Below are positions 1-64,000 of a DNA stretch of 64,000 nt, piece by piece; the first letter of the stretch is position 1; the number at the start of each line of letters is the position of its first letter. The notes below the pieces were generated by a model that saw nothing but the letters and a program-made list of their open reading frames with translations, did no database searches and was not told the origin of the DNA. The translations under genes were made by a program, and so were the position numbers. The DNA is from Escherichia phage PGN6866. Where the stretch lies: the sequence record MT127620; one strand, given 5' to 3'.

Positions 1-469
1 AATCACCTTTTTCACCTTGAGCGCCATCTTTACCATCAATGCCATCTTTACCATCAATGCCATCTTTACCATCAATGCCATCTTTACCATCAATGCCATC
101 TTTACCATCAATGCCATCTTTACCATCAATGCCATCTTTACCATCAATGCCATCTTTACCATCAATGCCATCTTTACCATTGATGCCAGCCGATCCAGTA
201 TCACCTTTTAAGCCCTGCTCTCCGCGATCACCCTTGTCACCTTTCGGACCTTGTTCGCCTTGAATACCCTGCAATCCTTGCTCCCCTCGGTCGCCTTTCT
301 CTCCCTGATCACCTTTTTCACCTTTAAACCAATCTCCGATACCGCAACCATTGGTAGATTGACCTACACCACAGCCTCCATTGCCATTGCCATTGTTTCC
401 ACTTTTAGCAAAAATAGGCGATGCCATTACGGACAGAGCTAAGATTGAGGATAATACAATTGCTTTCAT
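1..469 (-). CDS. collagen-like Gly-X-Y repeat protein with N-terminal signal peptide; 3' end runs off window start
   Basis: Minus-strand ATG at 469..467; N-terminus MKAIVLSSILALSVMASPIFA then GEKGDQGEKGDRGEQG... and (GIDGKD)n; not in ORF track because no stop in window. Confidence 0.55.
   Translation of the reverse strand, partial: MKAIVLSSILALSVMASPIFAKSGNNGNGNGGCGVGQSTNGCGIGDWFKGEKGDQGEKGDRGEQGLQGIQGEQGPKGDKGDRGEQGLKGDTGSAGINGKDGIDGKDGIDGKDGIDGKDGIDGKDGIDGKDGIDGKDGIDGKDGIDGKDGAQGEKGD
23..184. repeat. 18-bp tandem repeat GCCATCTTTACCATCAAT, 8 perfect copies plus 1 variant
   Basis: Counted directly; encodes GIDGKD repeats on minus strand and creates artefactual plus-strand ORFs. Confidence 0.9.
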
Positions 470-841
470 TTCATAGATTCCTATACAGTAGACATAAAAA
501 AGCCCCAGCCGTAGCCGGGGCAAACCTGAAAGCAACACATGACCGTTGCTATAAATACACTCGCAAATGTACTTACAGCAACGCAAAAAGCCGCTCAAAG
601 GCGGCTATGCGGAAGCTTCAAATGGGGAGAGGGCACGACGCGACAGAAAGAGCGTCATAGTACTAAAAGAGAGGGGTGCTATTCCGTAATGATTCCCTAT
701 CCCTTTCTCTACTTCTAGATTCTATCTCCTTCTTTAGCAAATCGTTTTCTTCTTGCAAGGATGCTACCAGATGAACCAAAACATCAACTACTGCATCACC
801 TTTCCGCATCTCTCTGACTTTATTTAGAATCTCTGAATAAA

Positions 842-1285
842 TCATTTTACCCTCGCCTCTTTTATGGGGTCAATGTATTTTTCAACTCCCCATTTGTGTT
901 TACTATCTGCGTAGAAAACATCAGGCGCACACTGACTTGTCTTAGGAAATGCTTGAGGGTCTTTAGTGCTACCTTTAAACTTCTGTTTACCACGGGTGCG
1001 ACCATTACAGAAGATTTCTAACTTCTTCTCCTCTTCTGTTTTAGCTCCCCCGCTCTGTAACAAAGAACGTTTATGATCGGCTAACAATAACGCATCAGCA
1101 CGATGAACACGATGGCCTACACGTTTTGCCACACTGGAAGGAACATGGGATTCAGCCTCAGCCTTTGCAGCACGACGTTTTAAACTACGCTTACTAACGT
1201 GATTAGTTGCCTTCGGTTTCTCTTTCTCCAGTTCAGAGATAGCAAAACAACGCCCGCCCTTCATGCTGATTTTAGATTTAGCCAC
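842..1285 (-). CDS. hypothetical basic protein
   Basis: 147-aa ORF, K/R-rich, in a co-oriented gene string. Confidence 0.4.
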   Translation of the reverse strand: MAKSKISMKGGRCFAISELEKEKPKATNHVSKRSLKRRAAKAEAESHVPSSVAKRVGHRVHRADALLLADHKRSLLQSGGAKTEEEKKLEIFCNGRTRGKQKFKGSTKDPQAFPKTSQCAPDVFYADSKHKWGVEKYIDPIKEARVK

Positions 1286-1354
1286 AATCTTATTCCTTTC
1301 AGTGATAAGTTATATCGGGCAAGCCCATCAAGTCGATAGGCTTGAACAAATAAC

Positions 1355-1564
1355 TTAATCAAGTAAACTAAACGATTTCCAACTGCGTAGCAGGATTGTA
1401 CCGTCATCCATAGCTACGCATAACTTTAACAGTTTCTTGTTAGCACTACTCACCGTTGTAATTCGTCCAGTTGTACATTTACCTTTATTGCTGTAAAGAT
1501 ATACAACACGACGGCCTAACAAGCGGGAAGGTGCTTTCTTAAATTCTGAAATGTTAGTGATCAT
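1355..1564 (-). CDS. hypothetical protein
   Basis: 69-aa ORF in co-oriented string. Confidence 0.3.
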   Translation of the reverse strand: MITNISEFKKAPSRLLGRRVVYLYSNKGKCTTGRITTVSSANKKLLKLCVAMDDGTILLRSWKSFSLLD

Positions 1565-1785
1565 AATGCTTGATACCTTTGAATGTGTTCAATACGGGTG
1601 GATTGAGCAAATGACGCTTTAACAGCCATTTTCCTAACTTCTTCTTTACGCTGGTTAGTGTGTACAGTATCCCAATGATTGTTATCACGTTGGCGCTGTA
1701 ATATCTTACTACATTTGCGATGGTTTCCCGTGCTGCGATGTTTCTCACAAATAGGACACTTACCAAAATTATTACTGAATATCAT
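1561..1785 (-). CDS. hypothetical Cys/His-containing protein
   Basis: 74-aa ORF with CPICEKH...NH...H; preferred over the overlapping 1554..1766 frame. Confidence 0.3.
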   Translation of the reverse strand: MIFSNNFGKCPICEKHRSTGNHRKCSKILQRQRDNNHWDTVHTNQRKEEVRKMAVKASFAQSTRIEHIQRYQAL

Positions 1786-2009
1786 TTTCTCAATCCCAAC
1801 TTTCTTAAGATACGGCCTAACGTTGTTTCTTGCGTGATAATATAGCTGATTGCTTCACGTTCCAATGTTTCAATCTTCATTGGTGACGGATACCATTCAC
1901 CGGTAATAACACATTTACATTCAACGCCATACTTTTTAGATAGGCGGTAATGTTGACCGTTGACAAGATTCCTATAAATCGTGGTATGCGTAATTAACAT
2001 GATCATCAC
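1782..2009 (-). CDS. hypothetical protein
   Basis: 75-aa ORF, stop/start coupled to neighbour. Confidence 0.3.
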   Translation of the reverse strand: MMIMLITHTTIYRNLVNGQHYRLSKKYGVECKCVITGEWYPSPMKIETLEREAISYIITQETTLGRILRKLGLRK

Positions 2010-2053
2010 CTTTGATTAAATTCTTTGATTAATGCACTGAATCAATGCACTGA

Positions 2054-2089
2054 TAAAAGAAAAGGCGCTACCCGTTAAGATAGCGCCTT
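2054..2089 (-). terminator. putative rho-independent terminator (minus strand)
   Basis: Inverted repeat AAGGCGCT/AGCGCCTT 2062..2089 followed by T-run on minus strand, just downstream of gene 2112..3011. Confidence 0.4.
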
Positions 2090-2111
2090 ATGTTTATTCA
2101 AATTGTCTTAC

Positions 2112-3011
2112 TTATGCCGCCTGACGTGCCGCCATAATTTCAGCCGCTTTACGCAACACTTCTTCCTCTTCTGCTTTCGCCGCTTGTTCGGTACGGGTAG
2201 CAACCGTTGAAGAGATACGACCGCGCAGACTTTCTAACTTCTCCTGCATAGCTGCAACAGTCTTTTCCATTTCATCAGCGTATGAATCGAGTGATTCTAA
2301 TTCCTTGCTTGATGCGTTCATCAGATAATCATCCGAGATCGCTACCGTTGAGGCCGTGACTTTCTTGATGAGTGAATCAAAGGACTTTTTAACCTTCCCA
2401 ACTTCTTCACTCAGGGCGATAGTGTTATCGCTAGTTGCGCCGTTGCGCTCATCAGCCAGTAATTTGGCTTCAATACGGATTGCATTCAAGCGTTCAACTA
2501 AAGCGTAAATATCCTGATTAAAATCTTCCTTGTTTTTCGCCGGAATTTGCAGGTGTGCCGCCACGTTGTCATTACAACCCTTGTAAAAGTTAGGGTTATC
2601 AACTTCAATTTCACGGCCTAAAGCAAAGTTTTCGAAAGCGTTTGACCAGCGAGCGCGGTTTTGTTCCATTTTGGCCTTAATTTGTGCTTCTTTCGCGTCT
2701 TCTTTAGCTTTCGCCTCACCTTCCAGATTAATCCACTTTTTACGACCATTTGCCGCATCGGTGTTAAACTTGATAGGAGTTAAGAAAGTAATTGCAGTGG
2801 CAATCACATCCATATCACGAAAACGTTCAGTTAACAAGAAGTCAACCGCCGTCTGCAATACGTCCAGCTTTTTACCATTACTGCGGAAGTGCTGCAAGTG
2901 CCCTAACAGGAAGTTAGAAACATCTTGTTTGATCGCCGCGTTATTGCTACGAATGTTGTTAGCCAGTGCGTTAAAACCGGATTCGTTAACCAGAGTAAAG
3001 ATTTTTGCCAT
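2112..3011 (-). CDS. hypothetical protein with coiled-coil-like C-terminus
   Basis: ATG at 3011 (MAKIF...) preceded by AGGTGA; the track start at 3020 is a GTG extension. Confidence 0.5.
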   Translation of the reverse strand: MAKIFTLVNESGFNALANNIRSNNAAIKQDVSNFLLGHLQHFRSNGKKLDVLQTAVDFLLTERFRDMDVIATAITFLTPIKFNTDAANGRKKWINLEGEAKAKEDAKEAQIKAKMEQNRARWSNAFENFALGREIEVDNPNFYKGCNDNVAAHLQIPAKNKEDFNQDIYALVERLNAIRIEAKLLADERNGATSDNTIALSEEVGKVKKSFDSLIKKVTASTVAISDDYLMNASSKELESLDSYADEMEKTVAAMQEKLESLRGRISSTVATRTEQAAKAEEEEVLRKAAEIMAARQAA

Positions 3012-4343
3012 GATATTCACCTTTCAATTGTAAGGGCGCTATTGCCCCGCTCTCTATGAGCTTATTTAAGTCACTATTAACTTAACTATAACCACTCGTT
3101 GTTAAGTAGTTATAGGTAAGCGGGGCGGTCTTATCAGGAGTTAACCTTGCCGCCCCCTTATCCGTGATGTTTCATCTGGTATCTTTAATTAGTCGCTATA
3201 AACGAAGCCGACCTGATAGCGATGATCAATCATCACAATAAGGCTATGCGTCCGACTCTATTTAATTACATTGCTGTAACCGTCGGCAATATCGTCTACT
3301 TTGTTTTCGCTCCCGCTTATCCTTTTGTATCAGCTCTCTATCGCTAGTCATCGCCCACTACGGGATACTATTGCGAAAGAGTCACTAACCGCCTAGTATT
3401 CCGGCGTTTTATATCTTTCGGCGGGTTTACTACATAACCCGACTATGTACTTTCATCTTGTGATGAATCTCAAGCCGTTCACATCGTAAACGTTCGCATT
3501 AAACCTTATTGTTAAATAGCAATTTGCCACTTTTTAACCACTCCCCGCCGCTCTCAATTGAGCGTTAATTCGTCGGGCTTGCCTACCCTGATTAACTTCT
3601 TTCACTGTAGCGCCTTGTTAGCGATGACCGCCGCTACCCTTAACCGTGGGCGATTAGCTTAAGTCTTTGCGTACACTCAATGAATCCGTTTATCAGTGGT
3701 GACGTTTCCAGTAAGGGAATGTAAAACTGTTTACCCTGATAATTTAGGGAGTTTTACGCCGTTTTATCTGGTATGTTATCCGATGGTTATTATCATCTAA
3801 CATATTCAACCGATATAGGAGAATGTTTAAATTATTAAAGAGCGGTAAATCTATCAGTGTGCTTTCTCACACTATGCAACTGTTAGCCGTTGTTACGCTT
3901 TTCACTGAAGCGATGATTTGCTTAGTGAGTGCTCATTATGAATCATGTTGTTTTCGCTGTCAACCGCTTTTTAATCTTTTTTCGTCGTTCCCGCTATTGG
4001 GAGGATATATCAATCAGCTTTATTTGATTGAAGATTAAGCGGTGAGGCTTAACTTATGATTCATATTGTTAAAGAGCGTTTTTTAGCCTTTTATAGTGTC
4101 TGCTAATCACTGCATCATTGAAGGCTTACTGATTCATTAACAGGACGCCTAACCCTGAACTACTCGCTGCACTATGTGCCACCTTTCCCGCGATACGTTG
4201 ATTTGGGAACTTGTTAGCGGTGTATCTGCTAACTTGTGGTTAGTATGGACTACTTTAACCACGTTTGCAACTCTTTTTATCATCTTCTTTTAATTCCTTT
4301 CCCTTATCTCGCGTGAATCTATGCGAAAGGGCAAGATGATAAG

Positions 4344-4359
4344 TTTTTAAAGAGCGGGA
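4344..4359. repeat. copy 1 of 15-mer TTTTTAAAGAGCGGG
   Basis: Identical 15-mer also at 4451..4465; shorter TTAAAGAGCG versions at 3835..3845 and 4069..4078. Confidence 0.8.
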
Positions 4360-4450
4360 TTTTTAAGTCATCGCTGACTATGCTCACTATATATCAGGCT
4401 GTTTTCGGTGTCAATACTCTTTTTGAGAATATTTTCACTTTCTAGCCTGA

Positions 4451-4465
4451 TTTTTAAAGAGCGGG
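4451..4465. repeat. copy 2 of 15-mer TTTTTAAAGAGCGGG
   Basis: Direct reading. Confidence 0.8.
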
Positions 4466-4692
4466 GGCAAGTTTCCTTGCCTTGTATGTTTTACATCGTA
4501 CCCGATGAATTGAAGTATACATTAACCAATGATGGTTGCAATAGGGTAAAGCAAATTATTTTAAACTTTTTTATAGTGGGATAGATAAAAGAACGGGCGC
4601 GCGTGATACATCATAGGAAACGGCTTGTAAAGCAACAATAAGCGTCCTAAAACGCATCACAACGAGCTAAAAGGGAGTAAGGCATACAATCA

Positions 4693-4726
4693 CCTCATAA
4701 AAGAGAAAAGCCTCACTAGGAGGCTT
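4693..4726 (-). terminator. putative rho-independent terminator (minus strand)
   Basis: 7-bp stem AAGCCTC/GAGGCTT 4708..4726 followed by T-rich run on minus strand, downstream of gene 4802..5176. Confidence 0.4.
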
Positions 4727-4801
4727 ACAGGAAGGATTAGAGAATCAGATAAATTATGACCATAGGCATGACTACGGCACAATACAGGAGAAAGATTAAG
4801 C

Positions 4802-5176
4802 CTATGGATTTACACATTGACCGTTACCGGATGCCATTTCATTCATGGACTCATCAAAGAGCGTCAACGATGAGCGCATCAAGTGATCGACCGTAATTTG
4901 CTTACCAGTGGTTTCATTTACCAGTTGAATAGTTTTATCATATGATTGTACATGTTCAAAATCATTTACATGTAAAATAATAACCTTAGGTGACTTTTTA
5001 CCAGTTTCATAGTTTTCTACAATATAGGTGCACTGTAAACCGTCAACCGTAGCAGGGGAGAACGTTGCAGCCTTAACGCTACCCATAGCCGACAGCAGGA
5101 CACCTAACAGGAGAACGACAAGGAAGAAGCCTACAAATACTTTCACTACGAATTTAATAATACCCATGATAATCAA
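4802..5176 (-). CDS. membrane-anchored hypothetical protein
   Basis: 124 aa; N-terminal hydrophobic segment FVVKVFVGFFLVVLLLGVLL. Confidence 0.45.
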   Translation of the reverse strand: MIIMGIIKFVVKVFVGFFLVVLLLGVLLSAMGSVKAATFSPATVDGLQCTYIVENYETGKKSPKVIILHVNDFEHVQSYDKTIQLVNETTGKQITVDHLMRSSLTLFDESMNEMASGNGQCVNP

Positions 5177-5266
5177 CCTTTAGTTAGAGAATGTAAGAAT
5201 ACAGCATATCAGCGACGAATAACGCCACCGTAGCAACGAACAAGCAACGCCAAAAATAATCATGAA

Positions 5267-5542
5267 TCATTGGTTGCTATCCTCGCCAAAAAATGATACG
5301 CTGATTTGTTCCACTTCTTCCAGCGACAGAAGAATCCCGCGTTGGGCTAAATACTTCCCAATAGTTAGATAATCTTGCACTAAGCAGACAATAGGAAAGC
5401 GTATATTTTGTATCTCACCTTTGGAAAGAAAAGACAAATAACCAACGTCGGTTGATTCATCAAAGGATAGTGTAACGCCACCGTAATTATGCGTGTCAAT
5501 CAGCGCAATAGTTTCATTCCCCATAACGTTTCCAATCCTCAT
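5267..5542 (-). CDS. hypothetical protein
   Basis: 91-aa ORF; true start may be the internal Met at 5524. Confidence 0.35.
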   Translation of the reverse strand: MRIGNVMGNETIALIDTHNYGGVTLSFDESTDVGYLSFLSKGEIQNIRFPIVCLVQDYLTIGKYLAQRGILLSLEEVEQISVSFFGEDSNQ

Positions 5543-5744
5543 AATGATTAACTAGTGCCTGATAATCGTCAGATGATAACTCACCGCCTAAATAGGCAAC
5601 GGTTATGCGTGCTTTGTATTCTGACAAATTGCATAGCGCGGGAGCGGATAACCTGCTTTCGCCATAACATCCTAGCACTTCAACGATACAACCGTTTAAA
5701 GATACTGATTTATTAATCACGATACGGTTAGCCATTAATATCAT
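5514..5744 (-). CDS. hypothetical protein
   Basis: 76-aa ORF, short overlaps with neighbours. Confidence 0.35.
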   Translation of the reverse strand: MILMANRIVINKSVSLNGCIVEVLGCYGESRLSAPALCNLSEYKARITVAYLGGELSSDDYQALVNHYEDWKRYGE

Positions 5745-5991
5745 CCTTAATTAGCCCATGATTGAGCAGGTTAGCCAGCGACAAATCACCGTCAATATAG
5801 ATTGATTTGAAATCTTCACGGGTAATTTCGAAATCAGCAAAGGCTAGCCAATCTTTAAGAGGCTGATATTCCATCCTGCAAAAAGTGATAACAGGCAAGA
5901 TTATCTGACCATCAAGTGTATTAAACAGGATAGATTGCCCACCAACAAAACAAGAAAAGCCGTTTGATAATTTAACTTCTTTGATAGCCAT
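5728..5991 (-). CDS. hypothetical protein
   Basis: 87-aa ORF. Confidence 0.35.
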   Translation of the reverse strand: MAIKEVKLSNGFSCFVGGQSILFNTLDGQIILPVITFCRMEYQPLKDWLAFADFEITREDFKSIYIDGDLSLANLLNHGLIKDDING

Positions 5992-6016
5992 TTTTACACT
6001 CCTGAAAATAGGTTAT

Positions 6017-6508
6017 TTATTTACTAGCCTTAATACAGTTGGCTAAATTAACGTGAACGGTATAAACAGCGTTATCAGCGTTATTGTAAACAGTTGTGGC
6101 GATCATTGACTCATTAACTGGGCCATAGCTCACAAGATTGGTAACAGCTTTAACGTCTTTGTAACGTTGTACAGTGCCAAATGTCACCATGTCCGCATCG
6201 TTATCAGTACGCTTGAGAACTAGATCATTGTTAGGCTGATTATCTAACGTTTTAGATTGAAAGAGAACGCCATTATTAGTAACGTTGCTAAATTTCATCT
6301 TTAGCACAATGGTAGTGCCGTCACTATCCGCACCGTTGCAAATCATCCAACCTTTGTTGATGGAACTAACGAAAACACTAGCCGCATCAGTTGCAGGAGC
6401 AGGACTAGCAACAGCCTTGTCAGAAAGAGATGTGACCAGTGCACTAACACCAATCGCTGCAACCAGTGCATAACTTGCCAGATTAACTACCTGCATTGAT
6501 TTAGCCAT
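6017..6508 (-). CDS. secreted hypothetical protein (signal peptide)
   Basis: 163 aa; N-terminal hydrophobic signal-like segment then Ser/Thr/Asn-rich body. Confidence 0.5.
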   Translation of the reverse strand: MAKSMQVVNLASYALVAAIGVSALVTSLSDKAVASPAPATDAASVFVSSINKGWMICNGADSDGTTIVLKMKFSNVTNNGVLFQSKTLDNQPNNDLVLKRTDNDADMVTFGTVQRYKDVKAVTNLVSYGPVNESMIATTVYNNADNAVYTVHVNLANCIKASK

Positions 6509-6561
6509 TTGTGAAGCCTCTTTGATATGTATTAGATAGGGATATAATAGGACACGATTTC

Positions 6562-6753
6562 CTACATTGCAACCATCTTTCTAACTTTCTTGTTACTGAA
6601 TTTAGCGCCGGTAAACTTACTCGTCTTATCTTTCGGGTTTAGCTTGCTATCGGTGAACAACTCGACCACTTCACAAGCAATCAGGGCAAGCAAAGGAAGC
6701 ACTACAGCCATGACCATCATAATCAGGACAACCATTTCTATTACTCCAACCAC
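6562..6753 (-). CDS. small membrane protein
   Basis: 63 aa; strongly hydrophobic N-terminus, basic C-terminus. Confidence 0.4.
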   Translation of the reverse strand: MVGVIEMVVLIMMVMAVVLPLLALIACEVVELFTDSKLNPKDKTSKFTGAKFSNKKVRKMVAM

Positions 6754-7418
6754 TCAATCGATAGCTTCAATTTACTACTACTTAATAAGGAAAGCAAGTG
6801 CCACGGGTAAACTATTTCTACTATCTATATAGGACGGGGAACACACAACCGCAGAACAGACCACGGGGAAACATAGCAAGATAGTGCGGTAGTAATATAC
6901 CACTTAAATAATTAGTTAACTATTAATAGCATTACTCAAACATCAAAGACCATTCGCTACGCTCATGTACGCTGAAAAAAGAAGTAATAAAAGAAACAAT
7001 AAACATCAAACATAATCTTTCCACTTAATTAATACATACATCATTATTGCACTCATAATCATTACTATTGAAACTATTATCAACGTAACTATGGGGGAAT
7101 GGGGTAGTAACTAGGGGGTATTATTAGCTTATTCATAGTGCCTTAATCTAATCATTATACAGTGCTAGCCTTTCTCTCACTCTTTAAAGGGGAACTAAAT
7201 AAACGGGTAGGTAATGTATTGGGTAGTATACACGGGGAAAGAATAACGGGGAGTAGGCACGGGGAAAGGTGGAACGTTGAAAGGGAAGGTAAAGGCATTG
7301 CCAATAACCCTTTTTTAAATGAGGACTCCCCCTTTTTAGGAAACACGCGGGAAGCGGCTAGCCCCATTCGGTCAAATCAGAATTTTAAACTCTTATATAT
7401 AAGGTTGAAAGAGAACTT

Positions 7419-7586
7419 ATGTGGAAAATTAAGTTAATCATTAAGCAATTCAAATGTGATCATGAGTACTATCGGATACGCAAAGCTTACGGGGATGAAA
7501 GAGTTCACACCCTTTATAAGTCCACTTGGAGATGTAGTAAATGTGGCAAGCTTAAACACAGCACATGGATGGACAGACCTTAACGT
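7419..7586 (+). CDS. small zinc-ribbon-like protein (55 aa)
   Basis: ATG at 7419; MWKIKLIIKQFKCDHEYY...WRCSKCGK; weak Shine-Dalgarno; below track cut-off. Confidence 0.3.
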
Positions 7587-7625
7587 GACATGGCCTTAAC
7601 ATGAGGGTGCCTTAACATGAAGTCC
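7578..7625. repeat. three direct repeats CCTTAAC(A/G)TGA at 16-bp spacing, followed by CCTTTA-type repeats to about 7730
   Basis: CCTTAACGTGACATGG / CCTTAACATGAGGGTG / CCTTAACATGAAGTCC read directly. Confidence 0.7.
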
Positions 7626-7736
7626 CCTTTATGACATGCCCTTTACTTCAGCGTACACGGGTTGTTGGTATGAAGTGGCCTTTACGGGTAGGTCTTATGA
7701 TGTGCCCTTTATACTCTTATTCAGAGGAGAAGAATT

Positions 7737-7991
7737 ATGGATTTAGTATTAGACTTTTTATCAGAGATGGTGCCTCGGTTCAGAACAGAGACATACGCTT
7801 TCGTAATCAACAGTGACTCTGAAGAAGGGATGGAAGCTACATGCTTAGGTCGTCTTGTTGATTTAGATGATGAAACAGATTTCGATATTACAATTGATGT
7901 AAGTAGTTTTGGTTGGCTCTTCTTCAGAGCATTCCGCACTTACAGAAAAGAAACATACAAAGATTACAGCAAGGGAGATACAAATGAATAA
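7737..7991 (+). CDS. hypothetical acidic protein
   Basis: Shine-Dalgarno GAGGAG upstream; first gene of rightward block. Confidence 0.45.
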   Translation: MDLVLDFLSEMVPRFRTETYAFVINSDSEEGMEATCLGRLVDLDDETDFDITIDVSSFGWLFFRAFRTYRKETYKDYSKGDTNE

Positions 7992-8616
7992 TCCAATAAC
8001 CGCAGTGAATATGGAAGGTGTTTATGGAGGTAGTTTCCCTTCTGGTTCTCCTTTCCACACTAAAGCGATGGACCTTAACGATTACAATTCACAGCTATGT
8101 CGCTCTGGTTGCAGCTTACAGCATTTAGAAACTATGGGAAATGTTTCAGGCTTAGCTGTACAAGATTTATATAGTGGAAGTATTCTTAAACCAAATATTA
8201 CGGAGAACAAAAATATGTTAGATTTGATTCATACTACTCGTCCTAATTCTAAAACTAAAACACAACCATCTACTCTGGAAGTAGTTGAATATGAATCTAC
8301 TAAACACGATCACCTCCCTGACTATGCTCGTGCAATGATTGAGATGATTGAAGAAGCTGAATATGAAATGCTCCATGATTACATTACCTCCAAAGATGAA
8401 TGGCATCGTGATGTTCGAATCGAAGAGGATGGTACAGAAACAATTACGTGGATTCACAAGAGTGAGCTAGTAGACGACGCACTGCGAGACTACGAAAAAT
8501 TTTTGGTCGACGGCTCTATTCTTTTAGAGGAAGAGAAGGGTGCAGAACTTCCGTGGGAAGGTGAGACGATTGCTCTTGGTAAGATGTTTAACCTGTCCGT
8601 TGGTGATTGTAAGTAA
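7984..8616 (+). CDS. hypothetical protein
   Basis: ATG at 7984 with AGGGAGA upstream, ATGAATAA overlap with upstream stop; track start 7909 is an extension. Confidence 0.5.
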   Translation: MNNPITAVNMEGVYGGSFPSGSPFHTKAMDLNDYNSQLCRSGCSLQHLETMGNVSGLAVQDLYSGSILKPNITENKNMLDLIHTTRPNSKTKTQPSTLEVVEYESTKHDHLPDYARAMIEMIEEAEYEMLHDYITSKDEWHRDVRIEEDGTETITWIHKSELVDDALRDYEKFLVDGSILLEEEKGAELPWEGETIALGKMFNLSVGDCK

Positions 8617-8621
8617 TATTT

Positions 8622-8650
8622 GCCTCCATTGGGAGGCTTTTTGTGTTGTT
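8622..8650 (+). terminator. putative rho-independent terminator
   Basis: GCCTCC-ATTG-GGAGGC hairpin followed by TTTTTGTGTTGTT. Confidence 0.5.
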
Positions 8651-8672
8651 GATAATGTAGAAGGAGTATAAA

Positions 8673-9146
8673 ATGTTTGGAGAAAACGGAGAACTCACGC
8701 CTGCACAGGTAGCTGAGATTACAGGAAGATTACCCGGAGTAACGGAAGAACTTGAAGGCCGTGGTATGAACCCAAGCAATGGGAAGTTTCAAAAGGGAAA
8801 TAAATTCGGACGACCCAGAGGTAGTAGAGGTAAACTGACACAATTAATGTTGGACCGTGTTGCTGCAAGTCATTTGTCTCCTGATGAAGTGTTAATTCAA
8901 ATTTACGAAGATCCTAATATTCCACCTGATCTTAGATTCAAGGCTGCATCAAAAGTTGCAGATCTGGTATATCCTAAGGCGGCCTCTGTTGAAGTTAAGA
9001 TTGAGGAAGAGAATGTAATCAACGAAGAATCATTGAATGCACAAATCAAGGACTTCTTGACTGGAGCACTTGGTATCGACGTTATGCCTCCAGAAGAAGA
9101 CAACTCTGAGGACGCTGAAAAGGGGGAGGAAGCGGACGAGAGTTAA
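8673..9146 (+). CDS. putative terminase small subunit
   Basis: 157-aa basic N-terminus and acidic C-terminus, immediately upstream of large terminase; positional inference. Confidence 0.4.
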   Translation: MFGENGELTPAQVAEITGRLPGVTEELEGRGMNPSNGKFQKGNKFGRPRGSRGKLTQLMLDRVAASHLSPDEVLIQIYEDPNIPPDLRFKAASKVADLVYPKAASVEVKIEEENVINEESLNAQIKDFLTGALGIDVMPPEEDNSEDAEKGEEADES

Positions 9147-9307
9147 GTAAAGGAAACAGGGAGCTGTCGAAGATCATCTGATTAGCAATCTGAGGATTGT
9201 TATAGTTTTATTGCCACGATGTTCTTTTGCAGTGTACCCTTGTAGTGGAGAGGGGAGGTTCTTTGACGAAGGGACTTTCCCTTTTCTATTTTTAAACTGG
9301 AGGAAGT

Positions 9308-10849
9308 ATGTCATTAGATAAACAAATTTATGAAGCTCTAACTGGTAACAACCTTAGTGTAGAGGAAAAGAAAGCACTATTGAATATGTTGAAAGAGCGT
9401 GACCAATGGAGGAAGTATAATAAGATTTTGTCTTTCAAGGCGTATGACTTCCAAAAGAAATTTTATGCAGCAGGATTGAAGCATCGCTTTAGATTCTTGT
9501 GTGCAGCGAACCGTGTTGGTAAATCTTATAGCGAGGCATACGAGTTTGCTTGTCATGTCACAGGTCGCTACCCAACTTGGTGGACAGGATATAAATTTAA
9601 AAGACCTATCTTAGCATGGGCAGTTGGTATTACAGGGGATTCCACAAGGAAAGTATTGCAAAAGGAATTGTTTGGTACACCTATCGGAAAGGATACAAAT
9701 TTATTAGGGACAGGTGTCATTCCTCGTGATGCTATCGTCATTGACACGATAGAACGAGATGGTAACAAACTTCAAATCGTACAAATCAAACATCAAAACG
9801 AAAGAGGAGAGTTTGACGGTTTAAGTACATTAGAATTCCGTTCAACCCAACAGGGTGAACACACATTGATGGGTGCAACAGTTGACTACATTTGGTTAGA
9901 CGAAGAAGATCCATACGAGTCTATGGCTATATTCGCACAGTGCGTCACACGTACACTCACAACTAAAGGTCTAGTTACAATTACAGCTACACCAGAGAAC
10001 GGTTTAACTGAACTGGTAGATAAATTTATGAAAGGTGAAGGGGATGAGAACACAGGTTCTCTGTATTTCCAGAATGCTTCTTGGTGGGATGCTCATGCAG
10101 ACCTAGGTGGACACATCACTGACCAAGATATAAAAGATATGACTGAAGGTATTCCAGCGTGGCAGTTAGAGATGCGTTCGAAAGGTATGCCATTGTTAGG
10201 AAGTGGTTTGATTTATGATGTATCGGATGACACAATTAAATGTGAACCATTCGAAATTCCTGATACGTGGAAACGTGTCTGTGCAATTGATATTGGTATT
10301 GATCACCCAACTGCTGCTGTTTGGACAGCTTACGATGCAAACACGGATACTATCTATGTTTACGACTCATATAAAGAAGGTGGCTTTACTCCAGTGTATC
10401 ATGCTCCAGCTATTAATGGTCGTGGTCAGTGGATTCCTGTCATCCTGCCGCACGATGCGGACAATATTGAGAAAGGTAGTGGCTCATCTGTTGCTCAATT
10501 CTATAAGAATGCAGGAGTTAACGTACAGAGTGAGACCTTCTACAACAAAATTGGAATGGATGGTAAAAAGAACTTCTTTGTAGAACCCGGAATCACAGAT
10601 ATCCGAGAAAGAATGATGAGTGGACGCTTTAAAATCTTTAACACAGCCGCTAATGCTAAGCTATTCGAAGAGAAAGCTAGATATCACCGTAAGGTTGGTA
10701 AGATTATTAAAGAACATGATGACTTAATGGATGCGATGCGCTATTCAGCGTGCTCTGTTACACATCGTGGTCGCTCTAAACATGACGTTAGCTACGGAAG
10801 TGCTTCTCTGTATGAGGCAAACGTAAGCAGATGGAATCAGAGTTACTAA
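9308..10849 (+). CDS. terminase large subunit
   Basis: 513 aa; Walker-A-like NRVGKS, Walker-B-like DYIWLDEED, nuclease-type acidic residues; precedes portal. Confidence 0.8.
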   Translation: MSLDKQIYEALTGNNLSVEEKKALLNMLKERDQWRKYNKILSFKAYDFQKKFYAAGLKHRFRFLCAANRVGKSYSEAYEFACHVTGRYPTWWTGYKFKRPILAWAVGITGDSTRKVLQKELFGTPIGKDTNLLGTGVIPRDAIVIDTIERDGNKLQIVQIKHQNERGEFDGLSTLEFRSTQQGEHTLMGATVDYIWLDEEDPYESMAIFAQCVTRTLTTKGLVTITATPENGLTELVDKFMKGEGDENTGSLYFQNASWWDAHADLGGHITDQDIKDMTEGIPAWQLEMRSKGMPLLGSGLIYDVSDDTIKCEPFEIPDTWKRVCAIDIGIDHPTAAVWTAYDANTDTIYVYDSYKEGGFTPVYHAPAINGRGQWIPVILPHDADNIEKGSGSSVAQFYKNAGVNVQSETFYNKIGMDGKKNFFVEPGITDIRERMMSGRFKIFNTAANAKLFEEKARYHRKVGKIIKEHDDLMDAMRYSACSVTHRGRSKHDVSYGSASLYEANVSRWNQSY

Positions 10850-10854
10850 AGTAA

Positions 10855-10880
10855 GGGGGAGGTTTGTCCTCCCTTCTTTT
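10855..10880 (+). terminator. putative hairpin/terminator
   Basis: GGGGGAGG...CCTCCCTT stem with G-U pairs followed by CTTTTATTT. Confidence 0.4.
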
Positions 10881-10910
10881 ATTTAAGCTATCAACCGAGG
10901 GAGAGAATCG

Positions 10911-13154
10911 ATGGCTAAGCAAAAATATAGTGAAGAGGTGTTGGACGAGTTACGTGTTGACCTTCAACGTCGTTTTAATTACGCTCAAGGTTACGTGGAC
11001 ATGGCTGTTAAGGGCTATGCTCGTGAAGCTTGGGAATATTTCTATGGTAACTTACCTGCACCAGTAACTGCTGGCAGCTCTAGTTGGGTAGATCGTACTG
11101 TTTGGGAATCTGTTAACGGTACATTGCAAGATATTATTAACGTATTCTGTTCTGGTGATGAAGCAGTTACTTTCGTAGCTGACAACCAACAGGATTCTGA
11201 TGCTGCTGATGTAGCAACTAAATTAGTTAACCAAATTCTTCTGCGTGATAATCCGGGATACAATATTATCTCTTCTGCTGCACAAGAATGTCTAGTTACT
11301 CGTAACTCTTTTATCAAGTATTATTGGGATGAACAAACTTCTACTCAAACTGAAGAAGCTGAAGGTGTACCACCGGAAGCATTGGCTGCATATGTTCAGG
11401 GATTAGAAGCTGGTGGACTCAAGAATCTGGAAGTCTTCACTGAAGAAAATGAAGACGGTACAGTCGATGTTAAAGTTACTTACGAACAAACTGTTAAACG
11501 TGTGAAAGTTGAATATGTTCCTTCAGAGCAAATCTTTGTTGATGAACATGCTACCTCTTTTGCAGATGCACAATACTTCTGTCATCGTGTACGTCGTTCT
11601 AAAGAAGATCTGGTTGCTATGGGCTTCCCTAAAGATGAGATTGAAGCATTCAACGACTGGACAGACACGATGGATACCACTCAATCTACAGTTGCTTGGT
11701 CTCGTACTGACTGGCGTCAGGACATTGATGCTGATATTGGTACAGATACCGAAGATATCGCTTCTATGGTTTGGGTTTATGAGCACTACATCCGTACTGG
11801 TGTTCTAGATAAGAATAAAGAGTCTAAACTCTATCAGGTTATTCAAGCTGGTGAGCATATCCTTCACACTGAAGAAGTAACTCACATTCCGTTTGTAACC
11901 TTCTGCCCGTATCCGATTCCGGGTTCCTTCTATGGTCAATCGGTCTATGACATTACGAAAGATATTCAAGATTTACGTACCGCGTTAGTTCGTGGTTATA
12001 TTGATAACGTCAACAATGCTAACTATGGTCGATACAAGGCTCTTGTTGGTGCATACGATCGTCGCTCTCTGCTTGATAACCGTCCCGGTGGAGTGGTTGA
12101 AATGGAACGTCAGGACGCTATTGACCTGTTCCCATACCATAACCTACCTCAAGGTATTGACGGCCTCCTAGGCATGTCTGAGGAGCTTAAAGAGACACGT
12201 ACAGGTGTAACCAAACTAGGCATGGGTATCAACCCTGATGTGTTTAAGAATGATAACGCTTATGCAACCGTAGGCTTGATGATGAATGCTGCACAGAACC
12301 GCCTCCGTATGGTATGTCGTAACATTGCTCACAATGGTATGGTTGAATTGATGCGTGGTATTTACAACCTTATCAGAGAAAATGGTGAAGTTCCTATCGA
12401 GGTACAAACCCCTCGTGGTATGATTCAGGTAAACCCAAAACAATTACCAGCTCGTCACAACCTCCAAGTTGTTGTAGCTATCTCTCCTAATGAGAAAGCA
12501 GAACGTGCACAGAAACTGATTAGCTTGAAACAGCTGATTGCAGCAGATGCACAGTTAGCGCCTCTCTTTGGTTTGGAGCAAGACCGTTACATGACTGCAC
12601 AGATCTTTGAGTTGATGGGCATTAAGGACACACATAAATACCTTCTGCCTCTGGAACAGTATCAGCCTCCAGAACCTTCTCCGATGGAAATCCTCCAGCT
12701 CGAGATGACTAAAGCACAGGTTGAGAACGTACAGGCTTCTTCTCAGAAGATGATTGCTGATGCATTCGACCAACGTGAACGTACTACATTCGAACAGCAG
12801 AAAGCTGCGGATGAATTAAGTCTACGTCAGGAAGAGTTGCAATTCAAGCAAGAAAATGCAGCAGATGCAATGACTCTGGAAAACCGTAAAGAAGATAACA
12901 ATGCTACTCTGGAACAAGCTAAGCACAAGTTAGCTCTTATGCAACAGCAGGTCCGTCAGTATGAATCTATACTGAAAGAATTGCAGATGGTTATGTCTCA
13001 TCAGGTAGACCAAGAGAAGATTGTTCAGCAAGCTCGTGTTCAGGATAAAACTTTGGAACTCCAAAAGAAAGAAGCTAATGTAACTAAGAAAGAGCAACAA
13101 GCTTCTCTCAAAGATTCACGGATTCCAGGCAAACGTCTTGGAAGTAAAAACTAA
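10911..13154 (+). CDS. portal protein
   Basis: 747 aa directly after large terminase, C-terminal Q/E-rich coiled coil; size and position. Confidence 0.7.
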   Translation: MAKQKYSEEVLDELRVDLQRRFNYAQGYVDMAVKGYAREAWEYFYGNLPAPVTAGSSSWVDRTVWESVNGTLQDIINVFCSGDEAVTFVADNQQDSDAADVATKLVNQILLRDNPGYNIISSAAQECLVTRNSFIKYYWDEQTSTQTEEAEGVPPEALAAYVQGLEAGGLKNLEVFTEENEDGTVDVKVTYEQTVKRVKVEYVPSEQIFVDEHATSFADAQYFCHRVRRSKEDLVAMGFPKDEIEAFNDWTDTMDTTQSTVAWSRTDWRQDIDADIGTDTEDIASMVWVYEHYIRTGVLDKNKESKLYQVIQAGEHILHTEEVTHIPFVTFCPYPIPGSFYGQSVYDITKDIQDLRTALVRGYIDNVNNANYGRYKALVGAYDRRSLLDNRPGGVVEMERQDAIDLFPYHNLPQGIDGLLGMSEELKETRTGVTKLGMGINPDVFKNDNAYATVGLMMNAAQNRLRMVCRNIAHNGMVELMRGIYNLIRENGEVPIEVQTPRGMIQVNPKQLPARHNLQVVVAISPNEKAERAQKLISLKQLIAADAQLAPLFGLEQDRYMTAQIFELMGIKDTHKYLLPLEQYQPPEPSPMEILQLEMTKAQVENVQASSQKMIADAFDQRERTTFEQQKAADELSLRQEELQFKQENAADAMTLENRKEDNNATLEQAKHKLALMQQQVRQYESILKELQMVMSHQVDQEKIVQQARVQDKTLELQKKEANVTKKEQQASLKDSRIPGKRLGSKN

Positions 13155-13163
13155 GGACGTCGA

Positions 13164-13400
13164 ATGAACATTAGACATCAATTTAATAAAGAGCACGCCG
13201 CCGCTTTGGCGGCTCTCAATCTTAACGGCAGTCTTGACGCAGCATTAGAGGCATTGAAAGAAAGACTCATGACAGAGATAGTTCAAACTGAACCTCATGA
13301 GAATAAGAAACGCGAAGATTGTTATCAAAAGTATAAAATGGTGGGTAGCTTAAAAGAGGTCATAAAAGCTGCTATCAATAGTGCAGGAGATGTTTCATAA
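13164..13400 (+). CDS. hypothetical small head-module protein
   Basis: 78 aa between portal and scaffold. Confidence 0.4.
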   Translation: MNIRHQFNKEHAAALAALNLNGSLDAALEALKERLMTEIVQTEPHENKKREDCYQKYKMVGSLKEVIKAAINSAGDVS

Positions 13401-14476
13401 TGCCACAAGATAATTATATTGACCCGAACGATTTTAAATCTTTCCTCCAACTGGATGACCTGAAAGGTTCTTTCAAAGAAGAACTCGGTCGATTAGAATC
13501 TGAACAAGAACCAGAAGTGGACATTGACGATGAGTTCCCGGAAAAAGACGGTGACGATTTCGACTTTGATACCGACCTTCTCGGTGAAAGCGATGAGCTT
13601 AAGTTCGAAGATGAAGATGGTTGGGAAGATCGTGAAGAGGAAGGCGAAGTCGAAGAAGATGAAGATGAATCCTCTGAAGCAGAAGAACAAGAGGAAGAAG
13701 ATTCAAGCGATGCAGAGTATGAAGATGATTCTGCTGACGGTGAAGGTGAAGTCTTTGATGTAGACTACGAAACCGTTATCACCCTTCCTGATGGACGTGA
13801 GATGACTATTGAAGAACTTTCTAATGGCTATCTTACTGGTGCTGATATGACAGAACGAGAATCAACTCTTCAGCGTCATATGGAAGCATTCGAGGAACGT
13901 GTAGTAGGTTTGAAGGATGTATTAGAACTAGCGTCTTTAGAAGCAGACCGAGTAATTGAAGATTATAACGGTTTTGATTGGGACAAGCTTGCAGTAGAAG
14001 ATCCTCAAGCATATGTTGAAAACAAACGTTTCCTAGAGAAGTACACAGCTCGCCGTCAACAGCTTGAACAGGCTCAGGTCCGTATTAAGCAGGAAGCAGC
14101 AGCTAAAGAGCAGGAAGCTTTCCAAGCCAAGAGTATTGAATGTGTTAATATTCTGAAACGTGAGATTCCAAATTGGGATGAAAACTTATATCAAAACTTA
14201 ATGCAATACGCAATTGACTTAGGTGCTACTGAAGAAGACGTACTGAAGGAAAACCGTCCGTCTATTTTCCTAGCTCTCCATAAAGCATACCAATTTGATA
14301 AAGGTAAGCAACAGGTGATGGCTAAGATTAAACGTCCCGGTGCTCCACGCAAGGTTGTGAAGTCTGATGCTGCAAAGTCTCGCACTTCCAATAAGCCCGA
14401 CAACGCTAAGGTTGCCAAGGCATTCGCAGAGGGTCGCGTTAGTCACGAAGACGCATTCAAATTCCTCGTAGACTAA
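13400..14476 (+). CDS. scaffolding protein
   Basis: 358 aa, extremely acidic N-terminal half, helical C-terminus, immediately upstream of capsid gene. Confidence 0.55.
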   Translation: MPQDNYIDPNDFKSFLQLDDLKGSFKEELGRLESEQEPEVDIDDEFPEKDGDDFDFDTDLLGESDELKFEDEDGWEDREEEGEVEEDEDESSEAEEQEEEDSSDAEYEDDSADGEGEVFDVDYETVITLPDGREMTIEELSNGYLTGADMTERESTLQRHMEAFEERVVGLKDVLELASLEADRVIEDYNGFDWDKLAVEDPQAYVENKRFLEKYTARRQQLEQAQVRIKQEAAAKEQEAFQAKSIECVNILKREIPNWDENLYQNLMQYAIDLGATEEDVLKENRPSIFLALHKAYQFDKGKQQVMAKIKRPGAPRKVVKSDAAKSRTSNKPDNAKVAKAFAEGRVSHEDAFKFLVD

Positions 14477-14516
14477 TCGACAAATTAATTATTAATAGTA
14501 TAGGAGCTAACATAAC

Positions 14517-15575
14517 ATGGCTAATCCAACTTTATTTGTATCGTATGACCAGAATGGTAAAAAACTTTCTTTTGCTAACTGGATTTCTGTTCTGTCCCCT
14601 CAGGATACCCCGTTCGTATCTATGACCGGTAAAGAGTCTATCAACCAGACTATCTTTAGCTGGCAGACCGATGCACTGGCAAGCGTTGACGGTAATAACG
14701 CACACGTCGAAGGCTCTCGTGCTGAAGACGGCGAAATGAAACCGACTGTTATCAAATCTAACGTTACTCAGATTCTGCGTAAGGTTGTTCGTGTTTCTGA
14801 TACTGCTAACACCACCGCTAACTACGGTCGTGGTCGTGAACTGATGTATCAGCTGGAGAAGAAAGGTAAAGAGATCAAGCGTGACCTCGAGAAAATCCTT
14901 CTGTCCGGTCAGGCTCGTACCGACGTTCTGGCTGACCAGTACCTGACTAACTCTGCAACTGATCCTGCAACTGTTGGTCTGAACGACACTCATGCAGCTC
15001 GTAAGACTGGTGCATTCCAGTTCCTGTGTGCTCACGGTGGTCTGGCTGGTGGTGTTGTTGACAAGACCAAGAATGGTCCTGCTGACCCGGATACTGGTGC
15101 AGTAACTGTTAAAGTTGCACAGAATGCTTCTAACCCGACCACTAACATTGGTTTCGACGAAGCTGATATCTTTGATATGACTCTGCAACTGTATACCGCT
15201 GGTTCTGAAGCAGATATCATCATGATTAACCCGGCTCATGCTAAGATCTTTGCTGGTCTGCAAGAAAATACTCAGGGTTCACGTAAGCGTATCTTTGAGA
15301 ACACCAAGCAGTTCATCTACGAAGTTAACAGCATCACTGACCCGCTGGGCCAGAGCTACAAAATCATCGTTAACCGTTGGATGCCTACCGATGCAGTTTA
15401 CTTCTTCCGTAGCGCTGACTGGACCCAGATGGTTCTGCGTGCTCCGAAACGTACTGAACTGGCGAAAGATGGTTCTTACGAGAAGTGGATGATTGAAATG
15501 GAAGTTGGTCTGCGTCACCGCAACCCGTATGCTTCCGGCGTTCTGTTCACTGCTGCGGGAAAGGTGGCGGCGTAA
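14517..15575 (+). CDS. major capsid protein
   Basis: 352 aa; strongly optimised codon usage, strong Shine-Dalgarno, position after scaffold. Confidence 0.8.
   Translation: MANPTLFVSYDQNGKKLSFANWISVLSPQDTPFVSMTGKESINQTIFSWQTDALASVDGNNAHVEGSRAEDGEMKPTVIKSNVTQILRKVVRVSDTANTTANYGRGRELMYQLEKKGKEIKRDLEKILLSGQARTDVLADQYLTNSATDPATVGLNDTHAARKTGAFQFLCAHGGLAGGVVDKTKNGPADPDTGAVTVKVAQNASNPTTNIGFDEADIFDMTLQLYTAGSEADIIMINPAHAKIFAGLQENTQGSRKRIFENTKQFIYEVNSITDPLGQSYKIIVNRWMPTDAVYFFRSADWTQMVLRAPKRTELAKDGSYEKWMIEMEVGLRHRNPYASGVLFTAAGKVAA
15557..15563 (+). other. -1 programmed ribosomal frameshift slippery heptamer G_GGA_AAG
   Basis: X_XXY_YYZ heptamer in capsid zero frame, 10 nt before the stop; the -1 frame is open from here to 16099. 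Confidence 0.6.
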
Positions 15576-16099
15576 CAGTAGACAGTGTGACTGTTAGCCC
15601 TGCGTCTTTAGCTAGTCTAGAGACAGGGGCTACTCGGCAGTTCACTGCAAGCGCGGAGAAAAGTGATGGTTCTACCGAAACAACTGGCTTTACTTGGTCA
15701 GTGACAGGAGGTGGTTCTATCACTCAGTCGGGTTTGTATACTGCTCCGAGTGCGTCTCAATCCACTGATGTATCCATTACTGCAACTTTAGAAGGTGTTT
15801 CTGGAACAGCAACCATTTCTGAAATTGTTGCTCCTACTCCTACTATTGTAGCTAAGGGTCCAATTACGGGTAAAACTGGTGGTTCCTCCACTAATTTCAC
15901 TACCATGTTTACTGTAACTAATTCTGCTGCTGCGGATTACACGTTTGTTGTAACTCCTACAGAAGCTGGTACAGTAAGCGCAGCTGGTGCGTTAACCTTA
16001 GATTCTGCTGCAAGTGGCGAAGTTACTGTTCAAGCAAGTTTGACAGCTGATCCGTCCATCAATGCAACATGCACTTTTACTGGTGTAACACCTGCTTAA
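15564..16099 (+). CDS. Ig-like (Big_2-type) C-terminal extension of the capsid protein, made by -1 frameshift
   Basis: -1 frame reads GKGGGVTVDSVTVSPASL...; Big_2-like pattern (SVTVSP..G.T.QFTA...TWSVTGGGSIT.SGLYTA...ITATL); no independent ATG or Shine-Dalgarno. Confidence 0.6.
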
Positions 16100-16105
16100 A
16101 ACTAG

Positions 16106-16135
16106 ACCCTGCCTTCGGGCGGGGTTTTTTCGTTT
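16106..16135 (+). terminator. rho-independent terminator after the capsid gene
   Basis: 8-bp stem ACCCTGCC / GGCGGGGT with UUCG loop followed by TTTTTTCGTTTT. Confidence 0.6.
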
Positions 16136-16200
16136 TAAGACCTATACAAGCAAGTGTGTAATGTATATTCTTTGTCTACATATAACAAGGAGGACAACCT

Positions 16201-16953
16201 ATGGCAATGCCAGATGTTCAATACCCCATCAATACCTATGGGTGGCTAAAGAAGGCCGTGGCCCTCTGGGCAGATAGGGACGACGATGAATTTGTTAATC
16301 AAATTCCAAACTTTATTAACTTTGCAGAGAAAGAGATTTATCGTAACTTACGTATTCCTCCTCTGGAAAAAGAAGTATATTTAGATATTAAAGATGGAGT
16401 AGCTTACATTCCTCCTGATTACTTAGAAGCTCAATGGATGATGAGAGCCAAAGATGGCACAATCTTCCAAGTAACCTCTCCTGAAGAGATTAGCTATCGT
16501 AGACAGCATGGAACAATTAACCCATCTCACTGGAATAACCAACCTGTCAACTTTGCTCGTTTCGGTAGTCGTTTCATTTTCTACCCTAGCATCGAAGCAG
16601 ATACTCCGTACTACCCTGATGATGGAAGCCCTTTGATTCCAGCAGAAAACTCAGTGATTCTTAGCTATTATGCAGACCCACCGGAATTCCATGAAGATAC
16701 AGATACTAGTACTATTCTTACTATAGCACCAGAACTTCTTCTGTACTTCACCCTACGTCATGCTTGTCTCTTTGTTCAAGATGATAATGGTGTTCAGAAA
16801 TGGTCAGCATTAGGAAAAGCTATCCTTGATGAAATGGTAGAACAGAATAAGAAACAAGAGTACTCAGGTTCACCTATCGCAATTCCGAATAACATGACTC
16901 GACTTCAGAGCAGCCTGCCTGATATTTATGGTATTCGTACTTCTCGTGTATAA
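16201..16953 (+). CDS. virion structural protein (adaptor or tail tubular candidate)
   Basis: 250 aa, strong Shine-Dalgarno AAGGAGG, first gene after the capsid terminator. Confidence 0.45.
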   Translation: MAMPDVQYPINTYGWLKKAVALWADRDDDEFVNQIPNFINFAEKEIYRNLRIPPLEKEVYLDIKDGVAYIPPDYLEAQWMMRAKDGTIFQVTSPEEISYRRQHGTINPSHWNNQPVNFARFGSRFIFYPSIEADTPYYPDDGSPLIPAENSVILSYYADPPEFHEDTDTSTILTIAPELLLYFTLRHACLFVQDDNGVQKWSALGKAILDEMVEQNKKQEYSGSPIAIPNNMTRLQSSLPDIYGIRTSRV

Positions 16954-16962
16954 GGAGACAAT

Positions 16963-19605
16963 ATGATCGTTTATAATAACCAAGCACCTGATGCAGTGAA
17001 TAACGTTGGGCAGTTTGGTGCTACTGAAGGCTCTATCGGAGCTTACAAGCAAGCAGCAGAGTATGCAGCTGACTCCAAATATTGGGCACTGCTAGCGGAG
17101 TCTAAGTTTGGTACAATCGATGACTTGATCGCTGAAGTGGAACGTCTGTATCAACAAGGTGTTCTGATGAAGCAAGATATCGAGGATCTTAAGCAGGATT
17201 TTAAAGATCAAGATGCTCGTCTAATGACGTTAATTGCTCAAACTAACGCAGCAGTCTCTGATGCAAATAACGCAGTCGCCCTGATTAACCAGAAACTCAT
17301 TGAAGTCCAGAATCAGCTTGATGTTCTGTTAGGAATGTCTGTTGATGTAACAACCCTCCCTCCGGGAACTCCGGCTACTGGTTCTTTTAATCCTAACACT
17401 GGTGTAATTTCTTTAGGTATCCCAGAAGGTGAACCCGGAAAAGATGGTTCTGTTAAAGACTTGGATACAGCACCTACAGGTGTTCCAGAGCTAGGTGACT
17501 TGGGTTTCTATGTTGACAAAGATGACAATACCGTCCATAAAACTACTCTAGAGAATATTGCTAACTTAATCCCATCTGTTCGTTCTGTTTCTGTTAATGG
17601 GGGACCAGCTCTTGATGGAGAGGTTGCTCTAACAATCAACAAAGAGACAGTAGGTTTAGGAAATGTTCTGAACGTTGCTCAATACAGTCGTCAAGAGATT
17701 AATGACAAATTTGACAAGACTACCAAGACATACCAATCAAAAGCAGAAGCTGATGCTGATGCTCAGTATCGTCAAGTAGGTGAGAAAGTTTTAGTTTGGG
17801 AAGCTACTAAGTATGAATTCTATACTGTTGCTGCTAACAAAACACTAACTCCTGTTAAAACTGAAGGTAGGATCCTTACTGTTAACTCCCGTTCTCCAGA
17901 TTCCAGTGGTAACATTGACATTACTATTCCAACAGGAAACCCTTCTCTGTATCTTGGTGAGATGGTGATGTTCCCTTATGACCCAACGAAGAATATCTCC
18001 TATCCGGGTGTTCTTCCAGCTGACGGTCGTCTAGTATCTAAAGAATCTGCTTCAGACTTAGGTCCATCTCTTGTCAGTGGACAACTTCCTGTTGTTTCTG
18101 AAACTGAATGGCAAGCAGGGGCTAAACAATATTTCTCATGGGGTAAGCTAGCAGATGGGATTACTGATGCGGATTCTACTAATTTCATCAATATTCGACT
18201 TCCTGATTGGACTGGAGGGGAGGCAATAAGAGCACCAGATTCTGATAAAGATTCTCAGTATAATGGGTCTGTACAGGCTCAGAAACCTTATGTTGTCACT
18301 GTAAATAACCAAGCTCCTGATGAGATTACTGGTAATGTGAACATCTCCAGATCTATCTTGGGAGCAGCTTCTTCTGGTGCAAACTCTGATATAACATCCC
18401 TGACAGGACTCACTACAGCTCTCTCTATCGCTCAAGGCGGTACAGGAGGGAAAACTCCATCTGAAGCTAGGGCAAACCTGAATCTTGAAAGATTTCAACA
18501 AGACAATTCGCAGACTTTGATATATTCTCCTGATTATGCCCGTCGTGTTTATGTTGACAACACTGGTGGTTCTTGGGGGTGCCAGAACGTAACAGATGGC
18601 GGTTTTATTGCTCTTGGTATTCCTCAAGGGGGTACGGGAGCTAAGGATGCTGCTGGTGCACGAAGCAATCTCGGTTTGGGTTCAGTGTCCACGCTAAACA
18701 ATATACCCGTAGCTAATGGAGGTACTGGAGCAACTACTGCTGCTGGTGCTCGTTCCAACTTAGGTCTCGGGAGTGTTTCTACTCTAGATAACGTCCCTAT
18801 CGCTAGCGGTGGGACAGGTGCTGGGGATGCTGCTGGTGCAAGGTTTAACCTAGGGTTGGGGAGTTCAGCTACTCTAAACACTGGAACTACCAGCGGTAAT
18901 GTTCTTAAGGTTGGTGATTTTGGAATTGGAAGACCTGACGGTGCTCTTGTTTTTGATACTACTTCACAAGACCAACTTCTTGCTGGACTTGACACTTATG
19001 GGCTGTGTGTGTTTAGGAATAACCAACAAATAGCAGCACCTTGGGATATATGGAATTACTCCTCAAACCTCTTCTTTAGGGCAGGAGACACATACAGTAT
19101 GATAAGTATTCCGTTTGAGTCTGCCGGTAAGATAAAAGTTTTTGGTGGTGCAGCAGGCAGTGGGTGGAAAACCTCAAGGACGGTATATGATACTGTAAAT
19201 ACAACTGTTGACGTCAATGGCTTTATCAAAGCAGCGTCACCAATAGTTAAGGTATTCCATGACGGAAGTTTTGAAACAAATGAACAATCTGATGGAGTTA
19301 GTGTTAAGAAAATCTCCACTGGGGTTTATTTAATTTCAGGGTGTCTTGGTCTTAATTCTGATGCAGGATGGGGTGGGGTAGATGGAGGCTTTGAAATCCC
19401 AATAGACCGAAACAAACAACCTAGAGTTTGGCTTGACTATGAGGTTAAAGAGGATGGTTCTCTTTTAATTAAAACTTATCATAGAACCCATTCAACATCC
19501 CCAGCTTTTGCTAGAAACGAGTTGGAAGGTTTTTCTGACGGAGACCCTGTTGACATTCCTAAGGATGCGTTCATTTCGGTTCGTGTTGAAATGCCTTCTA
19601 AGTAA
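16963..19605 (+). CDS. tail fibre protein with repeated GGTG...AAGAR.NLGLGS motifs
   Basis: 880 aa; three tandem copies of GGTGAxxAAGARxNLGLGSxSTL around residues 540-640. Confidence 0.6.
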   Translation: MIVYNNQAPDAVNNVGQFGATEGSIGAYKQAAEYAADSKYWALLAESKFGTIDDLIAEVERLYQQGVLMKQDIEDLKQDFKDQDARLMTLIAQTNAAVSDANNAVALINQKLIEVQNQLDVLLGMSVDVTTLPPGTPATGSFNPNTGVISLGIPEGEPGKDGSVKDLDTAPTGVPELGDLGFYVDKDDNTVHKTTLENIANLIPSVRSVSVNGGPALDGEVALTINKETVGLGNVLNVAQYSRQEINDKFDKTTKTYQSKAEADADAQYRQVGEKVLVWEATKYEFYTVAANKTLTPVKTEGRILTVNSRSPDSSGNIDITIPTGNPSLYLGEMVMFPYDPTKNISYPGVLPADGRLVSKESASDLGPSLVSGQLPVVSETEWQAGAKQYFSWGKLADGITDADSTNFINIRLPDWTGGEAIRAPDSDKDSQYNGSVQAQKPYVVTVNNQAPDEITGNVNISRSILGAASSGANSDITSLTGLTTALSIAQGGTGGKTPSEARANLNLERFQQDNSQTLIYSPDYARRVYVDNTGGSWGCQNVTDGGFIALGIPQGGTGAKDAAGARSNLGLGSVSTLNNIPVANGGTGATTAAGARSNLGLGSVSTLDNVPIASGGTGAGDAAGARFNLGLGSSATLNTGTTSGNVLKVGDFGIGRPDGALVFDTTSQDQLLAGLDTYGLCVFRNNQQIAAPWDIWNYSSNLFFRAGDTYSMISIPFESAGKIKVFGGAAGSGWKTSRTVYDTVNTTVDVNGFIKAASPIVKVFHDGSFETNEQSDGVSVKKISTGVYLISGCLGLNSDAGWGGVDGGFEIPIDRNKQPRVWLDYEVKEDGSLLIKTYHRTHSTSPAFARNELEGFSDGDPVDIPKDAFISVRVEMPSK

Positions 19606-19614
19606 ATTAACAAT

Positions 19615-19633
19615 GCTCCCTTCGGGGAGCTTT
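19615..19633 (+). other. GC hairpin with UUCG loop (processing site or weak terminator)
   Basis: GCTCCC-TTCG-GGGAGC followed by only TTT. Confidence 0.35.
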
Positions 19634-19645
19634 AAGGAGATTTAA

Positions 19646-21826
19646 ATGTCTAGAGAATTAATGCCCAAATCTGGTATAATGATGCCTCATGTGGTTGTAA
19701 CCAGAGATGCGGCTGTTGTTGGTGTTTCTACCGTAGATGGACAGGCAGGGGCTATTGACCTCACTGGAAAATATCTACAGAAAACCGACGCAGCTGCTAC
19801 ATACCAAACTAAAACAGAAGGTGCATCTAAAGATTTTGTGCTGGATTCAATTCAACCTATTATGTCTGGTGCTTTGTTCCGAGAAGACCCTTGGGTTGTT
19901 AACGATACCCCCTTCCGCTCTACTGGTGCTAATGGTGTAGAGTCTGTGGATATGATGAAAGTTACTACTGATAACTCAATTAAGATTGGTAGTTATGCCT
20001 CTTCAGTTCAAGGTGTAGAGATTCATTCTGCTGGTCGTCTTCAGGTTGTTGACCAGAATGACTCTGGAGTAGAAACTAAGTATCCTGTTTATTCTAAACG
20101 TTATCGTCCTGAGGTTGAGGATTTGCCTTTTGCTGCAATTGGTTCTTATGTTAAAGATTCCAAAGGTCGTACTGTTGGCGTAAGTCGTACTGGTATTAAC
20201 TCTGATATCAAACAGCTCACACAGAAAGTTACTTTCACTCAACCAGTAACTATTCCTGATGCAGTTGGTGATTATGATGCAGTCACTTTGAGACAACTTC
20301 GTAATAGTGGTGGCGGTTCTGGCGGTCCTACAATGAGTGGTATTTCTAACTTTGGTATTGGTGATTTCCACTTACGTGATAGTCGAGCTTTCATTCCAGC
20401 TTTCGAAGTGGTATCTGATGGTCAACTTTTAAACCGTGCCGATTACCCAGACCTTTGGGCTTACGCACAACTGTTGTCACCTATCGAAGATTCAGAATGG
20501 GTAAGTAACATCTACCAACGTGGTAAATACTCTAAAGGTAATGGCACAACTACTTTCCGTGTCCCTGACAGAAACGGTGTACAATCTGGTTCTATTCAAG
20601 GTCTTTTCGGGAGGGGTGATGCTGGTTCTTCTGGTAGCAATGGGGTTGTATCAGATTCTGGTGCACCAAATATCACATACGCATCTCCTCATACAATGGT
20701 AACTCTCGCCTCTGCTCCTGGGCAAGTGGCAACTAATGGGGCAATCCAATCTATCACTTCTACAGATGACGTTGCTCCTGTTGGCGCAGGAGGTAAATAT
20801 ATATCCACAAACTTTGATGCATCGCGTTCTAGCTCTATCTATGGTCGCTCTCCTTCTGAGATAGTTCCTCGTAACTTTATTGGTGTTTGGACTATCCGTG
20901 CACACGGTGGATTTACTGCTGCTAATACTTCTTGGTCTGTTATTAATAGTGACTCGACAGAACCTGCATCCGGAACGGTTGTCAGGGGTGGTAGTGTCAA
21001 ATCTGAATATAAGATTGGTACAAGCCTAAGGTATCAAGCATATCTTCAGGCATATGGGAGAATTGGTGGGTTGGCGTCTGAACAAGGCGCTGTGGTATCC
21101 AATGGGGTGCAAGAATGGTCATTCAACCAAGCTGGTACTTTGTACTTCCCAAGCGCAGAGATTCAGATTGGCACACTACGGCCTGATGGCGCATTACATA
21201 TTAACGCATACGTCAGACCGAATGATGTCGTTGTACAACCATTAAACTCTGTTGGGGTCGCAGCTTCAGAAAGAAACGCCATCAGGATGATAAACTACGC
21301 GAATGTGCCGGAAGGAGGTTATATAAACTCCGTTGGCGGCGACTGGTATGACGGGAATTGGTTACTTGGCGGAGTCAGAAGTGGCACAACAGCATTAGAC
21401 CGCGTGCAGATTAACGTCTCTGATGGGCTTGGTAGTGGTGCCTCATACTTATTTGGATCTGATGGTATAGCAAGATGCCAAGAATGGAGAAGTACATCTG
21501 ATGAACGAGTTAAAAGCAATATTGAGCGCATCAGTGACCCACTCTCTAAGATGAAGAATATCAAGGGGGTTTCATGGGTTCTGGAAACCAATGGCTCAAC
21601 AGGGTATGGATTCATCGCACAGGACGTAGAGAAGGATTTTCCTGAAGCTGTATCAGAAACAAAGGCTTCACCAGTCACTCTGCGAGATGGGTCTGTGTTG
21701 GATAACGTAAAGTCGGTTAACACCACGGGCGTTGCTGCTGCGTTGCACCATGAAGCTATTCTTGAACTCATGAAGCAGATTGAAGAGCTTAAGAAAGAGG
21801 TGTCAGAGCTTAAGTCTAGTAAGTAA
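19646..21826 (+). CDS. tail fibre/spike with C-terminal intramolecular chaperone (peptidase S74-like) domain
   Basis: 726 aa; C-terminus SDERVKSNIERISDPL...GFIAQDVEKDFPEAV...LELMKQIEELKKEVSELK. Confidence 0.7.
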   Translation: MSRELMPKSGIMMPHVVVTRDAAVVGVSTVDGQAGAIDLTGKYLQKTDAAATYQTKTEGASKDFVLDSIQPIMSGALFREDPWVVNDTPFRSTGANGVESVDMMKVTTDNSIKIGSYASSVQGVEIHSAGRLQVVDQNDSGVETKYPVYSKRYRPEVEDLPFAAIGSYVKDSKGRTVGVSRTGINSDIKQLTQKVTFTQPVTIPDAVGDYDAVTLRQLRNSGGGSGGPTMSGISNFGIGDFHLRDSRAFIPAFEVVSDGQLLNRADYPDLWAYAQLLSPIEDSEWVSNIYQRGKYSKGNGTTTFRVPDRNGVQSGSIQGLFGRGDAGSSGSNGVVSDSGAPNITYASPHTMVTLASAPGQVATNGAIQSITSTDDVAPVGAGGKYISTNFDASRSSSIYGRSPSEIVPRNFIGVWTIRAHGGFTAANTSWSVINSDSTEPASGTVVRGGSVKSEYKIGTSLRYQAYLQAYGRIGGLASEQGAVVSNGVQEWSFNQAGTLYFPSAEIQIGTLRPDGALHINAYVRPNDVVVQPLNSVGVAASERNAIRMINYANVPEGGYINSVGGDWYDGNWLLGGVRSGTTALDRVQINVSDGLGSGASYLFGSDGIARCQEWRSTSDERVKSNIERISDPLSKMKNIKGVSWVLETNGSTGYGFIAQDVEKDFPEAVSETKASPVTLRDGSVLDNVKSVNTTGVAAALHHEAILELMKQIEELKKEVSELKSSK

Positions 21827-21832
21827 TCTAGT

Positions 21833-21850
21833 AGCCCCTTCGGGGGCTTT
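21833..21850 (+). other. GC hairpin with UUCG loop
   Basis: AGCCCC-TTCG-GGGGCT, not followed by a T-run. Confidence 0.35.
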
Positions 21851-21920
21851 AGTAGTGAGTACCCTTAGTAAGTAATGAAACTAATATATCCCAAGAGGTT
21901 AATATATAGGAGACACTCAA

Positions 21921-22139
21921 ATGAAAATGATGAAACAAGCTGCATACGGTTTAATATGTTTAGGCGCAGGTGTTGTGGTGTCGACCGCAGTTCCTGTAGG
22001 CGCAGTTCATCCATTAGTAACTGTCCCTGCTCCAGTAGAGAAGCTTAGTTCTCAATGTAAGCAGAGAACAATTCAAAATAACTTAGTTGTTATTTGCCCT
22101 GATGCTGAATCTAACGCTCTGAGAAAGATACTACCTTAA
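21921..22139 (+). CDS. small membrane/secreted protein (holin or signal-anchored candidate)
   Basis: 72 aa, one N-terminal hydrophobic segment, directly upstream of lysozyme. Confidence 0.35.
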   Translation: MKMMKQAAYGLICLGAGVVVSTAVPVGAVHPLVTVPAPVEKLSSQCKQRTIQNNLVVICPDAESNALRKILP

Positions 22140-22168
22140 TTTAAAGGGACTACAAAAGGAGGTTAGAA

Positions 22169-22660
22169 ATGGATAACGTCGCATTGCCACCTGTACAACT
22201 AAACTTAAGCCCAGCGGGAATGGAATTCATCATGAAGCATGAGGGTATGAGAACCAAGGCTTATAAAGATTCCGCAGGTATCTGGACTATATGTGTAGGG
22301 GCTACGCGCGATATGAATGGTTATCCGGTTAGACAAGGATTAACGTATTCTATAGAGGATTGTCTAGCTCTGCTAGATAGAGACACACAAGACTCTGTTC
22401 GTGCTACTCAGAAGAACATAAAGGTTCCTTTACTAGTTCATGAGTTTGATGCACTCACTTCTTTCAACTTCAACGTTGGCAGTGGGGCTTTGAGCACATC
22501 TAAGTTAAGGAAGGTAATCAATGGAGATGTTAAGGGGGATGTTTATTCCGAATTTCTTCGTTGGGATAAAATAACGGTCAAGGGAGAGAAGCAGAGAAGT
22601 CAGGGTCTTCATAATAGAAGAGTTGCAGAAGCTAATCTTTACACCGAAGGTAAATATTAA
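22169..22660 (+). CDS. lysozyme (glycoside hydrolase family 24-like)
   Basis: 163 aa; MKHEGMRTKAYKDSAGIWTICVGAT and FNVGSGAL motifs. Confidence 0.8.
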   Translation: MDNVALPPVQLNLSPAGMEFIMKHEGMRTKAYKDSAGIWTICVGATRDMNGYPVRQGLTYSIEDCLALLDRDTQDSVRATQKNIKVPLLVHEFDALTSFNFNVGSGALSTSKLRKVINGDVKGDVYSEFLRWDKITVKGEKQRSQGLHNRRVAEANLYTEGKY

Positions 22661-22672
22661 TGGAGGTGCCTT

Positions 22673-23476
22673 TTGGCTATCGAAACTAATGCGGTAGTTA
22701 TTACCGACTTAAACCCGCTCTATCCTAGAGACAGGGATTACATCTACGAAGGGGCGGCTCAAATCCGCCTCATTAAACAAACGTTACAGAACACGTTCCC
22801 CAATGTTACAGAGCCAGTTGATATAGATTCTGACACATTTAAGATTATGTCAGAGAAGCTCAAGTTTACTGGTGATGCAATGGATGTTGGTGGTCTAATG
22901 ATTAAGAACGTTACTCCGGGAACTGGTGACAAGGATGTTGTTACTAAAGGCCAGATGGAAGCGTTCATGAAGAACTGGATGGAAAACAAGGTATTCCGTA
23001 TTGGTGCTTACTACATCACTGAAGAAGATATTAATCCCGGTGATTCCATCTCCTTAGGGTTTGGCTCTTGGGCTAAAGTGACTGGTGTCATTATGGGTAC
23101 TGGTGTAGTAAACCCTGATGGAACTGTTCCTAATGCTCAGAGGGTTGAGTTCCAAGCAGGTGGTACTGGTGGTCGTGTTTTCAATACCATTCGAACAGAG
23201 AACGTACCTTTGATGACAGTTAATGGCTCCAGCTTCTCTCTATCCAGTAACACTCACAGCCACAATATGGTATTTGGTCGTGGAGATGCTAGTGGTCATA
23301 ACAGCTCACCAAACTGGTATAGCCCGGGTGGTGGTTACAGCCAGAGAACTGATAATGACACACACACTCATACAATCTCTGGTAGTGTAAGTCTTGGTCG
23401 TGATGATATCTCTCGTCAACCTATTAACACTTTGCCACCATTCAGAGCAGCTCACATTTGGAGACGTATTAGCTAA
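22673..23476 (+). CDS. tail fibre-like protein
   Basis: 267 aa, TTG start after GGAGGTG; Gly/Ser/Thr-rich C-terminus. Confidence 0.4.
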   Translation: MAIETNAVVITDLNPLYPRDRDYIYEGAAQIRLIKQTLQNTFPNVTEPVDIDSDTFKIMSEKLKFTGDAMDVGGLMIKNVTPGTGDKDVVTKGQMEAFMKNWMENKVFRIGAYYITEEDINPGDSISLGFGSWAKVTGVIMGTGVVNPDGTVPNAQRVEFQAGGTGGRVFNTIRTENVPLMTVNGSSFSLSSNTHSHNMVFGRGDASGHNSSPNWYSPGGGYSQRTDNDTHTHTISGSVSLGRDDISRQPINTLPPFRAAHIWRRIS

Positions 23477-23485
23477 GGAGGAATT

Positions 23486-26400
23486 ATGGCGCTGTATCCA
23501 ATAAAGTCACTAGGTGCTGTAGGCGTTATCGCTGACCAGGCTCCGACAGACTTAGCTCCTAATGCTTTCACTAATGCTATAAATGCTCGATTTGTTGAGC
23601 AGAGAGTATTTAAGACGGGGGGCAATGCCCCTCTTTCTTATGTAGATGAAGATAAGGATTTAACCCCTCTGTCTTTCGTTTCTATGCCTTTCGATTATTA
23701 TAGCGCAGGTAATAGCTTTCTTGTTGTAGGTACTAATAAGAAGTTATATAAACTGACAGATGAAAGCTTGACTGATATTAGCCGTAAGGTTGCTACAGTC
23801 ACTAAGAAGGCTTCTGCCTCAATTAAGATTTATCCAGTTGTTTCTCAGATCGTTCCTAAAGAATCAACTATCTCAATGAACTTCAATCAGACCAAGAATC
23901 TAGAGGTTTCTCTTCTCCCTGCTGATGCTAACAATACTGATCTTATTTGGGAGGTTAGTAACTCATCCTATGGAAGTATTACGGTAGACCCTAGTGACTC
24001 TAAACTTGCTACTCTAACATCTTTTGAGAAAGAGGGTAATCTTGTAGTAACTATCTCTACTGCCAATGAGTCCGTAGTGGCTCAGATTGCTGTTAATATC
24101 ATCGATGGTGATTCAGGCATCTTCTTGAGTCAAGACACTGTTACAATTCGTAAAGGAGGGACTACTACCCTCACGGCTGTTACTGGCAAGACTCCTGTAA
24201 CTTGGTCCAGCAATAACGCTTCTATTGTATCTGTAACCCCTAACGCCAACTCTTTAACTGCTGTCATTACAGCGAATGGAGAAGGTAATGTAACAATCAC
24301 TGCTGACAACGGAACTAAGACTGCTTCTTGTGAGATTGTTTCTATCCCTCAGATTGATAGTATCTCTTTAAGCCAGTCAGATGTTACTGTGAGTAGAGGT
24401 TCTCAGTACATCTTAACTGCTACCCTTTCTCCTGCTAACGCCCCTAATCAAAATATTACTTGGACCTCTTCTAATCCAAATATTGCAACAGTATCAGGGA
24501 CTAGTACACAAGGGACGATCAACGCTCTACTTGCTGGTTTTACTGAGATTACAGCTACCACTGAAGAAGGTAACAGAGTTGCTGTCTGTACTGTACGTGT
24601 GGATTTAGCTGGAAGGACAATGAGAACAAGTGCTATGGCATTTGCCGCTCCTGTGTCAGAGTCGGTAGAAACTCAAGAGGAAGAAGTAGTAACTCCTCCT
24701 GAAAGTGAAGAGACGGTTTATTTTGCTGAGCCTACATCCGGTATAGATACGTCAGGGATGTATGAAGGTAACAACTTCTACGACTACTCTAACGTAAACG
24801 ATATTGAAGGTTTTGCAAGAGCTTCTTTACTAGCAACTCCTTTGTCATCCGTAACTTTAGATGTTGTCAGCGCCTCTCTCGATGTTGGTGAGGAAATAGT
24901 TATCACAGCTACAGCTTCTCCAGAAGGTGATTATTCTTATCAGTGGTCTGTTGATAAGACTGGTTATGTTTCTACAACTTCAGTTACTGGTAAATCTATT
25001 AAACTGGTTGCTCTTCGTAAAGGAGAGATTAATGTAACATGTACTGTCAGCCAAATGACTCAGAAGGATTACGATGCTTTTGATGACTACCCTTGGTATC
25101 ACGCTGTTATCTCTAACTGTGCAGTTGCTACAACTCACTATGAAACTCCTCAGGTAAAAGAATTCGAATCAGAATACTTTGTAGACCTTCCGGGATGGGG
25201 TGAGCAAACAGTTGTTGATAATGATGGAAACCCTTCAGTCAAGAAGTTTAACTGGAAATGTGAGAGAGTAAGATCTTTTAACAACCGTCTTTTTGCTCTG
25301 AATATGAGAGAGGCTAATGCTTCTGGTGTTACCACTAACTACCCGCTTCGTCTTCGTTGGTCTAACTTTGCCAATGAGAACAAGGCTCCTACACTGTGGG
25401 ACGACTTTGCCTATGATCGAGTTGTGTCTTCGGACTTAGCTTCTAACATCGTAGGGCAGACTCAGGCTCTAGAGAATGGATATGCTGGTTACATTGACCT
25501 AGCCGATTCTAATGGTAGCTTGATTGATATCCTACCTCTTAAAGACTACTTGTTCGTTTATACAGAGTTTGAAACGTATATTGGTTCTCCGACTAATAAC
25601 ACGTACCAACCTCTAATGTTCAAGAAGCTCTTTAACGACTCTGGTATCCTTGCTCCTGAGTGTGTGGTTGAAGTAGAAGGTAGCCACTTCGTAGTTACTC
25701 AGAATGATGTAATCTTACACAACGGTGCAACCAAGAAGTCAATTGCATCTAACCGTGTCAAGAACATGCTGATTAACGAGGTGTGTCTGGTTAATCCTCT
25801 AGCAACTCGAGTACACTTGCATCAGGATAAGAAAGAAGTTTGGGTTCTGTACGTAGGTCCGGGAGAACCAAAAGAAAGCTTCGCTTGTACTAAAGCTGCT
25901 GTATGGAATTATGAGTTTGATACTTGGTCTTTCCGTACTATCCCATATGCTCAGTGTATTGGTCTGGTTGATCCTCCTGTTTTAGAAAGAGGTCCAATCT
26001 GGTCTGACTTCCAAGAAATCACTTGGGATGACCCATCTATTAAAGAACTCGTTTGGAGAAAGGATGCAACAAACTTTAGACAGAGGGTTACGATAGTAGG
26101 TTCATTCTTGAAGGGATTCTATCAAGTGGATGTAGGTGCTCTTGATTATTTCTATGACAGGCTAAACGATGTTGTTATAGAGAAGCCTCTGGAAATGAGG
26201 TTGGAGAGGACTGGTATAGATTTTGATAATGTGACGAATGAGTGGAATCAGAAGCATATTAACAGGTTCCGACCTCAGACAACTGGCTCAGGTACTTACA
26301 TATTTGAAGCTGGTGGTAGTCAATTCTCAAATGAATATGGACACCCACACACATCTAAGACATATACGATCGGTGTTGACAGGCATGTCTCGGTGAGACT

Positions 26401-26503
26401 GAACCATCCATACCTTTTCTATAATGTTATAGATAATGATGTTAACAGTAATGCTGCTATCAATGGTTTAACGATAGAGTTTGCTGTTGGCGGGCGGAGA
26501 TAA
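23486..26503 (+). CDS. large virion protein with tandem Big_2-type Ig-like domains
   Basis: 1005 aa; at least three Big_2-like repeats between residues about 110 and 370. Confidence 0.5.
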   Translation: MALYPIKSLGAVGVIADQAPTDLAPNAFTNAINARFVEQRVFKTGGNAPLSYVDEDKDLTPLSFVSMPFDYYSAGNSFLVVGTNKKLYKLTDESLTDISRKVATVTKKASASIKIYPVVSQIVPKESTISMNFNQTKNLEVSLLPADANNTDLIWEVSNSSYGSITVDPSDSKLATLTSFEKEGNLVVTISTANESVVAQIAVNIIDGDSGIFLSQDTVTIRKGGTTTLTAVTGKTPVTWSSNNASIVSVTPNANSLTAVITANGEGNVTITADNGTKTASCEIVSIPQIDSISLSQSDVTVSRGSQYILTATLSPANAPNQNITWTSSNPNIATVSGTSTQGTINALLAGFTEITATTEEGNRVAVCTVRVDLAGRTMRTSAMAFAAPVSESVETQEEEVVTPPESEETVYFAEPTSGIDTSGMYEGNNFYDYSNVNDIEGFARASLLATPLSSVTLDVVSASLDVGEEIVITATASPEGDYSYQWSVDKTGYVSTTSVTGKSIKLVALRKGEINVTCTVSQMTQKDYDAFDDYPWYHAVISNCAVATTHYETPQVKEFESEYFVDLPGWGEQTVVDNDGNPSVKKFNWKCERVRSFNNRLFALNMREANASGVTTNYPLRLRWSNFANENKAPTLWDDFAYDRVVSSDLASNIVGQTQALENGYAGYIDLADSNGSLIDILPLKDYLFVYTEFETYIGSPTNNTYQPLMFKKLFNDSGILAPECVVEVEGSHFVVTQNDVILHNGATKKSIASNRVKNMLINEVCLVNPLATRVHLHQDKKEVWVLYVGPGEPKESFACTKAAVWNYEFDTWSFRTIPYAQCIGLVDPPVLERGPIWSDFQEITWDDPSIKELVWRKDATNFRQRVTIVGSFLKGFYQVDVGALDYFYDRLNDVVIEKPLEMRLERTGIDFDNVTNEWNQKHINRFRPQTTGSGTYIFEAGGSQFSNEYGHPHTSKTYTIGVDRHVSVRLNHPYLFYNVIDNDVNSNAAINGLTIEFAVGGRR

Positions 26504-26507
26504 CAAC

Positions 26508-26535
26508 AAGGGGCTTCGTGCCCCTTTTATTGTTT
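26508..26535 (+). terminator. rho-independent terminator
   Basis: AAGGGGC-TTCGT-GCCCCTT followed by TTATTGTTTT. Confidence 0.5.
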
Positions 26536-26546
26536 TGGAGGAACTT

Positions 26547-27515
26547 ATGGGTGCAGGTGGTTTTCGTAAGAACACTGGTCGCAATAACACCACACTCCCG
26601 TACAACGTTGGGTTTCTCAATAATGTACAGGACACAGAAACATATAACGTAGCCGTATATGATGAGCTACAAAAAGTCAGTACAGCTACTAACCAAATGT
26701 TCCAAGCTATAGATGAAATTCACGAAGAGATTGATGTTCGTATTAAAGCTCTTAATGCAATGAATCTACAATTTGATGAGCTTGAGAATAGAATTACTAC
26801 AGAGATAGAAACAGCTATTGCAGATATCCAAACCCAGATGGGGAACCTGTCCACTGAGGACATTTGGGATAATTCTGTTCAACCTCCTGTGAAGCTGGAA
26901 AGCACTGTATCTGGTTTTAAGACCAGCATCGAAGGTAACACAACTAAAATTCAGACAGTAGAAGGTATTGTTAATGATCAAGGTCAAGAGATTGCTCTTG
27001 TTCAGACAGAACTACAAAATATCAACGGAAGCCTTTCTCAGTATATGAAACTCTCTGAGTATGAAGCTACGTGGGGTATTAACTCTACAGTCAACGGAAG
27101 ATATGCTGGGGTCAAGTTAACTAATAATGGTACAAACAGTCAATTCCAAGTAACAGCTAACAAATTTATTGTTGGTGATGGTAGCTCTGGGAATACTCCC
27201 TTCGTGTTTGAGGGTGGGCGAGCTAGGATGGAATTTGCTGATATAAAGAATGTCAATATCACAACAGCTCAGATTGCTAACGCTAGAATCCAATGGGCAC
27301 AGATCGATAACGTATCCATCTCCAATGCTCAGATTCAGAACTTGTCAGCGGATAAGATTACTGCTGGCTCTATGTGGGGTTCTAACTGGAGACTTACTGT
27401 TGGTGGGGACTTTGTTATGGGTGGCACAGGTGGGGCACAATTGTGGATGAATGGTAACAGAATAGACTTCTACGATGGAAGCGGTGCTCTGAGAATCAGG
27501 ATAGGGAGTTGGTAA
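26547..27515 (+). CDS. virion-associated protein with coiled-coil N-terminus
   Basis: ATG at 26547 after GGAGG; track start 26481 would run through the terminator hairpin. Confidence 0.45.
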   Translation: MGAGGFRKNTGRNNTTLPYNVGFLNNVQDTETYNVAVYDELQKVSTATNQMFQAIDEIHEEIDVRIKALNAMNLQFDELENRITTEIETAIADIQTQMGNLSTEDIWDNSVQPPVKLESTVSGFKTSIEGNTTKIQTVEGIVNDQGQEIALVQTELQNINGSLSQYMKLSEYEATWGINSTVNGRYAGVKLTNNGTNSQFQVTANKFIVGDGSSGNTPFVFEGGRARMEFADIKNVNITTAQIANARIQWAQIDNVSISNAQIQNLSADKITAGSMWGSNWRLTVGGDFVMGGTGGAQLWMNGNRIDFYDGSGALRIRIGSW

Positions 27516-27516
27516 T

Positions 27517-28548
27517 ATGGCATACGGAATATGGACACAACCAGTAGGGCCGGGGCCAGCAACCCCCGCTCCCTTATTTATTGATAGCGGAAGCACTTTC
27601 CCTCAGTTCAAGAATAGTATAAGAGGGAGTTTTAACTTTAATGGGGCTGGGAGATCTTTCCCTATTAGTGGATGGGATGGCAGTGGTCAGATAGTTATTG
27701 TTCCTACCGGTTCTTTATGCTGGCAATGGGAAGTCCCTCCTAACCTAGTTCCTGATGTTTATTGTGTGAATAATATCTACGTAGAAAACAGTTCCTCTTT
27801 TAGAGTTACTCTGAATCAGAACCCCGGCAGTAACCCCTTGTTTGACTGTGGGTTCAACGTATATCAAATATGGCCTAGAGCGGATAGGAATTACGGAATT
27901 ACCTTTTCTAATACAGCAGACTACTTCTCGATATCTGATAGTGGGGTCGTCGGTCAATGTATTTGGGCTTGGCAGGGGACCATAAACAATGCCCTTCAGA
28001 TACCAAATATCGGTGGGTTCAATATGACCAATGCTGTTGTGTTTGCTAATTGGTCTGATGGAGGGATAGGACTATCTTATACTTCTGATGACAGGGTTAT
28101 TCGTGTTTATCAGAACAGACCTTACATAAACGGCAACACTAATGAGGGTGGTTCTGTGTTTGCTAGAGTTGCAGTATTCTGCAATGGAGCAGGAGTTCCG
28201 GAACATAATGGAGGTTTGAATATTTACTCTCCGGGTACCACGCAATGTGTCTTCTCTACTAACAGAACACCTTTCACTGTTGATACTTTTATAGGCTCAG
28301 GAGGTGGTAACACAGGAATGGCATACCCTATGATACCTCTTACCTCTGGAATAGGTGCGATAAAAGGCCAAGGCAGTGGATGGAGATATCAGCAAATGAG
28401 ATCTCACACAATGAGTGGTTCTACGATAGGAACGGGCTATGGAAGGTATTTATTTCAGTGGGATCAGAATTACGACCTAGGAGCTGATACTGTAGTTAAT
28501 TTATCAGTTCCTGTAATAAATGCAGCTAAGGTTTTTGCTGGACTATAA
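27517..28548 (+). CDS. virion-associated protein
   Basis: 343 aa, Gly/Asn-rich, coupled to upstream gene. Confidence 0.4.
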   Translation: MAYGIWTQPVGPGPATPAPLFIDSGSTFPQFKNSIRGSFNFNGAGRSFPISGWDGSGQIVIVPTGSLCWQWEVPPNLVPDVYCVNNIYVENSSSFRVTLNQNPGSNPLFDCGFNVYQIWPRADRNYGITFSNTADYFSISDSGVVGQCIWAWQGTINNALQIPNIGGFNMTNAVVFANWSDGGIGLSYTSDDRVIRVYQNRPYINGNTNEGGSVFARVAVFCNGAGVPEHNGGLNIYSPGTTQCVFSTNRTPFTVDTFIGSGGGNTGMAYPMIPLTSGIGAIKGQGSGWRYQQMRSHTMSGSTIGTGYGRYLFQWDQNYDLGADTVVNLSVPVINAAKVFAGL

Positions 28549-28560
28549 CAAGGAGATATT

Positions 28561-29343
28561 ATGGCAATTAGAATGGGTATCGAAGAACTAGACCCAATGG
28601 TACAGCAAGCTTCAAAGAAGTATGGGATTCCTGCTGCTTTGATTCATGCTGTAATCCAAAGGGAGTCTAGTGGTCGTCCTACAGTGGCTTCTGGAACTGG
28701 TCCTGTAGGTTTAATGCAGATCAGTAAAGGGTTGGCTAAAGATTACGGTTACAAACTAGAAGACAGACTTGACCCAGCAAAGAATATTGATATGGGTGCT
28801 CGTTATATTAGAGATAACTTAAAAGCTTTTAATGGTGATGTTAAGAAAGCAATGGTTGGTTATTCAGAAGGTATCGGCGGAGCTAAGCAAATGTTCGCTG
28901 GTAAAAAGGGATTTACACCTCAAGCTCTTGACTCCATGAACAATAAACACTTTCTTCCTTTCTATGGTGATGCAGCTTCTCAGATTGCTAACCCTGTTGG
29001 AGCTTTGCAAGCTGTTCAACCAGTCAATCAGTTTAGTTCTGACTTACTAGACAGAGAGAAAGCCGCACAAGCTCCAACTCAGGCAGAGATTGCTGCTTCT
29101 AAGACAGGTGCTTTAGGCGGAAATCCAGTAGAGTTTTACTCTGATGAAGTGCAGGAAGGTGAAAACCAGAAGCCTCAACAGAACTTTGGTAATGCAGTAT
29201 TAGGGGTAGCTGCTATGCTTGCTGGCAAACCTCCCACCTCTCAAACAGTTCAGAGGGCAAGTGCACCACATGCAGCAGGTTCTCAGTACAGTCCACAAAC
29301 ACAAGCAGTGCTCAGACGTTTAGCTAGCATTGGTGTAAAGTAA
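28561..29343 (+). CDS. lytic transglycosylase (SLT) domain virion protein
   Basis: 260 aa; IHAVIQRESSGRP...GLMQI SLT catalytic motif. Confidence 0.6.
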   Translation: MAIRMGIEELDPMVQQASKKYGIPAALIHAVIQRESSGRPTVASGTGPVGLMQISKGLAKDYGYKLEDRLDPAKNIDMGARYIRDNLKAFNGDVKKAMVGYSEGIGGAKQMFAGKKGFTPQALDSMNNKHFLPFYGDAASQIANPVGALQAVQPVNQFSSDLLDREKAAQAPTQAEIAASKTGALGGNPVEFYSDEVQEGENQKPQQNFGNAVLGVAAMLAGKPPTSQTVQRASAPHAAGSQYSPQTQAVLRRLASIGVK

Positions 29344-29362
29344 TAATCTTTAAGGAGGACTT

Positions 29363-30415
29363 ATGTCTTTATTTGGAAAATCAGCTTCTAGCAAAACCAC
29401 AGTGGCCCCTTCCTCTCAGGTTGATGCCCTGCTGAAGCAGATTGTTGCTAATGCTCAAAATATGCAGAACAACGATCCGGGATTCATCTCCCAACAGCTG
29501 GCTGGGTTTAATGGCAACCAACAAGGTGCTCTGAACAACTTAGCAGCTTCTATTACTCAGAAGAAACTAGCTGATATGTATACACCACGTACACAGCAAG
29601 GGTTGGACCAATTAAACTCTCTTGCCCAGCAGTATCAGAATATTGTTAATGGTGGTGGAGTAACGGCTGAAGGGGTTAATAACTTTAGTAAAGGTTTGAA
29701 TAACTCAGCCCTTGCACAAGCTACTAGCAAAGCAGCTTCTAATGTCTCTCTTGGCAATGGTTCTGATTCAGGTTCTCTCCGTAGAGCTGCTGCTCAAGGT
29801 GCTGCTCTGAACAGTGCTAATACAAACTTAGCTCGTACTATCAGTGGCAAGAATATGGGAATCAGCGCTCTTCAACAAGATCAAAACTTCCAGAGAGGCT
29901 TACTTGGCGCTCAGTCAGGATTGGCTGGACAGAATCTCAATCTTGGTGCTCAAGGTGTTCAGGCAACTCAACAAGCTATCCAGAATCAACTCATGGCTGG
30001 TAATCTACAACAACAACAAGCCCAAGCTCAAGCTGATATTAATTGGCAGAACGCTATTGGCTCTCAGCAGTATGGGTGGAATCAGCTTAACAACCAACTT
30101 AATGTATTAAATAGTGTAAGCCCAATGGCTGGGTATACGATTAAGAATGCCACTCCGGGCGTTAATACAGGACAGCAGATTCTCGGCGCTGGTATCACTG
30201 GATTAGGTATTGCAGGTCGTATGGGTGCTTTCTCTCCTAATCAACAGACTCAGAATGCTTGGAGTTCCTATAACAACTCAGGTGGGCAATCTGGAATGGC
30301 TGGCCCTATGATTGGAGGTTCTAATCTTTCTCAACAGAGAGGTCAGTCTAACTGGTTATCCACAGCAGGTAGTAATATCTTAGGTGGTGTCTTAGGGGCG
30401 TTTGGAGCAAACTAA
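29363..30415 (+). CDS. Q/N/G-rich low-complexity virion protein
   Basis: 350 aa; NLQQQQAQAQADINWQNA and related tracts. Confidence 0.45.
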   Translation: MSLFGKSASSKTTVAPSSQVDALLKQIVANAQNMQNNDPGFISQQLAGFNGNQQGALNNLAASITQKKLADMYTPRTQQGLDQLNSLAQQYQNIVNGGGVTAEGVNNFSKGLNNSALAQATSKAASNVSLGNGSDSGSLRRAAAQGAALNSANTNLARTISGKNMGISALQQDQNFQRGLLGAQSGLAGQNLNLGAQGVQATQQAIQNQLMAGNLQQQQAQAQADINWQNAIGSQQYGWNQLNNQLNVLNSVSPMAGYTIKNATPGVNTGQQILGAGITGLGIAGRMGAFSPNQQTQNAWSSYNNSGGQSGMAGPMIGGSNLSQQRGQSNWLSTAGSNILGGVLGAFGAN

Positions 30416-30427
30416 AGGAGATTTGAT

Positions 30428-31396
30428 ATGGGACTTTTCGGAGGCGGGGGTAGTAAAACTACTTCCCAAATGATTCGCCCTGAATACATTCAACAGTATA
30501 TTGACCAGCTTAACCAACAGATTGGTAATACTAGTTCAGGGGATTATGTTTATCACGACAATGTAGGGTTTAATAATAATCAGACAGAGGCACTTAATAA
30601 CCTAGCACAATCTGGAGCTTTAGGCACTCTCTCACAGCAATACATGGATGCAGCAGGTCAAGGGTTAGGATATCTGGATAATGCCTATAAAGGCTATCAG
30701 AGCCTCTCTGGACAAGGTGGGATTACTGGAGAACAGATTGGTGCTCTCGCTGGTCAACTGTATGATGATGACGCTGTGCAAGCAGCCATTACAGCTAATA
30801 ATGAACAGGTTCAACAGAACTTGGCACGTAATGCTCTTCCTCAGTTAGCTCAACAGTTTGCTGGTCAACAAGGTTCAGGTGCTCGTATGGCTAAGTCTTT
30901 TGCCCAAGGTGATGCTCTGAATCAGATGCAAGGCCAAGCAACAGACATTACCAATAGTGCCTATAACTCGGCTATTAGCCAAGCTGAAAGCATCCTCTCT
31001 GGTAATAGACAGAATCAGGCAGCTGCTCTCTCTGGTCTTTCTAATATTGGTTCTAACCTTTCTAATCTAGGTCAGCAGGGTGCTAATTTGTCTCAACAGC
31101 AAATAATGAATCAATGGAATGCAGGGTTGCAGCAACAACAGCAACAACAGAATGAATATGATAATGCCTACCAGAATGCTCAGAACGCAGCTAATTGGGG
31201 ATGGCAAGATATCAATAACCAACTCGGTGCAGCAGGTGTACTTAACGGTGCTCTCGGACAAACCACAACTACTAAAACATCTGGTGGCAAAGGTGGTTTC
31301 CTTGGTGGAGCTATGAGTGGTGCAGCAGCTGGCTCTTCCTTTGGACCTTGGGGTGCATTAGCTGGGGGTGTAATCGGTGGGTTGGCTAGTACTTAA
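30428..31396 (+). CDS. Q/N/G-rich low-complexity virion protein
   Basis: 322 aa; GLQQQQQQQNEYDNAYQNAQNAANWGWQ; compositional paralogue of upstream gene. Confidence 0.45.
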   Translation: MGLFGGGGSKTTSQMIRPEYIQQYIDQLNQQIGNTSSGDYVYHDNVGFNNNQTEALNNLAQSGALGTLSQQYMDAAGQGLGYLDNAYKGYQSLSGQGGITGEQIGALAGQLYDDDAVQAAITANNEQVQQNLARNALPQLAQQFAGQQGSGARMAKSFAQGDALNQMQGQATDITNSAYNSAISQAESILSGNRQNQAAALSGLSNIGSNLSNLGQQGANLSQQQIMNQWNAGLQQQQQQQNEYDNAYQNAQNAANWGWQDINNQLGAAGVLNGALGQTTTTKTSGGKGGFLGGAMSGAAAGSSFGPWGALAGGVIGGLAST

Positions 31397-31409
31397 TTAG
31401 GAGATAAAT

Positions 31410-33065
31410 ATGCAACAGACAACTTACGCTCAGGTCAGAAGTCGTGACCCGAGAAATACTTTCTATGGTGTTAATCCGGGAGCGGCTTCGGCCTCTCCTT
31501 ATATGGCTAGACCAACTCAGACAGCAGATATTTCTATGTATCAACGTCCTGCTGTACCTTCATCTCTTGCGGGTCTTGTCTCTCAGGCAGAAGAAGATCA
31601 GAATGCTATGGTTAATCCGGGATTCCAGCAACGTCTTATGGAACAGCAGAATCAAGGAACTCCTACCAGTCTTCAGGGTATTGATATTGGAGCACCGGCC
31701 CCTGTAGCAGCTAATCCTAACCTATCCACTGATCAGGGTTTACAGGATGCTGGGCTTATGCCTAGTGACCCTCTTCCGGTAACACCTCCTCCTAAACCAC
31801 TAGAAGCTGGTCCTATAGAGTTTACTCCTTCTCAGGTGGAGCAGGCACAAGGTGTGATTAATACTCTTGCTCAAGGACAAGACGCTGGTGATGGGATGAC
31901 TGCTGCTACTCGTGCTAAAGATCAAGAACGTGTTAACAATGATATCTTGCAAGTTGCGAAAGCTAAAGACCCTTCAGAAGCTTGGAACAAACTACAGAAA
32001 GAACCATTCTATCAGAACTCTAGTTTCTACACAGGGTTGATGGGTGTAGGTCTTTCCATTATGTCAGGTAAGTCTCCTATCGAAGCTTTCCAGATTGGTC
32101 AGGGAATGGCTAATCAAGATGAGACTAAGAAGCAACTGGAAGCTAACCGTGATGCTCTGATTGAACAAGGTTTCTCTCAAGACTCAATCGCAGCTGCTAT
32201 TGCTAACGGAGACCCATCTCTTCTGAAGATGAAAGCTGTAGACCCTGCTCAGAAAGAAGCTCTGTATGCTGCTCGTGAAGAACGTCAGAATGCTGAATGG
32301 GACAGACGTCAACAGATTCAAGAGCAGGCTATGCGTGAACGTGCCGAGGAAACTCGTCGTGCTGCTGAAAAGAGAACTGATATGAACTTTGAACGTCAGA
32401 AAGAGTTGATTGGCTATCGTGATAAAGTTAAGGCTGAACGTGCTGAACAAGTTGCTCAAAGTTTCAACTTCCCCACGAAAGAAATTCGTAACGCTCAGAA
32501 TACAGCTGAAGGTACTATCGCTAAGCAATGGGCAGAGAAAGGTGGCTTGTTTAACCAGTCTAATAAAGACTTGGATTTGGCTGATAAAGCTGTTAAGGAC
32601 AAAGACTATCAGACGGCCCGTTCTGCTTACATGCAGGCTATCATGAACTCCGCAAGGGCTGAAATTGGTTCTACTCGTTCTCTCACTGAAGAAGATTTGG
32701 GACATTTTGCAGAAGACCCATCAATCTTTATCCGTGTAGGTAACAAGTTTGCTCTGAAGTCTGGATGGCGTCCTACTGATGCTGCTCTTGCTTATGCTCG
32801 TAAACAGGCTAACGTCGGTCACACCTCTGCTATGAAAGGTGTTGCTGATGCTAAGAGAGATACCATCAACGCTTATATTGGTTCTGGTATGGATAAGAAG
32901 AGAGCTACTGCATTGGTTAACCGTGCAATTCCTTCTGGCGGTTTCTATGACCCTCTTGGTGCTTTCTCTGAAGAAGCAGAGGAGGCAGTTGGTGGTGCAG
33001 CAACCAATCCTAAGCTTAACGGTGCTTTATCAGCTGTCGAAGACACTAGCTGGTTCACACAATAA
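31410..33065 (+). CDS. internal virion protein candidate
   Basis: 551 aa in the same co-oriented string. Confidence 0.4.
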   Translation: MQQTTYAQVRSRDPRNTFYGVNPGAASASPYMARPTQTADISMYQRPAVPSSLAGLVSQAEEDQNAMVNPGFQQRLMEQQNQGTPTSLQGIDIGAPAPVAANPNLSTDQGLQDAGLMPSDPLPVTPPPKPLEAGPIEFTPSQVEQAQGVINTLAQGQDAGDGMTAATRAKDQERVNNDILQVAKAKDPSEAWNKLQKEPFYQNSSFYTGLMGVGLSIMSGKSPIEAFQIGQGMANQDETKKQLEANRDALIEQGFSQDSIAAAIANGDPSLLKMKAVDPAQKEALYAAREERQNAEWDRRQQIQEQAMRERAEETRRAAEKRTDMNFERQKELIGYRDKVKAERAEQVAQSFNFPTKEIRNAQNTAEGTIAKQWAEKGGLFNQSNKDLDLADKAVKDKDYQTARSAYMQAIMNSARAEIGSTRSLTEEDLGHFAEDPSIFIRVGNKFALKSGWRPTDAALAYARKQANVGHTSAMKGVADAKRDTINAYIGSGMDKKRATALVNRAIPSGGFYDPLGAFSEEAEEAVGGAATNPKLNGALSAVEDTSWFTQ

Positions 33066-33132
33066 GACCTAAGTCCTGCCTTCTATAATGTATATAGGGG
33101 GTAGGACATTTTTATTTATAAAAGGAGACGTT

Positions 33133-36100
33133 ATGGCTAACATTAAACCGTGGGAAGAAGCTTCCAAAGCTCCTGCGTATCTGAATGCCTCTCCGGAGCA
33201 ACAAGCTCAAATGAGAGAACAATATAAGGCAGCAGGTGGCTCTATTCCTGAGGAACAACCAGTAGCACAACCACAACAAGAAGAACGTGGTGCTATAGGT
33301 GAGTTTGCTCAAGGTGTGTCAAATGCTCTTCAATCTGGTGGTGCAAATATTGCAGCTAGTGCTGCTAAAGGTATTGGTGGTTTAGTTGAGATTGGTGAGA
33401 ATCTAGCTGGAGCACAGACTAGTTATGGTAAGCGTATCCAAGAGAACTCTCAGAACCTTCTGAAAGAACGTATGGATAAGATTGAGGATGGGATTGGCAA
33501 AACTGTCGGTCAGTATGCTGGCGTTGCTGGCGATATTGGTATGACTGTTGCTAACCCATTGGCTGCTGCTGCTATCATCGCAGGTCGTGAGACAGGTCGT
33601 GCATATGCAGACCAAACCCCTGAAGAGGGAGAAGATAAGTCTATTCTAGATGCAGCCTTAGTTGGTGGTGCTAACTATGCGGCTCAGAGAATCCTTCCGG
33701 GTGCTGTTGGTACAGCTGAGTCCACACTTGGACGTATTGGTCAGAACGTTGCTAGTAACGCAGTGGCTGGTGCTAAAGGTGGTGCTCTTGTGGGTGCTGC
33801 TGAAGCTCAGAACAAGCACGGAGATGACACAACCTTTGCTAATGTATTAGAAAGTGCTATCGAAGAAGGTGCTATGGGTGCTGCATTCGGTGGTGCAGTT
33901 GGTGGGGTTCATGGTTTGATTAGCCGTCCGGATTCTGCTGTCTTCAAGAATACTCCAGAGTATGCGAAGACTGATATTGCTGCTGATGACGAACTGATTC
34001 GTAGTGCTAAGAATATTGATGAATTGAAAGAAGCTTACTCTAAAGCTGAAACTGCTAACGCTGCTTCTGCTCTGAACCTTCTGGATGAGAATGGATTCCG
34101 TATTACAGATGCTGTTGCTGTAGATTCTCCTGCTGCTCAGCGTATTCTTAATACTGACCAAGCTCGTGCTGAGAAAGCTGCTTCCGTTCAGAAAGAACAT
34201 TCCAACATTCCGGGCCTCAACCCTTTAGCTTCTCCTGCTAAGACTCGGGGTAAAGCATTCGCTGATAACGAGCACAACCAGAAGCAGGCTGTTGCTATGA
34301 AGGATGCAATGGCTGATTACACCAAAGACAACACGAAAGCCCTTACAGATGTTCTAGATAACCTAGACCGTGAATTAACTTCTCTCCGAGCTTCTGGTGA
34401 TTTTACTGGTAGTCCGATTGATATTAAGAACCGTACACAAGCCGACCGTGATTTCATTGATGCTTATAAGACTTTCTACAATGAAGCAAATCGATTCAAA
34501 GCTCGTGATGGTGAAGACTTTAATAACTTTGTAGAGAAAGCTGCTGAACTACAGAAGATGGCTGATAATGTTTCTCCAGAGATGAAGAAAGCTATCGGTG
34601 GGTTGAAGAAACTGAAAGGTATGCCTGAAGGTTTTAATCCTATTCAAGATGCTTACACTCTGAATAATACAGCTAAGTTTATGAGTAACCAAGATCGTGG
34701 TTGGACTTCCCTGACTGATGATGGATTCCGTGAGGCTTCTTCTCCTAGTCTGGTAATGAACACTCTCGGTGCTGCTAAATATGCTCTGAATCGCTTCTCT
34801 TCTCAGCGTGCCCGTTCTCAACGTGTTAAGCAACAAGAGTCTAACAGTGAAGCTATCCGCTCTCTGGCTCGTGGTGATTTGGAAGTTGCTCGTGCTAAAT
34901 CTACTGCTGATGAAGCTCGTGCTAAAATGGAAGAAGAACCAGTTGTTGATGACATTAAATTTAAGACGCAAAATGACGTAGAAACCGAACCGGTTCGGGA
35001 GCCTTCTTCTAGTACTGTGACGGAAGAAAATCTTCCTTCTTCTACTCCTCAAGAAACCCCTCTCACAGCTCGTGATTTAGTTGCGCAAAGACGCGCTATC
35101 CGTCAGGCTGAACAGCGTCGCGCTGAAGAAGAGGCAGCAGCAGCAGCTCAAGAAGCTCCGGTCGAACAAGCTCCACAGGCTGAACCTCTCCCTGCTCGTA
35201 ACCCTCTAGAGGAGCGTCGTGCAATGGAACAGCAACGTGCTCAAGAAGAGGCCGCACAGGCTCCAGAACCAACCGTAGAGGAACCAACAGTCAAAGCTGA
35301 GCCATTACCTGCTCGTGCTCCTAAAGCTCCTAAGGAAGCTGTACAGGACGTTAAACCGGCAAGTGGTGTAGAACGTTTAGCTGCTATGTCTAGTGCTGCT
35401 CGTCAGGCTACTAAAGATCGTGCAGAACGCTTTGCTCGTTCTCTGTACTCTAAGGCTGCTAAAGCTAAAGCTACTGCTGAAAACTTCTTGGCTTATAAAG
35501 GCGATCCTAAGGAACTGATGCGTCGTATTCGTCAGGAAGATAATGCTATCAACACTGAACGTCATGAAGAAATGGCTCGTAACCAGCTGGCTTCTCAGCA
35601 AGGTATTGCTACTGCTAAGAACAACACTGTACGAACTAATTTTGCTGAATGGGTTAAGGAACGTGGCCTGCCAGAAGATATTGCTACTAAGGCATTACGT
35701 GCTGAAGAGAAAGGCTTAGGTGGGAACGTAACTAACTTGGATAGTCTGAAACGTCGTGCTGAAAGGTTGTATCAGAAGCAGCGTGAGGATGAGTTTGATA
35801 GACTGTACCAACAAGCTCTAGAAGAGAACAAAGCTTTCGATAAGAAAGATGCTCCTAAACTGGTTGATCAGAAGAAAGAGCTTCAGTCTGAGATTGATGC
35901 TTTGATTGATTCAGAACCTTTACGTCCTGCTCAGAAAGATGCTATGCGTAAGCTGATGAATGACTTTGTAGATGGGAAGTTTAAATCTTCAGAGAAGGCT
36001 GGTAGGGAAGAGGCTTTGGAAGTTGGTCAGATGAAGGATATTTGGGATGGGTTTATTAACACCTATAACAGAGAAGTGAATGCCTTCAACAAAGCTAACA

Positions 36101-37557
36101 AGAACTCTCAGTATGAAGCTGCTGCTAAGCATTTACAGGCTCGTGAAGAACGTCTTGCTACCCTCAGGAAAAAAGCTCAGGCTCGTTCAGATGCTAAGGC
36201 TGCTGTTGAGAATGAACGTAAAACTCTAGAGGCTATTGCAGCTCAGAAGAGTGAGATTGAGAAGATGATGGAAGGTTTACCTAAACCTGTTCGTGAGGCT
36301 CAGGAATCTCGTACATTGAAACAGTTGGCTGCTCACCATGACAAGAACTCTCCAGTTCCTCCAGAGAAGTTCCGTAGTTACATTGAACGTATCCACAACG
36401 CCGAGTCAGATTACCTTGATCGTCAGCGTCGTTTAACTGATGCAGAGGAAGACGCTCGTCAGGCCAAGTGGAACAAGATGTATGAGCAAGCGGAAGAAAT
36501 GAACCGTAAGTTTGATGTGGACAAGAGAGTTAAGCGCAGTGAAGAGCTTAAAGCGGCCCAAGAGCGTGAGAATGACCTTATGGCAGTACAACGTCAACGT
36601 GATGACATTCATCTCCGCCTGATGCGTACTATGGAAGATAAGGGCATATCTAGAGAGGATGCTGAAGCATTTGCTGGTTCCTATATGGATAACCGTTATG
36701 CACTTCTTGAGAAGCCTATGACTCCCACTGAACATCAGAATGCTCGTTCTCGTATCGAAGCTGATGTTGAGAAGTTTGCTAAGAAGTACGAATCAATGAC
36801 TCCTATCGAGAAAGAGATTGTTAAGGTTACTGGAGATACTGAAGGTAAGCTTGATAACTTGGATGCGGATACTAGGAAGGCTATTGAGGAGGCTCAGAAG
36901 GTTGACTCTGATATTAAGAAACTGCAAGAGGAAGAGTTGGAGATGGAGAAGATTCGTTCTGCTCTGCCTGATGATGAAAGATCTCAAGCAAATTCTGATA
37001 TCTTGGAAAGCATTAAACAACAGGAAGAGGTCTTTGCTGATAAAGTAGAGAAAGCTTTCTTGAGTGGGAAGAGCTTGGATGAGTTGGCTAGTGTGGCTGA
37101 AGTTTTAGACAGGGTTCATGGTGCAGATAAGGCTGGTAACAACCGTCGCTTTGTACGTGCATTGCAGACTGCTGCTGAAAACAAGAAGAAGTATGGTGAT
37201 AATCCAGTAGCTTGGTTTAGTGCTGATGATTACTCTGCCATTGCTAAACTTGGTGCTTCTTCCGCAGGTGGTAACAAATCCAGAGCACTGGAGAAGATCT
37301 TTGGTTCTACAGCTGAACAGGCTAAGAGTAAGTTGCTTGGTAGGGATGATGTAGCGAAGATTAGACGTGTGATTGAAGAGAACCCTGATATCAAGATTCC
37401 TTCTTACAAGACAACGAATCGTACTGAGTACTTGCAGTTCTTGGAGAAGTTTAATGACGAAGGGAAGCCGAAGATTAAACGTGGCTCATTGTCAGAGAAG
37501 CTTGAACGCAGTAAGCGTCAATCGAGACTCCGTGTAAGAGTTCGACCTAAGGAGTGA
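33133..37557 (+). CDS. very large internal virion/ejection protein
   Basis: ATG at 33133 after AAGGAG; 1474 aa, highly charged, alanine-rich, helical; last gene of late block. Confidence 0.5.
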   Translation: MANIKPWEEASKAPAYLNASPEQQAQMREQYKAAGGSIPEEQPVAQPQQEERGAIGEFAQGVSNALQSGGANIAASAAKGIGGLVEIGENLAGAQTSYGKRIQENSQNLLKERMDKIEDGIGKTVGQYAGVAGDIGMTVANPLAAAAIIAGRETGRAYADQTPEEGEDKSILDAALVGGANYAAQRILPGAVGTAESTLGRIGQNVASNAVAGAKGGALVGAAEAQNKHGDDTTFANVLESAIEEGAMGAAFGGAVGGVHGLISRPDSAVFKNTPEYAKTDIAADDELIRSAKNIDELKEAYSKAETANAASALNLLDENGFRITDAVAVDSPAAQRILNTDQARAEKAASVQKEHSNIPGLNPLASPAKTRGKAFADNEHNQKQAVAMKDAMADYTKDNTKALTDVLDNLDRELTSLRASGDFTGSPIDIKNRTQADRDFIDAYKTFYNEANRFKARDGEDFNNFVEKAAELQKMADNVSPEMKKAIGGLKKLKGMPEGFNPIQDAYTLNNTAKFMSNQDRGWTSLTDDGFREASSPSLVMNTLGAAKYALNRFSSQRARSQRVKQQESNSEAIRSLARGDLEVARAKSTADEARAKMEEEPVVDDIKFKTQNDVETEPVREPSSSTVTEENLPSSTPQETPLTARDLVAQRRAIRQAEQRRAEEEAAAAAQEAPVEQAPQAEPLPARNPLEERRAMEQQRAQEEAAQAPEPTVEEPTVKAEPLPARAPKAPKEAVQDVKPASGVERLAAMSSAARQATKDRAERFARSLYSKAAKAKATAENFLAYKGDPKELMRRIRQEDNAINTERHEEMARNQLASQQGIATAKNNTVRTNFAEWVKERGLPEDIATKALRAEEKGLGGNVTNLDSLKRRAERLYQKQREDEFDRLYQQALEENKAFDKKDAPKLVDQKKELQSEIDALIDSEPLRPAQKDAMRKLMNDFVDGKFKSSEKAGREEALEVGQMKDIWDGFINTYNREVNAFNKANKNSQYEAAAKHLQAREERLATLRKKAQARSDAKAAVENERKTLEAIAAQKSEIEKMMEGLPKPVREAQESRTLKQLAAHHDKNSPVPPEKFRSYIERIHNAESDYLDRQRRLTDAEEDARQAKWNKMYEQAEEMNRKFDVDKRVKRSEELKAAQERENDLMAVQRQRDDIHLRLMRTMEDKGISREDAEAFAGSYMDNRYALLEKPMTPTEHQNARSRIEADVEKFAKKYESMTPIEKEIVKVTGDTEGKLDNLDADTRKAIEEAQKVDSDIKKLQEEELEMEKIRSALPDDERSQANSDILESIKQQEEVFADKVEKAFLSGKSLDELASVAEVLDRVHGADKAGNNRRFVRALQTAAENKKKYGDNPVAWFSADDYSAIAKLGASSAGGNKSRALEKIFGSTAEQAKSKLLGRDDVAKIRRVIEENPDIKIPSYKTTNRTEYLQFLEKFNDEGKPKIKRGSLSEKLERSKRQSRLRVRVRPKE

Positions 37558-37566
37558 TAAAAGAAA

Positions 37567-37605
37567 AGCCCCCAACCGAAAGGAAGGGGGCTTTATTATT
37601 TCTAA
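37567..37605. terminator. bidirectional rho-independent terminator between convergent modules
   Basis: AGCCCCC...GGGGGCT stem with 12-nt loop flanked by T-runs on both strands. Confidence 0.55.
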
Positions 37606-37917
37606 GTTTTAAAAACCATCAAATTCGTCATACATCCCAATTTTCTTCAGAGGTCTGGATGTTCATCTTCAAAGCACCCTGAGATACCACCAGTGAACCA
37701 ATCTGCTTTACTACCAAGAATTACAACTTCTTCACTCATACGTCCTCCTATATTGTGTTTATAAAATTAGTAAGTTTCTCTTCACTTTCATCAAAAGCTT
37801 TTCCAGCTGCTTCCATCTCCCAAGTATCGGCATTGTCAATAAAGCTCTGAGCTTCTAATAGGTCGTGGATTAAGTCGAAGAGTTTATTTTTATCTGCTTG
37901 TGTGATCATGTCAGTTC

Positions 37918-38145
37918 CTAGATTAAATCGTAATACTGAATAATGTCAGAGAGTTTGAACTCTCGAATCTCATCTTTCTCTACATCTATCGCTGTCATAA
38001 TCCAACAAGGTTTGCCACCGTTATGAAAACGGGAGCTAGCAACGGAGGTTCGGAGTGGAATAACGGACCGGTCAGCAACCTCGCCTCTCCAATTGCGATA
38101 GCGAAAGCGAAGCACTTGTTGCGTAGATTTTTGATCATCACTCAT
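37918..38145 (-). CDS. hypothetical protein
   Basis: ATG at 38145 (MSDDQKST...); track start 38286 would overlap the HNH gene by about 150 nt. Confidence 0.35.
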   Translation of the reverse strand: MSDDQKSTQQVLRFRYRNWRGEVADRSVIPLRTSVASSRFHNGGKPCWIMTAIDVEKDEIREFKLSDIIQYYDLI

Positions 38146-38539
38146 TTCCTTTTTTGAATTGTTTTCTTGCATCATTCTCTTCTTTTGTTTTAATCTTATG
38201 ACAAGGGTCTTTACACAGAACCTGAAAACCTTCTTTCTCACATAGAGCACGAGAGATGATTTCATCCCAAGTTGCTTCATGGTCAAGAGGAACTATAGGC
38301 TCTATGTGGTCAATAGCCATATCCTTTACAGGGCGGTCAGAACCACACATGGCGCACTTAAAGTGCATTGCCAGTCTGCCTGTCTTTGGATTAATCTTTT
38401 GCTCTGTCTTGGCGTCTGCTAGTGCATCGAACATTGGCTTCCACTTTCTAGTCAGAGAACGAATCCCTGACTTGATGAAAGAGTTGTAACGAGCTTCAGT
38501 CCACATTCCAGAGCATCTAGTCTTCTCAGCTTTCGCCAT
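38138..38539 (-). CDS. HNH endonuclease
   Basis: 133 aa; CAMCGS...IDHIEP...LCKDPCHKIK. Confidence 0.7.
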   Translation of the reverse strand: MAKAEKTRCSGMWTEARYNSFIKSGIRSLTRKWKPMFDALADAKTEQKINPKTGRLAMHFKCAMCGSDRPVKDMAIDHIEPIVPLDHEATWDEIISRALCEKEGFQVLCKDPCHKIKTKEENDARKQFKKGNE

Positions 38540-38717
38540 AACCTACACTCATATCATCTTCTTCCCATACACGTTTATCCACTCGGTGTGATACTTTTTC
38601 ACGTTTTTCTTTGATATAGCGGTTGCCTAATTCGTGGCTATATTTAATACGCTGCTCTTTACGAGATTCACGGTTGGAGGAGTTTTCATCATATGAACGA
38701 TAATCAAATTTACCCAT
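38526..38717 (-). CDS. hypothetical highly charged small protein
   Basis: 63-aa ORF between exonuclease and HNH genes. Confidence 0.3.
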   Translation of the reverse strand: MGKFDYRSYDENSSNRESRKEQRIKYSHELGNRYIKEKREKVSHRVDKRVWEEDDMSVGYGES

Positions 38718-38730
38718 TATAATATCCTTA

Positions 38731-39549
38731 TTACCAAGATTTATCTAACCATGTCCAGTCGAACAGGTCTTCCGGAGTCTGACCAACAAAGAGCAGCCGA
38801 GCATTCTCAAGCATCTTCTCTTCATCTTCAGTATCGAACTTCTTATAATATTCCATTCGTACTATATGATACATGGTCCACTTATCTGTAACACCAGCCA
38901 ACAGATTAGCTGCTGCTTTCTTTCCAACACCTTGGCGTCGTAGCTGGAGCTTACCACCCCACATAACTTCTTTACGTTCACCGCATCCGGGGATATTATC
39001 TGTACCATCCCCAATCAACATTTGATAGAAGAAGTTTTGCCATGATACCAAATCAGATACATAATGAGGAGGTACTTCTCTTTGTTTCTCTCCACAAGCC
39101 CAGCGATAATGCCATCCGGGGGTTATTAATAAATCTTTGTCTCTAGTACAGATGATGGTGTTCTTATCCCTACGCTGTCTCTCAGCTAGCGCATCATCAG
39201 CCTCTCTTCCAAACACATCAATGTATTCGTACTTGTCTTTGATGTAATCTCCAACATTCTGCCAATGGAATGGTCTTTCTCCAGGAGGTCTATTTGCTTT
39301 GTAACCTTGTTGCTTGGCAACATCGAAACGGAAGTTACCACCTTCGCTGAAGTAGAATACAACCTTACTACAACCCGAGCGAGCTATGATTGTATCGATC
39401 TTGTACTGAAGTCGTTCAATCATGAAATTGTAATCAACTGGAACACGTCCTGTGTCAAGAAAGGGATGCTCCTGAGTAAGAGCACCCACTTCATATCGAA
39501 GAACGTCAGCATCCACTATAGCTACCTCAGGGAGCTTAACGTCTTCCAT
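38731..39549 (-). CDS. 5'-3' exonuclease / flap endonuclease family
   Basis: 272 aa; N-terminal IVDADVLRYE acidic cluster and internal TRDKDLL motif. Confidence 0.6.
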   Translation of the reverse strand: MEDVKLPEVAIVDADVLRYEVGALTQEHPFLDTGRVPVDYNFMIERLQYKIDTIIARSGCSKVVFYFSEGGNFRFDVAKQQGYKANRPPGERPFHWQNVGDYIKDKYEYIDVFGREADDALAERQRRDKNTIICTRDKDLLITPGWHYRWACGEKQREVPPHYVSDLVSWQNFFYQMLIGDGTDNIPGCGERKEVMWGGKLQLRRQGVGKKAAANLLAGVTDKWTMYHIVRMEYYKKFDTEDEEKMLENARLLFVGQTPEDLFDWTWLDKSW

Positions 39550-39550
39550 A

Positions 39551-40077
39551 TTATTCTCCTAACAACTTACGGATTTCATTGCGGAAGTTATCATACTCTT
39601 CAGGGTATTCAAACCCACACTCAAGAAGGGCGTAGTGAACAACCTTCAACAAATCCTGAACCTTATTCTTATCTTTGTGTCGATAAGCGTATTTGATCAT
39701 ATTGGTTTGTTGGAAGTTCAACTGAGGGTTTGCATGGTAAAACTCAACAGGCTGAATGATTTTAGATTCAGGGTTATAGTGTGCACCCCCAACCATAGTA
39801 TCTAAAGCTGGATTTCTTTTGCTGGTTTGTTCAGTTGTAGGCTTAAAACTGACTACAGGAACAGAGGAATAAATTGGATACTCTTCACCTACTGGCGGCT
39901 TTACTATCAACCTTTTCATTGCATACCGAATTTCTGTATCAGCAGAACACGAAGAGATTTCTTCAACAGATTTACGATAGCTATCAATAACTGCACGTAA
40001 CATAGAAATCGTTCTGGTCTTATCTCTTAATTTGTGACACAGATCAGCAATCTCTTCTTCCATAAGGTTAAACTTAT

Positions 40078-40087
<10 letters not shown>
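39551..40087 (-). CDS. hypothetical protein, DUF3310-like C-terminus
   Basis: 178 aa; GGAHY...IKYAYRHKDKN...DLLKVVHYALLE pattern recalled from memory. Confidence 0.35.
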
Positions 40088-41573
<1,486 letters not shown>

Positions 41574-41574
<1 letters not shown>

Positions 41575-41834
41575 TATTCTATTCCACGCTCTTTCAGAGC
41601 TTCTAACAATCCGTTGTGATTGGCAGCACATTCTGTGTACTGGTCCTGATACCACTCCAACGTAGTGGCTAGTGCTTTTCCTTGAGCACTTTCTAAAAGA
41701 GGCAGGTCAACCCTACATTCAGCTTTTAGGTTTGTTGGTAAGGGCATTGATTGCCTGCTGTTGTCGCTCATTGAACAAGCTGACATACTCATCACTAGCG
41801 CAGACATTATAAAAAACTGGTTTAGTTTTCTCAT
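41574..41834 (-). CDS. putative outer-membrane lipoprotein (o-spanin candidate)
   Basis: Start MRKLNQFFIMSALVMSMSAC with lipobox-like Cys; overlaps the upstream gene in another frame. Confidence 0.4.
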
Positions 41835-42069
41835 AATGCATCTCTTTATAAACGGTTTCCGTGTTCTTCTTCCAGTTAGATAAACCGGTAAGAACCCTCT
41901 GAGCAACTTCATCAGCTGCTCTACTTCTTTCAATCTCTAACTCTTGCTGGTGCTTCTCTTTGTCCAGATTACTGCTGTCTGTTTGATATTCGTTAAACTT
42001 CATACCACCAAAGAATACAAGAGCTGAGAAAACGATAAACCCTAAGTTGTCACTTAATGTGTTTTGCAT
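41719..42069 (-). CDS. putative i-spanin (N-terminal TM plus coiled coil)
   Basis: ATG at 42069 after GGAGA; TM segment LGFIVFSALVFFGG then charged helical region; track start 42093 would include a terminator hairpin. Confidence 0.45.
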   Translation of the reverse strand: MQNTLSDNLGFIVFSALVFFGGMKFNEYQTDSSNLDKEKHQQELEIERSRAADEVAQRVLTGLSNWKKNTETVYKEMHYEKTKPVFYNVCASDEYVSLFNERQQQAINALTNKPKS

Positions 42070-42081
42070 GTTGTCTCCAAC

Positions 42082-42107
42082 GAAAAAAGCCACCCGGAGG
42101 TGGCTAA
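42082..42107 (-). terminator. rho-independent terminator (minus strand) after the SSB-like gene
   Basis: GCCACC-CGGA-GGTGGC hairpin with TTTTTT on minus strand. Confidence 0.5.
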
Positions 42108-42126
42108 GCTATAACAAGGAGAGTTA

Positions 42127-42873
42127 TTAGAATGGGCTATCGTTGTCGTCTTCGTAAGTAGAAGCAGGCTCTTTATCAATCGTAGGGATTGAAGGGGTAG
42201 CTTCTTTCTGCTCTGTTTCAGAAGCACGAGTAATTTCACGACCAGCCAGAGGCATGTTCTTAGCGTCATTAGCTTGAGTAAGCAGGTTGCGCTGGAACGG
42301 GAACATCAGTTGATAGGATGCTACGTTCTCATCGGTTTCAGCATACGGTTCGAAGAATACCAGAGGACTACGAGCTTCACCAACTGCTGCACGATATTTG
42401 GTTGGGATTGGAGAAATAGTCTTGATGGAGTTTTTAACTTCACCAGCTTTGTTAGTGTAAGAGTTAACCAGAATGTTAACAGGCTGACCTAACAGAACAT
42501 CCTTGAACCAAGACAGATCACCTTTCAGTGCTTGAATACTTGGGTCAATCATCTTGCAAAGATCAAGAATACCAGAGTTCTTAGCTCGTGGGTTTACATC
42601 ATAGCTCTTGAACTGGCAAGCCGGACGTGGTTCTAATGCCTTACCATCGGAATCTTTACCAGTAGCATCAACACCAATCAGCTCGAAAGCTAAATCCATA
42701 CGGAAAGCCGGATTCTTAGGAGTCACTGCTTTGGTCTTCGGGTCAACCCAAGGGTCACGATTGTGAACACCCAAACCTACTACACGAACGATACGTGCTT
42801 CGTACTCACCATCAGGGATGATGTCGTAGTTGGATTTACGAGAAGAAGTTGCGATAGTTGGAATCATAGACAT
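42127..42873 (-). CDS. single-stranded DNA-binding protein candidate (T7 gp2.5-like architecture)
   Basis: 248 aa ending in acidic tail YEDDNDSPF with terminal Phe; lies in the replication module. Confidence 0.5.
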   Translation of the reverse strand: MSMIPTIATSSRKSNYDIIPDGEYEARIVRVVGLGVHNRDPWVDPKTKAVTPKNPAFRMDLAFELIGVDATGKDSDGKALEPRPACQFKSYDVNPRAKNSGILDLCKMIDPSIQALKGDLSWFKDVLLGQPVNILVNSYTNKAGEVKNSIKTISPIPTKYRAAVGEARSPLVFFEPYAETDENVASYQLMFPFQRNLLTQANDAKNMPLAGREITRASETEQKEATPSIPTIDKEPASTYEDDNDSPF

Positions 42874-43289
42874 ATTTTAATTTCCTTATTTAATTTGAAA
42901 GATTGTTGCTCTCTTTGAGCGGTTATGTATAGTATACATTACGCTTATACCGATAAGAGTACTATATAATATAAGTATCTTTGGTAGTAGATATAACACA
43001 CTAGTAATGTATATATTGTATAGCTGATAAAGTTATTGCAGGCTTGTATATTGGGCAATTCACAGAATCCCTTGCAAGTACCGAAGGGCAGGAGCCACCT
43101 GCGAGATAAAAATAGAGAATTAAGGAATCCTTGATTTAGGTTGTAGGGACTCCTAGGGACTTTGATTCTCTATTTAAAAGAATATTAATTACTTATTACC
43201 TAAATAATTAACTAACTTACTTAAACCAAATTCAATAAGAATAGATAAAAAGATTATTCCTAAGAAAGCTAAAAAGTAAAGGATATAAG

Positions 43290-43466
43290 TTACCATTCAA
43301 GTAAACCTTTAAAGTTAGACTGTTCTACTATCCTCTGATAACGAAGATTAGAATCAGCTTGTTTCTTTAACATCTCATTATATTTATCTCTGATAGAGTC
43401 TTTATAAACTACAGGTTCTTTAAATAATGAGATCTTCTTTTTCTCAGAGTTAGATAGTACATCCAT
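43290..43466 (-). CDS. hypothetical protein
   Basis: Trimmed to internal Met (MDVLSNSEKKK); overlaps 43450..43677. Confidence 0.3.
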   Translation of the reverse strand: MDVLSNSEKKKISLFKEPVVYKDSIRDKYNEMLKKQADSNLRYQRIVEQSNFKGLLEW

Positions 43467-43677
43467 CACAAGTAAGATCTCCGAGAAGGGACAGCGATAA
43501 CAAACGAGACTGCTCATCGCTATACAGTTGATCAATCTCTTCTTTAAGTTTTGCCAACTCGATGAAATTTATAAGTTGACCATGTTCAAGACAGTCTGTT
43601 TTTAGTATAAATAAAACTTCAGCGTCTGTTGAATCTTCAGTTGAATATTTATCAATGTATTCCATTTTCACTCCCAT
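43450..43677 (-). CDS. hypothetical acidic protein
   Basis: 75-aa ORF. Confidence 0.35.
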   Translation of the reverse strand: MGVKMEYIDKYSTEDSTDAEVLFILKTDCLEHGQLINFIELAKLKEEIDQLYSDEQSRLLSLSLLGDLTCDGCTI

Positions 43678-43820
43678 AAATTATGACCAAGACTTAGCTT
43701 TTACTTCAACATATGTTTTAACTTCACCTTTCAAGACTTCCTGAGAAGCATTTGCACTTTCCTCAGAGTGATGTACAACGGTGATCTCTTTCTTTCCAAT
43801 CTTATAAGTGTGAATCCAAA

Positions 43821-43988
43821 TCATACTTCTTCCTTGTATTCCCAATTTCTTTCATAATACCCAGAGTTATAGTTTAGGGCGCACTTCTCGGCCTCTTCTA
43901 TGTCGTCAGTGTTTAGGATATTTACCCATCCTCCAACTTCATCAAAACCTTCTTCTACTTCGTTAAACCATACACTATACTTTTTCAT
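43821..43988 (-). CDS. hypothetical protein
   Basis: Start MKKYSVWF in ATGA overlap with upstream stop. Confidence 0.35.
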   Translation of the reverse strand: MKKYSVWFNEVEEGFDEVGGWVNILNTDDIEEAEKCALNYNSGYYERNWEYKEEV

Positions 43989-44161
43989 CGAGAAGTTCTT
44001 CCCCAATCTTTTACATAGCATCGACCGTTAACCCACTTTGTCTCTGACTTAAATTCCTGAGACAATCTCACTTCACAGTCTTCTCTACTGGCATCTCCTC
44101 CGATATCAATCAGATACAGGAAAAGAGCTATACCTAAAGCCCAAAGAATTATCTTTTTCAT
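43985..44161 (-). CDS. small secreted/membrane protein (58 aa)
   Basis: Hand-translated MKKIILWALGIALFLYLIDIGGDASREDCEV...; ATGA overlap with upstream stop; below track cut-off. Confidence 0.35.
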   Translation of the reverse strand: MKKIILWALGIALFLYLIDIGGDASREDCEVRLSQEFKSETKWVNGRCYVKDWGRTSR

Positions 44162-44568
44162 CGAATCACCAAAGGCTCTTCAGAGTACACAGGAGCGGCT
44201 ATTTCTACAGGAGGTGCTGCCCTAAGGTCATTAAGTCTTACGCCCTTCAGCATACCATCTAGGTGGTCCTTTTTGGGGATTCCAACAGGGAAGTCATCAA
44301 TCCAGATATCGACGAAGAAACCTAACTGTCGACACACCTCATCCTTCTGCACACCATTACAAAAGATGACAGGGATTTGCAGGGTCTCTGCATCATAGAG
44401 GATATCCACGTTATCATAACCATTAGGCTCTGAGAAACGGAAAGTAACGAATCTTACATCATGTCCATACCCTTTCATCAATCCTATCACATCTCTCCAC
44501 AGTCGTCTGTCTGCTGTGTAAGTGTCATCATAATCTAAACCAATATTCATGTCAAACCCTTTAGACAA
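44158..44568 (-). CDS. HAD-like phosphatase/nucleotidase candidate
   Basis: 136 aa; N-terminal GLDYDDT fits HAD motif I DxDxT. Confidence 0.4.
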   Translation of the reverse strand: MSKGFDMNIGLDYDDTYTADRRLWRDVIGLMKGYGHDVRFVTFRFSEPNGYDNVDILYDAETLQIPVIFCNGVQKDEVCRQLGFFVDIWIDDFPVGIPKKDHLDGMLKGVRLNDLRAAPPVEIAAPVYSEEPLVIR

Positions 44569-44782
44569 GAAAAGCCGCCCGAAGGCAGCTTCTTATTTAA
44601 CTGTTCACTTTAGCTTCAAGTGTTTCGTTTTCAATACTCAAGTCAATCACTACACCAGTAAGCTCAACGACTGCTTGGCGAAGGGCATCTTTACCCATAG
44701 AGTGTACTTGAGATAAGAAGAAAGCTTTACCTTCTTCAGTGGATAGGGTTTCTTTTAATTCAGAAGCAGTCATTGATATTCC

Positions 44783-44977
44783 TTATGTTATGTTATAAAT
44801 TCGCATGATTGTACCACCATTGGCTTCAATAGCAGCAACCATTTGGTTTCGTTCTTCATCCGTGTAAACTAACACACTTCTAAACTCGCCTGTTGCATCA
44901 GTATAAAGGATGTTATATTTTGGAGGCGGTTTACGGTAAATACCTTCCATCACTCTTTCTCCTCTCGTTCTTTCCAC
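44783..44977 (-). CDS. hypothetical protein
   Basis: 64-aa ORF. Confidence 0.3.
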   Translation of the reverse strand: MERTRGERVMEGIYRKPPPKYNILYTDATGEFRSVLVYTDEERNQMVAAIEANGGTIMRIYNIT

Positions 44978-45133
44978 AGTTCGGCTAGCTCTAGATAGAA
45001 CTCAGCCTCATCAGGACGACCTTGTTCATTACAGATGGCGCTCTGACGATAACACCAATCCGATGGCATCTCTTCCACTTCAATCTCCTTGTTACGAACC
45101 AATCAATAAGAATAGTTCATTCGTCTTATTTAT

Positions 45134-45328
45134 TCACTCTACCAATGCAGGTACTTCTATCCTTTTAACTGTGAATGTCTTGTTTGGAAACTTTCGAACT
45201 AGCTCTGCTGCTTTGGTTATTGCTAAGTTCTCTGTCTCAAAGATACACAGTTGACCATTTAATGCTACGAGAGTGGAGCCACCGCTGAAGACGGCCCAAG
45301 ATTCATAATAACCACGAACACTCATCAC
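45134..45328 (-). CDS. hypothetical protein
   Basis: 64-aa ORF coupled to upstream gene. Confidence 0.35.
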   Translation of the reverse strand: MMSVRGYYESWAVFSGGSTLVALNGQLCIFETENLAITKAAELVRKFPNKTFTVKRIEVPALVE

Positions 45329-45693
45329 TCAACCTCAATATTATATAGAGTTTTCAGTGTATCTTTAATCCAAGTAATTCTTTTTTGGTTCTTGTGGTGT
45401 GATCTGTTATCCCTATCTCTGAAATATTGGTCACAGCCAAAAGGGTATGTATGGTCCGAGAATTTATCTTGGTTAAACATATTCTTCATGTCATCCACGT
45501 CTAGATGTTTTGTGAAATAATAATACTTCTTATAACAGCGGAAGTTGAAGCATAGTCCGTGATCTTCGTTAAACCAAGGAGGACACTCTTCTGTTTGAGT
45601 TATATGATAATACTGGAGGAGGAAATCTTCCATCCCTCTCTCCTTGAATAAACACCTAAGTGTTCTATAGATTATATTAGTTTCTTTCATCAC
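45325..45693 (-). CDS. hypothetical Cys-containing protein
   Basis: 122 aa directly downstream of the polymerase gene. Confidence 0.4.
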   Translation of the reverse strand: MMKETNIIYRTLRCLFKERGMEDFLLQYYHITQTEECPPWFNEDHGLCFNFRCYKKYYYFTKHLDVDDMKNMFNQDKFSDHTYPFGCDQYFRDRDNRSHHKNQKRITWIKDTLKTLYNIEVE

Positions 45694-45698
45694 TCACC

Positions 45699-47543
45699 TT
45701 AGTGTGTGTGCATCCAGTTAAGTCCAATCTGACAATCAGATGCCAGAGGACATTCCATGTTCAGATACTCGCCAGCTTTCTTAACACAAAGCTCAGTGTG
45801 CTCTTTGAGTTTCTGTACATCATTACGGTTTACTGAGAATTGACCTTCATCGTGCATATCAATTACCTTAGCACAACGAACCTTATCTTTCTCAATCCAC
45901 TTGTTAAGGAACATCATAGCATATTTCATAACAACAGCACCAGCACATTGCAGGAGTGTGTTAAGGGCTTTATGAACCATAACCTTACCAGTGGCATCCC
46001 GTCTCATTGTAATCTTACGACCATCAACTCCAATCAAGTATCCTTGAGCAGCTTTCTCTGTCATACGATCAATGAGGATTGCAATACATGGGTTCTCTGC
46101 TAAGAAACGTGCTCGCATCACTGAACCTTCGTCAGCCCCACCACCTACAATTGAACCAAGCTTAGCGTCACCAGCACCATAGTTGAATGCGTAGATAAAC
46201 GTCTTAGCGTTGTCACGAGTAGGAAGACCAGCAAGTTTCTGGTTGTGGGAGTGGATATCACCTTCAAGGAGAATATCACGATACATAATAGCAGAAGCTA
46301 AACCACGTTCTGCCAGAGCTTTCTTAGCTGGGTTGTTCTCTTCGATTGCCTCAGCAAGCATATCCCTACACTCTTTAATGAGGTAGTGAGCGAGCATACG
46401 AAGTTCAAGTCCAGAACCATCATACCCTAAGAATACTTCTTTACCAGCGGGTATGTAATATTTGTAAGCACCTACAGGTTTGTCTTTCTTCCCCGGCTTA
46501 CCTTTCTCGTAAATTACGTTAGTACCTTTTCGTATATAACAACCATCAGGAACAACGTTAGTAATAACGAAAGGACGAGAGTGATCACTGTCTGAGTTAT
46601 AGTCAGACTCAAACAAACTGCGACACTCGTGACCAAACAAACCACGGGAGGGAATATTAACCACGATACGATGTTTGAATCGAAAAGTTGGCGTAGCGCA
46701 GCTGTTAGCTTCTGCCGAAAGTTTACCATCTTCGCGTTCCTTTGCTATAAGTCCACTGATAAGACCCAGCCTGTGAGCCGCTACAACGCGTCTCTTAAGC
46801 AAACTTCCGACACTCCCTAGCTCACCCCCTAACCCTTCTTCAAGAGTCTCCTCGAGGTTTGTAGGAGCTGTAGGCCACTTGTTTGATGTGGCTAGTGCTT
46901 TCTTAATCTCATCAAACGTTACAGGATTACGTCGATTAGGGTTTAATCCCAAACCAAATACGTAAGCCTTCATATAGTTCTTAGTTTTAAACCTAAAATG
47001 CTTTTCTAAGAACTTCTTAATATCAGCGTCAACCATCTCGGCTGTCTGTTTTTGCTTAGCATTACCTCGCATCCAAGCAGTATACCATGCTTGGTATGTT
47101 CCATACTTTCTCATATCTTTCTTAATTTCGAAAGTATTCCAAGGCTTCTTAGATACGTTAAACTCTGGAGGAAGAAAGCCCTCATCCATAAGAGCTTCTT
47201 TAACTCGTGCATCTTTCGATGGGTCAAAGTCTACGTATTCGACACAGGTGAAAGCTCCACCAATATCTTCTCTCTTCAGCCCAACCCTATCACAATAGGC
47301 TTGAGGCCACTTCTGTAAAGCTCCAGACTTCTTAAACGGCTTCATATAAGTAGAGCCATCTAATCTCATCTTAGGTAAGAGAGGAATCAGTTCTTTGTCA
47401 ATATTAACAATAATCTCTTTAAGGAGGTGAACATACCACCGAGCATTTCTTCGGTTGAAACTCACTCCGTGCTTTGCTTGCTTAGAGATTATATCAGCGA
47501 CAGTCATCTCTGTCAAAAATGGAAGAGCGTCCGGGTTGCTCAC
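45699..47543 (-). CDS. DNA polymerase family A, polymerase domain only
   Basis: 614 aa; motif A LGYDGSGLELRMLAHY, motif B RDNAKTFIYAFNYGAGDAKLG, motif C IDMHDEG; GTG start after AAGGAG; no exonuclease motifs. Confidence 0.85.
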   Translation of the reverse strand: MSNPDALPFLTEMTVADIISKQAKHGVSFNRRNARWYVHLLKEIIVNIDKELIPLLPKMRLDGSTYMKPFKKSGALQKWPQAYCDRVGLKREDIGGAFTCVEYVDFDPSKDARVKEALMDEGFLPPEFNVSKKPWNTFEIKKDMRKYGTYQAWYTAWMRGNAKQKQTAEMVDADIKKFLEKHFRFKTKNYMKAYVFGLGLNPNRRNPVTFDEIKKALATSNKWPTAPTNLEETLEEGLGGELGSVGSLLKRRVVAAHRLGLISGLIAKEREDGKLSAEANSCATPTFRFKHRIVVNIPSRGLFGHECRSLFESDYNSDSDHSRPFVITNVVPDGCYIRKGTNVIYEKGKPGKKDKPVGAYKYYIPAGKEVFLGYDGSGLELRMLAHYLIKECRDMLAEAIEENNPAKKALAERGLASAIMYRDILLEGDIHSHNQKLAGLPTRDNAKTFIYAFNYGAGDAKLGSIVGGGADEGSVMRARFLAENPCIAILIDRMTEKAAQGYLIGVDGRKITMRRDATGKVMVHKALNTLLQCAGAVVMKYAMMFLNKWIEKDKVRCAKVIDMHDEGQFSVNRNDVQKLKEHTELCVKKAGEYLNMECPLASDCQIGLNWMHTH

Positions 47544-47559
47544 TTTATACTCCTTTAAA

Positions 47560-47982
47560 TTATTGGTAAAGTAAATCTGTAAATGCTTGGTTATCTTCTA
47601 CTACATTCAGCATGGTTGCTTCATCACTATAAGCCCTAACTGTCCCGTTGACAACTGTCCAAGGAGGGGGCGGAGGTGGTGTATGTGTAGCTCTGGCTTC
47701 ACGAGGTTGTTCTCGTACCAGATGAGCCACAACCCTCTGATTAGCAACTTCTTCTCTTTCTCTAATAGCTCTCTGAATGTAGGCCAGCTTCATACCCCAA
47801 GCTTCTTCAAACTCTTGAGGGTGTTTATCACTGATAACCACATACTGACGTTCAGGAATACCAGAGCGAATCTCTGATAATAATTCATGGAACAAATCTA
47901 GTTCATGTTCAGTGAGATTCATTTCGATATCATCCCACTTTAGAACTAAGAAACGGTTTTGGTGTCTAGCTGGTAATGGCAT
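47560..47982 (-). CDS. hypothetical protein with poly-Pro tract
   Basis: 140-aa ORF. Confidence 0.4.
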   Translation of the reverse strand: MPLPARHQNRFLVLKWDDIEMNLTEHELDLFHELLSEIRSGIPERQYVVISDKHPQEFEEAWGMKLAYIQRAIREREEVANQRVVAHLVREQPREARATHTPPPPPPWTVVNGTVRAYSDEATMLNVVEDNQAFTDLLYQ

Positions 47983-48145
47983 CCTACTCCACCTCTACTT
48001 CAATGTAAGTTCTCTCGCCAACGTCGTCTTTTAAGACCCATGACTTGGCATCTTCTTCAGACTTAAAAGCTTTCACAACGCTGTATCCCCCTTCCCATTC
48101 ATCACCGAACCAGCGCTGTCCTACGTAAATGTATTCTTTCATTAT

Positions 48146-48430
48146 TTAACCTTTTGGGAACGGCATTAAAAATTCCATAGCAGATTTAATTTCATTATTG
48201 ATTCGTGCATCTCGATAAGAGATAAACTTACCTTTGCTATCACGTAACATTACATGAGTTCTAGCCGTTTTATGAGGAAGTAAAGTGATACTGGTTGGGA
48301 TAGTATCAATCCCCACAGAGAACGAATTAACAGTCTTACTCTTGGTTAACAGGTAAGACCAAGTACGTGGTTTCTGCTCTGGGCGGTTAGGGTATGTGTC
48401 TCGAATCTGTACCATAGCTAACTTATTCAT
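48146..48430 (-). CDS. hypothetical protein, tandem paralogue A
   Basis: 94 aa; shares DSKGKFISYRDA...FLMPFPKG with neighbour. Confidence 0.45.
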   Translation of the reverse strand: MNKLAMVQIRDTYPNRPEQKPRTWSYLLTKSKTVNSFSVGIDTIPTSITLLPHKTARTHVMLRDSKGKFISYRDARINNEIKSAMEFLMPFPKG

Positions 48431-48431
48431 A

Positions 48432-48686
48432 TTAAACTCCTTTGGGGAACGGGATGAGGTTTTCTACTGCAACACGGAAAGATTTTTCTACGTTCTTATT
48501 CTTATAAGAGATAAATTTTCCATCAGCTCCTCGAAGGAGTACGTTAGTGCGAGCTGTATTTGGGTTTTGTTGAATCATAGAACGAATGATGTTCTCTGAA
48601 CCTCTATGCTTATTGGTGAATTTCCAACTGATAGTTTTACCGGTACGAGTTACATCAATGATATTTACGATTTTTACAATAGACAT
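48432..48686 (-). CDS. hypothetical protein, tandem paralogue B
   Basis: 84 aa; GADGKFISYKNK...NLIPFPKGV. Confidence 0.45.
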   Translation of the reverse strand: MSIVKIVNIIDVTRTGKTISWKFTNKHRGSENIIRSMIQQNPNTARTNVLLRGADGKFISYKNKNVEKSFRVAVENLIPFPKGV

Positions 48687-48755
48687 ATTTATTACCTAAG
48701 AAGTTTAATTTGGTTTATATAAAAGAAAAGGCCACCTGATTAGGCAGCCTTTGTT

Positions 48756-49049
48756 CTAGAGACGAAGCCAAGTTTGATAGTCAGCTTCAGTGTAATGGTT
48801 GTTTCGAGAGTTGTTTTTCATTTCCTTGAGAGTAGCTCTCAGGTCAATGTTATGCTCTCTCCTTGTTCTATTCGGGTCTGTATCTTCTAATAGATGGGAG
48901 TGATCACTACAAGAGTAGTGCTTATAGTGGTCCCTGTATCCTCTACTTGGAGAATACTTGGTCATTAAAGTTGCAACTCTTTTTACACCCTCTGCTTTAC
49001 AGAATTTACAATAAGTGTGAATTGTACATCTTTTTGTTTCTGCTGACAC
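48756..49049 (-). CDS. hypothetical Cys/His-rich protein
   Basis: 97 aa; CKFCKAEG...HYSCSDHSH. Confidence 0.35.
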   Translation of the reverse strand: MSAETKRCTIHTYCKFCKAEGVKRVATLMTKYSPSRGYRDHYKHYSCSDHSHLLEDTDPNRTRREHNIDLRATLKEMKNNSRNNHYTEADYQTWLRL

Positions 49050-49067
49050 TATAACCTCTTTATGAGC

Positions 49068-49346
49068 TTAAAGCTCCTTTGCGTGCTCCAGCTGCTTTTC
49101 CAGCTCGATCACCACTTTTGCCGCCGTTTGAACGGTTTGAGCTGACTGATTCAACACGTAAGTTGCTTGACGCATTAGAGCCTCCAGACTTGACAGCTCG
49201 TTTGTGTCCAACGTCTTTACCTCTGACAGCAGCTTTTCCATCGCGCTTTTCAACGATGCGACGTGCACGGTGGCGCTGAGCATCTCCGCTCTTGCTCCCA
49301 ATTCCCGTTTCACCGCGCTTGATCGCAGTCCTTCTTTCTTGTGCAT
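49068..49346 (-). CDS. hypothetical helical protein
   Basis: 92 aa; host-like codon usage with frequent CTG; preferred over the overlapping 49060..49374 frame. Confidence 0.4.
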   Translation of the reverse strand: MHKKEGLRSSAVKRELGARAEMLSATVHVASLKSAMEKLLSEVKTLDTNELSSLEALMRQATYVLNQSAQTVQTAAKVVIELEKQLEHAKEL

Positions 49347-49373
49347 AGTCTCTTTTTCCTACATGATCTGCCA

Positions 49374-49703
49374 TTAGATTTCTCCTGATTCTCTTTGATT
49401 AAAGGTGTGGATGGCGTGGCAATTAGCACACAATATCCTGCACTTCCTCATCTCTTCTTTTACTTGAGATAAAGATCTGGTGTGCCCTTTGGAGAGTTCG
49501 AATGACTTAGTTAATGGATTTAAATGATCAAACTGAAGAGCAGATGCGTGGCCCTTAAAGCCACACTCAGAGCATCCATAGAATGTTTTAACTCTACGGA
49601 TAAAAGCTAGTTGCCTAACTCTTCTTTTCTCGTTATCTGCCTTTCTCTTATCTCTATTTCCTGGGTCGGCCCATCTACACGAGTCATTGCAAAACCTCTG
49701 CAT
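49374..49703 (-). CDS. HNH endonuclease
   Basis: 109 aa; CSECGF...LQFDHLNP...CRILCANCH. Confidence 0.65.
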   Translation of the reverse strand: MQRFCNDSCRWADPGNRDKRKADNEKRRVRQLAFIRRVKTFYGCSECGFKGHASALQFDHLNPLTKSFELSKGHTRSLSQVKEEMRKCRILCANCHAIHTFNQRESGEI

Positions 49704-49791
49704 TATATACTTCGTTACAAATGGTACCTTACAGGTTTCACATTCCTTGTGGTATGTTGCTATTTGGACCCCCTTGTGTGAACTATAAGAA

Positions 49792-50241
49792 TCAACTCTC
49801 TTCTAGTATAATCCTGTACATTGCTTCCTGAGCATCTTTCATATCTACATATGGACCAAGCACCTCACTATCTTTTCTGATGAACCAATCACCTTCTTTG
49901 AATATCAGAGATACGTGAACATCTTTATTATTTGCTTTGACTGCTCGCCCCCATGCTGGGTTATGTCGGGATAAATTATCAATATGACAATTATCAGTGC
50001 GCCCATCCAGATGGTGTAAATAAGATTGAGGCCACTGGCCTGTCTCTTTATACCATACGGCTTTCTTCAATTCAACAATGCCACATGGTAGTCCTATGTA
50101 TAGGATATTAGGCTGTAAGCTAAAATTATACCACTTAGATGTGAAAGGGATTAGAGGTTCCCTTTTGGTGAAAAACATCGGCCCCTCTCGAATGTATTCT
50201 AGACTATCTATACACTTCAAAATCTTTTCACTATAAAGCAT
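49792..50241 (-). CDS. HNH endonuclease (HNH_3-like)
   Basis: 149 aa; YLHHLDGRTDNCHIDNLSRHN. Confidence 0.55.
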   Translation of the reverse strand: MLYSEKILKCIDSLEYIREGPMFFTKREPLIPFTSKWYNFSLQPNILYIGLPCGIVELKKAVWYKETGQWPQSYLHHLDGRTDNCHIDNLSRHNPAWGRAVKANNKDVHVSLIFKEGDWFIRKDSEVLGPYVDMKDAQEAMYRIILEES

Positions 50242-50981
50242 TAACTGTTTACCTTTTCCATAGCTTTAACAATAGCTTTACAGAAACCAGAACGAACAAT
50301 GTCATCTGATTCGCCGTCTACAATCTCAGCAAACTCATACAGATCGTGTTCATCAATAAAGTTAGTAGCCCAAGTAAGACCGCTCTCACGACCACGCATA
50401 TCATGCTGGTTAGTATCACCCATGCAGAACAGCTGAGAGGTTTCTCCCAATCGAGTCATGATTGAGAAGGCTTCATCTTTAGTGGTGTTCTGGAACTCAT
50501 CAACAATAACAATAGCATCATTGAAAGAACGACCACGGAGATATTCCAGAGGTACGAACTCAATGTTACTGTTACCGAGCTGGCATTCATAGAACCCCTT
50601 ACCGTATCGCTGAGTAATAACATCAATGATAGGCATCAGGTACGGTTCAAACTTCTCACGCATTCCTCCCGGAAGTAACCCAAGAGAGTTGCCCATGCCG
50701 ACAGAAGGGCGACTCAGAATGATCTTCTGAATCTTACCGCTCTTCAGTGCATCAATAACTGTGGAAGTGATTACAAAGGTCTTACCACAGCCCGCAGGAG
50801 CGTCTGTGAACACAACTTGTTTAGTCTTAATAGCATTGAGTAGCTCAGACTGAAACTGGTTCTGAGGGACTACAGGCTTTGCTAAAACCACCTCTTCATA
50901 CTCTCGCTTACCTTTACGAGTAACAAGTGCTTCCCGACGAAGGTCTTTCCGTGATTCTTTCCGTGATTGACGACGACTCAT
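50241..50981 (-). CDS. phoH: PhoH-like ATPase
   Basis: 246 aa; Walker A FTDAPAGCGKTF and Walker B IVIVDEFQN. Confidence 0.8.
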   Translation of the reverse strand: MSRRQSRKESRKDLRREALVTRKGKREYEEVVLAKPVVPQNQFQSELLNAIKTKQVVFTDAPAGCGKTFVITSTVIDALKSGKIQKIILSRPSVGMGNSLGLLPGGMREKFEPYLMPIIDVITQRYGKGFYECQLGNSNIEFVPLEYLRGRSFNDAIVIVDEFQNTTKDEAFSIMTRLGETSQLFCMGDTNQHDMRGRESGLTWATNFIDEHDLYEFAEIVDGESDDIVRSGFCKAIVKAMEKVNS

Positions 50982-51163
50982 TTACGCTCTCCAATTTCTT
51001 CGTAATGACACTCAGTAGTTAAGCAGTCTTTACAGATTGCTGTATAAACCCTGACGTTAGTAAATCGTTTGTTCTTCCCTTTGGTTGGAGAGCCTTTGGC
51101 AAGCTCTCTGATAACCTTGTTACTTAAGTGAAGGTTTGTTCCTTCACATTTAGAGCACTTCAT
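50978..51163 (-). CDS. small zinc-ribbon protein
   Basis: 61 aa; CSKCEG...CKDCLTTEC. Confidence 0.35.
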   Translation of the reverse strand: MKCSKCEGTNLHLSNKVIRELAKGSPTKGKNKRFTNVRVYTAICKDCLTTECHYEEIGERK

Positions 51164-51479
51164 GGTTCATATCTTTATGAATCCTGTAAACAGCTGTCGC
51201 CATACAAGCAACAGCCTCGTTGTGTGGGAGGTGCATCCCTGTAGAACCATCCCAATCTTTGAACTCATTGTCAAAGACTCCGGTAGGCTCTGGATATAGA
51301 GCTTGCAGCTCCACTAGATCATTAGCAACTTGTTGCCATTTATCATCAGACCAGATAGGGTCATCCAACCAGTAATACAAATAGGAATGGATGATCAATT
51401 GCCTTCTATGCCGATTTATTACTTCAGCGGGACTTATCTCACTTCCATTTGAAGTCCTAAATGTATTACTGTCAATCAT
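51150..51479 (-). CDS. hypothetical protein
   Basis: 109-aa ORF. Confidence 0.4.
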   Translation of the reverse strand: MIDSNTFRTSNGSEISPAEVINRHRRQLIIHSYLYYWLDDPIWSDDKWQQVANDLVELQALYPEPTGVFDNEFKDWDGSTGMHLPHNEAVACMATAVYRIHKDMNHEVL

Positions 51480-51661
51480 TTTACAACCTTAAATTTGAAT
51501 GTTGTTGGGTGGTAATAGTGCAATCTATTGATAGTGTGCTTTGTTTCAAGGTATATCCTGCAAGAGTGGCACATGACATGGGTCAGACCAGTCACAGGGT
51601 TGGGTTTGAAGTTAGCGATAGGTTTCTCTTTCTTACAGAAGCTACAGACTTTCTTTTCCAT
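51476..51661 (-). CDS. small zinc-ribbon protein
   Basis: CSFCKK...CHSCRIY; trimmed to internal Met MEKKVCSF. Confidence 0.3.
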   Translation of the reverse strand: MEKKVCSFCKKEKPIANFKPNPVTGLTHVMCHSCRIYLETKHTINRLHYYHPTTFKFKVVK

Positions 51662-51875
51662 CTTTTCTCCAGTGGTCAACGAATTGCTGAAACACTTTAC
51701 GGTCAAATGTGAAATTACGAGCAATTCCGCATTCTCTAAAAGTGGCAGGCATATAATCTACATCACCTTCAGATGTATGACCATAGACTTGAATAAGCTT
51801 CTTAATCTTATCCTTCTCTCTTCGAGGAAGCATTCTAAATGCCTCCTGAATATCTGTAATATGTTTGATTTTCAT
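51642..51875 (-). CDS. hypothetical protein
   Basis: 77 aa; ATG at 51875 after AGGAA. Confidence 0.4.
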   Translation of the reverse strand: MKIKHITDIQEAFRMLPRREKDKIKKLIQVYGHTSEGDVDYMPATFRECGIARNFTFDRKVFQQFVDHWRKDGKESL

Positions 51876-51887
51876 CAGAAATTCCTG

Positions 51888-52022
51888 CTAATCCTCTGGA
51901 TTATGAGAACAGCAATACTCACATACTCCACAACAAGGGCAAATTTCTACACTTGGGTCATATGCATCATCAACTGTCATCCCACACTTGGTGCAGAACA
52001 CATCGTCATCTTCTTCCAACAT
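51888..52022 (-). CDS. small Cys-rich zinc-binding protein (43 aa)
   Basis: Hand-translated MLEEDDDVFCTKCGMTVDDAYDPSVEICPCCGVCEYCCSHNPED; GGAGA upstream; TAATG overlap; below track cut-off. Confidence 0.35.
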   Translation of the reverse strand: MLEEDDDVFCTKCGMTVDDAYDPSVEICPCCGVCEYCCSHNPED

Positions 52023-52270
52023 TAATTCTCCAAACAAGAATCATTCATCAGTAGCTCCAAACTATCAAGTGTGTAGTAATAACCAAAGAATGGGGCTGTT
52101 GACTTGGAAACCTTTTTATCAAAAAGAGATTGAGAAAGATTTATTTCTACTCCAGCATCTTCAAGCTGTTGTTTTGTGGGGTATGTAATGAAAGAGCAAA
52201 GCACTTCTGTGTACTCCCCTCTGTCTGTCTCTTCAACACGACTCAGAATCCAAATACTTTTACTAGCCAT
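52022..52270 (-). CDS. hypothetical protein
   Basis: 82-aa ORF. Confidence 0.4.
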   Translation of the reverse strand: MASKSIWILSRVEETDRGEYTEVLCSFITYPTKQQLEDAGVEINLSQSLFDKKVSKSTAPFFGYYYTLDSLELLMNDSCLEN

Positions 52271-52271
52271 T

Positions 52272-52928
52272 TTAACTCTCCAAAGTTTTCTTCAGAGCTG
52301 CCCATGAGATTGGGTAGAGTTTAGCCATCTCTTCATCTAGAGATTTAGCAAACACTCGAACTTCATATTGAGCGTGAGAGGAGAGTCGCTGACGGCACAA
52401 CTCAAACCAGCCATACAAAGAACCAGTCCACACCCACTCAGTGATCATCCCCTGAGGAAGAACAAATCGAGCTTGCTCTGGTGCAATAAATTCAATCAAC
52501 TTGTCATATGCTGCTAGAGAAGCTTCATATGCATCGTTAATCAGCATTAATGCTTCAGCTCGCTCTCCGTCGATGAGTTGAATCCCTGAACCTGCATGGA
52601 GGTCCGAAGGTCTCGCAAAAATCTCTTTAGGGATGAAGACTTCAACTGCTCCATCTTTATACCGCCGGGACATTTCGTTCCACGAGAATCCAACCTGATG
52701 CTTCTGTAGTTGACGAGCGATTGCAATTGGAGCCTTACAACGAAAGGACACTTGTGGATGACGGAACGGGGTGCAATGTTTCTCTCTAGCTAAGAAGTTA
52801 ATCAGCCGAGTATCACGATCATTCAAATCACCCTCTCGAACAACACCAAAAGAAACCCTTGCAGCATTAACAACAGTTTTATCACTGCCCATAGCTTCAA
52901 TCAATGTTGCTTGCAATTGTTCATTCAT
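52272..52928 (-). CDS. thyX: flavin-dependent thymidylate synthase (ThyX)-like protein
   Basis: 218 aa; RHPQVSFR and SWNEMSRRY resemble the ThyX RHR...S and SxxESxRY motifs, with Pro in place of the second Arg. Confidence 0.55.
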   Translation of the reverse strand: MNEQLQATLIEAMGSDKTVVNAARVSFGVVREGDLNDRDTRLINFLAREKHCTPFRHPQVSFRCKAPIAIARQLQKHQVGFSWNEMSRRYKDGAVEVFIPKEIFARPSDLHAGSGIQLIDGERAEALMLINDAYEASLAAYDKLIEFIAPEQARFVLPQGMITEWVWTGSLYGWFELCRQRLSSHAQYEVRVFAKSLDEEMAKLYPISWAALKKTLES

Positions 52929-53400
52929 ACTTCAACTTCTCCTTGTTATAAGCAATCTCTGCTTCCTCTGGAGTGTGGAAAGTTCCTAAATGCTTAGTCT
53001 TTCCATTAACTCCGATGATAGCTCTGAATTTTGTACCACTAGCCGTTTCTCTGATGTAAACACCCATTGGAAGTTTTCCAGCTTTTCCGGCTCTGTTGTA
53101 TTGTTTTCTGTTATGACAGTTTGTAGATGGGTCAACATCTCTTAGATTTTTAAGAGAGTCATCCAGTTTAATCTGGTTGATATGATCAATCTCAAACTCA
53201 GGCATCTTTCCATAAGAGAAAAACCAAGCTAATCGACACGCTCTGTAAGATTTCCCTTCATAATAAATGTACCTGTAACCGGATGTTGAGACACACCCAG
53301 CAATGCTCCCTGATACTCTCCTACCTTTAGTATTCTTCCACCTAAAGATTCCAGTATCAGGGTCATATGCTAGGTCTTCTTTTATCTTATCAGTTAACAC
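52921..53400 (-). CDS. HNH homing endonuclease with AP2-like DNA-binding domain
   Basis: 159 aa; EFEIDHINQIKLDDSLKNLRDV...NCHNRK then YRGV-type AP2-like C-terminus. Confidence 0.65.
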   Translation of the reverse strand: MLTDKIKEDLAYDPDTGIFRWKNTKGRRVSGSIAGCVSTSGYRYIYYEGKSYRACRLAWFFSYGKMPEFEIDHINQIKLDDSLKNLRDVDPSTNCHNRKQYNRAGKAGKLPMGVYIRETASGTKFRAIIGVNGKTKHLGTFHTPEEAEIAYNKEKLKYE

Positions 53401-53665
53401 CTAAAGCTGTATCCAAAAATGCTTTCAGGTTTGCTTCAGTCTGCATACCAGAGAGGCTGTAGTGTGCACCACTGTTACGGTCAGGAACAACGAAAGCAGG
53501 GATACTTCGTACACCATACTTAACAGCTTGCTCACGACCATCACCTTCAAGGATGTTAATCTCTTCCACTTCTACATCAAACTCCTTAACAACCTTCTCA
53601 AAGGTAGGAGCCATTGCTTTACATGGAGCACACTGATCACTATAAAACTTAATTACTTTAGACAT
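53390..53665 (-). CDS. thioredoxin/glutaredoxin-like protein
   Basis: 91 aa; active site CAPC, cis-Pro region SIPAF. Confidence 0.7.
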   Translation of the reverse strand: MSKVIKFYSDQCAPCKAMAPTFEKVVKEFDVEVEEINILEGDGREQAVKYGVRSIPAFVVPDRNSGAHYSLSGMQTEANLKAFLDTALGVN

Positions 53666-53673
53666 GTAAATCC

Positions 53674-53853
53674 TTATGCAGTCAGGAGGTGAAGCAGGAA
53701 TGGGATAACAACAGCTACGATAACCATGATGGTTGATGCTGTTTGAATCTCACCTTTCTTATCAGGAGTTTCTTCAATAAGCTTACCAGAAGCCCAATAA
53801 ATACCACCACCAATAAAGATAGCCCAAATACCCCATACGATTGCTGATAACAT
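53674..53853 (-). CDS. small two-TM membrane protein (59 aa)
   Basis: Hand-translated MLSAIVWGIWAIFIGGGIYW...IMVIVAVVIPFLLHLLTA; AAGGA upstream; replaces track ORF 53715..53987. Confidence 0.4.
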   Translation of the reverse strand: MLSAIVWGIWAIFIGGGIYWASGKLIEETPDKKGEIQTASTIMVIVAVVIPFLLHLLTA

Positions 53854-53913
53854 ATATCTATATCCTTATAAATAAGTTCGCCCCACCTCGGGTTAGGAGA
53901 CAGGGCGGAGGTT

Positions 53914-54477
53914 TTAGTAAGACACGTCACCACTTGAATGGGACATGTTGCTCTTGACGAAGTAGCAATATTTGCCAAGACCTTCATTAATTTCTTGAAG
54001 CATACTCTGATCGACAGGGTAGGTGGCTAAATCACCATCAAACTCATCCATCTTCTCAATAATACACATCAAGGTCATGCACATATCAGAGAGCATACCG
54101 TCCATATCTAGGTCAGCATTACCCTCTGAGAACCAAGCATGAGAAAGATAGTTAGCTGCTGTAGCGTCCACTTTAACGCAGTGGTAACGCATACGTTCAG
54201 CAATACGATCTCCTACCTGTCGTGCGTAATCTTCCAGCTCATCAAACATACCATGAACACCCTGAAATCCTGCACCAGAGACGTTCCAGTGGTAGTTTTT
54301 AGCTTTGATATGCAAGAGTTCCATGTTAGCTTGTAAGCAGCTCAGGATGTGTTCTAGGCTGTTTCCACTAATCATACCTTGCATCGTTTCAAGGCGAGAG
54401 ATTGATAGGTCGGACCGGTCTAACATGCTATAACTGTCACGACCAATCTCAGGTAAATCAAAGACATTCTTATGCAT
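53914..54477 (-). CDS. Dps-like ferritin-superfamily protein
   Basis: KNYHWNVSGAGFQGVHGMFDELEDYARQVGDRIAER matches the Dps signature; start set to ATG 54477 after GGAG. Confidence 0.6.
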   Translation of the reverse strand: MHKNVFDLPEIGRDSYSMLDRSDLSISRLETMQGMISGNSLEHILSCLQANMELLHIKAKNYHWNVSGAGFQGVHGMFDELEDYARQVGDRIAERMRYHCVKVDATAANYLSHAWFSEGNADLDMDGMLSDMCMTLMCIIEKMDEFDGDLATYPVDQSMLQEINEGLGKYCYFVKSNMSHSSGDVSY

Positions 54478-54799
54478 TTGGGTTTTCTCCATCAAGTTCA
54501 ACTGAGTTAGCAACGTTACGTGCAATATTATCCATTACCTGCTGGGTAATTACGATGCAGTTCTGTGGGTCTACTGACTTAGAACGCCCCATTTCAGGGT
54601 CATACACCTTAACTCGCTTAGCAGTTGAACCTGTAACCTGAAGAACCTTCAACAGATACCCCTGATTACCAATAGACCAAGCAACAACATCACGATTCTT
54701 GATAAAGCGACCAAGCATATCACGATGATAAAACTGTTGCATCACCTTGGATTTTGTAATCTCTTCAGTGGGCGGGGCCACTTTACTCAAATCTAACAT
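54470..54799 (-). CDS. hypothetical protein
   Basis: 109-aa ORF. Confidence 0.4.
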   Translation of the reverse strand: MLDLSKVAPPTEEITKSKVMQQFYHRDMLGRFIKNRDVVAWSIGNQGYLLKVLQVTGSTAKRVKVYDPEMGRSKSVDPQNCIVITQQVMDNIARNVANSVELDGENPNA

Positions 54800-54871
54800 A
54801 ACTCTCTCCTGTAAAATACAAATTCTTATTGTACTCTATATACATTTGAGAGTTATCATATCTACTACCAA

Positions 54872-55081
54872 TCAGTAGTAAAGTACTTTAGACATAAAAG
54901 AACCAGTGTTAGGGTCTTCATACCAGCGATGTATGTCAGCGCTTTTTACTATTGTGCCCAGAGTCTTCAACTGTTTCTTAGCAATACGAGCCTCTTTGCG
55001 AGTGTCAAACAATTTGATGCTATCTTTTCTCATGTGTTGCTCAAGATCCCAAACAACATGAATAGCCCACATCTTTTTCAT
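54872..55081 (-). CDS. hypothetical small protein, tandem paralogue
   Basis: 69 aa; similar length and pattern to neighbour. Confidence 0.4.
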   Translation of the reverse strand: MKKMWAIHVVWDLEQHMRKDSIKLFDTRKEARIAKKQLKTLGTIVKSADIHRWYEDPNTGSFMSKVLYY

Positions 55082-55290
55082 TAGTAATGCACCTTTCCAC
55101 TGATATAAATACGACCAGAAGAATACTCCTTGGCCTTATGGATACTGATACTATTGACCACATCACCAGTAAGCATAGTCTTTTTAAAATCTCGAGCTTG
55201 TTGGCGAGTGGGTAGTGCAGTCATAGTCATGCCACCTGATGCCCACTTAATCTTTGCTAACCAAAATTGTCTCATAGTGATCGGTCTCAT
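55081..55290 (-). CDS. hypothetical small protein, tandem paralogue
   Basis: 69-aa ORF. Confidence 0.4.
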   Translation of the reverse strand: MRPITMRQFWLAKIKWASGGMTMTALPTRQQARDFKKTMLTGDVVNSISIHKAKEYSSGRIYISGKVHY

Positions 55291-55493
55291 TTTACTAAAC
55301 CCTTCATGTAGTCATAAAGATCATTAGAAGCTTTACCCCATTCAAGGTGCTTCTTATCCATATAACGCTTACAGACTTCTTTATCACTTTCATCACAAGT
55401 GTCAAATCGATGACACGCCCGACCAAATACCATTGCTTTTAACTGAGCATCGGTAGTTAAATATTTAAGTTCTTGAAACTCTTCTTTATTCAT
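55287..55493 (-). CDS. hypothetical protein
   Basis: 68-aa ORF. Confidence 0.35.
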   Translation of the reverse strand: MNKEEFQELKYLTTDAQLKAMVFGRACHRFDTCDESDKEVCKRYMDKKHLEWGKASNDLYDYMKGLVK

Positions 55494-56027
55494 TTACACA
55501 CCCTTAGATGCAACTACACCTTCAGAGTTATTATAACGCCCCTTCACTGCATAGGAGTGTTCCCCTGCATGAGAGTGCTCAAACATGACCATCTGACCAA
55601 CACGCATACCAGCACGAACTCGTAAGCTGTGGTGCTTGGTTACGTTATGGAACTCAAATGTCAGCTTACTGCTATTGAATCCAGCGTCTGCCCATCCAGC
55701 GTGGAGGTGATTCAAACCACAACGAGCCATAGACGAACGCAGAACAAACAGGCTTGAGATGTTATCTGGAAGGTTAAACTCCTCCATAGAGTGAGCCAAG
55801 AAGAACTGACCCGGAGTGATAACCAAACCCTCTTCAGGAATCTTTACTTCCTTCCACTGAAGATTCTCTTTCGCATCAATATCAACGATGCCATCAGCCT
55901 GTTCTTCAACAAGGATAGTATCACCAATACGGATATCCACACTAGCAGCGTTAACATACTTATGCTCCGCATCCAGATAGCCATTGTCAATTACATCATG
56001 CAGTTCAATACTTCCTAGTAAACTCAT
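55494..56027 (-). CDS. dCTP deaminase/dUTPase-family protein
   Basis: 177 aa; N-terminal ...VNAASVDIRIGD... resembles dCTP deaminase. Confidence 0.65.
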   Translation of the reverse strand: MSLLGSIELHDVIDNGYLDAEHKYVNAASVDIRIGDTILVEEQADGIVDIDAKENLQWKEVKIPEEGLVITPGQFFLAHSMEEFNLPDNISSLFVLRSSMARCGLNHLHAGWADAGFNSSKLTFEFHNVTKHHSLRVRAGMRVGQMVMFEHSHAGEHSYAVKGRYNNSEGVVASKGV

Positions 56028-56036
56028 TCTTATTCC

Positions 56037-57407
56037 TTAGTTATTTGTTTCCATGTCAAAAGAGATTCCACGACCCGCTTCATCGGCAAACCGAACTGTA
56101 CGGGTTTGAGGTTCTAATACTTCAGGGTTGTTAGCAATAAAGCGATCAGCGAGACTGCGGCTGTCAGCCGCAGCGAGTTCCTCATGAGAAGGAGTATCAA
56201 GATCGGAGAGACTGCCTACCACATCTTGGGCCACACCTTCATCAGTCCACACAGCCCTAACAGGTGCGTTGATATCACCGACAGCAAAACCCTGACCAGA
56301 GAACTGACGTGCGCTAACAGTTAAACCATTTGGTCGACCACGAGAGGGTCTAGCCATCCATCGCTCCATAGAATCACTTGTAATACCGAGAGCTTCTTCA
56401 AAAGATGCTCTACGAGTAGGGCTTACTCTTCGTGACTCTTGTGCTCTACGCATTGCAGGGGCTACAAACACCCCTTCAATTGCATTATGTCGGTTAGGTT
56501 CTTCTTCCCTTCCAAGCAAATCTCCACCCGTGTTGGTTGTTAAGTTTGTCAACCCTTCAGACCAATATGCATAAATCTGACCAGAGCCATGAACACTTGA
56601 CATTAACTGAATTTCTTCGTAAGGGATTCCAAAGAATCGACTCATGTCTCGGTTAACACAATATTGAGCACTTGTTGTATCCTCAACAAGAGCAACCTGA
56701 CCTCGTTCGTTGACCAGATGATTAATCGGTTGAGGTGTAGGAAGGTATCGAGTTTGTGCCATATATTGATATGCAACAGATGGAGCGGAGAATCTTAATA
56801 CCTGTGAATTAGGCCACTTCTTGTGAACATACTTGATTTCACGACTAGAGACAACCACTGGACAAGGAGAGGTCATAGCCAAATATCCATGGGGGGTCAT
56901 GAACAGCTTGTCAAGAGTCATCGCACCACGGCACATCATAGGAAAATTATCCAATACCTCTTCAATAGAAGTAGGATAATTAAACATGAATTGGATACGA
57001 ACCCCATTCCACTGAAACTCAATAATATCAGTGAATGTTAATTGAGAACCCCCAGCATAGGATTCGTTTGTAGCTTCAGCAAGAAGTGATGAATACTCAA
57101 TATCTTGCGACTCTAGCCATTCCTTCACATTACTTTCAATCTCTCTTCCAAGAGCTTGCCAACGGTCAGTTGATGTGAAAGTGTTTCTACCAGCAGGAAG
57201 CTGCCCTCTGACAATAAAGATATCAATGTCATGTGGTGCTATATTGTTAAGAACAGCATCACGAATAGCCCCACCAGTAATGATGGGATAGATACCGTCT
57301 GGAATCAAGTTGTTGTTAATCAACTGTTCAATGAAGTGACGACCAACAGTGATATCAGGTTGTTGAGCAACCTTATCTTCAATTTGGTTAATCGGGATAA
57401 CAATCAT
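56037..57407 (-). CDS. nucleotidyltransferase of the CCA-adding/poly(A) polymerase head-domain family with divergent C-terminal region
   Basis: PIITGGAIRDAVLNNIAPHDIDIFIV; ATG at 57407 in TAAAATG coupling with exonuclease stop. Confidence 0.55.
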   Translation of the reverse strand: MIVIPINQIEDKVAQQPDITVGRHFIEQLINNNLIPDGIYPIITGGAIRDAVLNNIAPHDIDIFIVRGQLPAGRNTFTSTDRWQALGREIESNVKEWLESQDIEYSSLLAEATNESYAGGSQLTFTDIIEFQWNGVRIQFMFNYPTSIEEVLDNFPMMCRGAMTLDKLFMTPHGYLAMTSPCPVVVSSREIKYVHKKWPNSQVLRFSAPSVAYQYMAQTRYLPTPQPINHLVNERGQVALVEDTTSAQYCVNRDMSRFFGIPYEEIQLMSSVHGSGQIYAYWSEGLTNLTTNTGGDLLGREEEPNRHNAIEGVFVAPAMRRAQESRRVSPTRRASFEEALGITSDSMERWMARPSRGRPNGLTVSARQFSGQGFAVGDINAPVRAVWTDEGVAQDVVGSLSDLDTPSHEELAAADSRSLADRFIANNPEVLEPQTRTVRFADEAGRGISFDMETNN

Positions 57408-57408
57408 T

Positions 57409-57966
57409 TTACATTTTCCAATATAATGAAGGTGGGTCGTAAGGGTCAAATCCCGTGAGTTCACACAAGAAAAGATAAACCTTAACAGTTAAGTTAACGT
57501 CCTGTTCACAATAAGTAAACATATCTTCAGTGAAAGCATCCCATGCTTCCTCTTGCTCACCATAATCGCCCTTAAGCTCTCCTAAGAACTCACCCCACTG
57601 CTTCAAACCATGACCTCTTGGGCCACGTCTAGGGTCGCCTTTCGGATACTCAGGACTGTCACCAATACGGTCAGGTTTAAGATATCGACTAAGACATAAA
57701 GTGTCAAAGACGTTAAAATGATAGTTGATTAAAGAGGGATACATCTTCTTCAGAGCAGGTAAGTCGAAGTCAATAATATTATGACCCACTAGTACATCTG
57801 CTTCTGTAAGTTTACGAATCCCGTCTTCAATTTGGTGAGGCCGATAGCCCCACCTTTCACCAGTTTCAACATCAAAGATATAAATACACCATACTTTAGT
57901 TATGTCATCGTATAGTGCATTACTCTCGATATCGAATGCAAACACTTTCTTCTTTTTCTTTACCAC
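57409..57966 (-). CDS. 3'-5' exonuclease (DnaQ-like), stand-alone
   Basis: 185 aa; Exo I FAFDIES and [15 protein letters not shown]. Confidence 0.7.
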
Positions 57967-59750
57967 GGTGAAGCTCCATCTGCTTGGTTGACGAGAGAAG
58001 CTGCATCCTCTCCGTTAGTTAAAACGAATGGATTATCTTCATCAACTTCAAAGTCTTCCCTTTCTACAAGTCTACCGGTTTCACTGATATACTTAGTATA
58101 GCAGACACCTGTCTGACCGTAGTTACGTTCTTTCAGTAATCGAATGACTGAGAGGTTCTTAGCTAAGCCATCAGCTTGCTTGTCACGCTCAAAGCCAATG
58201 ATACACTGACACCAACGCATAAGAGAACGAGAGCCAGTGAACTGTACTTCACGTACCTGTCCACCTTCTTCATGAGGAGCACCACCTGCCGGAGCATTAA
58301 GGTGAGATAGCACGAAAGCGGTAAAGTCTAGCTCTTTACACATACCAGCAAGCTCGGAAGCAATCTTACTGATTTCAGTGTTAATCTCTGAAGGTGTTAA
58401 ATGAGATACCAGAGCGGTAATGTTATCAAGGATGATAAATTTACACTGGTTTTCAACTACCCAGAAACGGATGCACTGTTTAATGTCTTCCCATTCGTTC
58501 TGTCCGAAGTTGTCATACAAGAAGAATTTGTCTGCATAACGAAGTGCTTCATTACGCAAATCCTCCTCATCATATTCAACATCAGGTCGGTGGAAAGGAA
58601 TTGATGCCGACTTACCAGCAATGTTCTTAACAGACATGCCTACCTTCTCTTCCAAGAAGAAGCCACCTCCATTAAAACCATGCTCTAAGCACAGATGAGC
58701 AACCAGCTCATGAGCAATGAGTGTTTTACCACTACCTACTCCACCACCAATTGCTACCACCTCTCCCCATCGAATACCGAAGGTCATCTCATTCAGAGTC
58801 TTCCACGGATATGGGATACCCCACTCCGCTTTCTTCAGAGCGTCATCAAGACAATCAAAGATTGTTACAGCACCAGCAGGAGATTCCCGCTTTGCTGAAT
58901 ACTTGAGAATGTTGAATAACTCTTGACCACGACCAGACAGAAGCATGTCATTCGCATCCTTAATCTCTTTCTCCACACCGTTGTATGGGAAAGTTCCTTT
59001 AGGAATACGAGCAAACTTAACATGAGGGAATAAAGAACGACCTTTTGTTAAAGCTATCTCACCTGCATCATCGTTGTCCATGCAGAGCACAACCTCCTCA
59101 AAACCATTTACGAAGTCTCGATTACGAGACAACACAGAAGAGATTGAACCTGCACCGAACGGTAAAGAAACACATGCTGGTTTAATGTTTGTTGCATTTG
59201 TAAAAGCTGTAAGGACATGGAAACCTGACATACAGGATAGCGGGTCTTCAAAAATGAAGAGCTTCTTGTTGTACACATCTCCACGTTGAGCTTGTGCCAT
59301 ACCAAACAAATCCGCTTCTTTCACACTGCCGACGTAATAGAACTTCTTACTATCTAGCAGCTTAACCTCATATCCGACAATGTTTCCATCACGTTCACGA
59401 GGAAAGAAGTAACTGTCTGGTGTCTGACCATCAGTTTGACTGAGGCCAATACGACACTCAAAACGCTCTGATACAGCTTTAGGGATTAAACGTCGAGTAA
59501 GTTCGCCCTGAGGAAGCTCTAAGCAATCATCTAAGACTTCTCTCAACTCTTCAGGGGATAACTCTTTCTTCTCGTTTGGAGTAGGTGTAGTGCCCTTTTC
59601 GAACACTTCGTAATTCCCACAACGGTTACAACTTCCCCACTCCTCACCAGTCTCTTCGTTACGGAAGAGAATCATGTGGTTGTGGGTTTTATCACGACCA
59701 TGAGAGATACATTCCTTACAACCTGTGTCTCCCAAAATGATCTTTGACAT
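57960..59750 (-). CDS. DNA primase-helicase (T7 gp4-like)
   Basis: 596 aa; N-terminal Cys zinc-binding segment, TOPRIM-like acidic motifs, Walker [12 protein letters not shown]. Confidence 0.85.
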
Positions 59751-59776
59751 GCTCTTCCTCCTTGGAATCCTTGAGC

Positions 59777-59989
59777 TTAGTAGAACGAACGAATTTCATC
59801 CCACACTTGTTCCTGTTCTTTCCTATAAAAAGAAAGTTGGGTCTTGAACATCTCCACTGATGATTCAAAGTTTTTGGTTTGTGCAGCTTCAACGAAACGT
59901 TCATGTCGGTTGATTTTGCACCGTAGCATTAAATACTTGGCTTCAAGTCTCCGAAGAGCCTGCCTTTTCTCAAGATTCATTTTAGTCAC
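59777..59989 (-). CDS. hypothetical protein
   Basis: 70-aa ORF. Confidence 0.35.
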   Translation of the reverse strand: MTKMNLEKRQALRRLEAKYLMLRCKINRHERFVEAAQTKNFESSVEMFKTQLSFYRKEQEQVWDEIRSFY

Positions 59990-60215
59990 ACTCTACTTCT
60001 ATATCATAGTCAATATAGGGTAGAAGCTCTAGGAGCTCAGGCGGGAAATCATCTTGAGTGATACGGTCAGTTCTTGTATTATAGGCTACATCACCTCCCT
60101 CAGAGATGGCCCAATCTCCATTCTCTATCTGGGGGATTGTGGAGAAGTTATAAAAAACAATATTGGTATCCTCATCATAGAATGCGGATACACATTTTAT
60201 CTTTTTGAACTCCAT
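59982..60215 (-). CDS. hypothetical acidic protein
   Basis: 77-aa ORF. Confidence 0.35.
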   Translation of the reverse strand: MEFKKIKCVSAFYDEDTNIVFYNFSTIPQIENGDWAISEGGDVAYNTRTDRITQDDFPPELLELLPYIDYDIEVECD

Positions 60216-60216
60216 A

Positions 60217-60636
60217 TTAACCCTCGTTTTTCAGATACTCTGACCAGTCTCCTGACTCAACCAGAACATCTTGTTCTTCGTCGATATGATAAATCCAAGC
60301 GATAACAGTTTCACCTGAGTCCATCTTAACAGCAATCTGAGTACGCTGATAGAAGCTGTCTTCAGGGCTACGTTTGTTGTAACCTTCCAGACGGTCATAC
60401 GGACCTTCCAGACCTGCTTTGTCAGTAGCAAACACTTCTACACGAACAGGCTTGTTGTTATTGCTGTGTGCGAGAGAGATGCTCGGGAAGTAGGAACCAC
60501 CGTAACGGAACAGATCAAAGTTGTCTTCAGTCCAACCTTCACCAATTGACTTAGCACCAGCTCGGTCATTAACTAAATAGTTAGCTTGACCACGACGAAG
60601 AGAACCATAAGTTGCTACGTAAATTACTTCTGACAT
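60217..60636 (-). CDS. gamma-glutamyl cyclotransferase (AIG2/GGCT)-like protein
   Basis: 139 aa; N-terminal VIYVATYGSLRRGQANY fits the YGSL/YGTL-type motif. Confidence 0.5.
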   Translation of the reverse strand: MSEVIYVATYGSLRRGQANYLVNDRAGAKSIGEGWTEDNFDLFRYGGSYFPSISLAHSNNNKPVRVEVFATDKAGLEGPYDRLEGYNKRSPEDSFYQRTQIAVKMDSGETVIAWIYHIDEEQDVLVESGDWSEYLKNEG

Positions 60637-60705
60637 TATCTATACCTTTGTTGGTTTGTTTAGTTTATCCGAACTAGCCTCCTCTTTCGAAGAGGCTAAA
60701 GCAGA

Positions 60706-60891
60706 TTACTCTGTAATAAAGATTTTGATTACACCACAGATTGCTGCACTCTCAAACACTGCAACATTTTCACTTCCCTGAAAGAAGGCCACTTTGCCGT
60801 CAGAGAAGTTAAACATGTCAGCATCTAGGTCCATAGCTCGCATTTCACCAGCGGCATTGGTATCTTTAAACAGAACTTTATACTTATTCAC
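60706..60891 (-). CDS. hypothetical protein
   Basis: 61-aa ORF. Confidence 0.3.
   Translation of the reverse strand: MNKYKVLFKDTNAAGEMRAMDLDADMFNFSDGKVAFFQGSENVAVFESAAICGVIKIFITE

Positions 60892-64000: not shown

What the first reader, a model, noticed from the sequence alone, without database searches (positions are those of the whole stretch)
15557..16099. Capsid protein with Ig-like C-terminal extension via -1 frameshift at G_GGA_AAG
The heptamer GGGAAAG lies in the capsid zero frame 10 nt before the stop. The -1 frame continues without a stop for about 180 codons through a GGG linker into a Big_2-type Ig-like domain, and that ORF has no ATG or Shine-Dalgarno of its own. GGGAAAG is the slippery sequence of the lambda G/GT frameshift, and frameshift-appended Ig-like domains on capsid proteins are known in tailed phages. 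A minor long capsid form is predicted.
Basis: partly seen in the sequence, partly recalled or inferred. Interest (0 to 1): 0.6.

Follow-up and report, generated by a model that had tools for sequence, protein, structure and literature searches.

The report
Known capsid frameshift adding Ig domains
This phiEco32-like E. coli phage very probably makes a minor, longer form of its major capsid protein by a -1 ribosomal slip at GGGAAAG that adds two Ig-like domains; the reading is right, but the same event is already published and annotated for this phage group.

Summary
Observation confirmed.

The window is a Kuravirus (phiEco32-like) phage. The major capsid gene (14517-15575) carries G_GGA_AAG at 15557-15563 in the correct slip register, 9 nt before its stop. 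The -1 frame then runs 178 codons to 16099, giving a 527-aa, 55.7-kDa fusion.

- **Extension:** it folds confidently as two tandem Big_2-type Ig-like domains, not one.
- **No independent start:** the GTG at 15587 that GenBank records use as a start has no Shine-Dalgarno and is lost in five relatives. The -1-frame peptide upstream of it is conserved by synonymous changes.
- **Codon choice:** the heptamer uses the only GGA among the gene's 26 Gly codons.
- **Conservation:** the heptamer is kept in register across three Gordonclarkvirinae genera and in Privateer-like phages (57% capsid identity). Other lineages have G_GTA_AAG or A_AAA_AAG at the same spot. 7-11-like phages instead carry a second capsid gene with the Ig extension fused in frame.
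- **Prior reports:** the frameshift is described for SU10 (2014), Privateer (2021) and YF01 and its group (2023). It is annotated in the GenBank records of Paul and Privateer, with phiEco32 (2008) cited as precedent.

No protein evidence exists for this genome, and a stimulatory structure is unproven.

The parts
14502..14506 (+). Shine-Dalgarno (AGGAG) of the major capsid gene; serves both the short and the long product
   Evidence: Sequence; anti-SD duplex -6.5 kcal/mol
14517..15575 (+). Major capsid protein, short form (352 aa, 38.7 kDa), HK97-fold SU10_MCP family
   Evidence: ORF; Pfam PF17236 SU10_MCP E=6.4e-77; phrog_1328 major head protein E=1e-117; 98-100% identical to Kuravirus capsid proteins; mass
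15557..15563 (+). Slippery heptamer G_GGA_AAG in X_XXY_YYZ register with the capsid frame
   Evidence: it contains the only GGA of the gene's 26 Gly codons; conserved in register in phiEco32, ShigP1, EK5, IME267, KBNP1711, EP335, Bas88, NJ01, SU10, Privateer and CsaP_009
15563..16099 (+). -1 frame extension (178 codons plus stop); with 14517-15563 it gives the 527-aa, 55.7-kDa long capsid form ...TAAGK-GGGVTVDS...
   Evidence: purifying selection acts in the -1 frame from the heptamer onward; phrog_13745 Ig domain containing protein
15575..15823 (+). Ig-like domain 1 (extension residues ~5-87), Big_2 type
   Evidence: Pfam Big_2 E=3.2e-4, 21.0 bits, just under the 22.8-bit cutoff; AlphaFold model pLDDT 96.6, beta-sandwich; Foldseek match to LigA tandem Big domains 8gyr, E=3e-11
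15836..16096 (+). Ig-like domain 2 (extension residues ~92-178), no Pfam match
   Evidence: AlphaFold model; Foldseek tandem-Ig matches; phrog_33551 covers residues 115-178
15587..15589 (+). GTG used as the start of a separate 'Ig domain containing protein' CDS in most GenBank relatives; probably just an internal Val codon of the long form
   Evidence: Annotations; no SD; replaced by GTA or ATA in KBNP1711, EP335, Bas88, NJ01 and L019; gene callers choose inconsistent starts in homologues, many of them inside domain 1
15569..15599 (+). Candidate downstream stimulatory hairpin (10 bp with 1 bulge, 5-nt spacer); its 5' arm contains the capsid stop codon UAA. Function unproven
   Evidence: Fold z=-2.3, 5 of 200 shuffles as good; 8 of 10 pairs invariant, one GC/GU, no compensatory change; stronger in Bas88 (z=-3.6) and absent in some lineages
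16104..16137 (+). Intrinsic terminator closing the capsid transcription unit, placed after the Ig ORF and not after the capsid stop
   Evidence: 10-bp stem, 6 GC pairs, T tract; in relatives without an extension the terminator-like hairpin follows the capsid stop directly

Best explanation
Programmed -1 ribosomal frameshifting near the end of the major capsid gene.

Most ribosomes read ...GCG GGA AAG GUG GCG GCG UAA and release the 352-aa capsid protein. A minority slip while tRNA-Gly and tRNA-Lys occupy GGA and AAG. The tRNAs re-pair one base back on GGG and AAA, and the ribosome continues in the -1 frame with GGU GGC GGC GUA. This makes a 527-aa protein: the complete HK97-fold capsid protein minus its last three residues, then a Gly3 linker and two tandem Big_2-type Ig-like domains.

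The long form would co-assemble into the prolate head as a minor subunit and display the Ig domains on the capsid surface. If the slip rate is like the figures quoted for lambda G/GT (~3.5%) or T7 gene 10 (~10%), that is roughly 25-70 of the ~715 capsid subunits.

Shown here: the register, the open -1 frame, the absence of an own start signal, the conservation, the selection acting in the -1 frame, and the fold of the extension. Inferred: that slippage actually occurs in this phage, its rate, incorporation of the long form into virions, outward display, and any role in weak binding to surface glycans.
For: (1) Geometry. The heptamer is in register 9 nt before the stop, and the -1 frame is open for 178 codons.

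(2) Uniqueness. It is the only in-register X_XXY_YYZ heptamer in the gene, the only GGGAAAG copy in register in a long ORF, and the only one of 27 in-register heptamers whose -1 frame runs far past the stop.

(3) Codon choice. GGA is used once in 26 Gly codons, at the slip site. Three of the four rare GCG Ala codons lie in the last 6 codons.

(4) No independent initiation. The SD duplex at GTG 15587 is -1.7 kcal/mol, against -6.1 to -11.4 for neighbouring genes. The GTG is lost in 5 relatives. Homologue starts are inconsistent, and many truncate domain 1.

(5) Selection. Substitutions from the heptamer onward are mostly synonymous only in the -1 frame.

(6) Deep conservation. GGGAAAG is in register in Kuravirus, Nieuwekanaalvirus, Suseptimavirus and Privateervirus, with extensions of 169 to 541 aa that are unrelated in sequence between the Gordonclarkvirinae and Privateervirus groups. 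G_GTA_AAG (LAh_8, L022-24) and A_AAA_AAG (L031) occupy the same position in other lineages.

(7) Covalent linkage is the natural state. 7-11/SE131-type phages have a second capsid paralog with Ig domains fused in frame (586 aa). The L022 frameshift extension matches the C-terminal part of the 583-position capsid family profile phrog_1328. Foldseek links the extension to the Paul 894-aa and 7-11 585-aa capsid proteins.

(8) One transcription unit. The terminator comes only after the Ig ORF.

(9) Literature and records. SU10 paper PMC4281155. Privateer paper PMC7881722, with two SDS-PAGE bands and the minor capsid protein detected by MS. YF01 paper PMC9965538, which generalises to the group. Joined-CDS annotations in Privateer and Paul, the latter noted 'Frameshift at GGGAAAG; Frameshift in PhiEco32 ... 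as well (PMID 18294652)'.
Against: There is no protein-level evidence for this genome.

For the closest structurally studied relative, SU10, the cryo-EM head shows no extra density. The YF01 paper states that its SDS-PAGE lacks a long band. That is explained by a 1-nt insertion that stops SU10's -1 frame after 11 codons, but it also shows the long form is dispensable in the laboratory.

The 38.5 and 55.4 kDa values in the SU10 proteomics paper match the theoretical masses. Given the stop in the deposited SU10 sequence, they are doubtful as evidence.

I could not read the primary phiEco32 paper (Savalia 2008), so its evidence is cited second-hand.

No downstream stimulator is established. The hairpin is only marginally better than shuffles and has no covariation, and there is no SD-like stimulator upstream.

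The Pfam Big_2 score is slightly below threshold.
Confidence: 0.88

Rival explanations
1. The Ig-like ORF is a separate gene, as annotated in most GenBank relatives. It would be translated from GTG 15587, either by direct initiation or by termination-reinitiation of ribosomes that have just finished the capsid protein 11 nt upstream, and would give a free 170-aa head-decoration protein.
For: GTG 15587 lies 11 nt after the capsid stop, a distance compatible with translational coupling. phiEco32, IME267, EK5, ShigP1 and others annotate it this way. The SU10 cryo-EM authors treated gp10 as a possible detachable minor capsid protein.
Against: There is no SD. The GTG is GTA or ATA in KBNP1711, EP335, Bas88, NJ01 and L019, yet the ORF and the peptide upstream of that codon are conserved with synonymous changes. 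In Privateer, LAh_8 and L022-24 the -1 ORFs likewise lack a consistent start; for example, the CsaP_009 annotation starts 177 nt downstream. Alternative ATG starts chosen by gene callers remove about 24 residues of domain 1. The rare GGA codon at the slip site would go unexplained.
Confidence: 0.07
2. The heptamer and the open -1 frame are relics. The Ig ORF is no longer expressed in this phage, or only at a negligible level, as appears to be the case in SU10.
For: SU10 carries a frame-breaking insertion and is viable, with no long form seen by cryo-EM or, as reported in the YF01 paper, by SDS-PAGE. Vp_R1, A24, APT65 and LUZ24 have no extension at all.
Against: In this window the 178-codon frame is intact. 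It is 95% identical to homologues with conservative variation. It is under purifying selection and folds with pLDDT 96.6. All sampled Gordonclarkvirinae except SU10 keep it, in agreement with the YF01 paper.
Confidence: 0.04
3. The frame change happens at the RNA level. Transcriptional slippage by RNA polymerase on the GGGAAA run would produce a fraction of mRNAs with one base fewer or more, rather than ribosomal slippage.
For: The outcome, a fusion protein in the -1 frame, would be the same and cannot be told apart from the sequence alone.
Against: From general knowledge, productive transcriptional slippage needs longer homopolymer runs (about 8 or more A or T), and here the runs are 3 G and 3 A. 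The conserved feature across lineages is the tRNA-slip pattern N_NNA_AAG in the correct codon register, whether GGGAAAG, GGTAAAG or AAAAAAG. That register matters only for ribosomes.
Confidence: 0.01

Closest known systems
Major capsid protein long isoform of Kuravirus-group phages (phiEco32, Paul, YF01; described in PMC4281155 and PMC9965538, and annotated in GenBank MN045231)
   Same: Same gene, same heptamer GGGAAAG at the same position (9 nt before the stop), same -1 direction, same Gly-rich linker and first Ig domain. The window is 98-99% identical in DNA to phiEco32 and IMEP8 across this region.
   Different: Essentially nothing. The extension here is the short 178-aa, two-domain version found in phiEco32, against about 540 aa in Paul, YF01 and Bas88 and 372 aa in EP335.
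Proteus phage Privateer major/minor capsid frameshift (PMC7881722; NC_048861 joined CDS)
   Same: Homologous capsid protein (57% identity), the same GGGAAAG heptamer in register at the 3' end, and a -1 extension of 169 aa made of Ig-like domains. [quoted passage not shown]
   Different: The heptamer abuts the stop codon directly (GGGAAAG-TAA). The extension is unrelated in sequence: it matches Hoc-like head-decoration and tail-protein Ig families in PHROGs rather than phrog_13745.
Phage lambda G/GT tail assembly chaperone frameshift
   Same: Identical slippery heptamer G_GGA_AAG, the -1 direction, and a low-level fixed-ratio product. The rate of ~3.5% is as quoted in PMC9965538.
   Different: It is a different gene class (tail chaperone, not a virion capsid subunit). 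The lambda site lies near the end of G, but its product GT is an assembly factor and is not incorporated into virions (general knowledge).
T7/T3 gene 10A/10B capsid frameshift
   Same: A -1 frameshift a few codons before the capsid stop yields a minor, C-terminally extended capsid protein that co-assembles into the head. The ~10% rate and the T3 Ig-like extension are as quoted in PMC9965538. T7-like 'minor capsid proteins' appear among the structural matches.
   Different: The capsid family is unrelated at sequence level and the slippery sequence is different. The extension in T7 is much shorter (general knowledge).
Salmonella phage 7-11 / SE131 long major head protein
   Same: Homologous capsid domain followed by Big_2-type Ig domains in one polypeptide (585-586 aa). 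It is a structural match to the window's extension.
   Different: No recoding. The long form is a second, paralogous capsid gene with the extension in frame, next to a short paralog, and there is no slippery heptamer.

Membership tests
Programmed -1 ribosomal frameshift site (X_XXY_YYZ type) | Slippery heptamer X_XXY_YYZ in register with the upstream reading frame | tested here: met
   G_GGA_AAG at 15557-15563, with codon phase verified against the ATG at 14517; it is the only such heptamer in the gene
Programmed -1 ribosomal frameshift site (X_XXY_YYZ type) | An overlapping -1 ORF of substantial length that lacks its own initiation signals | tested here: met
   178 codons; no SD at the only start-like codon; that codon is not conserved; homologue starts are inconsistent
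Programmed -1 ribosomal frameshift site (X_XXY_YYZ type) | Phylogenetic conservation of the slip site, its register and the -1 ORF, with coding constraint in the -1 frame from the site onward | tested here: met
   Conserved in 11 relatives across 4 genera; variant slippery heptamers sit at the same spot in further lineages; syn:nonsyn is 7:3 and 11:4 in the -1 frame against 2:7 and 1:14 in the zero frame
Programmed -1 ribosomal frameshift site (X_XXY_YYZ type) | Stimulatory element (downstream hairpin or pseudoknot 5-9 nt away, or an upstream SD-like sequence) | tested here: inconclusive
   Hairpin 15569-15599 with a 5-nt spacer: z=-2.3; conserved but with 0 compensatory pairs. Analogous hairpins occur in Privateer, L022 and Bas88 (z=-3.6), and none in LAh_8 or L031. 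No upstream SD-like motif is visible in the sequence
Programmed -1 ribosomal frameshift site (X_XXY_YYZ type) | Trans-frame protein product demonstrated | not testable with these tools
   Only literature on relatives is available: Privateer bands and MS; an SU10 MS claim contradicted by the stop in the SU10 -1 frame and by cryo-EM; phiEco32 evidence is cited second-hand
SU10_MCP (Pfam PF17236) HK97-fold major capsid protein | Match above the Pfam gathering score over the full domain | tested here: met
   259.4 bits against a cutoff of 24.1, residues 12-344
Big_2 bacterial Ig-like domain (Pfam PF02368) | Sequence match at or above the Pfam gathering score | tested here: not met
   21.0 bits against a cutoff of 22.8, E=3.2e-4, extension residues 6-83 only; some homologues carry a precomputed PF02368 hit
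Big_2 bacterial Ig-like domain (Pfam PF02368) | Ig-like beta-sandwich fold resembling solved Big domains | tested here: met
   Model pLDDT 96.6 with two beta-sandwiches. The top PDB match is the LigA tandem Big domains 8gyr, E=3e-11; Big_2-CBM56 7r3t and the phi29 capsid protein (prohead entry 6qvk) also match

The most novel reading that the evidence does not exclude
The C-terminal end of this capsid family may be a recoding hot-spot where equivalent solutions have been swapped repeatedly. These are three different Lys-AAG slippery heptamers (G_GGA_AAG, G_GTA_AAG, A_AAA_AAG), an in-frame duplicated capsid paralog (7-11/SE131), and complete loss (SU10, Vp_R1). In addition, the conserved hairpin that begins 5 nt after the heptamer and contains the capsid stop codon might be a real stimulator that sets the ratio of long to short subunits in the prolate head. 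Neither point was described in the papers I could read.
Probability: 0.3. Interest if true: 0.35.

Novelty: already known. Interest (0 to 1): 0.12.

Why it matters
The value is practical rather than conceptual. Most GenBank records of this phage group, including the phiEco32 reference, still annotate the Ig ORF as a free-standing GTG-start gene. The SU10 cryo-EM study looked for it as a separate minor capsid protein. The evidence here argues that those annotations should be replaced by a joined capsid CDS.

Surface-displayed Ig-like domains on capsids are thought to mediate weak adhesion to carbohydrates on cells or mucus. That bears on the host-finding and therapeutic behaviour of Kuraviruses, which are often proposed for phage therapy.

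The site also gives a natural C-terminal display position on a 715-subunit prolate head.

Tried and rejected
- **Enrichment of the word GGGAAAG in the window:** not enriched (10 copies against 7.1 expected). Occurrence alone is therefore no evidence; the argument rests on register, position and conservation.
- **Covariation support for the downstream hairpin:** none. Folding z-scores are marginal in the window, so the stimulator is left open.
- **The stem-loop proposed in the SU10 paper (CTGCTGC/GGGAAAG/GYGGCGG):** it folds at -11.4 kcal/mol but with z=-1.5. It places the slip site in its own loop, so it would be melted when the ribosome decodes the site. I rejected it as a stimulator by inference.
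- **Primary phiEco32 paper (Savalia 2008):** not held in the library. One PMC id guessed from memory was wrong.
- **Sequence search of the extension against PDB chains:** only weak hits, E of at least 0.059. The fold search was needed instead.
- **tRNA and Rfam scans of the window:** nothing found, so no known frameshift-element RNA family matches.
- **Promoter scan between the capsid stop and the Ig ORF:** no plus-strand promoter-like site.
- **Transcriptional slippage:** considered and rejected because the homopolymer runs are too short.
Full report
**What is in the sequence**

The window is a phiEco32-like podophage of E. coli (genus Kuravirus, subfamily Gordonclarkvirinae). Region 14400-16200 is 98-99% identical to phages IMEP8, Bas91, EK5 and phiEco32. 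ORF 14517-15575 encodes a 352-aa HK97-fold major capsid protein (MCP). It matches Pfam SU10_MCP at E=6e-77 and phrog_1328.

The heptamer GGGAAAG occupies 15557-15563. Codon GGA begins at 15558, in phase with the ATG, so the register is G_GGA_AAG. The zero frame ends ...TAAGKVAA-stop (15573-15575). A ribosome that slips back one base reads GGU GGC GGC GUA... and continues for 178 codons to the TAA ending at 16099. The result is a 527-aa, 55.7-kDa product, against 38.7 kDa for the short form.

**Is it more than chance?**

The word GGGAAAG is not enriched in the window (10 copies against 7.1 expected), so its presence alone means nothing. Four other facts carry the argument.

- It is the only one of the ten copies in slip register inside a long ORF.
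- It is the only in-register X_XXY_YYZ heptamer in the MCP gene.
- Of 27 in-register classical heptamers in all ORFs of at least 100 aa on both strands, it is the only one whose -1 frame runs well beyond the zero-frame stop: 521 nt, with the next best at 47 nt.
- The MCP uses strongly biased codons (21 GGT, 4 GGC, 0 GGG). Its single GGA is the one in the heptamer. Three of its four rare GCG Ala codons lie in the last six codons. The slip site is therefore built from codons the gene otherwise avoids.

**Rival explanation: a separate gene starting at GTG 15587**

Most GenBank relatives annotate it this way. Five results argue against it.

- The GTG has no Shine-Dalgarno. Its anti-SD duplex is -1.7 kcal/mol, about the median of random positions, while the five neighbouring genes plus the capsid gene itself have -6.1 to -11.4.
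- In KBNP1711, EP335, Bas88, NJ01 and L019 the codon is GTA or ATA, so no start exists there. The -1-frame peptide upstream of it, GG(G/S)VTVD(S/T)VTVSP, is still conserved.
- Against KBNP1711 and Bas88, codon differences downstream of the heptamer are 7:3 and 11:4 synonymous:nonsynonymous in the -1 frame. They are 2:7 and 1:14 in the zero frame. Coding constraint therefore switches frame at the heptamer.
- In database homologues the called starts are inconsistent (MTVSPA..., MASL..., MSDGST...), and many cut about 24 residues into the first Ig domain.
- No terminator or promoter lies between the MCP stop and the Ig ORF. A strong intrinsic terminator (16104-16127 plus T tract) follows the Ig ORF. 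In relatives without an extension, a terminator-like hairpin directly follows the MCP stop.

**Comparative evidence**

| Lineage | Feature at the MCP 3' end | -1 extension |
|---|---|---|
| phiEco32, ShigP1, EK5, IME267, KBNP1711, EP335, Bas88, NJ01, two metagenomic contigs | GGGAAAG in register | 178 to 541 aa |
| Privateer, Cronobacter phage CsaP_009 (57% MCP identity) | GGGAAAG directly before the stop | 169 aa, unrelated Ig-like sequence |
| Aeromonas phage LAh_8, three metagenomic contigs (L022-24) | one-base variant G_GTA_AAG at the same position | 109-190 aa, Ig-like |
| Contig L031 | A_AAA_AAG in register | 45 aa |
| Salmonella phages of the 7-11/SE131 type | no heptamer; a short MCP gene followed by a paralog | Ig-like extension fused in frame (585-586 aa) |
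| Vp_R1, A24, APT65, LUZ24 | no heptamer | none |

The L022 frameshift extension matches the C-terminal half of the MCP family profile phrog_1328. Covalent attachment of Ig domains to a subset of capsid subunits is thus the conserved outcome, and -1 slippage on a Lys AAG codon is the usual way of getting it.

SU10 keeps the heptamer, but a 1-nt insertion stops the -1 frame after 11 codons. The YF01 paper noted this too. It explains why the SU10 cryo-EM head shows no extra density.

**The extension**

Pfam finds only a sub-threshold Big_2 match in residues 6-83 (21.0 against 22.8 bits). An AlphaFold model built on 22 homologues is very confident (pLDDT 96.6). It shows two beta-sandwich domains at about residues 5-87 and 92-178.

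- The best solved match is the tandem Big domains of Leptospira LigA (8gyr, E=3e-11). A capsid protein chain of the phi29 prohead structure (6qvk) also matches.
- The best viral matches are the 894-aa major capsid protein of phage Paul, the NJ01 Ig-like protein, and the 585-aa major head protein of phage 7-11.

Relatives expand it by adding further domains.

**Stimulatory element**

A hairpin at 15569-15599 begins 5 nt after the heptamer and contains the MCP stop codon in its 5' arm. It has 10 bp and one bulge. It folds somewhat better than shuffles (z=-2.3, 5 of 200).

Across 8 distinct Gordonclarkvirinae sequences, 8 of its 10 pairs never vary, one alternates GC/GU, and none shows a compensatory change. 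The same bases also encode VTV...VTV. Hairpins at similar spacing occur in Bas88 (z=-3.6), Privateer (z=-1.9) and L022, but not in LAh_8 or L031. This is inconclusive.

The stem-loop proposed in the SU10 paper puts the slip site in its own loop and is not distinguishable from shuffles (z=-1.5). No Rfam family matches anywhere in the window.

**Comparison with what is known**

The mechanism is the classical tandem-slippage -1 frameshift. It uses the lambda G/GT heptamer and has the same biological logic as T7/T3 gene 10A/10B. It is already described for this phage group.

- The Privateer paper reports the same signal, two capsid bands, and MS detection of the minor capsid protein (PMC7881722).
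- The YF01 paper states that the MCP of 'YF01 and other group phages' is made in two forms by slippage at GGGAAAG, with extended isoforms of about 500-550 aa in most members (PMC9965538).
- The GenBank records of Privateer and Paul carry joined CDS features. Paul's note reads 'Frameshift at GGGAAAG; Frameshift in PhiEco32 major capsid protein product as well (PMID: 18294652)'.

I could not read the 2008 phiEco32 paper itself.

**Verdict**

Novelty is nil, since the same event is already known for congeners that are 98% identical.

The residual uncertainty is experimental. No junction-level protein evidence was available to me for any member. The slip rate and any stimulator are unknown, and the function of the displayed Ig domains is inferred.

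Minor points that may go beyond the papers I read are the alternative heptamers at the homologous site in other lineages, the in-frame paralog solution in 7-11-like phages, the two-domain architecture, and the conserved hairpin containing the stop codon.

Noticed in passing
L011 (SU10, KM044272) 2891-2932: SU10 keeps GGGAAAG, but a 1-nt insertion about 25 nt downstream (GACACTGTCTACTG against GACAGTGTGACTG) stops the -1 frame after 11 codons. It also puts the Ig domain in the capsid zero frame behind two stop codons (TAA, TAG). This agrees with the YF01 paper and explains the missing long form in the SU10 cryo-EM study. It also makes the 55.4-kDa 'alternative form' in the SU10 proteomics paper doubtful.
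   Followed up: yes
L008/L026 (Aeromonas phage LAh_8) 4412-4690; L022, L023, L024 4412-4933: At the position homologous to the window's heptamer these lineages carry G_GTA_AAG, one base different and with poor P-site re-pairing. The -1 frame is still open for 109-190 codons encoding Ig-like domains. In LAh_8 the downstream piece is annotated 'putative tail protein'. This is probably an unannotated capsid frameshift on a weaker slip site.
   Followed up: partly
L031 (IMGVR_UViG_3300033688_000038) 4421-4555: A 125-kb metagenomic relative has the dnaX-type heptamer A_AAA_AAG in register 6 nt before the capsid stop. Its -1 extension is only 45 aa, Pro/Lys-rich (SKKGVNPPPTVDPTL...), with no Ig domain.
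   Followed up: partly
L007 (Salmonella phage SE131) 2485-5261; also L029, L035; L009 (A24); L010 (APT65): Several relatives carry tandem capsid gene paralogs instead of a frameshift. SE131 and 7-11-like phages have a 312-aa capsid gene followed by a 586-aa paralog with Ig-like domains fused in frame. A24 has two capsid paralogs and APT65 has three. Gene duplication looks like an alternative route to short and long capsid subunits.
   Followed up: partly
L013 (EP335) 4553-5677; L015 (Bas88) 4541-6172; L036 (Paul) 7246-9929: The frameshift extension is modular. It is 178 aa (two Ig domains) in the window and phiEco32, 372 aa in EP335, and about 541 aa in Bas88, Paul and YF01. Extra Ig-like domains are inserted between or appended after the two core domains (see also P0004 and P0008-P0011).
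   Followed up: partly
window 15563-16096 against 14517-15572: Codon usage relaxes sharply after the slip site. GC3 drops from 0.47 to 0.26. ACA (0 of 30 Thr codons in the capsid gene) becomes 10 of 37, and AGT goes from 0 to 6. This fits a region translated at a much lower level than the capsid body.
   Followed up: partly
window 15587; L001, L002, L003, L012-L015: Public records, including the RefSeq entries for phiEco32, IME267 and KBNP1711, annotate the Ig ORF as a separate CDS with differing starts. ShigP1 even names it 'major head protein'. Only Paul and Privateer carry the joined frameshift CDS. This is an annotation inconsistency worth correcting.
   Followed up: yes
window 1-64000: No tRNA genes and no Rfam families at gathering threshold were found anywhere in the 64-kb window. 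The relative Privateer is reported to carry four tRNAs.
   Followed up: no
window 7235-7241 and 7262-7268 (+); 27596-27602 and 27656-27662 (-); 4183-4189 and 4297-4303 (-): Six of the other nine GGGAAAG copies occur as three same-strand pairs, 27 to 114 nt apart. None is in slip register with a long ORF. Whether the pairs belong to short repeats or regulatory motifs was not examined.
   Followed up: no

What the first reader, a model, noticed from the sequence alone, without database searches (positions are those of the whole stretch)
16159..16167. Candidate phage-specific promoter motif TAATGTATA recurring upstream of genes
The 9-mer TAATGTATA occurs 33 nt upstream of the ATG of gene 16201 and 38 nt upstream of the ATG of gene 33133 (33086..33094). 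It occurs in minus orientation 62 nt upstream of the SSB-like gene (42933..42941) and at 4516..4524, and in plus orientation at 43005..43013, with one-mismatch variants at 7212..7220 and near 54839. The phage encodes its own ECF-like sigma factor, so these may be its promoters. From memory this resembles the promoter element reported for the phiEco32 sigma factor, which I cannot verify here.
Basis: partly seen in the sequence, partly recalled or inferred. Interest (0 to 1): 0.5.

Follow-up and report, generated by a model that had tools for sequence, protein, structure and literature searches.

The report
Known phiEco32 sigma-factor promoter motif
The repeated TAATGTATA is the already published promoter element read by the phage's own sigma factor (phiEco32 gp36). 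So the finding is correct but not new, although one copy on the opposite strand may be an unreported seventh promoter in front of a conserved non-coding RNA.

Summary
The window is a phiEco32-like coliphage (Kuravirus, about 95% identical to phiEco32). TAATGTATA occurs 5 times against 0.63 expected. One-mismatch variants as a class are not enriched.

Published work defines the phiEco32 gp36-sigma promoters by the single element tAATGTAtA. The start site lies 6-8 bp downstream, and the promoters sit upstream of genes 6, 13, 26, 40, 58 and 68. The window's sigma factor (214/214 aa) and its co-factor gp79 (82/82 aa) are identical to phiEco32's.

- **Orthologous to published promoters:** 16159 (P13), 33086 (P26), 42933- (P40) and 54839- (P68).
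P6 at 8653 (TAATGTAGA).
- **Absent here:** P58, replaced by two HNH endonuclease genes.
- **Not supported:** 4516- is a conserved sigma-70-type early promoter (TTGCAA-N16-TATACT) whose TAATG part varies among relatives. 7212 is a chance match in the terminal repeat.
- **Possibly new:** 43005+ is conserved in all three Gordonclarkvirinae genera. It carries the same -35 hexamer (TTGGTA, G-37/A-34) and spacing as the structurally characterised P68. It precedes a roughly 160-nt almost invariant, ORF-free stretch whose 5' hairpin shows compensatory changes.

Verdict: already known, with one modest new lead.

The parts
16159..16167 (+). P13 late promoter core TAATGTATA (-15..-7). The predicted start site is G at 16174, giving a 27-nt leader to the ATG at 16201 (adaptor protein gene). 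The -35 hexamer TTAAGA is at 16135-16140 and the TAAGACCTA box at 16136-16144. An intrinsic terminator lies just upstream at 16104-16127.
   Evidence: It is orthologous to phiEco32 9101 upstream of gene 13 (PMC4331800).
33086..33094 (+). P26 late promoter core TAATGTATA. The predicted start site is G at 33101, with the ATG at 33133. The -35 hexamer ATAAGA is at 33062-33067 and the TAAGACCTA box at 33063-33071. The core lies inside terminator hairpin 33073-33107.
   Evidence: It is orthologous to phiEco32 26014. P26 was transcribed in vitro by gp36 holoenzyme and stimulated 4-fold by gp79 (PMC12276001).
8653..8661 (+). The -35 hexamer TTGGGA is at 8629-8634, inside terminator hairpin 8622-8637. 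The predicted start site at 8668 is only 5 nt before the ATG at 8673 and lies downstream of the AGGAG ribosome-binding site.
   Evidence: The sequence is identical to phiEco32 1677 upstream of gene 6. The G at position 8 explains the lower-case t in the published consensus.
42933..42941 (-). P40 middle promoter core TAATGTATA. The predicted start site is at 42926, with the ATG of gene 40 at 42873. The -35 hexamer ATAGTA is at 42960-42965. It heads the operon that contains the sigma gene.
   Evidence: It is orthologous to phiEco32 36632(-). It is present in all 14 genomes compared.
54839..54847 (-). P68 middle promoter core AAATGTATA. The -35 hexamer TTGGTA is at 54866-54871, within the 13-mer TTGGTAGTAGATA at 54859-54871. 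The predicted start site is at 54832, with the ATG at 54799.
   Evidence: The sequence is identical to phiEco32 P68, which was the promoter used for the cryo-EM open complex. In my register, G-37 and A-34 of PMC12276001 fall on this hexamer.
43005..43013 (+). Predicted seventh gp36 promoter, not in the published list. It has a perfect core TAATGTATA, with the -35 hexamer TTGGTA at 42981-42986 (13-mer 42981-42993) at the same 18-nt spacing as P68. The predicted start site is A at 43020. It is divergent from P40.
   Evidence: The core and nTGGTA are conserved in Kuravirus, Nieuwekanaalvirus and Suseptimavirus and in the metagenome contigs except one, L029, whose core reads TAATATATA. The spacer sequence varies while its length stays fixed.
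43020..43180 (+). Candidate non-coding RNA or cis element downstream of the 43005 promoter. It is almost invariant across three genera and has no ORF. It comprises a 5'-terminal hairpin, an invariant GCAGG-N5-CCUGC hairpin and a long 3' hairpin (about 43110-43175). On the minus strand that 3' hairpin is followed by a U-run.
   Evidence: There is no Rfam match and no E. coli match.
40467..41114 (-). Gene for the sigma factor (gp36 orthologue) that reads the motif.
   Evidence: It is 214/214 aa identical to phiEco32 gp36, and all contact residues named in PMC12276001 are present. The Pfam Sigma70_r2 hit is weak.
60888..61136 (-). Gene for the gp79 orthologue. gp79 is the sigma-70 inhibitor and gp36 co-activator.
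   Evidence: It is 82/82 aa identical to phiEco32 gp79. Its function is taken from PMC12276001.
4514..4541 (-). Sigma-70-type early promoter TTGCAA-N16-TATACT. Its spacer plus -10 hexamer happen to spell TAATGTATA (4516-4524) in this phage. It is not supported as a gp36 promoter.
   Evidence: Relatives keep TTGCAA and TATACT but read TAGCG or TGGCG in place of TAATG. The -39..-34 hexamer is TACCCT. The site is absent from phiEco32.
7212..7220 (+). Chance one-mismatch match (TAATGTATT) inside the 193-bp terminal repeat (7167-7359).
   Evidence: phiEco32 and SU10 have TAATGAATA at this position.

Best explanation
TAATGTATA is the core (-10-like) promoter element recognised by E. coli RNA polymerase carrying the phage sigma factor gp36.

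Mechanism, taken from the literature on phiEco32:
- The sigma-2-like N-terminal domain of gp36 reads AATGTA at -14..-9. It contacts A-14, A-13, the T-12 pair and G-11, and the DNA melts from -11 to +2.
- The sigma-4-like C-terminal domain touches the -35 region (G-37 and A-34 in P68).
- The small protein gp79 displaces region 4 of sigma-70, which shuts off host and early phage transcription. It also stabilises the gp36 C-terminal domain, raising transcription 3-4 fold.
- Transcription starts 6-8 bp after the element.

In this window the element marks five of the six published promoters. The late promoters are P6 (8653), P13 (16159) and P26 (33086), ahead of the structural-gene blocks. The middle promoters are P40 (42933-) and P68 (54839-), ahead of the replication and regulatory genes. 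P40 feeds the sigma gene itself.

What is shown here: sequence identity of the sigma factor, of gp79 and of the promoters; positional orthology; conservation; and enrichment. What is inferred from phiEco32 experiments: actual transcription in this phage. In addition, the site at 43005(+) is predicted, not shown, to be a seventh gp36 promoter.
For: - **Enrichment:** 5 exact sites against 0.63 expected.
- **Identity of the phage:** the window is about 95% identical to phiEco32.
- **Published consensus:** the consensus, the start-site distance and the gene list 6/13/26/40/58/68 come from PMC8948821, PMC4331800 and PMC4281155.
- **Orthology:** the sites match the phiEco32 sites and are conserved in SU10, EP335, NC-B and SU7, while the flanks diverge to 75-90%.
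- **Proteins:** the sigma factor is 214/214 identical and gp79 is 82/82 identical, with all published contact residues present.
- **Register check:** placing AATGTA at -14..-9 puts the published G-37 and A-34 exactly on the TTGGTA hexamer of P68. A-34 and T-38 are present at all six conserved window sites, and positions -37 and -36 are purines.
- **Location:** all sites are intergenic.
Against: - There are no transcription data for this particular phage.
- One-mismatch variants are not enriched overall.
- P58 is missing.
- The -35 rule nTRRnA was derived partly from these same sites, so its fit is partly circular.
- The primary paper (Pavlova et al. 2012) could not be read. Its content is taken from three later papers that cite it.
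Confidence: 0.93

Rival explanations
1. The 9-mer is a chance recurrence of an AT-rich word.
For: One-mismatch matches occur at the chance rate. Sites 7212, 26621 and 33840 are not conserved.
Against: Exact copies are about 8-fold over expectation, and no shuffle reached 5. All the sites lie in the roughly 10% of the window that is non-coding. They are conserved across three genera where the flanks diverge.
Confidence: 0.01
2. The sites are ordinary host sigma-70 promoters, and the motif is a variant -10 or extended -10 element.
For: Site 4516(-) is best read this way (TTGCAA-N16-TATACT). The SU10 authors predicted sigma-70 promoters near the middle promoters. A TTTACT-N16-TATGAT lies just upstream of P68 (read directly from the sequence).
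Against: Published in vitro transcription and cryo-EM show gp36-dependent recognition of P26 and P68, with base contacts to AATG. Most sites have no TTGACA-like hexamer 16-18 bp upstream of a TATAAT-like hexamer. gp79 blocks sigma-70 holoenzyme at the time these genes are expressed.
Confidence: 0.04
3. The motif is an operator for a phage DNA-binding regulator rather than a promoter element.
For: Palindromic context occurs at P40 (TTATGTATA-g-TATACATTA, 42923-42941) and at P26 (a 15-bp inverted repeat around the core).
Against: The palindrome arm next to P40 is not kept as a motif copy in SU7 and NC-B. The P26 repeat is explained as a terminator hairpin followed by a U-run. Structural data show direct recognition by the sigma factor.
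Confidence: 0.02
4. For 43005(+) only: the copy is not an RNA gene promoter. It could be a relic duplication of the P68 cassette. It could be a transcription-activated replication origin, with a promoter followed by a structured and AT-rich region as at the T7 primary origin. Or the conserved downstream block may simply be the bidirectional terminator of the gene 57-41 operon.
For: On the minus strand the long hairpin is followed by UUUUUAU. An AT-rich stretch follows at 43180-43290. No transcript data exist. The site is not among the six published promoters.
Against: The core, the nTGGTA hexamer and the 18-nt spacing are kept in all 14 phage genomes compared and in all but one of the metagenome contigs (L029 reads TAATATATA), despite spacer turnover and different upstream contexts. 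The hairpin beginning at +2 shows compensatory changes. The plus strand folds better than the minus strand (-41.0 against -33.3 kcal/mol for the alignment). The AT-rich stretch is deleted in several relatives that keep the promoter and the structured block.
Confidence: 0.45

Closest known systems
phiEco32 gp36-dependent middle and late promoters (Pavlova et al. 2012, as cited in PMC8948821; structure in PMC12276001)
   Same: The core tAATGTAtA is the same. The sigma factor and gp79 are identical. Positions upstream of the orthologues of genes 6, 13, 26, 40 and 68 are the same, and the promoter sequences from -45 to +25 are identical or differ by one base.
   Different: P58 is absent here because two HNH endonuclease genes replace that intergenic region. 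An extra exact copy at 4516(-) is specific to this lineage and is probably not a gp36 promoter. The conserved plus-strand copy at 43005 is not in the published list.
Phage 7-11 gp47 late promoters (PMC8948821)
   Same: A phage-encoded distant sigma-70-family factor directs host core polymerase to late genes. The promoters sit at similar genome positions, including upstream of the gene-40 homologue.
   Different: The 7-11 consensus is bipartite and has a different sequence (GTAAtg-N16-aCTA). The two sigma factors are only about 15% identical. 7-11 has no gp79 homologue. It also has no long intergenic region upstream of the gene-40 homologue.
T4 late promoters read by gp55, and T4 middle-mode sigma appropriation (AsiA/MotA)
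   Same: T4 late promoters are also defined by a single short AT-rich -10-like element (own knowledge). The action of gp79 on region 4 of sigma-70 is compared with AsiA/MotA by the authors of PMC12276001.
   Different: gp36 has a sigma-4-like domain that contacts the -35 region, whereas T4 gp55 has none and depends on the sliding clamp. The element sequences are unrelated (TATAAATA in T4, from own knowledge).
Bacterial ECF (group 4) sigma factor promoters
   Same: The sigma factor has a two-domain (sigma-2 plus sigma-4) architecture and a bipartite contact with DNA.
   Different: The gp36 match to Pfam Sigma70_r2 is below the gathering threshold. The core sequence and the weak, degenerate -35 region differ from the usual AAC/CGT-type ECF elements (own knowledge).

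Membership tests
phiEco32 gp36-dependent promoters | Core element tAATGTAtA | tested here: met
   P13, P26 and P40 are exact. P6 reads TAATGTAGA and P68 reads AAATGTATA, the same deviations as in phiEco32.
phiEco32 gp36-dependent promoters | Located upstream of, and co-oriented with, the middle and late genes 6, 13, 26, 40, 58 and 68 | tested here: met
   Five of six orthologous positions are occupied. The P58 position is deleted and replaced by HNH genes.
phiEco32 gp36-dependent promoters | The cognate sigma factor gp36 is encoded by the same genome | tested here: met
   Window 40467-41114(-) is 214/214 identical. Residues E79, H80, Y83, R84, W90, S91, S94, N95, Y186 and R187 are all present.
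phiEco32 gp36-dependent promoters | The co-activator and sigma-70 inhibitor gp79 is encoded | tested here: met
   Window 60888-61136(-) is 82/82 identical.
phiEco32 gp36-dependent promoters | -35 region contacts (G-37 and A-34 in P68) | tested here: inconclusive
   A-34 and T-38 are present at 6 of 6 conserved sites. G-37 is present at 3 of 6 (P6, P68, 43005), and the other three have A. No -35 consensus has been published, to my knowledge.
phiEco32 gp36-dependent promoters | Transcription start 6-8 bp downstream of the element, with middle or late kinetics | not testable with these tools
   This needs primer extension or 5' RNA-seq. It is inferred from phiEco32 because the sequences are identical.
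phiEco32 gp36-dependent promoters | gp36 holoenzyme-dependent transcription in vitro | not testable with these tools
   This was done for phiEco32 P26 and P68, which have the same sequences (PMC12276001).
phiEco32 gp36-dependent promoters (applied to site 4516-) | Core conserved among relatives and a compatible -35 region | tested here: not met
   The TAATG part is replaced by TAGCG or TGGCG in ES17, SGF2 and XT73, while the sigma-70 hexamers are kept. The -39..-34 hexamer is TACCCT.
phiEco32 gp36-dependent promoters (applied to site 43005+) | Core plus the -35 contacts at P68 spacing, conserved among relatives | tested here: met
   TTGGTA-N18-TAATGTATA is conserved in 14 phage genomes and in most of the metagenome and viral contigs; one contig, L029, has TAATATATA in place of the core. 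The site is not upstream of a co-oriented protein gene and is not in the published list.
Rfam RNA families (for the 43020-43180 element) | Match to any curated covariance model | tested here: not met
   There are no gathering-score hits in the window, and only chance-level hits at E>2.

The most novel reading that the evidence does not exclude
The plus-strand copy at 43005 is a genuine, unreported seventh gp36-dependent promoter. It drives a structured non-coding RNA of about 160 nt (43020 to about 43180) that is conserved throughout the Gordonclarkvirinae. This RNA is made at middle or late times, convergent with the gene 57-41 operon and divergent from the P40 operon that contains the sigma gene. 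It could act as a regulatory or antisense RNA, or as an origin-activating transcript.
Probability: 0.35. Interest if true: 0.5.

Novelty: already known. Interest (0 to 1): 0.2.

Why it matters
For the motif itself it matters little, because it re-identifies a promoter class described in 2012 and solved structurally in 2025. It does allow confident annotation of the middle and late transcription units in this phage and its many relatives.

Three by-products are modestly useful:
- A conserved seventh promoter-like site that meets every known sequence determinant and faces a conserved structured non-coding block. It is testable with one primer extension or Northern blot.
- Comparative evidence for a weak -35 rule (nT-R-R-n-A at -39..-34), which fits the two contacts seen by cryo-EM. 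There is also a TAAGACCTA box shared only by the late promoters P13 and P26, which could bear on the unexplained middle-versus-late timing.
- Natural loss of P58 through homing-endonuclease insertion.

Tried and rejected
- **Primary paper:** Pavlova et al. 2012 (PMC3275717) is not held, so I relied on later papers that cite it.
- **Viral contigs:** a scan with the sigma protein gave only 4 loci, so I used GenBank phage records instead.
- **RNA families and tRNAs:** Rfam (gathering and permissive thresholds) and tRNA/tmRNA scans found nothing for the 43020-43180 block. There is also no similarity in E. coli genomes.
- **Distant relatives:** I looked for the block in 7-11, GAP52, Privateer and Aeromonas LAh_8. 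Their gene-40 homologues have only about 55-105 bp upstream, so there is no homologue. A covariance-model search was therefore not worth building.
- **Metagenome scan:** this gave only near-identical or already seen variants.
- **Literature:** a search for a phiEco32 or Kuravirus small RNA or transcriptome returned nothing relevant.
- **Other candidate sites:** 26621 and 33840 are not conserved. Site 30100 (TAATGTATT, inside gene 23) is conserved, but this cannot be separated from coding constraint. Sites 49815 (CAATGTACA) and gAATGTGAA upstream of the HNH gene lack the -35 features and have no orthologues.
- **TAAGACCTA as a general promoter box:** rejected, because its other two exact copies (7689-, 41187-) are not at the 14-nt spacing from a core.

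Full report
**Observation.** TAATGTATA occurs exactly five times in the window, at the coordinates and strands given (4516-, 16159+, 33086+, 42933-, 43005+). Dinucleotide-preserving shuffles give 0.63 on average and never reach five. With one mismatch allowed, there are 19 matches against 19.35 expected. The one-mismatch class as such therefore carries no signal, and each such site has to be judged separately. The stated distances to the ATGs at 16201 (33 nt) and 33133 (38 nt) are right. The distance to the ATG at 42873 is 59 nt rather than 62.

**What the window is.** An 8-kb piece is 95.3% identical to Escherichia phage phiEco32 and 99.5% identical to an unannotated record, phage PH444. Whole-window alignment shows collinearity with phiEco32. 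Window 7167 corresponds to phiEco32 position 1, and the window carries a single copy of the 193-bp terminal repeat at 7167-7359.

**What the literature says.**
[quoted passage not shown] Start sites lie 6-8 bp downstream.
- PMC4331800 names the genes as 6, 13, 26, 40, 58 and 68.
- PMC4281155 says three of the promoters are middle and three are late.
- PMC12276001 reports the cryo-EM open complex on P68. AATGTA is centred at -11.5, and the gp36 N-terminal domain contacts A-14, A-13, the T-12 pair and G-11. The DNA is open from -11 to +2. The sigma-4-like C-terminal domain contacts G-37 and A-34. gp79 stimulates P26 4-fold and P68 3-fold while blocking sigma-70 holoenzyme.
- The primary 2012 paper is not held.

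**Mapping to the published promoters.** In phiEco32 the motif sits at six positions:

| Promoter | phiEco32 position | Sequence |
|---|---|---|
| P6 | 1677 | TAATGTAGA |
| P13 | 9101 | TAATGTATA |
| P26 | 26014 | TAATGTATA |
| P40 | 36632- | TAATGTATA |
| P58 | 42937- | TAATGTATA |
| P68 | 46862- | AAATGTATA |

This reproduces the published consensus, including its two lower-case positions. The window orthologues are 8653 (P6), 16159 (P13), 33086 (P26), 42933- (P40) and 54839- (P68). They are identical to phiEco32 or differ by one base from -45 to +25. The same sites are kept in SU10, in EP335 (genus Nieuwekanaalvirus), and in SU7 and NC-B (SU7 is a Suseptimavirus; the NC-B record is filed under Kuravirus), although the surrounding alignments drop to 75-90% identity.

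The sigma gene (40467-41114-) encodes a protein 214/214 identical to gp36. All residues named in the structure paper are present. The gp79 orthologue (60888-61136-) is 82/82 identical.

**Sites that do not hold up.**
- *Site 4516(-).* This site lies in the long spacer that holds the early promoters. The scan finds TTGACA-17-TATAGT (4414-4386), TTGACA-17-CATAAT (3963-3935) and TTGCAA-16-TATACT (4541-4514). The last of these overlaps the motif. In ES17, SGF2 and XT73 the TAATG part reads TAGCG or TGGCG, while TTGCAA and TATACT are kept. phiEco32 has a different sequence there. The -39..-34 hexamer is TACCCT. The site is best read as a sigma-70 early promoter with a chance overlap.
- *Site 7212.* This site lies in the terminal repeat, and phiEco32 and SU10 read TAATGAATA there.
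- *Sites 26621 and 33840.* These are not conserved.

**P58 is missing.** The phiEco32 interval that carries gene 59 and P58 is replaced in the window by two ORFs with HNH-endonuclease domains, at 49374-49703 and 49792-50241. SU7 carries the same proximal HNH insertion and also lacks P58. Genes 58-41 would then depend on read-through from P68. This is an inference.

**A -35 register.** Setting AATGTA at -14..-9 places the published G-37 and A-34 on the TTGGTA hexamer of P68, which validates the register. The hexamers at -39..-34 are:

| Promoter | Hexamer at -39..-34 |
|---|---|
| P6 | TTGGGA |
| P13 | TTAAGA |
| P26 | ATAAGA |
| P40 | ATAGTA |
| P68 | TTGGTA |
| 43005 site | TTGGTA |
| phiEco32 P58 | TTAGCA |

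This gives nT-R-R-n-A, with A-34 invariant. Of the 13 AATGTAnA sites in the window, only the six conserved ones satisfy this rule. The rule is partly derived from those same sites, so the fit is partly circular. P13 and P26 additionally share an exact TAAGACCTA at -38..-30. It is kept at the same 14-nt distance in the other genera while the spacer sequence changes.

**The 43005(+) copy.**
- *Promoter features.* The site has a perfect core. It also has the 13-mer TTGGTAGTAGATA at the same spacing as P68, and this 13-mer occurs exactly twice in the window. Core, hexamer and spacing are conserved in all 14 phage genomes examined and in the further viral and metagenome contigs, with one exception: contig L029 reads TAATATATA. 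This includes a lineage where the upstream context is different and the hexamer reads ATGGTA. The 18-nt spacer changes sequence but not length. The site meets every known sequence determinant of a gp36 promoter, but it points away from gene 40 and towards the end of the gene 57-41 operon. It is not among the six published promoters, and the papers I could read do not mention it.
- *The block it faces.* The 160 nt that follow the predicted start (43020) are almost invariant across three genera, far above the neighbouring genes. They hold no credible ORF.
- *Strand preference.* The plus strand folds to -45.8 kcal/mol (z -2.4) and the minus strand to -35.3 (z -1.6). For the alignment the values are -41.0 and -33.3.
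- *Covariation.* The 5' hairpin begins at about +2 and shows compensatory changes at two pairs (UA/GC, and CG/UA/AU) plus GC/GU changes. The covariation score exceeds all 500 shuffles and all slid controls. The remaining helices are invariant and so say nothing either way.
- *Limits of the evidence.* The long 3' hairpin is followed by a U-run on the minus strand. It may therefore, also or instead, terminate the gene 57-41 operon. No Rfam family matches, and there is no E. coli homologue. Distant relatives have no room for the element. I rate a functional promoter at about 0.55, and a discrete ncRNA at about 0.35.

**Context of the late promoters.** The P26 core lies inside a 15-bp hairpin followed by ATTTTTATTT (33073-33107, z -4.3). 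The -35 hexamer of P6 lies in terminator 8622-8637. P13 follows terminator 16104-16127. Each late unit therefore begins at a terminator-promoter module. The predicted P6 start (8668) is 5 nt before the ATG and downstream of the AGGAG, so gene 6 would be nearly leaderless on that transcript. This is an inference.

**Verdict.** The only new material is one conserved extra site with a candidate non-coding RNA, plus some comparative detail on -35 regions.

Noticed in passing
window 43020-43180 (+): A block of about 160 nt between genes 40 and 41 is almost invariant and has no ORF. It lies just downstream of the conserved promoter-like site at 43005. It has a covarying 5' hairpin and no Rfam match, making it a candidate phage ncRNA or cis element.
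   Followed up: partly
window 49374-50241 (-): Two HNH endonuclease ORFs replace phiEco32 gene 59 and the P58 promoter. SU7 has the same proximal insertion, left unannotated in its record, and also lacks P58.
   Followed up: partly
window 16136-16144 and 33063-33071 (+): An exact TAAGACCTA box lies 14 nt upstream of the core in the two late promoters P13 and P26 only. The box and its spacing are conserved in other genera while the spacer sequence changes. It may be a late-class determinant.
   Followed up: partly
window 33073-33107, 8622-8637, 16104-16127 (+): Late promoters are fused to intrinsic terminators. The P26 core sits in the loop and stem of a 15-bp terminator hairpin, the -35 hexamer of P6 sits in a terminator hairpin, and P13 directly follows one.
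   Followed up: partly
window 8662-8675 (+): With the published 6-8 bp rule, the P6 transcript would start about 5 nt before the ATG of gene 6 and downstream of its AGGAG. Gene 6 would then be nearly leaderless on the late transcript.
   Followed up: no
window 3935-4541 (-): A cluster of three sigma-70-type promoters sits in the long gene-free spacer: TTGACA-17-CATAAT, TTGACA-17-TATAGT and TTGCAA-16-TATACT. It matches the three early promoters described for the corresponding spacer in phiEco32 and SU10. The segment 4463-4585 is a variable cassette that differs from phiEco32.
   Followed up: partly
window 7167-7359: The window runs across the phiEco32 genome ends with a single copy of the 193-bp terminal repeat. 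The closest record (PH444) is 114,913 bp, well above the roughly 77 kb of relatives. This suggests a permuted or concatemeric assembly.
   Followed up: no
window 30100-30108 (+): TAATGTATT lies inside gene 23 with a compatible -35 hexamer (GTGGAA). It is kept in five of six genomes, but this cannot be separated from coding constraint (Leu-Asn-Val-Leu).
   Followed up: partly
window 42923-42941: An imperfect palindrome TTATGTATA-g-TATACATTA overlaps P40 and its start site. A TGTATA/TATACA inverted repeat persists with different spacing in SU7 and NC-B.
   Followed up: no
window 43189-43296 (-): The 35-codon AT-rich ORF equivalent to phi32_41 is deleted in NC-B, TH34, Bas87, Bas88, XT73 and ECBP2. 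It is therefore dispensable and may not be a real gene.
   Followed up: no

What the first reader, a model, noticed from the sequence alone, without database searches (positions are those of the whole stretch)
21921..22660. Lysozyme embedded in the tail-fibre region, with candidate spanins 20 kb away on the other strand
The GH24-type lysozyme at 22169..22660 and a small membrane protein just upstream sit between fibre genes. The only spanin-like pair (TM plus coiled-coil protein with an overlapping lipoprotein in another frame, 41574..42069) is in the replication module on the minus strand. Either the lysis functions are dispersed or this lysozyme is virion-associated rather than the endolysin.
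Basis: inference. Interest (0 to 1): 0.4.

Follow-up and report, generated by a model that had tools for sequence, protein, structure and literature searches.

The report
Known split lysis genes of Kuravirus
This is the ordinary, already annotated lysis gene set of a phiEco32-like (Kuravirus) coliphage: a small membrane protein and a lysozyme sit inside the late tail-gene operon, and the two outer-membrane-breaking spanin genes sit 20 kb away in the middle-gene operon.

Summary
The window is a Kuravirus (phiEco32-like podophage), 96-99% identical to phiEco32, SU10, MN05 and ShigP1.

- 21921-22139 is the 72-aa one-TMD "holin" (phi32_16).
- 22169-22660 is a soluble GH24 endolysin (phi32_17).
- They lie between the distal long-tail-fibre gene and the short-tail-fibre and nozzle genes.
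- 41719-42069(-) and 41574-41834(-) are an overlapped i-spanin/o-spanin pair (phi32_39/38).

SU10 proteomics found every flanking tail protein but neither the holin nor the lysozyme. The SU10 cryo-EM virion has no lysozyme. A separate SLT transglycosylase ejection protein (28561-29343) does the entry-side wall cutting. No canonical cassette exists elsewhere in complete relatives.

All of this is already in the literature and in GenBank: Kongari 2018 lists the phiEco32 spanins, the phage Paul record annotates all four genes, and the Privateer and YF01 papers note the placement.

The holin call is untested. It rests on position, topology and strict synteny. A conserved 19-nt element upstream of it is unexplained.

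Interest is low.

The parts
16159..16167 (+). TAATGTATA, exact match to the phage sigma (gp36) promoter consensus, at the position of the published phiEco32 P13 late promoter. It is the likely start of the transcript carrying the fibre, holin, endolysin and tail genes.
   Evidence: Exact match found. The consensus and the list of promoter-proximal genes (6, 13, 26, 40, 58, 68) come from PMC8948821 and PMC4331800. A terminator-like hairpin lies just upstream at 16104-16127. Promoter function in this phage is inferred by homology.
19646..21826 (+). Distal long-tail-fibre gene (phi32_15 / SU10 gp13), the upstream neighbour of the lysis pair.
   Evidence: PHROG 6921 tail fibre at E 0 and Peptidase_S74 at E 2e-12. 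SU10 cryo-EM assignment.
21833..21848 (+). Conserved GC hairpin (AGCCCC-TTCG-GGGGCT) followed by only TTTAG. Possibly a weak terminator or an RNA 3'-end or stability element between the fibre and lysis genes.
   Evidence: Sequence read. Conserved in 9 relatives, with a longer compensated stem in L008.
21872..21890 (+). Invariant 19-nt block GTAATGAAACTAATATATC about 30 nt upstream of the holin start. Its function is unexplained; a lysis-gene promoter or regulatory site is one candidate.
   Evidence: Invariant in 9 relatives (one ambiguous position) while the neighbouring sequence and the holin protein vary. Unique in the window. The core is also present in the remoter contigs L052 and L058.
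21921..22139 (+). 72-aa one-TMD protein (phi32_16), the putative class III-topology holin.
   Evidence: The family is confined to Kuravirus-like phages and always sits immediately upstream of the lysozyme. Conservation pattern. No functional test was found in the literature searched.
22169..22660 (+). 163-aa soluble GH24 (T4/P22-type) endolysin (phi32_17).
   Evidence: PF00959 at E 3.7e-32. PHROG 7 endolysin. Best PDB matches are endolysins 8APP, 7M5I, 6ET6, 3HDE and 2ANV. No N-terminal hydrophobic segment (Kyte-Doolittle 19-residue maximum 0.95).
22673..23476 (+). Short-tail-fibre gene (phi32_18 / SU10 gp16), the downstream neighbour.
   Evidence: Gp10_C at E 6.6e-9 and PHROG 6465. SU10 structure.
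28561..29343 (+). SLT transglycosylase ejection protein (phi32_22 / SU10 gp20). This is the phage's actual virion-borne peptidoglycan hydrolase.
   Evidence: PF01464 at E 1.1e-23 and PHROG 12507. Detected in SU10 particles at 39.6% coverage. Role stated in PMC9509320.
41574..41834 (-). o-spanin gene (86-aa precursor with lipobox MSA|C, 67-aa mature lipoprotein). RefSeq phi32_38 is a 5'-truncated call of it.
   Evidence: The 98.8%-identical Paul protein is annotated o-spanin with a LipoP SpII site at 19|20. The phiEco32 o-spanin family is listed in Kongari 2018.
41719..42069 (-). i-spanin gene (116 aa; N-terminal TMD, all-helical periplasmic part, one Cys).
   Evidence: PHROG 1152 at E 2.8e-37. 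Homologous to Felixounavirus i-spanins in 434 phage records. AlphaFold2 single-sequence model is all helix at low confidence. Listed in Kongari 2018.
42083..42105 (-). Intrinsic-terminator-like hairpin (AGCCACC-TCCG-GGTGGCT plus T6), 13 nt upstream of the i-spanin start.
   Evidence: Sequence read. Conserved in 5 relatives. Annotated 'terminator' in phage Paul.
42933..42941 (-). TAATGTATA, exact gp36-type promoter element at the position of the published phiEco32 P40 middle promoter, upstream of the gene 40 homologue (42127-42873) and hence of the spanins.

Best explanation
The window comes from a phiEco32-like (Kuravirus) phage whose four lysis genes lie in two transcription units.

The 72-aa membrane protein and the GH24 muramidase are a two-gene cassette. 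It sits in the late operon between the long- and short-tail-fibre genes, so both proteins are made together with virion parts. The muramidase has no export signal and accumulates in the cytoplasm. The small membrane protein (N-in, one TMD, small periplasmic Cys-containing domain) most likely acts as the holin that releases it at the programmed time.

The i-spanin and o-spanin are made earlier, from the middle operon. That operon is driven by the same phage sigma factor (promoter P40), and the spanin genes are probably reached by read-through of a terminator. The spanins wait as a periplasm-spanning complex and disrupt the outer membrane once the wall is degraded.

The lysozyme is therefore the endolysin, not a virion enzyme. 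Entry-side wall cutting is done by the SLT ejection protein.

Shown here: gene identities, homologies, synteny, signal motifs and promoter-motif positions. Inferred: holin activity, transcript structure and timing.
For: Identity
- 96-99% nucleotide identity to phiEco32, SU10, MN05 and ShigP1, which annotate holin, endolysin and Rz-like spanin or o-spanin at these places.

Endolysin
- PF00959 at E 3.7e-32, with the E-x8-D-x5-T pattern.
- PDB relatives are all endolysins.
- The closest non-Kuravirus homologues (44% identity) sit in canonical cassettes of endolysin, 2-TMD holin, i-spanin and o-spanin.

Not in the virion
- SU10 mass spectrometry lacks CDS 14 and 15 while detecting all neighbouring tail proteins and even replication proteins.
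- The cryo-EM paper has no lysozyme, and gp20 SLT degrades the wall.

Holin
- The small gene is coupled to the lysozyme gene by an 18-33 nt gap in every relative examined, down to profile-only homologues P0024 and P0025.
- It has one TMD.
- The CPT annotation in phage Paul reads 'holin class III'.

Spanins
- PHROG 1152 at E 2.8e-37.
- The lipobox, all Cys, the 116-nt +1-frame overlap and purifying selection in the o-spanin frame are conserved.
- LipoP SpII call in phage Paul.
- Both phiEco32 spanins are in the Kongari 2018 families.

Transcription
- Exact TAATGTATA at the P13 and P40 positions.
Against: - No experiment on the Kuravirus holin, endolysin or spanins was found in the searchable literature. 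The two primary phiEco32 papers (proteomics 2008, transcription 2012) were not held.
- The 72-aa protein matches no Pfam holin family.
- Its most conserved part is the periplasmic C-terminus rather than the TMD.
- An alanine three residues after P25 is conserved, preceded by V or T two positions earlier (PVxA in close relatives, SVGA and ITVA in the remotest). This could be a signal-peptidase site.
- Another small two-TMD protein exists at 53674-53853(-).
- A strong terminator-like hairpin lies directly upstream of the i-spanin gene, so how much spanin mRNA is made is unknown.
- The window lacks about 13.5 kb of the genome. That part was checked only in relatives.
Confidence: 0.82

Rival explanations
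1. The lysozyme is a virion-associated enzyme used at entry to cut peptidoglycan. That would explain why its gene lies among tail-fibre genes. The true endolysin would then be elsewhere.
For: Its position is between fibre genes in the late operon. Relatives carry another wall-hydrolase-like gene (Hydrolase_2) in the early region that could in principle be a second lysin.
Against: - Not detected in SU10 particle preparations in which all flanking tail proteins had 40-75% coverage.
- Not mentioned in the SU10 cryo-EM paper, which gives the entry role to the SLT protein gp20. Its homologue is present here.
- It is a 163-aa single domain with no attachment domain.
- Its homologues are endolysins in canonical cassettes.
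- It is always paired with a small membrane protein.
Confidence: 0.04
2. The 72-aa protein is not the hole-forming holin. It is a secreted or signal-anchor-release periplasmic peptide: a 28-residue signal cleaved after PVxA, leaving a roughly 44-aa disulfide-stapled hairpin. It would regulate lysis (antiholin-like or endolysin- or spanin-interacting). The real holin would be another small membrane protein, for example the two-TMD 59-aa product of 53674-53853(-).
For: - PVxA is invariant just after the hydrophobic stretch in the 16 aligned members. The alanine, with V or T two positions before it, persists in the remote members (SVGA in P0024, ITVA in P0025), which still satisfies the -3/-1 rule.
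- The hydrophobic segment is rich in Gly, Ala and Ser.
- The C-terminal 35 residues are nearly invariant under strong purifying selection (12-16 synonymous versus 2-5 non-synonymous codon changes), whereas the TMD is free to vary.
- Two invariant Cys flank a predicted beta-hairpin in a low-confidence AlphaFold2 model.
- No Pfam holin match.
- Other TMD proteins exist in the window.
Against: - Y9, G10, C13 and G17 inside the hydrophobic segment are invariant. Conservation there has a helix-like periodicity (peak near 90 degrees, permutation p 0.06), which is unusual for a mere signal peptide.
- The uncharged stretch is long for a cleaved signal.
- The soluble endolysin needs a holin, and the strict adjacency over deep divergence is the classic holin-endolysin signature.
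- The alternative candidate at 53674-53853 has unknown function, lies in the middle-gene region and lacks a charged C-terminal tail.
Confidence: 0.13
3. The spanin-like pair is a chance overlap of ORFs, or a relic, and outer-membrane disruption is done another way.
For: RefSeq phiEco32 annotates the o-spanin only as a truncated 57-aa hypothetical protein. A terminator-like hairpin sits immediately upstream.
Against: - Purifying selection is specific to the o-spanin frame (20:9 versus 4:28 and 1:33), and divergence is reduced about 3-fold in the dual-coding overlap.
- The lipobox and all Cys are invariant across 75-93%-identical relatives.
- The i-spanin is homologous to annotated i-spanins in 434 phage genomes.
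- Listed in Kongari 2018.
- LipoP call in phage Paul.
Confidence: 0.02

Closest known systems
phiEco32 gp16/gp17 (holin, endolysin) and gp39/gp38 (i-spanin, o-spanin); equivalents in SU10 (CDS 14/15), Paul (CPT_Paul_014/015/035/036) and YF01 (gp12/gp13)
   Same: Same genes in the same places. The holin is 100% identical to phiEco32, the lysozyme 98.8%, the i-spanin 99.1% and the o-spanin 100%. The flanking genes, promoter motifs and terminator are the same.
   Different: Nothing of substance: a few synonymous or conservative substitutions. The upstream fibre gene 19646-21826 has a different 3' end from phiEco32 (upstream sequences).
Phage T7 lysis genes (3.5 amidase; 17.5 holin directly after tail-fibre gene 17; 18.5/18.7 spanins). 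Established knowledge, not tested here.
   Same: A virulent podophage with lysis genes scattered among transcription classes. A small one-TMD holin gene lies immediately downstream of a tail-fibre gene, and the spanin pair is elsewhere.
   Different: In T7 the endolysin (an amidase that also regulates the RNA polymerase) is not next to the holin, and the spanins are embedded rather than overlapped and lie in the late region. Here the holin and a GH24 muramidase are adjacent, and the spanins are in the middle region on the opposite strand. No sequence homology was tested.
Phage T4 (e, t, pseT.3/pseT.2) dispersed lysis genes and the class III holin T
   Same: The spanin genes are not near the holin and endolysin (Kongari 2018, Fig. 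8 legend). The holin has one TMD with the N-terminus in and a periplasmic C-terminal domain. The endolysin is GH24.
   Different: T4 T is 218 aa with a large periplasmic domain and has no detectable similarity to this 72-aa protein. The T4 spanins are separated, not overlapped. In T4, t and e are themselves unlinked.
Lambda S-R-Rz/Rz1 canonical cassette
   Same: The same four functions are expected. The o-spanin is in the +1 frame relative to the i-spanin. The endolysin is soluble and holin-dependent.
   Different: Lambda has one contiguous late cassette, a three-TMD holin with a dual start, a transglycosylase rather than a hydrolase, and Rz1 fully embedded. Here the cassette is split, the holin candidate has one TMD and no conserved dual start, and the spanins have the overlapped architecture.
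Felixounavirus (Felix O1-like) i-spanins, the JH2 family of Kongari 2018
   Same: The i-spanin shares about 33% identity over about 90% of its length and belongs to the same listed family. In those phages the o-spanin gene also overlaps.
   Different: The o-spanin of phiEco32-like phages is placed in a separate small family (NJ01, ECBP2, KBNP1711, PhiEco32). The genomic context differs.

Membership tests
GH24 / T4-type phage lysozyme (Pfam PF00959) | Profile match above the curated cut-off | tested here: met
   111.7 bits against a cut-off of 22.3, E 3.7e-32, covering residues 23-154.
GH24 / T4-type phage lysozyme (Pfam PF00959) | Catalytic Glu-8aa-Asp/Cys-5aa-Thr triad | tested here: met
   E25, D34 and T40 in HEGMRTKAYKDSAGIWT. 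The motif aligns with endolysins 8APP and 7M5I. It is invariant in 9 relatives.
SAR (signal-anchor-release) endolysin, as the MN05 GenBank record labels it | N-terminal weakly hydrophobic Gly/Ala-rich TMD preceding the catalytic Glu | tested here: not met
   The best 19-residue Kyte-Doolittle mean is 0.95. The N-terminus MDNVALPPVQLNLSPAGMEFIMKHE contains D, E, K and 3 Pro, with only 24 residues before the catalytic Glu.
Virion-associated peptidoglycan hydrolase | Presence of the protein in purified particles | not testable with these tools
   Published data for the 97%-similar SU10: CDS 15 is absent from the mass-spectrometry list while neighbouring tail proteins are present, and the cryo-EM paper does not mention it.
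Virion-associated peptidoglycan hydrolase | Lytic domain fused to, or docked by, a structural (tail, needle or ejection) domain | tested here: not met
   The protein is a 163-aa single PF00959 domain. By contrast, the SLT protein at 28561-29343 matches the PHROGs 'internal virion protein with endolysin domain' and 'lytic tail protein'.
Holin (functional class) | Small protein with at least one TMD, encoded next to the endolysin gene | tested here: met
   72 aa with a TMD at about residues 7-29. A 29-nt gap separates it from the lysozyme gene. Adjacency is conserved in all relatives, including the remote P0023, P0024 and P0025.
Holin (functional class) | Membership of a characterised holin sequence family | tested here: not met
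   No Pfam family at E below 0.07. The only match is PHROG 11161, which is made of the same Kuravirus proteins. A profile search of 1.84 billion proteins finds only 2 further homologues in the same synteny.
Holin (functional class) | Timed lethal hole formation that releases the endolysin | not testable with these tools
   No experimental paper was found.
Holin (functional class) | Dual-start (holin/antiholin) motif. Common, but not obligatory. | tested here: not met
   MKMMK in this phage, but Met3 and Met4 are replaced by I, L or T in relatives.
Two-component spanin: i-spanin | N-terminal TMD with a periplasmic, largely helical domain | tested here: met
   Hydrophobic segment NLGFIVFSALVFFGGM. 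TMpred TMD at residues 8-23 in the Paul annotation. AlphaFold2 single-sequence model gives helices 3-25, 36-76, 79-91 and 93-111 at low pLDDT 56. No coiled-coil predictor was run.
Two-component spanin: i-spanin | Homology to known i-spanins | tested here: met
   PHROG 1152 at E 2.8e-37. tblastn matches to annotated i-spanins of Felixounaviruses and others. Member of the JH2 family in Kongari 2018.
Two-component spanin: o-spanin | Signal peptidase II signal with a lipobox Cys, no Asp at +2, short mature protein | tested here: met
   MRKLNQFFIMSALVMSMSA|CS, mature length 67 aa. The lipobox is conserved as [MT][ST]SAC in 6 phages. LipoP SpII score of 18.03 at 19|20 for the Paul orthologue. No lipoprotein predictor was run here.
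Two-component spanin: o-spanin | Gene embedded in, overlapping, or directly following the i-spanin gene | tested here: met
   116-nt overlap in the +1 frame, conserved in 6 phages. Frame-specific purifying selection.
Two-component spanin | Periplasmic Cys available for intermolecular disulfides | tested here: met
   The i-spanin has one Cys. The mature o-spanin has two besides the lipid-modified Cys. All are invariant.
Two-component spanin | Required for outer-membrane disruption; the lipobox Cys is essential | not testable with these tools
   Needs genetics.

The most novel reading that the evidence does not exclude
The 72-aa 'holin' may be a new kind of small lysis protein rather than a canonical holin. 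It would have a Gly/Ala-rich signal or anchor, cleavable or releasable at the conserved alanine after the hydrophobic stretch (PVxA in close relatives). It would carry an almost invariant disulfide-stapled periplasmic hairpin that binds a conserved partner such as the endolysin, the spanins or a host envelope protein. Its synthesis might be governed by the invariant 19-nt element at 21872-21890. If so, the true hole-former of Kuraviruses would still be unidentified.
Probability: 0.13. Interest if true: 0.5.

Novelty: already known. Interest (0 to 1): 0.1.

Why it matters
It matters little beyond correct annotation. The window carries the standard Kuravirus lysis set, and the split layout has precedents in T7 and T4.

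Practical points:
- RefSeq phiEco32 and several other records truncate or miss the o-spanin gene.
- One record mislabels the lysozyme as a SAR endolysin.
- The holin assignment for this whole phage group, which is used in phage-therapy cocktails, has never been tested.

If the small protein proved not to be a holin, the lysis mechanism of this group would need revisiting.

Tried and rejected
- **Dual-start motif** (MKM, as in lambda S) in the 72-aa protein. Rejected because Met3 and Met4 are not conserved.
- **SAR-endolysin reading** (MN05 annotation). Rejected on hydropathy.
- **One-mismatch gp36 promoter match** TAATATATA at 21900-21908, just before the holin start. One-mismatch matches occur at chance frequency (19 found, 19.35 expected), and it overlaps the ribosome-binding site. 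Not accepted.
- **RNA structure sequestering the holin ribosome-binding site.** Folding of 21827-21960 is no better than shuffles (z-score 0.09), and the consensus fold finds only the hairpin.
- **Second occurrence of the 19-nt block** in the window. None.
- **Remote homologues of the 72-aa protein**, sought to transfer a function. The word-index search gave 23 clusters. The full profile search gave 2 further homologues in the same synteny, 2 repetitive long proteins (662 and 901 aa) that I did not retrieve and regard as spurious, and one N-terminal-only match, P0028, whose first 24 residues are near-identical to gp16 and which I did not follow up.
- **AlphaFold2 of the 72-aa protein** was too uncertain (pLDDT 53.5) to justify a fold search.
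- **Primary phiEco32 papers** (Savalia 2008, Pavlova 2012) could not be read, so the temporal class of genes 16/17 and 38/39 is taken from secondary sources.
- **UE-M6 holin/endolysin paper.** Checked and found unrelated.
- **Helical periodicity of conservation in the TMD.** Suggestive only (p 0.06).
Full report
**What the window is.** Megablast of 21800-23500 and of 41100-42900 against 50,697 phage records each hits the same 98 records. All are Escherichia or Shigella phages of the phiEco32 group (Gordonclarkvirinae: Kuravirus, Suseptimavirus), and the best matches are 96-99% identical: PH444, MN05, YF01, ShigP1, phiEco32 and SU10. Window coordinates equal phiEco32 coordinates plus 7072. The finding therefore concerns a well-sequenced, published phage family.

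**Check of the observation.**
- ORF 21921-22139(+) encodes 72 aa: MKMMKQAAYGLICLGAGVVVSTAVPVGAVHPLVTVPAPVEKLSSQCKQRTIQNNLVVICPDAESNALRKILP. It has one hydrophobic segment (Kyte-Doolittle 19-residue mean 2.15 at residues 11-29) and an AGGAGA ribosome-binding site 7 nt upstream.
- ORF 22169-22660(+) encodes 163 aa and matches Pfam Phage_lysozyme at E 3.7e-32. It carries the E25-x8-D34-x5-T40 triad and a strong AAGGAGG site.
- Upstream lies a 726-aa fibre with a Peptidase_S74 chaperone domain. Downstream lie a Gp10_C protein and a 1005-aa Big_2 protein. The SU10 cryo-EM work identifies their homologues as the distal long tail fibre, the short tail fibre and the nozzle.
- On the minus strand, 41719-42069 encodes a 116-aa protein with an N-terminal hydrophobic segment. 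It matches PHROG 1152 'Rz-like spanin' at E 2.8e-37.
- 41574-41834 encodes MRKLNQFFIMSALVMSMSA|CSMSDN..., a lipoprotein signal with Ser at +2 and a 67-aa mature part. It overlaps the first gene by 116 nt and is in the +1 frame.
- A six-frame lipobox scan of all 64 kb returns this gene and two other pattern matches. I did not examine those two further and judged them spurious from their positions only.

**Is the overlapping lipoprotein frame real?** I compared the window with phiEco32, Paul, LAMP, TH42 and IME267, whose o-spanins are 75-100% identical to it.
- The lipobox ([MT][ST]SAC), all three further Cys of the pair, the 116-nt overlap and the frame are conserved.
- In the 145 nt that only the o-spanin uses, codon changes against IME267 are 20 synonymous to 9 non-synonymous in the o-spanin frame. 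In the other two frames they are 4:28 and 1:33.
- Per-site divergence in the dual-coding overlap is 0.08-0.11, against 0.26-0.30 on either side.

This is the signature of two real overlapping genes. [quoted passage not shown] Kongari et al. 2018 list phiEco32 in an i-spanin family shared with Felix O1-like phages and in a small o-spanin family. tblastn finds the i-spanin family in 434 phage records. RefSeq phiEco32 calls the o-spanin a 57-aa hypothetical protein, which is a 5'-truncated gene call.

**Endolysin or virion enzyme?** Five lines of evidence favour the endolysin.
1. *SU10 proteomics.* The sample was PEG-concentrated phage, crude enough to contain DNA polymerase and the sigma factor. 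It detected CDS 12, 13, 16, 17 and 18 (the fibres, nozzle and needle that flank the cassette) at 40-75% coverage. It did not detect CDS 14 (holin) or CDS 15 (lysozyme).
2. *SU10 cryo-EM.* The paper accounts for the tail with portal, adaptor, two fibre sets, nozzle and needle. [quoted passage not shown] Its homologue is at 28561-29343 (PF01464 SLT, E 1.1e-23; PHROG matches to 'internal virion protein with endolysin domain').
3. *Domain structure.* The lysozyme is a bare 163-aa catalytic domain. Its nearest solved relatives are endolysins: 8APP, 7M5I, 6ET6, R21 (3HDE) and P22 (2ANV).
4. *Homologue context.* Its nearest non-Kuravirus homologues (44% identity, IMG/VR contigs L012 and L015) sit in textbook cassettes of endolysin, 2-TMD holin, i-spanin and o-spanin.
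5. *Pairing.* It is always paired with the small membrane protein (see the section on the 72-aa protein).

The 'SAR-endolysin' label in the MN05 GenBank record is not supported. The N-terminus has no hydrophobic segment (maximum 0.95) and contains charged residues and prolines.

**Is there a canonical cassette elsewhere?** The complete, annotated genome of ShigP1 is collinear with the window. It shows only the following wall- or lysis-related genes:
- the holin and endolysin;
- the two spanins;
- the SLT protein;
- a 129-aa 'cell wall hydrolase' (Pfam Hydrolase_2, E 1.7e-7) among early genes.

The last gene maps just outside the window's left end. It is also not peculiar to this isolate.
[quoted passage not shown] - The SU10 paper notes they are absent from the sister phages 7-11 and GAP52. 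I confirmed this for two Grimontviridae, SeKF_80 and A24, where two other small genes occupy the slot between the fibre and the short fibre.

**Transcription (partly inferred).** Published work defines the phage sigma factor (gp36) promoter as the single element tAATGTAtA, found upstream of phiEco32 genes 6, 13, 26, 40, 58 and 68.
- Exact copies lie at 16159-16167(+), the P13 position. No strong terminator-like site was found between there and the lysis genes.
- Another exact copy lies at 42933-42941(-), the P40 position, 60 nt upstream of the gene 40 homologue.
- Both lysis loci are therefore downstream of gp36-dependent promoters, one late and one middle.
- Between gene 40 and the i-spanin start lies a strong terminator-like hairpin (42083-42105, followed by T6). 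It is conserved in relatives and annotated as a terminator in Paul. Spanin mRNA would therefore arise by read-through.
- The next predicted promoter is a sigma-70 one inside gene 37, serving the sigma gene.
- The o-spanin stop and the macro-domain gene start share TAATG.

Making spanins early is harmless, because they act only after the wall is gone. That last point is established knowledge of spanin function, not something tested here.

**The 72-aa protein.** This is the least secure part.
- The family is tiny: 98 phage records by tblastn, 23 clusters among 5.8 billion proteins, and 2 more homologues in the same synteny by a full profile search of 1.84 billion representatives.
- In every case where context could be read, including the 57%-identical P0023 and the profile-only P0024 and P0025, the gene lies directly between a fibre gene and the lysozyme gene. 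That supports functional coupling and hence the holin call. The Paul annotators labelled it class III.
- It matches no Pfam holin family.
- The apparent dual start MKMMK is not conserved.
- Conservation is unusual. Within the hydrophobic part only Y9, G10, C13, G17, P25, V26 and A28 are fixed. The periplasmic C-terminus (KLS..CKQRTIQNNLVVICPD..S..LR..L) is nearly invariant.
- The C-terminus shows 12-16 synonymous versus 2-5 non-synonymous codon changes, while the N-terminal half shows 9-12 versus 7-8.
- PVxA followed by V, G or I would fit a signal-peptidase I site. The remote members keep the alanine with V or T two positions before it (SVGA, ITVA). On the other hand, fixed small residues spaced i, i+3, i+7 suggest a helix-packing face (periodicity peak near 90 degrees, permutation p 0.06).
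- A low-confidence AlphaFold2 model (pLDDT 53.5) shows an N-terminal helix, a disordered linker and a beta-hairpin bracketed by Cys46 and Cys59.

I keep 'holin' as the best reading at about 0.7 within the overall explanation. The secreted or released regulator is a 0.13 rival. One other small membrane protein with two TMDs, at 53674-53853(-), has unknown function.

**An unexplained detail.** The 94-nt spacer before the holin gene contains a conserved hairpin (21833-21848). It also contains a 19-nt block, GTAATGAAACTANTATATC (21872-21890), that is invariant in nine relatives whose holin proteins differ by up to 28%. The block is unique in the window, and its core recurs in remoter contigs. It is not part of a stable RNA fold and only partly resembles the gp36 promoter. 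It may be a dedicated regulatory site for the lysis genes. I could not test that.

**Comparison and verdict.** The genes are members of the phiEco32 gp16/17/38/39 families, at 99-100% identity to phiEco32. By way of analogy, and from established knowledge:
- T7 places its one-TMD holin gene 17.5 directly after tail-fibre gene 17 and scatters the other lysis genes.
- T4 has e, t and pseT.3/pseT.2 unlinked.

The finding is therefore a correct reading of a known arrangement. Novelty is 'already known' and interest is 0.1. The only open questions are the untested nature of the small membrane protein and the conserved upstream element.

Noticed in passing
window 21872-21890 (+): A 19-nt block, GTAATGAAACTAATATATC, about 30 nt upstream of the holin start. 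It is invariant in nine relatives although the surrounding spacer and the holin protein vary. It is unique in the window. Its core, GTAATGAA...ATATAT, also occurs in the remoter metagenomic contigs L052 and L058. It is possibly a promoter or regulatory site for the lysis genes.
   Followed up: partly
window 21833-21848 (+): A conserved GC hairpin with a TTCG loop directly after the fibre gene stop, followed by only three or four T. In L008 the stem is longer and compensated. It may be a weak terminator or an RNA-end element.
   Followed up: partly
window 42083-42105 (-): A strong intrinsic-terminator-like hairpin plus T6 lies 13 nt before the i-spanin start codon. It is conserved in relatives and annotated as a terminator in phage Paul. 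Spanin expression would need read-through from the P40 promoter at 42933-42941.
   Followed up: partly
window 41572-41576 (-): The o-spanin stop codon and the start codon of the macro-domain (Appr-1-p processing) gene (41134-41574) share TAATG, which suggests translational coupling. The longer GTG-initiated ORF listed mechanically (41134-41655) is probably not the real start.
   Followed up: no
window 53674-53853 (-): A 59-aa protein with two predicted TMDs (PHROG 9296, unknown function) in the middle-gene region. It is the only other small multi-TMD protein in the window, and so the only obvious alternative holin candidate.
   Followed up: partly
L003 (ShigP1) 8235-8624 (-); just outside the left end of the window: Relatives carry a 129-aa early-region gene with a Hydrolase_2 (SleB/CwlJ-like cell wall hydrolase) domain (E 1.7e-7; 32.2 bits against a cut-off of 27). 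tblastn finds no copy inside the window. Its role is unknown.
   Followed up: partly
relatives of window 41100-42900 (SU10, KM01, CHD5UKE1): In these phages the stretch matching the spanin / gene 40 region is split into two pieces by an inserted HNH homing endonuclease gene of roughly 420-550 nt. The insertion is absent from this window and from phiEco32.
   Followed up: no
window 22169-22660 (+) versus GenBank MT129655 (MN05): One public record labels the identical-family lysozyme 'SAR-endolysin', and another record (EcK-vB) labels the neighbouring short fibre 'N-acetylmuramoyl-L-alanine amidase'. The first label is contradicted by the sequence. The second I did not test directly; it disagrees with the Gp10_C/PHROG 6465 tail-protein matches for that gene and with its SU10 short-tail-fibre assignment.
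   Followed up: partly
window 43005-43013 (+) and 33086-33094 (+), 4516-4524 (-): Three further exact copies of the gp36 promoter element TAATGTATA. One is on the + strand, 64 nt from the P40 element and pointing the opposite way. Exact matches were not compared with chance, and their function was not examined.
   Followed up: no
P0028 (76 aa, from the profile search): A protein whose first 24 residues are near-identical to the 72-aa holin candidate (MKMMKQAVYGLVCLGAGVVVSTAV) but which then continues into a different hydrophobic sequence. It could be a frameshifted or fused variant of the gene. Its genomic context was not looked up.
   Followed up: no

What the first reader, a model, noticed from the sequence alone, without database searches (positions are those of the whole stretch)
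41574..42069. Overlapping dual-frame gene pair resembling an embedded spanin architecture
A 116-aa protein with an N-terminal TM segment and a charged coiled-coil region overlaps by 116 nt, in a different frame, a gene for an 86-aa putative lipoprotein (MRKLNQFFIMSALVMSMSAC...). This mirrors the lambda Rz/Rz1-type arrangement. The lipobox is non-canonical (Met at -3), so the call is tentative.
Basis: partly seen in the sequence, partly recalled or inferred. Interest (0 to 1): 0.4.

Follow-up and report, generated by a model that had tools for sequence, protein, structure and literature searches.

The report
Known overlapped phage spanin gene pair
This is the outer-membrane-disrupting "spanin" gene pair of a phiEco32-like coliphage, two proteins read from overlapping frames; it is real but already catalogued, so it is ordinary.

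Summary
On the minus strand, a 116-aa membrane-anchored helical protein (41719-42069) and an 86-aa lipoprotein precursor (41574-41834) share 116 nt, the second in the +1 frame.

The window is a Kuravirus (phiEco32-like podophage, 98.7% identical to Shigella phage ShigP1). The pair is this group's two-component spanin:
- The i-spanin hits PHROG 1152 "Rz-like spanin" (E 2.7e-37).
- Phage Paul annotates the same genes as i-spanin and o-spanin.
- Kongari et al. 2018 list phiEco32 as an "overlapped" spanin with this 116-nt overlap.

Both proteins recur together, still overlapped, in Felix O1-like, 9NA, Erwinia and P2-like phages. In two of these they directly follow holin and endolysin. The lipid-attachment Cys20 is invariant. 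The Met at -3 passes the PROSITE lipoprotein rule and is replaced by Leu, Ile or Thr in relatives.

One correction: the architecture is "overlapped" (P2 lysB/lysC type), not "embedded" (lambda Rz/Rz1). There is no detectable sequence kinship to the lambda or T4 spanins.

Unusual but known traits are the position in the middle-gene cluster, about 19 kb from holin/endolysin on the opposite strand, and an intrinsic terminator just upstream. No member of this family has been tested experimentally, as far as I found. Novelty: already known. Interest is low.

The parts
41719..42069 (-). i-spanin gene (116 aa): N-terminal transmembrane helix followed by a helical periplasmic domain with a single conserved Cys90
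   Evidence: ORF and translation. PHROG 1152 'Rz-like spanin', E 2.7e-37. 100% identical to Paul CPT_Paul_036 'i-spanin' and 99% to phiEco32 gp39. N88, C90 and N100 are invariant across 10 homologs.
42001..42045 (-). Codons for the i-spanin transmembrane segment (residues about 9-23, NLGFIVFSALVFFGG)
   Evidence: Kyte-Doolittle maximum 2.23 at residues 9-23. The Paul record notes a TMpred transmembrane domain at residues 8-23. AlphaFold2 places a helix at 3-25, at low confidence.
41574..41834 (-). o-spanin gene (86-aa precursor, 67-aa mature lipoprotein), in the +1 frame relative to the i-spanin
   Evidence: ORF. PHROG 2425, E 3.7e-26, with a weak hit to PHROG 456 'Rz-like spanin'. 100% identical to the full-length phiEco32 frame and 98.8% to Paul CPT_Paul_035 'o-spanin'. 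Listed in Kongari Table S4 for phiEco32.
41719..41834 (-). 116-nt dual-coding overlap. It encodes the conserved C-terminal 38 residues of the i-spanin and, in the +1 frame, the o-spanin signal peptide, lipobox and start of the linker.
   Evidence: Coordinates. The fraction of variable sites is 0.17 here against 0.33 and 0.37 in the single-coding flanks. 13 of the 20 variable sites fall on i-frame third positions.
41775..41786 (-). Lipobox codons M17-S18-A19-C20. Cys20 (41775-41777) is the predicted lipid-attachment site. The +2 residue is Ser, which predicts outer-membrane sorting.
   Evidence: Passes PS51257. Cys20 is invariant in 10 homologs of 24-92% identity. LipoP note on the Paul ortholog.
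42075..42078 (-). Shine-Dalgarno GGAG for the i-spanin, 5 nt before the ATG
   Evidence: Upstream sequence. A ribosome-binding site is annotated at the equivalent place in Paul.
41842..41846 (-). Shine-Dalgarno-like AAGAG for the o-spanin, inside the i-spanin coding sequence, 7 nt before the ATG
   Evidence: Upstream sequence. The same GAG/AGAG is marked as the o-spanin ribosome-binding site for NJ01 in Kongari Table S1 and in Paul.
42080..42105 (-). Intrinsic terminator-like hairpin (AGCCACC-TCCG-GGTGGCT followed by TTTTTT) between gene 40 and the i-spanin
   Evidence: Terminator scan. A terminator is annotated at the same place in Paul.
21921..22139 (+). Holin gene, partner lysis function, about 19 kb away on the opposite strand
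   Evidence: PHROG 11161 holin, E 2.8e-50. Annotated as holin in ShigP1.
22169..22660 (+). Endolysin (lysozyme-type) gene, partner lysis function
   Evidence: PHROG 7 endolysin, E 4e-46. Annotated as endolysin in ShigP1.

Best explanation
The two genes encode the two-component spanin of a phiEco32-like (Kuravirus) coliphage, in the 'overlapped' gene architecture.

Shown by sequence:
- The 116-aa product has one N-terminal membrane helix and a helical, charged periplasmic domain with one conserved Cys.
- The 86-aa product, translated from its own ribosome-binding site in the +1 frame, has a lipoprotein signal peptide ending in M-S-A-C. It has Ser at +2, a roughly 25-residue unstructured linker, and a C-terminal helix with two further Cys.

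Inferred from the established spanin model (lambda Rz/Rz1, Young laboratory):
- The i-spanin sits in the inner membrane.
- Their C-terminal parts bind across the periplasm, forming disulfide-stabilised complexes threaded through the peptidoglycan mesh.
- When holin (21921-22139) and endolysin (22169-22660) destroy the peptidoglycan, the complexes are freed to collapse and fuse the inner and outer membranes. This removes the last barrier to phage release.

Also inferred: the genes lie in the middle-gene cluster and are probably transcribed by read-through of the terminator at 42080-42105, from a promoter upstream of gene 40. The spanin would then be pre-loaded in the envelope and held in check until the cell wall is degraded.
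For: - Identity of the locus: 98.7% nucleotide identity to Shigella phage ShigP1 and 98.3% to phiEco32 over 1.8 kb.
- Family match: PHROG 1152 'Rz-like spanin', E 2.7e-37, for the i-spanin.
- Existing annotation: phage Paul, curated at the Center for Phage Technology, annotates the same two ORFs with the same 116-nt overlap as i-spanin and o-spanin. Its notes give TMpred and LipoP evidence.
- Published catalogue: Kongari et al. 2018 (PMC6139136) list PhiEco32 among overlapped two-component spanins. Coordinates are i 35417-35768 and o 35272-35533, overlap 116. With the +6301 offset these map exactly onto 41719-42069 and 41574-41834.
- Co-conservation: homologs of both proteins occur side by side and still overlapping in Felix O1, Sf18, Erwinia vEam_PM_21, 9NA, ESSI2_ev040 and a Proteus phage, at 24-40% identity.
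- Context elsewhere: in 9NA and ESSI2_ev040 the pair directly follows holin and endolysin.
- Conserved residues: the lipobox Cys20 and Cys69 of the o-spanin and Cys90 of the i-spanin are invariant.
- Purifying selection: substitutions concentrate at third codon positions of each gene's own frame outside the overlap (45/78 and 33/49). Variability is halved inside the overlap.
- Natural experiment: in SU7 and PAS59 an HNH endonuclease gene has split the pair at the lipobox codons. Both genes were kept intact, and the o-spanin acquired a new signal peptide ending in L-M-A-C.
- Specificity: only 2 of 1421 candidate starts in the window pass the lipoprotein rule.
- Complete lysis set: holin and endolysin are present in the window.
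Against: - I found no experimental test of any member of this spanin family: no complementation, lipid labelling or lysis phenotype.
- SU10 virion and lysate proteomics did not detect either product.
- The pair is not in a lysis cassette. It lies about 19 kb from holin/endolysin, on the opposite strand, among middle genes next to a macro-domain gene and the phage sigma factor.
- The i-spanin N-terminus has no basic residue before the membrane helix. [quoted passage not shown] Its N-in topology is therefore assumed, not predicted.
- There is no Pfam or NCBIfam model hit and no detectable similarity to the tested T4 spanins.
- Pepcoil predicts no coiled coil.
- Both structure models are of low confidence, mean pLDDT 56 and 61.
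Confidence: 0.9

Rival explanations
1. Only the short, non-overlapping version of the second gene is translated: 57 aa, starting at the ATG at 41747, as annotated in phiEco32, ShigP1, SU10, ECBP2 and others. The product would then be a small soluble cytoplasmic protein with no signal peptide, and the 116-nt 'overlap' would be an annotation illusion.
For: This is how most GenBank and RefSeq records call the gene: 174 nt, overlapping the i-spanin by only 29 nt. Gene callers penalise long overlaps.
Against: - The upstream 39 codons keep the pattern basic N-terminus, then hydrophobic core, then [GAS]-Cys in every homolog down to 24% identity. Cys20 is invariant.
- In SU7 and PAS59 the ancestral signal-peptide codons were cut off by an HNH insertion, and a new, unrelated signal peptide with a lipobox precedes the same Cys. 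That makes sense only if the Cys must be lipidated.
- The sequence before 41747 (GCGACAACAGCAGGCAATCA) has no Shine-Dalgarno match, whereas 41834 has AAGAG at 7 nt.
- Kongari et al. explicitly report that wrong starts are common for o-spanins, with 64 cases.
Confidence: 0.03
2. The pair is a membrane protein plus lipoprotein with a non-lytic role, such as superinfection exclusion or envelope modification. The analogy would be lipoproteins like T5 Llp or lambda Bor (recalled from general knowledge). It would be expressed in mid-infection with the replication and transcription genes.
For: The pair lies in the middle-gene cluster, far from holin/endolysin and on the other strand. No functional test of the family was found. 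There is no sequence similarity to spanins that have been tested.
Against: - Homologs of both proteins occupy the canonical spanin slot right after holin-endolysin in 9NA and ESSI2_ev040.
- The strict pairing and overlap of a type II membrane protein with a lipoprotein is the spanin signature.
- The only other lipoprotein-rule hit in the 64-kb window lies out of frame inside the large terminase gene, so I found no alternative o-spanin candidate in the window. A Gram-negative phage needs a way through the outer membrane.
- T4 also keeps its spanin genes away from its other lysis genes.
Confidence: 0.05
3. The second reading frame is a chance open frame inside and after a real gene and encodes nothing.
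For: Alternative-frame ORFs of this size occur by chance. The ORF list of this 5-kb region holds many.
Against: - 145 nt of the ORF lie outside any other gene in a tightly packed genome, and its stop overlaps the next gene's ATG (TAATG).
- Third-position-biased substitution in its own frame, 33/49 against 6/48 at second positions.
- tblastn hits to the same frame in 291 phage records.
- PHROG 2425 match, E 3.7e-26.
Confidence: 0.01

Closest known systems
phiEco32 gp39/gp38 and Escherichia phage Paul CPT_Paul_036/035 (Kuravirus overlapped two-component spanin; Kongari et al. 2018 i-spanin family 'JH2' and o-spanin group NJ01/ECBP2/KBNP1711/PhiEco32)
   Same: It is the same genes. The i-spanin is 99-100% identical and the o-spanin 98.8-100% identical. 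The lengths (116 and 86 aa), the 116-nt overlap, the frame offset, the flanking genes and the upstream terminator are all the same.
   Different: There are only point differences, for example C-S-M-S here and in phiEco32 against C-S-T-S in Paul and ShigP1 after the lipobox. The phiEco32 and ShigP1 records annotate a truncated 57-aa o-spanin.
P2 LysB/LysC (prototype of the 'overlapped' spanin architecture)
   Same: The gene layout is the same: the o-spanin starts inside the 3' part of the i-spanin gene in another frame and extends beyond its stop (class definition). The topology signals are the same: an N-terminal transmembrane domain and a lipoprotein signal.
   Different: Kongari's clustering places P2 in separate i- and o-spanin families. 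I did not compare the sequences directly. P2's pair sits in its lysis cassette (established knowledge), whereas this one does not.
Lambda Rz/Rz1 (prototype spanin, 'embedded' architecture)
   Same: The inferred mechanism and topology are the same. The o-spanin is in the +1 frame. Periplasmic cysteines are available for disulfide-linked dimers.
   Different: - Rz1 lies wholly inside Rz. Here 145 nt of the o-spanin gene lie outside the i-spanin gene.
- There is no hit to the Pfam Rz/Rz1 families.
- Lambda Rz1 is described as unstructured. This o-spanin has only 3 Pro in 67 mature residues and a predicted C-terminal helix at 50-82.
- No coiled coil is predicted by Pepcoil.
T4 PseT.3/PseT.2 ('separated' spanin, experimentally validated)
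   Same: - Very similar sizes: 117 and 83 aa as given in Kongari (the RefSeq pseT.2 CDS is 99 codons), against 116 and 86 aa here.
- An o-spanin with two periplasmic Cys and a predicted C-terminal helix.
- Located outside a lysis cassette among early/middle genes.
- In the Felix O1-like relatives the homologous pair even sits near a polynucleotide kinase gene, as in T4.
   Different: The genes do not overlap appreciably in T4. Profile comparison finds no homology beyond the transmembrane and lipobox segments (hhalign probability 1% and 16%). T4's i-spanin has no periplasmic Cys.

Membership tests
Two-component spanin (functional class, criteria of Summer 2007 / Kongari 2018) | i-spanin: a small protein with a single N-terminal transmembrane domain and a predominantly helical periplasmic domain | tested here: met
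   Hydropathy peak 2.23 at residues 9-23 and no other hydrophobic segment. Helices at 36-76, 79-91 and 93-111 in a low-confidence model. Jpred gives 61% helix for phiEco32.
Two-component spanin (functional class, criteria of Summer 2007 / Kongari 2018) | o-spanin: a lipoprotein signal peptide with lipobox and Cys, and no Asp at +2 (outer-membrane sorting) | tested here: met
   Passes PROSITE PS51257 with Cys at position 20. R2 and K3 lie in the N-region and the +2 residue is Ser. The Cys is invariant in homologs. LipoP SpII score 18.03 is noted for the Paul ortholog. No dedicated lipoprotein predictor could be run here.
Two-component spanin (functional class, criteria of Summer 2007 / Kongari 2018) | The two genes are adjacent in an embedded, overlapped or separated arrangement, with the i-spanin first | tested here: met
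   116-nt overlap, o-spanin in the +1 frame and extending 145 nt past the i-spanin stop. This is the overlapped class.
Two-component spanin (functional class, criteria of Summer 2007 / Kongari 2018) | At least one periplasmic cysteine for homotypic disulfide bonds (present in 507 of 528 systems) | tested here: met
   i-spanin C90; o-spanin C40 and C69 besides the lipidated C20. C90 and C69 are invariant.
Two-component spanin (functional class, criteria of Summer 2007 / Kongari 2018) | Linkage to holin/endolysin in a lysis cassette (usual, but not obligatory) | tested here: not met
   Holin and endolysin lie at 21921-22660 on the plus strand, about 19 kb away on the other strand. Homologs in 9NA and ESSI2_ev040 are in cassettes. 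T4 shows that linkage is dispensable.
Two-component spanin (functional class, criteria of Summer 2007 / Kongari 2018) | Function: required for outer-membrane disruption, or complements a lambda Rz/Rz1 defect; the i- and o-spanin C-termini interact | not testable with these tools
   This needs genetics and biochemistry. I found no published test for this family.
Kuravirus/Felix O1-type spanin sequence family (PHROG 1152 and PHROG 2425; Kongari 'JH2' i-spanin family) | Significant sequence match of both proteins to the family | tested here: met
   E 2.7e-37 for PHROG 1152 and E 3.7e-26 for PHROG 2425. All 10 aligned o-spanins hit PHROG 2425. PhiEco32 is listed in the JH2 family.
Lambda Rz/Rz1 family (embedded architecture; Pfam Rz and Rz1 models) | o-spanin gene wholly contained within the i-spanin gene | tested here: not met
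   The o-spanin ends at 41574, 145 nt beyond the i-spanin stop at 41719.
Lambda Rz/Rz1 family (embedded architecture; Pfam Rz and Rz1 models) | Sequence homology to Rz / Rz1 | tested here: not met
   No Pfam spanin family appears at E <= 1 for either protein, nor at E <= 0.1 for any of 10 i-spanin homologs.
T4 PseT.3/PseT.2 spanin family | Sequence homology to PseT.3 / PseT.2 | tested here: not met
   hhalign probability is 1% (i-spanin) and 16% (o-spanin). The alignments cover only the transmembrane or lipobox stretch.

The most novel reading that the evidence does not exclude
This spanin family may work and be timed differently from the lambda paradigm.

- Timing: it would be made as a middle-gene product, in one operon with a macro-domain enzyme and the phage sigma factor. 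Its dose would be set by read-through of the terminator that abuts its ribosome-binding site. It would then be loaded into the envelope long before holin fires.
- Mechanism: its two subunits would join through a helix-helix contact between the o-spanin C-terminal helix (residues 50-82) and the highly conserved i-spanin C-terminus, without canonical coiled coils.
- Side effect of the overlap: the doubly constrained 116-nt overlap would act as a preferred homing site for HNH endonucleases, as in SU7 and PAS59. There the invader splits the pair and donates a new signal peptide from an alternative frame of its own 3' end.
Probability: 0.25. Interest if true: 0.3.

Novelty: already known. Interest (0 to 1): 0.12.

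Why it matters
For the genome scan it matters mainly as a positive control. A tool-free reader correctly spotted a dual-frame spanin pair that most deposited annotations of this phage group still get wrong. The o-spanin is truncated to 57 aa without its signal peptide in phiEco32, ShigP1, SU10, ECBP2 and others.

Correct spanin calls matter for phage-therapy genome curation and for engineering lysis timing. Biologically the pair adds nothing new. It is already in the published spanin catalogue and in curated records.

The modest open points are these. This sequence family has no Pfam model, and I found no experimental validation of it. It is also expressed from an unusual genomic position.

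Tried and rejected
- Pfam and NCBIfam scans of both proteins returned no spanin family. Membership of the lambda Rz/Rz1 families was therefore rejected.
- I tested whether the family is a diverged relative of the experimentally validated T4 PseT.3/PseT.2 pair. The idea came from the similar sizes, the two periplasmic Cys, the C-terminal helix and the polynucleotide-kinase neighbourhood in Felix O1-like phages. Profile comparison found nothing beyond the transmembrane and lipobox segments, so it was rejected.
- The PDB sequence search with the i-spanin profile found only chance-level hits with E near 0.8-1, such as FtsB and augmin.
- I looked for direct evidence of translation in the SU10 proteomics table. 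Neither spanin is among the 34 detected proteins. This is uninformative, because these are small membrane proteins and the database held a truncated o-spanin.
- Single-sequence AlphaFold2 models of both proteins have mean pLDDT of only 56 and 61. I used them for secondary structure only and ran no fold search.
- The alternative GTG start for the i-spanin at 42093 was rejected. It lies inside the terminator stem and upstream of the GGAG ribosome-binding site.
- I searched for the gp36-type promoter consensus directly upstream of the spanins. None lies between the terminator and the ATG. The nearest perfect match is upstream of gene 40, and the overall count in the window (19) equals the chance expectation (19.35), so the promoter assignment stays an inference.
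- The phage collection already answered the question.

Full report
**1. What is in the sequence**

All genes in this part of the window run on the minus strand.

- A 116-codon ORF starts at the ATG at 42069 and ends at 41719. It is preceded by GGAG five bases upstream.
- An 86-codon ORF starts at the ATG at 41834 and ends at 41574. It is preceded by AAGAG seven bases upstream.
- The second start lies 235 nt after the first. The two genes therefore share 116 nt (41719-41834), with the second in the +1 frame.
- The stop of the second gene overlaps the ATG of the next gene, a macro-domain protein, as TAATG.

The first product has one hydrophobic segment at residues 9-23 (Kyte-Doolittle mean 2.23). 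Its 91-residue remainder carries 15 acidic and 13 basic residues and one Cys, C90.

The second product begins M-R-K, followed by a hydrophobic core and M-S-A-C, with Cys at residue 20 and Ser at +2. The 67-residue mature part has Cys at 40 and 69 and only three prolines.

**2. Is it more than chance?**

I applied the PROSITE PS51257 lipoprotein rule to every ATG, GTG or TTG in all six frames that has at least 40 codons before a stop. Two of 1421 candidates passed, and this ORF is one of them. The other lies out of frame inside the large terminase gene.

I then aligned eight uninterrupted relatives from Kuravirus and Suseptimavirus and counted variable sites.

| Region | Variable at codon positions 1 / 2 / 3 | Fraction variable |
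|---|---|---|
| i-spanin-only part | 24/79, 9/78, 45/78 | 0.33 |
| o-spanin-only part (own frame) | 15/48, 6/48, 33/49 | 0.37 |
| 116-nt overlap | 13 of 20 changes fall on i-frame third positions | 0.17 |

Both frames are therefore under purifying selection. In the overlap the i-spanin sequence is held fixed, while the o-spanin signal peptide absorbs the changes.

**3. What the window is**

The 1.8 kb around the finding is 98.7% identical to Shigella phage ShigP1 and 98.3% identical to phiEco32. All 98 megablast matches are phiEco32-like coliphages. Those whose records I opened are classified in Gordonclarkvirinae, genera Kuravirus and Suseptimavirus. Gene coordinates in the window coincide with ShigP1 from its position 9394.

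**4. What the pair is**

- The i-spanin candidate matches PHROG 1152 'Rz-like spanin' at E 2.7e-37.
- The lipoprotein matches PHROG 2425 (no function assigned) at E 3.7e-26, and matches PHROG 456 'Rz-like spanin' weakly.
- Phage Paul, annotated at the Center for Phage Technology, carries the same two ORFs, 351 and 261 nt with a 116-nt overlap. They are labelled i-spanin (TMpred transmembrane domain at 8-23) and o-spanin (LipoP SpII score 18.03, cleavage between residues 19 and 20).
- Kongari et al. 2018 (PMC6139136) list PhiEco32 among 'overlapped' two-component spanins. The i-spanin falls in the 'JH2' family together with Felix O1-like phages. The o-spanin falls in a group with NJ01, ECBP2 and KBNP1711.
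- Their Table S4 gives i 35417-35768, o 35272-35533 and an overlap of 116. With the +6301 offset, these are exactly the window coordinates.

The finding is thus an already catalogued feature.

**5. Independent support from distant relatives**

tblastn finds the o-spanin in 291 phage records and the i-spanin in 450. I extracted both frames from 15 loci. The two genes are adjacent and overlapped in Felix O1, Sf18, Erwinia phage vEam_PM_21, 9NA, ESSI2_ev040 and a Proteus phage, at 24-40% protein identity.

In 9NA and ESSI2_ev040 the pair directly follows holin and endolysin, which is the canonical spanin position.

Across ten o-spanins, C20, G52, C69, N74 and L76 are invariant. The residues before the Cys read MSAC, TSAC, LSAC, LMAC, IAGC, ISAC, TASC and MSGC. 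Met at -3 is therefore one tolerated variant at a position that is canonical in close relatives. Across ten i-spanins, N88, C90 and N100 are invariant.

**6. A natural experiment**

In SU7 and PAS59 an HNH endonuclease gene lies between the two spanin genes. I compared SU7 with its uninterrupted relative 101114UKE3.

- 31 nt beginning exactly at the Ala-Cys codons of the lipobox are present twice.
- The upstream copy is recoded. It stays synonymous for the i-spanin but places a stop in the old o-spanin frame, leaving a 17-codon relic.
- The downstream copy is 100% identical to 101114UKE3 and continues as the o-spanin.
- The new signal peptide, MLTKKKQKSCLVIFLASSLMAC, is encoded in an alternative frame of the 3' end of the HNH gene.

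Selection thus preserved an intact i-spanin and a lipidatable o-spanin after the overlap was broken. This argues strongly against the 57-aa start used in many records.

**7. Mechanism**

The sequence shows the topology signals, the conserved cysteines, the translation signals, and a complete lysis set: holin at 21921-22139 (PHROG 11161, E 2.8e-50) and endolysin at 22169-22660 (PHROG 7, E 4e-46).

The rest is inferred from the established Rz/Rz1 model, as summarised in PMC6139136:

- The i-spanin is anchored in the inner membrane.
- The o-spanin is lipidated on Cys20 and sent to the outer membrane.
- The two bind through their C-terminal parts, stabilised by homotypic disulfides.
- After the endolysin removes the peptidoglycan, they fuse the two membranes.

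Secondary structure from low-confidence single-sequence models gives helices at 36-76, 79-91 and 93-111 in the i-spanin. In the o-spanin it gives a disordered linker at 21-43 followed by a helix at 50-82 with pLDDT 75-86. Pepcoil predicted no coiled coil for the phiEco32 i-spanin, so 'coiled-coil' is not supported as such.

**8. Context and expression**

- The pair sits in the cluster described as middle genes in phiEco32, which is transcribed opposite to the late genes. It lies about 19 kb from holin/endolysin.
- A terminator-like hairpin with a T-run (42080-42105) ends a few bases before the i-spanin ribosome-binding site. The same feature is annotated in Paul.
- A perfect match to the published gp36-dependent promoter consensus TAATGTATA lies upstream of gene 40 at 42933-42941 on the minus strand. 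Matches within one mismatch are no more frequent in the window than chance, 19 against 19.35 expected.
- Expression by terminator read-through is therefore my inference, not a result.

**9. Comparison with known systems**

- It is the same thing as phiEco32 gp39/gp38.
- It shares its gene layout with P2 lysB/lysC, the overlapped class.
- It is not embedded as in lambda, and it has no hit to any Pfam spanin model.
- It resembles T4 PseT.3/PseT.2 in subunit sizes, o-spanin cysteines, the C-terminal helix and its location away from the other lysis genes. Profile comparison nevertheless shows no homology.

**10. Verdict**

- The feature is already known.
- What remains open is experimental. I found no functional test of any member of this sequence family.

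Noticed in passing
window 41574-41747 (-); L002 3475-3648; L003 1475-1648; L005, L012, L013 1288-1461; L017 775-948: Many deposited Kuravirus and Suseptimavirus records (phiEco32, ShigP1, ECBP2, 101114UKE3, Bas92, SU10) annotate the o-spanin as a truncated 174-nt, 57-aa ORF. This version lacks the signal peptide and lipobox. ShigP1 even names the truncated ORF 'o-spanin'. Paul and SU7 have the full-length call.
   Followed up: yes
L006 (SU7) 688-1725 and L014 (PAS59) 1492-2529: An HNH endonuclease gene is inserted exactly at the lipobox codons of the spanin overlap, turning an overlapped pair into a separated one.
- 31 nt are duplicated.
- The upstream copy is recoded synonymously for the i-spanin and puts a stop in the old o-spanin frame.
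- The new o-spanin signal peptide is encoded in an alternative frame of the HNH gene's 3' end.
The doubly constrained overlap may be the homing site. This parallels the T5/Shivani GIY-YIG case described by Kongari et al.
   Followed up: partly
L017 (SU10) 1329-1742; same two-piece pattern in H2, H13, H14, H22, H24: A different HNH endonuclease gene sits between the gene 40 homolog and the i-spanin in SU10. KM01, CHD5UKE1, 1-6af and FH3 also match in two pieces; only the KM01 and RefSeq CHD5UKE1 records name an endonuclease under the match. It is absent from this window, which suggests the spanin neighbourhood is a hot spot for homing-endonuclease insertion.
   Followed up: no
window 42080-42105 (-), 42933-42941 (-), 43005-43013 (+): A strong intrinsic-terminator hairpin ends a few bases before the i-spanin ribosome-binding site. 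Perfect matches to the phiEco32 gp36-dependent promoter consensus TAATGTATA lie on both strands in the 42874-43188 intergenic region upstream of gene 40. This suggests divergent phage-sigma promoters and attenuated read-through into the spanin, macro-domain and sigma genes.
   Followed up: partly
window 41133-41162 (-): A near-consensus sigma-70 promoter (TGGACA, 18-nt spacer, TATAAT; 11 of 12 matches) lies at the 3' end of the macro-domain gene, just upstream of the phage sigma-factor gene. It matches the sigma-70 promoter predicted within phiEco32 gene 37 and mentioned in PMC8948821.
   Followed up: partly
window 41134-41574 (-); L009 2778-3560; L015 4258-5043; L010 3778-4572: A macro-domain (Appr-1-p processing) gene is coupled to the o-spanin stop through a TAATG overlap. 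Distant macro-domain homologs lie downstream of the homologous spanin pair in Erwinia Kolesnikvirus and Felix O1 (24-25% identity; pairwise E 6e-6 and 2e-9). Sf18 likewise has an annotated macro-domain gene about 1 kb downstream of its pair; I did not compare it. The recurring linkage is unexplained. Suseptimavirus and Bas92 lack the gene at this position.
   Followed up: partly
window 42127-42873 (-): Gene 40 homolog, 248 aa, PHROG 6599 (unknown function, E 1.2e-118), with no Pfam or PDB sequence hit. It ends in an acidic tail, ...YEDDNDSPF, which resembles the C-terminal tails of single-stranded-DNA-binding proteins (E. coli SSB ends ...DDDIPF, recalled from memory). It may be the phage SSB.
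   Followed up: partly
window 10356-10583 (+): This is the only other ORF in the window that passes the PROSITE lipoprotein rule (MFTTHIKKVALLQCIMLQLLMVVVSGFLSSC, 75 aa). It lies in an alternative frame inside the large terminase gene and is probably a chance match.
   Followed up: no
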